A stretch of 5,261 nucleotides of DNA from Promethearchaeota archaeon. GTDB lineage: Archaea; Asgardarchaeota; Lokiarchaeia; Sigyniarchaeales; Promethearchaeaceae. The translations under genes were made by a program, and so were the position numbers. Every line of letters begins with the position of its first letter. The first letter of the stretch is position 1. Below, piece after piece: positions 1 to 5,261 of this stretch. Location: contig JAFGBS010000018.1 of NCBI GenBank assembly GCA_016933055.1, positions 1 to 5,261 on the forward strand, written 5' to 3'. Under the pieces are notes generated by a model, which saw nothing but the letters and a program-made list of their open reading frames with translations, ran no database searches and had not been told where the DNA came from.

Positions 1-1074
1 TCTATGGCTTTTGTGGGCAACACCCGCAATGAACTTGAATTTATGCTCAAACATACCAATCTTTTTGAAGAGATTCCAGAGCAGTTCTATGATTCAGCTT
101 TCATGGATCGCTTGCATACCTATTTACCTGGGTGGGAGGTGGAGATCATTCGCGGGGAGATGTTCTCTCATGGGTATGGCTTTGTGGTTGACTACCTTGC
201 CGAGATCATGCGCAAACTTCGCGATTATGATTATTCCAACCGGTATACCGACAATTTTTCGCTTCCAACAGAGATATCAACTCGGGATAGGGATGGGATC
301 AACAAAACTTTTTCCGGTTTGATGAAGATCCTCTATCCGGATGGGGTAGCTGAAAAAGAAGAGATTGAACCGATCCTTGTTTATGCCATTGAGGGACGAA
401 AGCGTATAAAAGATCAGCTTGTTCGCATAGACCCAACTTTTAATTTCGTCCGATTTGGATACTTAGATACCACTGAAAATTTTATTCCTGTTAAAACTGT
501 CGAAGAAGTGCGCTTCCCAAGGCATTATTATCAGCGACCGGATCCAGAGAATGAGATGGCATTGATTCCCGATGAAGAATTCAGTACGGAAGAACCAACA
601 AGCGAACTCGATATCATTCGAATGGGGGAGTCTCAATTCGTCGAGTTTAAAGCAGCTTTACGCTGGAACATTCATACCAACGCACCCGATAACAGGATCG
701 AACATTCCTTGCTAAAGACCGTGGTTGCATTCATGAATTCTGATGGGGGCACATTATACGTTGGTGTAGCTGATGATGGCGAGATTGTAGGGATTGAAGA
801 GGACCGCTTCCCAAATGATGATAAGTTTCTCCTTCATTTCGGGAATCTATTTAACGACAAGATCGGAAGACAGTTTACCAAATATATTGATTATGAGATA
901 GTCAAGATAAACGGAAAAAGTGTAATGAAAGCAAATTGCCATCGAAGTCCCCAACCGGTGTTCTTAAAGGACAAACAGCGCCAGGACGAGTTCTACGTCC
1001 GCCATGGTCCATCCTCGGTTGAACTTTCCATGAGTGAGTTCAATTCATACGCAAAAGACCGCTTTGGAGGTTGA
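1..1074 (+). CDS. brxL: BrxL-family (BREX Lon-like/MCM-type AAA+) protein, 5'-truncated by the window, fused to a C-terminal Schlafen/AlbA_2 domain
   Basis: The frame is open from position 1 (tct-atg-gct), so the ATG at 4 is probably internal. Nt ~1-530 encode BrxL-typical segments (FVGN, DSAFMDRLHTYLPGWE, GYGFVVDYLAEIMRKLR, RD...KTFSGLMKILYP, EGRKRIKDQL). An acidic linker follows (~535-600), then AlbA_2/Schlafen motifs: ESQFVEFK (628-651), KTVVAFMNSDGGTLYVGVADDGEIVGI and FYVRHGPSS. No Lon protease domain is present before the TGA at 1072-1074. Confidence 0.85.
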   Translation, partial: SMAFVGNTRNELEFMLKHTNLFEEIPEQFYDSAFMDRLHTYLPGWEVEIIRGEMFSHGYGFVVDYLAEIMRKLRDYDYSNRYTDNFSLPTEISTRDRDGINKTFSGLMKILYPDGVAEKEEIEPILVYAIEGRKRIKDQLVRIDPTFNFVRFGYLDTTENFIPVKTVEEVRFPRHYYQRPDPENEMALIPDEEFSTEEPTSELDIIRMGESQFVEFKAALRWNIHTNAPDNRIEHSLLKTVVAFMNSDGGTLYVGVADDGEIVGIEEDRFPNDDKFLLHFGNLFNDKIGRQFTKYIDYEIVKINGKSVMKANCHRSPQPVFLKDKQRQDEFYVRHGPSSVELSMSEFNSYAKDRFGG

Positions 1075-1165
1075 ATAACATTCAATAAAAAGCGACTATT
1101 TTCGATAGGCTTCACAAAAAAACTAAACTTTGGAAGATATTACTTGATCTAATATTTTACCGTAC

Positions 1166-1173
1166 AGGGAGGT
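1166..1173 (+). promoter_or_regulatory. Shine-Dalgarno site for the CTG start at 1180
   Basis: AGGGAGGT; the GGAGGT core (1168-1173) is 6 nt upstream of an in-frame CTG at 1180. Confidence 0.75.
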
Positions 1174-1179
1174 TCAACA

Positions 1180-1944
1180 CTGAGTACAGATAATAAAACA
1201 AAAATAGTTCTGTTTTCTGGCGGCATAGCATCATTTGAGGTTGGAAGACTAGTGTTAGAAAAATATGGCAAAGAAAATGTTAAGTTTTGGTTTTTTGATA
1301 CATTGATTGAAGATGAAAGTCTATATCGATTTTTAGATCAATGTGAAGATTTTCTTGGAATTACTATTGAAAGATTCAGCGATGGTAGAAATTTTTGGGA
1401 AGTTTTCAGAGATGAAAGATTTATTGGAAATTCACGAGTACCCTTATGTAATAGAGTATTAAAACGTGAATTATTAGAAAAAAAATTAAAACATGAATTT
1501 CCATTTAATAATGTAATACTTTTTCTTGGTTACGAATATACTGAGACAGATAGAATGGAAAAGGCGAAATTCAAATGGAACGAAAAAGGTTATGATGTTT
1601 CCTTTCCATTGGCTAGTGCACCACATCAGGAAAAAGTAGATCTTATTAATAAATTACAAAAATATGGTTTAGAAATACCAAGATTATATGATTTGGGATT
1701 CAAACATAACAACTGTGGTGGCGCTTGTGTCCGTGCTGGAATTAATCAATGGCAATTGTTGTTAGAACTTTTTCCAGAAAGGTATTTATGGCACGAGAGG
1801 CAAGAACAAAAAATAAGGAATTACCTTAACAAAGATGTTGCTATACTTCGGGACCGAACTGGCGGTGTAACAAAACCATTAACTTTGCGCAAATTACGCC
1901 TTAGAACTAATGGAAAAAATTTTCTTGAAAGGGGCAAAAAATGA
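1180..1944 (+). CDS. PP-loop (adenine nucleotide alpha-hydrolase / PAPS-reductase-like) enzyme, about 254 aa, probable Fe-S-binding cysteines
   Basis: Extending the 1252 ORF upstream in frame gives (M)STDNKTKIVLFSGGIASFEVGRLVLEKYG, which contains the PP-loop SGGxxS at 1216-1233. Further motifs: FFDTLIEDESLYRFL, DGRNFWEVF, PLCNRVLKRE (Cys at 1447), LFLGYEYTE..R, PRLYDLGFKHNNCGGAC (Cys at 1714 and 1726) and AILRDR. I recall this pattern from a phage/mobile-element branch of PAPS-reductase-like proteins. Confidence 0.8.
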   Translation: MSTDNKTKIVLFSGGIASFEVGRLVLEKYGKENVKFWFFDTLIEDESLYRFLDQCEDFLGITIERFSDGRNFWEVFRDERFIGNSRVPLCNRVLKRELLEKKLKHEFPFNNVILFLGYEYTETDRMEKAKFKWNEKGYDVSFPLASAPHQEKVDLINKLQKYGLEIPRLYDLGFKHNNCGGACVRAGINQWQLLLELFPERYLWHERQEQKIRNYLNKDVAILRDRTGGVTKPLTLRKLRLRTNGKNFLERGKK

Positions 1945-2576
1945 GCGAAGATAATTCTTCAAATGATAAGTGGTTGGATGTTTTATATGGTAGGGTAAAT
2001 GATCAATTTGTACTGTCGAGAACTAGCCAACAGAACACCCATCATTGGGTTATTTCCTTAGCTTTGGCTTTGATTACTGCCGTATTAACTTTAGGTGGTA
2101 ATGAAGAGCCTTATCCAAGTGAATTTAATTTTGTTGCTATTCTTGTATCATTGCCCTTAATGTTTCGATTTTTTGTAAGATCTTGTCTAGAAACATCCAT
2201 CCAAAATCGATGGATGGTTATTCGCAATGCCCTTGATGAATATAATTACATAAAATCAAATAATTTGAACCAAATTTCTGAATATAAAAAATATCTGGAT
2301 GAAGTAATTTCTCTTTATTATTTCAGTTGGAAATCTCCAACGAAAATTGAAAAAATCATCTGGGATAATATTCGTTTAGCTTACTTTTGGCCATTTGTTG
2401 TAATAGTTATTCTTTTAACCTGGGGTTATATTGCGCTTCCAAATACAAAAATGATCTGCATTACTTCAATAATAGTTTCTAGCTTTATGGTTTATGAAAT
2501 TGTTTCATTTTTCAATTATAAAGGATTCAAGTATGAAAAACCAGAAACAAAAAAGCCGCACATAGATTTTGTTTGA
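1941..2576 (+). CDS. Integral membrane protein with about 4 predicted TM helices, possibly remotely DUF2270-like
   Basis: Hydrophobic stretches at about aa 36-52 (WVISLALALITAVLTLG), 63-80 (FNFVAILVSLPLMFRFFV), 147-166 (AYFWPFVVIVILLTWGYIAL) and 172-192 (MICITSIIVSSFMVYEIVSFF). The start overlaps the upstream stop (ATGA at 1941-1944). Confidence 0.75.
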   Translation: MSEDNSSNDKWLDVLYGRVNDQFVLSRTSQQNTHHWVISLALALITAVLTLGGNEEPYPSEFNFVAILVSLPLMFRFFVRSCLETSIQNRWMVIRNALDEYNYIKSNNLNQISEYKKYLDEVISLYYFSWKSPTKIEKIIWDNIRLAYFWPFVVIVILLTWGYIALPNTKMICITSIIVSSFMVYEIVSFFNYKGFKYEKPETKKPHIDFV

Positions 2577-2975
2577 ATGAATACATTATCGATTGTATAG
2601 AACTTTAACACGAGTTAAAAATAAAAAGAATGAGAATAAATGTTATGAACAAATTACAATACAGGGTAAAAGTATATAAAGCTAAGCTAAAAAGATCAAA
2701 TATTGTTAAATTTTTTTTAAAGCAAGTACCGCTTTCCCCAAAATTTTTGTTGGTAAAAGGCCAAATTCATTTGATTTAGAAGAAGAATTGTGATTTAAAA
2801 GGATTGAACATTTGATTTGCGAAAACGAAAAGGTATATCCATTAAAACAATCATTTATACAAAAAGAATTTATTCCTGATCTCATTGCCCAAAAGGATTT
2901 CTATTGGAATTCAACTTTTATCAGCTTGGTTTCGATAAGCTGTCAAATCAAAAACAAGAATAATGGAGAAGAAAA

Positions 2976-3902
2976 ATGGAATATTGGTGGGTAAATCACA
3001 AACAGACATTTGATCAAGAACTAAATTTTGGTTATCTTTGGTCTCCAAAAACAAACAAAAATGGTTCAAGAAACCAGTTTTATGTTAATATGACAATTAT
3101 CCGTGAGGGGGATATAGTATTTTCCTATTCAGACGGAGTAATCAAGGCGATAGGGTTTATTACTGCAAGAGGAACCGAATCAACAAGACCAGATGAGTTT
3201 GGCGATATTGGAGAACAATGGAATAGAGAAGGGTGGATTGTAAGAGTAGATTGGCAATTACTTGAAAACCCATTTTCTCCTAAAGAATATATTGAAAGGA
3301 TTAGAAACCTTTTGCCTTCTAAATACTCCCCAATAAGAACTAATGGTGATGGAAATCAAGGATGTTATCTAGCTAGCATCAGCGATAATTTGGCTGAAGA
3401 ACTCTTATCTATTTCCGTGAACAAAGAATCAGTTCAAAATTTTGTGGAGGAGAAAAAAATCGAGAAAAAAGAAAATGATGAAATAGACAGGATTCGAACA
3501 TCAAACCTTCCAACAACTGAGAAGAAACAATTGATCACAGCTCGACGAGGACAAGGTGTCTTTCGAGAAAATTTGAAAAATGTAGAAAGCGAATGTAGAT
3601 TAACTCATGTTAATAATGAAAAACTCTTAATCGCAAGTCATATAAAACCATGGAGAGACTCAACCGATACCGAAAAGCTTGATGGAAACAATGGCCTATT
3701 GCTTTCTCCTCATATTGATAAATTATTTGATAGTGGTTACATCACTTTTACAAACGATGGCCATATACATAGAGCTTCGGAACAAGTTGATTTAGTTATG
3801 GAAAAATGGGGATTAGATCCCAAAATGAATATTGGTAAATTCACCTCAGATCAAGAAAGATATCTTGAGTACCACAGAAAGCACATTTTTACCGGCAATT
3901 AA
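2976..3902 (+). CDS. EVE/PUA-like reader + HNH endonuclease; putative modification-dependent (type IV) restriction enzyme, VcaM4I-like architecture
   Basis: N-terminal YWWVNHKQTF...GYLWSPKTNKNG...GDIVFSYSDGVIKAIG segment typical of EVE/PUA-HNH proteins. C-terminal HNH_2-type motifs ARRGQGVFR, CRLT, LIASHIKPW and NGLLLSPHIDKLFDSGYITF. GGAG at 2965-2968 lies 7 nt before the ATG. Confidence 0.85.
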   Translation: MEYWWVNHKQTFDQELNFGYLWSPKTNKNGSRNQFYVNMTIIREGDIVFSYSDGVIKAIGFITARGTESTRPDEFGDIGEQWNREGWIVRVDWQLLENPFSPKEYIERIRNLLPSKYSPIRTNGDGNQGCYLASISDNLAEELLSISVNKESVQNFVEEKKIEKKENDEIDRIRTSNLPTTEKKQLITARRGQGVFRENLKNVESECRLTHVNNEKLLIASHIKPWRDSTDTEKLDGNNGLLLSPHIDKLFDSGYITFTNDGHIHRASEQVDLVMEKWGLDPKMNIGKFTSDQERYLEYHRKHIFTGN

Positions 3903-3935
3903 TCTTTCGATGAGCTCATCTTTTATGTATAACAC

Positions 3936-4703
3936 ATGTACAAGGAGGAAATAATCCCAATTGCAATCGAAAATTCTAATAAATCTAACTCCCCATCAAT
4001 GGAAATTTTAGAAGAAGAAATATGTTTTGTAATTATGCCTTTTGCTGGTTGGTTTAATGATTACTATTCCTCAATTTATTGTCCTGCAATTGAAGCCGCA
4101 AGCATGACTCCCTTTCGAGCAGATAATCTGTACAGGCCTAGCACTATTGTTAATGATATTTGGTTATACACTCAAAAAGCGAAAATAATCCTTGCAGATT
4201 TATCCGGTAAAAATCCTAATGTTTTCTATGAACTCGGATTGGCTCACGGGCTTGCAAAACCTGCAATATTGATTACTAATTCTATGGAAGATGTCCCTTT
4301 TGATCTTCGAGCGTTGAGAGTTCTGTTGTATGATAAGAATGAACCTCGATGGGGTGATATTCTTCAGGATCAGATAACTAGAGTTATAAATGAAGTAAAA
4401 GAATCCCCACTTGAAGCTGTTTTACCTACATTCTTATCAGTTGATAGTGAATCAAACCAAAATACCATTTCTCCGAACGATAAAATTCTTTTGGAATTAC
4501 GAAATGATATAGATCTACTACGCTCTGAATTGGGCCGTAAGCGATCTATCAGATACAATTCATCTCAAATCACAGAATCTGAGGCGGAAATATTTATTGA
4601 TGATATGAAAAGTAATAATGTTCCAGAAAATATTATCGCAGAAAGATTATTCAATTTAGGCGTTCCATCCAATTGGATTATTAATAGATTAGGATCATCT
4701 TGA
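3936..4703 (+). CDS. Nucleoside 2-deoxyribosyltransferase (NDT)/N-glycosidase-like protein with a C-terminal coiled-coil and small helical tail
   Basis: Motifs CFVIMPF (4023), FRAD, IILADLSGKNPNVFYELGLAHG (Glu codon at 4230, in the position of the NDT-fold nucleophile), KPAILI and VPFDLRALR. A heptad-like segment DKILLELRNDIDLLRSEL follows. The exact start is uncertain (3936, ~3954 or 3999). Confidence 0.75.
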   Translation: MYKEEIIPIAIENSNKSNSPSMEILEEEICFVIMPFAGWFNDYYSSIYCPAIEAASMTPFRADNLYRPSTIVNDIWLYTQKAKIILADLSGKNPNVFYELGLAHGLAKPAILITNSMEDVPFDLRALRVLLYDKNEPRWGDILQDQITRVINEVKESPLEAVLPTFLSVDSESNQNTISPNDKILLELRNDIDLLRSELGRKRSIRYNSSQITESEAEIFIDDMKSNNVPENIIAERLFNLGVPSNWIINRLGSS

Positions 4704-4856
4704 TATTCATTGATAAAACTCAAAATATTGTGTGAAGGATTTTTATTATTAGCATATACTAAACGGAATTGCTTTTGTGAAACTATTGTGTAAATGAATC
4801 TTTTTGATCCTTACTTATTACAAACATTAGGAACATCAATACTAGAAGATTTATAA

Positions 4857-4889
4857 AGTTTGAAGCCCACCTTTGATAAGATGGGCTTC
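4857..4889. repeat. Palindromic 33-nt repeat, copy 1 (hairpin)
   Basis: agtttgaagcccacctttgataagatgggcttc; stem ttgaagccca (4860-4869) pairs with tgggcttcaa (4882-4891). 27/33 identical to copy 2. Confidence 0.85.
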
Positions 4890-4963
4890 AATAGGGCATT
4901 GTGTCAAAGCAAGCCAAAAATATTTTATCACAAATTTCCTTTTCTGATAAATTGAATTTTAAT

Positions 4964-4996
4964 AGTTTGAAGCCCGCCTTCGACAGGGCGGGCTTC
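4964..4996. repeat. Palindromic 33-nt repeat, copy 2 (hairpin)
   Basis: agtttgaagcccgccttcgacagggcgggcttc; stem gaagcccgcc (4969-4978) pairs with ggcgggcttc (4987-4996). Direct repeat of 4857-4889 at a 107-nt period. Confidence 0.85.
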
Positions 4997-5100
4997 CCAA
5001 AGCACCATTAACGAAACATATCCATTCTCTCCCGAATATTATATCATCAATTTAAGCATTCATTATTCTATTAATTACCATTCGAAATTTAATTTCCCCC

Positions 5101-5129
5101 TTGCAATTTATATTATATTTATATATAAT
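5101..5129 (+). promoter_or_regulatory. Sigma70-type promoter for the 5180 ORF
   Basis: TTGCAA (5101-5106), a 17-nt spacer, then TATAAT (5124-5129). The surrounding DNA is very AT-rich, which raises the chance-match rate. Confidence 0.6.
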
Positions 5130-5179
5130 ATCTTATAAATTAACAATTAAACACCGCCGCTCACACCACGGACAGCACC

Positions 5180-5261
5180 ATGCCCAAACGCACCAGAGGC
5201 GCGCAGCCAGGCAACACCAACGCCCTCAAACACGGCTTCTACTCACAGCAGTTCTCCCAGA
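5180..5261 (+). CDS. 5' end of a hypothetical protein with a terminase-small-subunit-like N-terminal motif (3'-truncated by the window; absent from the ORF track)
   Basis: ATG at 5180 reads MPKRTRGAQPGNTNALKHGFYSQQFSQ, open to the window end. GAxPGNxNAxKHGxY is a motif I recognise from N-termini of phage terminase small subunits and related small proteins. GC content rises sharply here (38/60 in 5161-5220). Confidence 0.65.
   Translation, partial: MPKRTRGAQPGNTNALKHGFYSQQFSQ

Follow-up and report, generated by a model that had tools for sequence, protein, structure and literature searches.

The stretch of DNA analyzed here (the window) is an entire contig of 5261 bp from a 36-contig genome, and it begins inside a type 1 BREX brxL gene, of which it holds the 3′ 46% and whose product ends in an AlbA_2/Schlafen domain. 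This Schlafen-tailed BrxL is a real, rare and recurrent form of the protein. With matches limited to E ≤ 1e-100, which the ATPase part by itself would not be expected to attain, the fusion was recovered in 161 protein clusters (90% identity) from many independent assemblies.

Domain architecture of the Schlafen-tailed BrxL

In frame +1 an ORF runs from base 1 to the brxL stop codon at 1072..1074 (+ strand), which is followed by a 177-bp spacer to the next gene. It encodes 357 aa with neither a start nor an upstream stop, the ORF being cut at its 5′ side by the contig end at around codon 312 of 668. A preliminary description of this DNA had read a BrxL AAA+ C-terminal region, an acidic linker and a complete AlbA_2 domain in this single frame, and Pfam searches agreed with it. 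Residues 1–150 matched BrxL_ATPase (PF13337, profile positions 160–310 of 313, E 2.2e-51) and residues 210–342 matched SLFN_AlbA_2 (PF04326, profile positions 1–117 of 118, E 1.1e-21, with 77.9 bits for a gathering score of 25.3), both matches of the ORF being far over their gathering scores. No tRNA or Rfam matches were found in the window.

The first part (1..450, + strand) is the C-terminal half of the BrxL AAA+ (MCM-like) ATPase domain and corresponds to codons 312–461, approximately, of the 668-aa protein; the Walker A/B half is absent from the window because the contig end cuts the gene. The NCBIfam model TIGR02688 aligned to its final position (profile 305–449 of 449), although with 184 bits against a cut-off of 329.3, since the ORF is truncated. 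The ATPase domain is followed by a conserved extension of the BrxL core (451..576, + strand, residues 151–192), in such a way that the PADLOC BrxL model PDLC02508 matched residues 1–192 (profile 312–508 of 698, E 1.5e-81), and this extension stops where canonical BrxL begins its C-terminal domain. The acidic linker (538..627, + strand, around residues 180–209) is probably disordered, with 10 D/E versus 2 K/R in residues 177–209 and no conservation in its alignment columns. The AlbA_2/Schlafen domain is complete (628..1071, + strand), the modelled fold extending past the Pfam match to the C-terminal helix.

The full protein is known from relatives of around 668–675 aa, found by searching among longer proteins, which are 53–91% identical to the ORF over the whole fragment. 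The closest one used here, P0001 (around 668 aa, 91% identical), scores 614 bits to TIGR02688, over the cut-off. All the 120 clusters listed of the 161 carry BrxL_N (PF20442), BrxL_ATPase and AlbA_2, the BrxL_N DNA-binding region lying outside the window but being found in P0001 and in every one of these 120, and full-length relatives show no variation in Walker A (GPKGTGKS) or Walker B (DE). The AF2 model of full-length P0001 was of moderate confidence, at pLDDT 71.9 overall and below 50 in the ATPase core (215–320), and was therefore used for domain limits and the linker alone; residues 491–510, the linker equivalent, showed pLDDT below 50 and were the sole low-confidence stretch between two well-modelled parts. 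These relatives show a protein of around 668 aa made of a BrxL N-terminal DNA-binding region, an MCM-like AAA+ domain, a flexible linker of around 20–30 residues and a single-lobe Schlafen/AlbA_2 domain.

The position of the tail was compared with that of other BrxL proteins, given that the Lon domain had been described as replaced. The six nearest BrxLs without a Schlafen tail, drawn from the Chloroflexota and host-phylum samples, all have Lon_C at around residues 510–670, and no Lon_C was detected in the window ORF with Pfam at E ≤ 0.01. The C-terminal domain of the Acinetobacter BrxL starts near residue 498, past a protease-sensitive site (PMC10164562). By these positions, the Schlafen tail sits in the Lon_C slot of its nearest BrxLs, which fits the word "replaced".

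The assignment of the C-terminal domain to the AlbA_2/Schlafen family was confirmed by both sequence and fold. In addition to the PF04326 match, a profile of 60 BrxL tails matched the catalytic C-lobes of SLFN11, 12, 5, 13 and 14 (E around 1e-5), aligning the ES..EFK of the tails to the E-x4-E-x-K of the SLFN proteins. The AF2 model of residues 195–357 had a pLDDT of 92.3. Its top Foldseek match was the SAMD9 tRNase/DNA-binding domain, followed by DIP2311 and Schlafens, with a probability of 1.0 for 34 Schlafen, SAMD9 and other AlbA_2-family chains, and VIA gave Z values of 13.8 for 3lmm, 12.4 for SAMD9 (7ksp) and 8.0–8.9 for SLFN5/11/12, the first unrelated chain in its all-against-representatives search appearing at Z 5.1. 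A PLD-like C-terminal domain, or an HxK/HRD site, is absent from the tail, in which AlbA_2 is the only Pfam match and the fold is that of AlbA_2. A two-copy homodimer prediction of the AlbA_2 tail scored 0.01, which gives no answer and carries no weight either way.

The catalytic motif E-x4-E-x-K, in the form ESQFVEFK, lies at 628..651 (+ strand), with the codons of E210 at nt 628, E215 at nt 643 and K217 at nt 649, exactly as the preliminary description had placed them. Conservation extends to two other acidic residues within 772..822 (+ strand), D258 (nt 772) and D274 (nt 820), which may supply the third and fourth Schlafen carboxylates, the AlbA_2 site being built from three to four acidic residues (PMC12680541). 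E210, E215, K217, D258, D274 and R334 are invariant in the 60 BrxL tails; the invariance of the E-E-K triad, D274 and R334 extends to 117 members of the wider tail clade, at 30–57% identity, in which D258 is at least 90% conserved. HMMER places D258 at the SLFN11 "GVDD", give or take one residue, so the match of this Asp to SLFN11 D252, made by sequence alignment, is uncertain by one position. The same motif is present in SLFN11 and RorSlfn5, where its mutation abolishes tRNA cleavage, and a bacterial Schlafen mutated in Ex4(E/D)xK loses both Mn-dependent tRNA cleavage and defence (10.1101/2025.07.24.666596). On the conservation of these residues, the active site of the tail looks intact.

BREX context, frequency and origin of the fusion

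The assembly to which the window belongs (91% complete) was searched for a second BrxL piece and for pglZ, brxA, brxB, brxC and pglX, and none was found, because the locus is unassembled. The upstream context was for this reason taken from relatives, and the function in the host therefore rests on the 90%-identical contig L087, which comes from another run. L087 shows 90.2% DNA identity to positions 1–2308 of the window and has the order higB, HTH/Peptidase_M78, pglZ, brxL (668 aa), PAPS_reduct and next gene, with pglZ directly 5′ of brxL and with the downstream brxL-PAPS_reduct junction common to both contigs. The order in the relative L003 is brxC-pglX-higB-M78-pglZ-brxL, that of L005, on a 660-kb contig, is brxB-brxC-pglX-pglZ-brxL, and that of L014 is brxC-pglX-pglZ-brxL. 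The context is that of a type 1 BREX. The expectation of BREX genes upstream thus held in L087, the syntenic contig, and in the three other relatives, but not in the own genome. Type 4 BREX was also considered, for the PAPS-reductase-like gene located 3′ of brxL, and was rejected because the relatives have pglX and the type 1 gene order, because neither L003 nor L005 conserves that downstream gene, and because type 4 BrxL has no tail.

The frequency of the architecture across genomes, a count that had been suggested from the start, was low. A total of 6987 long BrxL-like clusters were matched and scored, most of them aligning to the ATPase part only, and around 161 (about 2%) carry the Schlafen tail. 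Among 401 Chloroflexota species, 46 matches had only the BrxL body, 22 only the AlbA_2 tail, and a single one was fused (in the centre genome of the sample), which makes 1 of 47 BrxL matches. Among 400 species of the phylum of the host, BrxL_ATPase was detected in 20 genomes and the tail clade in 25, the two being fused in genome G000 only.

The tail falls in a wider clade of strictly C-terminal AlbA_2 modules, which comprises 12062, 5710 or 1715 clusters at 50% identity with thresholds of E ≤ 1e-3, 1e-10 or 1e-30, respectively. The bodies carrying it include sensor types (dCache, PAS, REC, cNMP-binding and CBS) and DNA-directed types (HsdR, GmrSD_N and N6_Mtase), while many N-terminal regions have no Pfam match; BrxL fusions are 3 of the best 80 species-level loci. 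The cNMP- and REC-linked members are found among housekeeping genes, and therefore the module serves as a regulated output in general rather than in defence alone. A second BrxL lineage with a Schlafen tail, represented by P0129, adjoins a divergent pglZ. Its body is 30% identical to that of P0001 and the two tails are 47–48% identical, whereas the P0001 body is 42–46% identical to Lon-tailed BrxLs. A quick tree of 162 AlbA_2 tails was poorly resolved, with 82 of 159 branches open, so that the origin was read from these pairwise body identities. Their simplest reading is that the tail probably became attached to BrxL on two or more occasions, or passed from one lineage to another.

As for the literature, a BREX survey lists as BrxL tails an inactive LonP and an HKD-endoDNase (1030 of 2913 taxa), the tail being absent in type 4, and mentions Schlafen solely in the form of distinct Schlafen-HisK-wHTH genes in BREX neighborhoods (PMC12839542), and the MIT_C/PLD tail of BrxL was described by Li et al. 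in 2025 (PMC12065111). Schlafen surveys report many fusions as well as a BREX-associated cluster with "ATPase domains", and no BrxL-Schlafen fusion is named in the parts of their main text consulted. Full-text searches combining BrxL with Schlafen or AlbA_2 returned no description of the fusion. As to the novelty that the preliminary description left to be checked, this BrxL variant was not found described in the literature searched, though it is already in databases under a generic BrxL name. The name given by NCBI to these entries is "BREX system Lon protease-like protein BrxL".

Proposed activity and alternative readings

BrxL encircles dsDNA and assembles on it in an ATP-dependent manner, two of its rings pairing tail to tail through their C-terminal domains, and the canonical Lon-like tail is catalytically dead and structural (PMC10164562, and for the inactive tail also PMC12839542). 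The Schlafen effectors studied so far, on their side, are switched on by dimerization or higher assembly, as described for the SLFN11 dimer and the Cash filament (PMC13462974), and RorSlfn5 forms oligomers and is activated by assembly (10.1101/2025.07.24.666596). By analogy with both, the BrxL body would assemble with ATP into rings on DNA unmethylated by BREX, as other BrxLs, and the tail-to-tail pairing of the rings would gather the Schlafen domains and switch on a metal-dependent nuclease. Its likeliest substrate would be tRNA or other RNA, as for every Schlafen/AlbA_2 effector tested so far, and such a cleavage would provide BREX with an abortive arm acting by translation arrest. The preliminary description had inferred the same function, which is in keeping with published results on prokaryotic Schlafens. 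We favor this assembly-gated nuclease because BrxL C-termini join rings and Schlafens are activated by assembly, and we give it, with RNA as the likeliest target and translation arrest as the outcome, about an even chance of being correct. A fuller picture, in which a subset of BREX systems would carry a Schlafen RNase on the BrxL ring whose dimers cut tRNA upon loading on unmethylated DNA, having arisen at least twice and with one copy in an Asgard archaeon, is put forward more tentatively, as a possible extension.

The tail could act instead on DNA, as a nuclease or an extra clamp, in such a way that it would be an auxiliary restriction effector like HKD/MIT_C, with neither RNA cleavage nor an abortive arm. 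Points against the RNA reading are that HsdR, GmrSD_N and N6_Mtase bodies carry tails from this clade, which fits a DNA target, that the other active-looking BrxL tail (HKD/MIT_C) has been proposed to be a DNase (PMC12839542), and that the module is not specific to defence, as its cNMP- and REC-linked members indicate. To the clade partners and the HKD precedent, a role on DNA adds the dsDNA-encircling body of BrxL (PMC10164562) and the SAMD9 AlbA_2 domain, crystallized with DNA (7ksp), which was the top Foldseek and the second VIA match. However, RorSlfn5 was reported to be inactive on DNA (10.1101/2025.07.24.666596), SLFN11/12/13/14, SAMD9 and Cash were all found to cleave tRNA or rRNA (10.1101/2025.07.24.666596, PMC13462974, PMC12680541), and the catalytic motif is the one of the RNases, and we hold a DNA role to be the less likely reading. 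Still less probable is that the tail is non-catalytic here, as a structural or nucleic-acid-binding module that took over the ring-dimerizing role of the Lon-like domain. The canonical tail is itself dead and structural, several mammalian Schlafens lack nuclease activity (PMC13462974), and the clade members linked to cNMP and REC in housekeeping neighborhoods are regulator-like; nevertheless, the two E, the K, the two Asp and the Arg, invariant in the 60 BrxL tails, are largely so in the 117 members of the wider clade, and these charged residues therefore lead us to expect an active site rather than a scaffold.

The fusion was also weighed as an artefact, either an assembly chimera, as foreseen in the preliminary description, or a bacterial contig mis-binned into an archaeal MAG. 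The RpoB of the genome falls in a 90% cluster named Promethearchaeota/Lokiarchaeota, and the MAG is therefore an Asgard archaeon, whereas the contig is short and begins inside a gene, the closest named relatives among the matches listed are Anaerolineae (Anaerolineaceae), and the brxL part has a GC content of 0.429 versus 0.352 ± 0.026 for the genome, attained by 0.1% of its own 1.1-kb chunks, and a tetranucleotide correlation (r) of 0.67, as low in just 0.5% of them. By contrast, bases 1100–5261 fit the tetranucleotide profile of the MAG (r 0.967, for 0.972 ± 0.010 in its own 5.2-kb chunks), and L087 repeats the composition pattern of the window, its non-BREX end having r 0.93 to the same profile. 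The recurrence of the fusion in the 161 independent clusters argues that it is not an assembly chimera, and the brxL-PAPS_reduct junction recurs at 90% identity in L087. We consider an artefact highly improbable. The brxL part is compositionally foreign to its host, and the data fit a horizontally acquired BREX locus resident in the lineage.

Significance and comparison with known systems

To our knowledge, how BREX stops phage and what BrxL does after its loading on DNA are still unresolved in the field. The variant offers a recognizable nuclease tail with a mutable motif as an assayable output for BrxL activation, with cleavage of tRNA, RNA or DNA, toxicity and MOI-dependence as candidate read-outs, and it lets an abortive arm of BREX be tested. 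It is a third kind of BrxL tail beside the published Lon-like and HKD/MIT_C ones, some BrxLs being tailless; it adds a ring AAA+ ATPase to the sensors driving Schlafen effectors, and it places such a system in an Asgard archaeon. If the tail were indeed a Schlafen RNase on the BrxL ring, BREX sensing at the DNA level would be converted into translation arrest, and tRNA cleavage would be a direct biochemical read-out of when and where BrxL is licensed.

Human SLFN11 and SAMD9 share with the protein the fold, the catalytic motif and the coupling of a nuclease to a DNA-sensing NTPase, but SLFN11 is a two-lobe pseudo-dimer with an SF1 helicase, and the sequence identity is just 15–23%, so that direct descent is not implied. 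The prokaryotic Schlafens (pSlfn1-55, RorSlfn5, Cash, Avs9 and SLFN-pAgo) are closer in having a single-lobe AlbA_2 domain with Ex4(E/D)xK and a sensing or assembling partner; they are activated by oligomerization and, where tested, show tRNA cleavage and abortive infection. They differ from the present protein, in which the Schlafen domain lies at the C-terminus and has the ring ATPase of BREX as its partner. Schlafens have also been recruited to BREX as Schlafen-HisK(GHKL)-wHTH proteins encoded next to BREX loci, proposed as a backup RNase (PMC12839542, and "Cluster 2" of PMC13462974), but there the Schlafen domain is N-terminal and belongs to a gene of its own, whereas here it is C-terminal and in frame with the core BREX protein BrxL.

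Among BrxL proteins, the HKD/MIT_C forms (Li et al. 2025, PMC12065111; Rakesh & Krishnan 2026, PMC12839542) have likewise exchanged the dead Lon tail for a plausible nuclease within type 1 BREX, with PglZ kept. Their site is however PLD-like (HxK/HRD), in contrast with the Schlafen carboxylate site found here; they are common (1030 of 2913 taxa), whereas the Schlafen tail occurs in about 2% of long BrxL-like clusters, and their proposed target is DNA, whereas that of the Schlafen tail, by analogy, is probably RNA. Canonical type 1 BrxL (Acinetobacter, PDB 8EMC; TIGR02653) has the same BrxL_N and MCM-like AAA+ body and the same place as last gene after pglZ, both as judged from the relatives of the window gene, the same boundary near residue 500 and a similar size (around 670–700 aa), and differs in what follows that boundary, a dead Lon-like fold in the canonical protein and an AlbA_2/Schlafen domain with an intact acidic motif in the one described here.

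Host and origin of the BREX genes

The RpoB of the source genome (C28:125456-128818) falls in a cluster named Promethearchaeota/Lokiarchaeota, and on the basis of this marker sequence the host is an Asgard archaeon. The brxL gene shows a GC content of 0.43 versus 0.35, being compositionally foreign, and the remainder of the contig is native. As its closest named BrxL relatives come from Anaerolineae, these data suggest that BREX moved from a bacterium to an archaeon. The interval between pglX and pglZ in the BREX loci nearest to the window holds two inserted genes (L087:480-1981; L003:5983-7490). One is the toxin gene higB and the other encodes an HTH/Peptidase_M78 protein; together they may form a toxin-antitoxin or ImmA/IrrE-type regulator pair embedded in the locus.

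Genes downstream of brxL

A pair of forward-strand genes with a 4-nt overlap (window 1252-2576) encodes a PAPS_reduct/PP-loop protein of 230 aa (Pfam E 1.6e-5; PADLOC SspD E 9e-11) and a 211-aa partner for which no family match was found. The same pair follows brxL in L087, a contig 90% identical in DNA, and is absent after brxL in the related BREX loci L003 and L005, so it looks like a separate island module outside BREX.

The HNH_2 gene (window 2976-3902, forward strand), adjoined by a DndC/SspD-like gene, specifies a product of 308 aa that carries an HNH_2 domain at its C-terminal end (E 6.8e-12). PADLOC models for HNH and type II REases were matched, together with a weak match to "phosphorothioated DNA-binding restriction endonuclease", and the protein probably belongs to the modification-dependent (type IV-like) nucleases. 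A further candidate defence gene (window 3936-4703, forward strand) encodes a 255-aa protein without a Pfam match, whose residues 64-134 matched the PADLOC TIR-effector model (E 4.4e-10), in such a way that the contig looks like a defence island.

The AlbA_2 tail beyond this BrxL family

The same AlbA_2 tail was found at the C-terminus of P0129 (L090:3075-5084), which represents a second, divergent lineage of BrxL and whose body is 30% identical to the window's BrxL family; it is preceded by a divergent PglZ (781 aa) and followed by two DUF4268 genes. In two genomes of the host-phylum sample, a Lon-tailed or tail-less BrxL lies 10-21 kb from a separate protein of this AlbA_2 subtype on the same strand (G182, C34:24728-25216 and 35199-36143; G276, C5:153441-154379 and 175341-175802), and such gene pairs may represent the same two modules in neighbouring but unfused form.

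This AlbA_2 subtype, with 1715 clusters (50% identity) at E <= 1e-30, is a strictly C-terminal module across very different bodies: cNMP-binding, REC, dCache/PAS, GmrSD_N, HsdR, N6_Mtase and GHKL+GNAT (examples at L009:9587-10483, L052:9479-10462, L029:6578-8842 and L070:6959-10504). The cNMP- and REC-linked genes have housekeeping neighbours (clpB, M20 peptidase, ADH, pilT-like), and these observations suggest that Schlafen nucleases gated by ligand or phosphorylation exist outside defence islands.

Follow-up and report, generated by a model that had tools for sequence, protein, structure and literature searches.

A PP-loop enzyme and a predicted four-helix membrane protein form a co-inherited gene pair and a candidate antivirus module on a contig from an archaeal bin

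Two overlapping genes, one for a small PP-loop enzyme and one for a multihelix membrane protein, constitute a real unit that is inherited together, with a pairing far beyond chance. They are also a credible candidate for a new antivirus module, and the reading that we favor—tentatively, as a little short of an even bet—is a two-gene, enzyme-controlled, pore-type abortive-infection module. The pair lies in a window of 5,261 bp, which is the whole of contig C26 of a 3.76-Mb genome bin (36 contigs, GC 0.35). All five genes in the window are on the plus strand (Table 1), and it contains neither a tRNA nor any Rfam match.

Table 1. Features of the 5,261-bp window (positions count from its first letter)
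Feature	Position	Strand	Basis
BrxL ATPase C-part fused to Schlafen AlbA_2 (SLFN_AlbA_2), cut by contig start	1..1074	+	Domain searches
Shine–Dalgarno-like GGGAGG, 6 nt ahead of the enzyme CTG start	1166..1174	+	Sequence
PP-loop ATP pyrophosphatase, PAPS-reductase fold, 254 aa, CTG start	1180..1944	+	Pfam PAPS_reduct, PADLOC SspD, AF2
ATGA stop/start overlap (putative translational coupling)	1941..1944	+	Sequence
4-TM membrane protein, 211 aa, DUF2270/SLATT-like predicted fold	1941..2576	+	Alignments, AF2, AFDB cluster matches
HNH nuclease	2976..3902	+	PDB 6yex, Pfam HNH_2
TIR-like/nucleoside-deoxyribosyltransferase-like protein	3936..4703	+	PADLOC TIR effector model, E 4.4e-10

Where does the enzyme gene begin? 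Between the upstream stop codon (positions 1150–1152) and the SGG motif, the window sequence has no ATG, GTG, or TTG, so the program that listed open reading frames begins this one at a GTG at position 1252, past the motif. The same CTG, 12 codons ahead of the SGG motif and accompanied by a Shine–Dalgarno (SD) sequence, recurs in L003 (78% identical) and L083; a TTG start is found at a like distance in L087 and L090 and further upstream in L004, while more distant enzyme homologs use ATG. This conservation of an SD sequence with CTG or TTG among relatives makes the CTG at position 1180 the best start, and judged from the sequence the enzyme gene is intact, with a conserved weak start codon. 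Its frame reads LSTDNKTKIVLFSGGIAS ... RVPLCNRVLKR ... HNNCGGACV and thus holds the motifs SGGIAS, PLC..LKR, and HNNCGGAC by which the first-pass annotation had recognized a PP-loop enzyme; the ATGA overlap that it reported between the two genes is also present. At the other paired loci, the gap between the genes ranges from −11 to +79 nt, with an SD sequence and an ATG in every case. The low GC content described earlier holds in part: the pair (0.31–0.32) lies below the genome mean of 0.35, but the difference is only 0.03–0.04, and the outlier is BrxL (0.43). We therefore rejected the idea that the pair is a low-GC island relative to its genome.

How regularly do the two genes occur together? 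The co-occurrence that the earlier proposal depended on is borne out by 14 distinct loci in which the membrane-protein gene is directly downstream of the enzyme gene, adjacent and co-oriented (L003, L085, L004, L005, L006, L008, L020, L083, L087, L089, L090, L109, the contig that carries P0040 and P0140, and the window); the hosts are Chloroflexota, Thermotogota, Bacteroidota, Latescibacterota, and metagenomes. A profile search for the membrane protein placed its gene directly downstream of the enzyme in every locus of the window clade and in none of 73 loci outside it (0/73). A maximum-likelihood tree unites the paired enzymes in one clade (support 98/92), and a single change of the label “paired” explains the enzyme tree, a result that none of 500 label shuffles equaled. 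Chloroflexota, Thermotogota, Bacteroidota, Latescibacterota, and the archaeal bin are mixed within this clade, and its branching is unlike taxonomy—a conflict that points to horizontal spread.

The membrane-protein module also occurs in different company. Two short contigs carry its gene without the enzyme, one behind a Mrr_cat gene and the other behind an SLT gene, and among distant members, pairing with a small SAM methyltransferase occurs on two contigs that are independent of each other; next to one of these pairs is a type III restriction–modification (R-M) system. Such swapping of partners is typical of effector modules. In one case, a relative (P0150) comes after genes for a molybdopterin oxidoreductase and a 4Fe-4S ferredoxin and overlaps the stop codon of the latter. 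Prediction of a complex between the enzyme and the membrane protein gave a score of 0.27 against a mark of 0.32, which we weigh neither for nor against the pair.

Which genes surround the pair? The proximity to defense genes suggested by the window holds for 5 of the 12 paired loci with usable flanks but not for the remaining 7, where neighbors are metabolic or unknown. One of the five is the window itself, where the BREX gene and the nuclease previously assigned to the flanks were both recovered, as the BrxL-SLFN fusion and the HNH nuclease, together with the TIR-like gene. The nuclease is similar over its full length to the “HNH endonuclease” of PDB 6yex (E 6e-84, residues 1–305), which we take to be the EVE-HNH modification-dependent enzyme VcaM4I. 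On the P0040 contig, genes for BrxC, a 783-aa protein, and BrxL stand directly upstream of the pair; a third locus has a ThsB-like TIR gene 52 nt downstream and then a type I R-M system; a fourth is an island that has an integrase along with SIR2_2, SLFN_AlbA_2, and 8xMP genes; and the fifth has a DUF2726 zinc-ribbon gene. Non-defense neighbors include a NiFe hydrogenase operon, RtcB/archease, an aminotransferase, an aldehyde dehydrogenase, GNAT, and DNA polymerase III. At L097, the pair comes 24 nt after the genes for the small and large NiFe hydrogenase subunits and shares their strand.

Two independent loci, the window and the P0040 contig, have the pair immediately after brxL; their enzymes are only 55% identical. 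Given this recurrent position, the pair may serve BREX as an accessory, or BREX clusters may offer it a landing site at their 3′ end. Of the original claim of a new two-gene defense system, the co-inherited unit is supported, while a free-standing role apart from BREX is less certain. A TIR-type gene lies near the pair in 2 of the 12 loci; we considered whether the membrane protein truly belongs with the TIR-like gene and rejected this, because the two TIR-type neighbors are mutually unrelated and absent from most loci. SspA, SspB, and SspC were absent from the window and from the surroundings of the pair at the loci inspected. DndD and DndE were absent from the window as well as from the paired loci inspected, and the window has no CD-NTase or pyrimidine cyclase domain.

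What kind of membrane protein is the partner? Four hydrophobic segments (about residues 33–55, 61–83, 143–169, and 170–191) and a confident helical AF2 model (pLDDT 92, five long helices) agree with the four transmembrane helices read from it originally, and we infer from the model an N-in/C-in four-helix membrane bundle running into a cytoplasmic helical stalk. The family conserves the motifs NTHxW, PLxFRFFVRSC, and WDNxRLAYxWP and the residues W36, L73, R76, F77, F78, and W91, which are placed on the predicted cytoplasmic face; close relatives also conserve R18, R27, H34, R80, C82, R95, and D99. Only one histidine is invariant, so no heme-b site is evident.

Compared with AFDB clusters, the model matched one named SLATT (V4REF8, E 1.6e-4, TM 0.71; a second SLATT row had E 0.24) and five DUF2270 clusters with probability 1.00 and TM 0.53–0.60 over ~200 residues, both sides of the comparison being predicted models. 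DUF2270 is ThsF, the 3′cADPR-activated toxic membrane effector of type V Thoeris, for which a ring has been predicted, its protomers enclosing basic ligand pockets between them (bioRxiv 10.64898/2025.12.03.692087). At the level of sequence profiles, the window protein matched neither DUF2270 nor SLATT in Pfam at E ≤0.1, and it falls outside PF10028 (DUF2270) by the Pfam cut-off. An exhaustive profile search delimited a family of 114 clusters, of whose representatives 20 matched DUF2270 (E ≤0.05, best 2e-6) and none matched Pfam SLATT; five representatives scanned singly against DUF2270 scored 14–19 bits, below the 25-bit cut-off. With the window protein itself lacking a Pfam match, the link to DUF2270 comes from fold similarity and from the weak hits of family members that are intermediate. 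The models indicate that the protein shares the DUF2270/ThsF fold and that its family belongs, as a remote branch not yet filed, to an effector-type superfamily; the role of membrane effector proposed for it in the first-pass annotation is thus consistent with a predicted fold of signal-activated effectors, SLATT and DUF2270/ThsF.

Searches of solved structures with the same model gave no convincing match: Foldseek returned no E below 0.001, and the top VIA match was a designed nanopore whose Z of 10.4 is under the meaningful level for helical bundles. All matches in a shape search of the ESM Atlas were below TM 0.4. The family was absent from the IMG/VR viral contigs and plasmids searched and from GenBank phages (query P0159), and some of its members carry extra 8xMP or PEGA domains. 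DUF2270 was absent from the 401 Bacilli genomes searched and present in the control genomes (D. radiodurans and H. volcanii), so the DUF2270 family is not solely defensive.

The match of the enzyme to Pfam PAPS_reduct (PF01507; 31.2 bits) is over the gathering cut-off of 22.5. Its PP-loop, SGGIAS, fits the pattern SGGxxS, with S13, G14, G15, and S18 invariant; in a set of 23 diverse homologs, C90, C179, C183, and several acidic and basic residues are invariant along with the PP-loop. The best fold matches of the AF2 model (pLDDT 90.5) are PAPS reductase (Z 14.3) and APS reductase (Z 13.2), followed by [4Fe-4S] LarE, NcsA, and Cap9 (Z ~11; Z 11.0 for the Cap9-CdnD structure). Among solved proteins, the nearest in sequence is “PptA” (PDB 21fy chain C; E 1.4e-27, profile positions 6–218), an entry that the Foldseek and VIA structure libraries do not contain. 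It shares the conserved cysteine and the NNC..C motif but has SCGAPS where the window enzyme has SGGIAS and C-x-G-C where the window enzyme has C-G-G-A-C; a literature search found no work on a PAPS-reductase-like PptA. A 4Fe-4S center on three cysteines has been reported for DndC (PMC10853773), and by analogy a three-Cys 4Fe-4S site can reasonably be expected in this enzyme, which probably carries a [4Fe-4S] cluster there.

How does the enzyme relate to its wider family? A word-seeded search returned 1,235 matches that fall into two groups: one with a C-terminal W-G-G-C-G-C tail and the other the window clade. The tailed group is common in mycobacteriophages and also found on Streptomyces plasmids. 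In actinomycete integrative elements, it sits beside prim-pol, integrase, and FtsK-like genes, with some members fused to AAA_25 and DUF3987 helicase modules, and in Bacilli its members—unpaired relatives of the window enzyme—adjoin an SspC-like ATPase and a tandem double PP-loop protein. The wider family thus suggests DNA-directed chemistry on mobile elements or DNA modification. Mycobacteriophage and actinomycete-element records annotate this “phage PAPS reductase” family only generically or inconsistently. The Cys-Gly-Cys tail is kept by nearly all relatives outside the paired clade, and the GGCGC tail is absent from 10 of the 11 tree rows within it, the window enzyme included. Its absence had led the first-pass annotation to suspect a shortened enzyme; we reject truncation, as loss of the tail is a trait of the whole paired clade.

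Which organism hosts the cassette is uncertain; an archaeon is possible, given a 5.3-kb contig in an archaeal bin, with bacterial nearest homologs. The bin has an archaeal SSU rRNA, and paralogs of the TIR-like gene on contigs C13 and C29 provide some tie between contig C26 and the bin. The nearest homologs are from Delongbacteria (83%) and Anaerolineaceae (78%), which implies that the cassette is either a recent import or part of a mis-binned contig. We found no PglZ and no further part of brxL, the gene inside which the contig starts, in the bin genome, and no paired locus among 100 of its relatives, where a single weak match to a fused TM-like protein was the only hit.

Is the pair already known under another name? 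A PADLOC 2.0 run agreed with the earlier impression that it is uncatalogued, as there is no model for the membrane protein and only a weak match of the enzyme to SspD (E 3.1e-12, 44.8 bits, positions 3–201 of 277), a model without a curated cut-off. A literature search found no paper on the pair, and it is not mentioned in surveys of BREX and Dnd (PMC10853773, PMC12839542, PMC12914056). A close parallel in layout is type V Thoeris (ThsB TIR plus ThsF), which likewise consists of two genes, for an enzyme and a small multihelix membrane protein; to the basic signal pockets predicted for ThsF corresponds a conserved Arg/Trp patch in the window family. The systems differ in that the enzyme here is a PP-loop ATP pyrophosphatase instead of a TIR NADase and that the membrane protein has four transmembrane helices, whereas three are predicted for ThsF. 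CBASS and Pycsar systems with SLATT or other transmembrane effectors also combine a nucleotide-handling enzyme with a membrane effector, but the pair has no CD-NTase or cyclase, and its likeness to SLATT is one of predicted fold. Cap9 and QatC, from type IV CBASS and Qat, are PP-loop enzymes within immune systems, yet they belong to the QueC branch and the window enzyme to the PAPS reductase branch; moreover, Cap9 modifies a protein partner, and the pair has no TGT or OGG partners.

Taken together, the 14 paired loci in one clade, the SLATT/DUF2270 fold, the partner swapping, and the defense contexts at 5 of 12 loci argue for an immune module, as does the presence of PP-loop enzymes in signaling immunity already (the Cap9-CdnD match). 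Against it stand the 7 of 12 loci without defense neighbors, the lack of a Pfam match to DUF2270 or SLATT, the occurrence of DUF2270 in control genomes, the anchor-like placement of P0150, and the hint of DNA modification from the enzyme's wider family.

The main rival, which we consider unlikely though of appreciable weight, is that the enzyme modifies nucleic acid while tethered to the membrane: a minimal writer of the SspD/DndC/BrxP type, with the four-helix protein as nothing but an anchor. It would adenylate a phosphate or base of DNA or RNA and insert sulfur, acting at the membrane—for example, at the point of DNA entry—and behind brxL it would be an accessory to BREX modification. In its favor are the PAPS-reductase fold, the PP-loop, and the three invariant cysteines, as reported for the DndC 4Fe-4S center (PMC10853773), together with the weak PADLOC match to SspD (E 3e-12), the relatives in Ssp-like loci next to an SspC-like ATPase, the fusions to AAA_25/DUF3987 helicase modules, and the abundance of relatives in mycobacteriophages. 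The position behind brxL in two loci also fits. Type 4 BREX performs phosphorothioation with a PAPS-reductase-domain protein (PMC12914056), and of a brxP-brxC-brxZ-brxL cluster the window shows brxL and the P0040 contig both BrxC and BrxL. The PAPS-reductase-domain protein, BrxP, has this domain fused or linked to DUF4007 and an extra alpha+beta and Cys-rich region (PMC12839542, PMC12914056). The window enzyme, in contrast, is a single PAPS_reduct domain of 254 aa, much smaller than BrxP or DndC and without the extra Cys-rich domain; it has a membrane partner instead. The pair lacks DUF4007/SspB, most paired loci have no adjacent SspB/DUF4007, SspC/BrxC/DndD, DndE, or cysteine desulfurase, and the bin genome lacks PglZ. 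The paired clade has also lost the Cys-Gly-Cys tail, and the fold of the partner is more like that of an effector than a simple anchor.

A housekeeping role is improbable in our view. Here the enzyme would be a metabolic membrane Fe-S or sulfur-transfer enzyme, engaged in thiolation of a cofactor, tRNA, or lipid or in a redox step, with the four-helix protein as anchor or electron conduit. The L097 pair, behind the NiFe hydrogenase subunits, and P0150, behind a molybdopterin oxidoreductase and a ferredoxin, in the usual place of a membrane-anchor subunit, count in its favor, as do the metabolic neighbors at several loci. Such a role sits poorly with a very patchy distribution (~14 paired loci in the collections searched, none in the 100 relatives), an enzyme tree that conflicts with taxonomy, neighbors that differ in every locus, and a membrane protein with one invariant histidine and no evident heme-b site. 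Still less probable, to the point of being a slim chance, is a selfish, toxin–antitoxin-like pair in which a membrane toxin is restrained by the enzyme and the two persist by addiction without a role in defense. Tight coupling, small size, horizontal spread, variable contexts, and the pore-like fold of the partner would all suit it, but a mere antitoxin would have no need of the fully conserved catalytic set of the enzyme, and in practice such a pair overlaps with abortive infection and is hard to separate from the best reading.

How might the abortive-infection module that we favor work? The membrane protein would form a ring like the one predicted for ThsF and remain shut. A basic and aromatic patch on its cytoplasmic face (R76, F77, F78, W36, and W91, joined in the close clade by R18, R27, H34, R80, and R95) would be the docking or ligand site. 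Upon infection, the PP-loop enzyme, probably with its three-Cys [4Fe-4S] cluster, would adenylate and possibly thiolate a nucleotide or a nucleic-acid end, and its product, or the enzyme itself, would open the channel, so that the membrane depolarizes and kills the infected cell before phage can be released. What triggers the effector is entirely conjectural: it could be a small molecule made by the enzyme, a nucleic acid that has been modified, or direct contact. Combining a strong SD sequence with a weak start codon (CTG or TTG) may keep the level of the enzyme low, and the module would either stand alone or lodge at the 3′ end of BREX clusters. A more specific version, which we regard as rather unlikely, is that the enzyme makes a new adenylated or thiolated nucleotide messenger upon infection, which opens the ThsF-like channel.

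If the messenger version were true, PP-loop enzymes of this type would be a further class beside the CD-NTases of CBASS, the cyclases of Pycsar, and the TIR proteins of Thoeris, and the small SAM methyltransferase with the same effector would be a sister version. Should the pair instead turn out to modify nucleic acid from a membrane tether, no smaller SspD-like system would be known, and BREX would have a new accessory. If the pair defends its host, pore-type effectors resembling ThsF and SLATT would be linked to a chemically new type of enzyme for sensing or signaling, a PP-loop and probably Fe-S enzyme, and the methyltransferase pairing would show that the effector module accepts different enzymes. 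It would also give the large “phage PAPS reductase” family a first function for one of its clades.

Where does the PP-loop gene of the pair begin? A noncanonical CTG start is conserved in three of the loci holding homologues (position 1180 in the window, 10001 in L003, and about 7690 in L083), with GGAGG upstream and the PP-loop 12 codons further on in each; three additional loci use TTG. The gene is overlooked or shortened by gene callers, and on the window's own contig there is no call at its place.

The genes flanking the pair in the window, together with other arrangements of the two families, are listed in the table. Upstream, a complete Schlafen AlbA_2 domain takes the place of BrxL's usual Lon-like C-terminal domain, and the genome contains neither PglZ nor a further BrxL piece elsewhere. 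Downstream, the HNH nuclease, whose first 155 residues are without a Pfam match, resembles a structure that we take to be VcaM4I, a modification-dependent restriction enzyme of the EVE-HNH type. The TIR-like protein that follows has two paralogues in the same bin, one on contig C29 (44% identity), adjoining another AlbA_2-like stretch, and one on contig C13 (35% identity). We saw no recognizable gene in the final 560 bases (4704-5261), and GC skew turns sharply negative there.

Features flanking the pair and arrangements of its homologues
Feature	Location	Strand	Remarks
BrxL ATPase + AlbA_2 fusion	window 1-1074	+	5' end cut off by contig start
HNH nuclease	window 2976-3902	+	PDB 6yex, full-length match, E 6e-84
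TIR-like / nucleoside-deoxyribosyltransferase-like protein	window 3936-4703	+	PADLOC TIR effector model, E 4e-10
NiFe hydrogenase small + large subunit genes, then pair	L097 7052-10609	same strand	Anaerolineae genome
Clusters with GGCGC-tailed PP-loop gene	L027 4279-7779; L032 8323-9861; also L015, L021, L059, L068		Bacilli
Molybdopterin oxidoreductase, 4Fe-4S ferredoxin gene, TM-family P0150	L093 3126-6630		
Small class-I SAM methyltransferase + TM-family protein (second cassette type)	L094 351-2143; L103/L104 4264-5624		
Weak TM-family match	L108 1504-2490		E 2e-6; archaeal relative, same order as window's source

In the Anaerolineae locus, 24 nt separate the hydrogenase genes from the pair. 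Within the wider PP-loop family, the GGCGC-tailed gene of Bacilli comes after genes for a 1167-aa ATPase that is SspC-like (E 1e-117) and for a protein of 513 aa carrying two PP-loop domains, in what looks like an unusual Ssp-like cluster. Three further proteins (P0248, P0249, and P0250; 638-789 aa), from Nonomuraea and Streptosporangium, fuse the family's PP-loop domain to AAA_25 (RepA-like) or DUF3987/YfjI helicase modules.

Relatives of the 4-TM protein also occur with other partners. Methyltransferase and TM-family genes are translationally coupled in the second cassette type, which in L103 adjoins a type III R-M system (ResIII + N6_N4_Mtase). In L108, a 328-aa protein carries the weak match at its N-terminal end, and its C-terminal soluble domain looks, by eye, TIR-like or deoxyribosyltransferase-like. 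In L093, P0150 overlaps the stop of the ferredoxin gene by 4 nt and occupies the place of a membrane anchor subunit.
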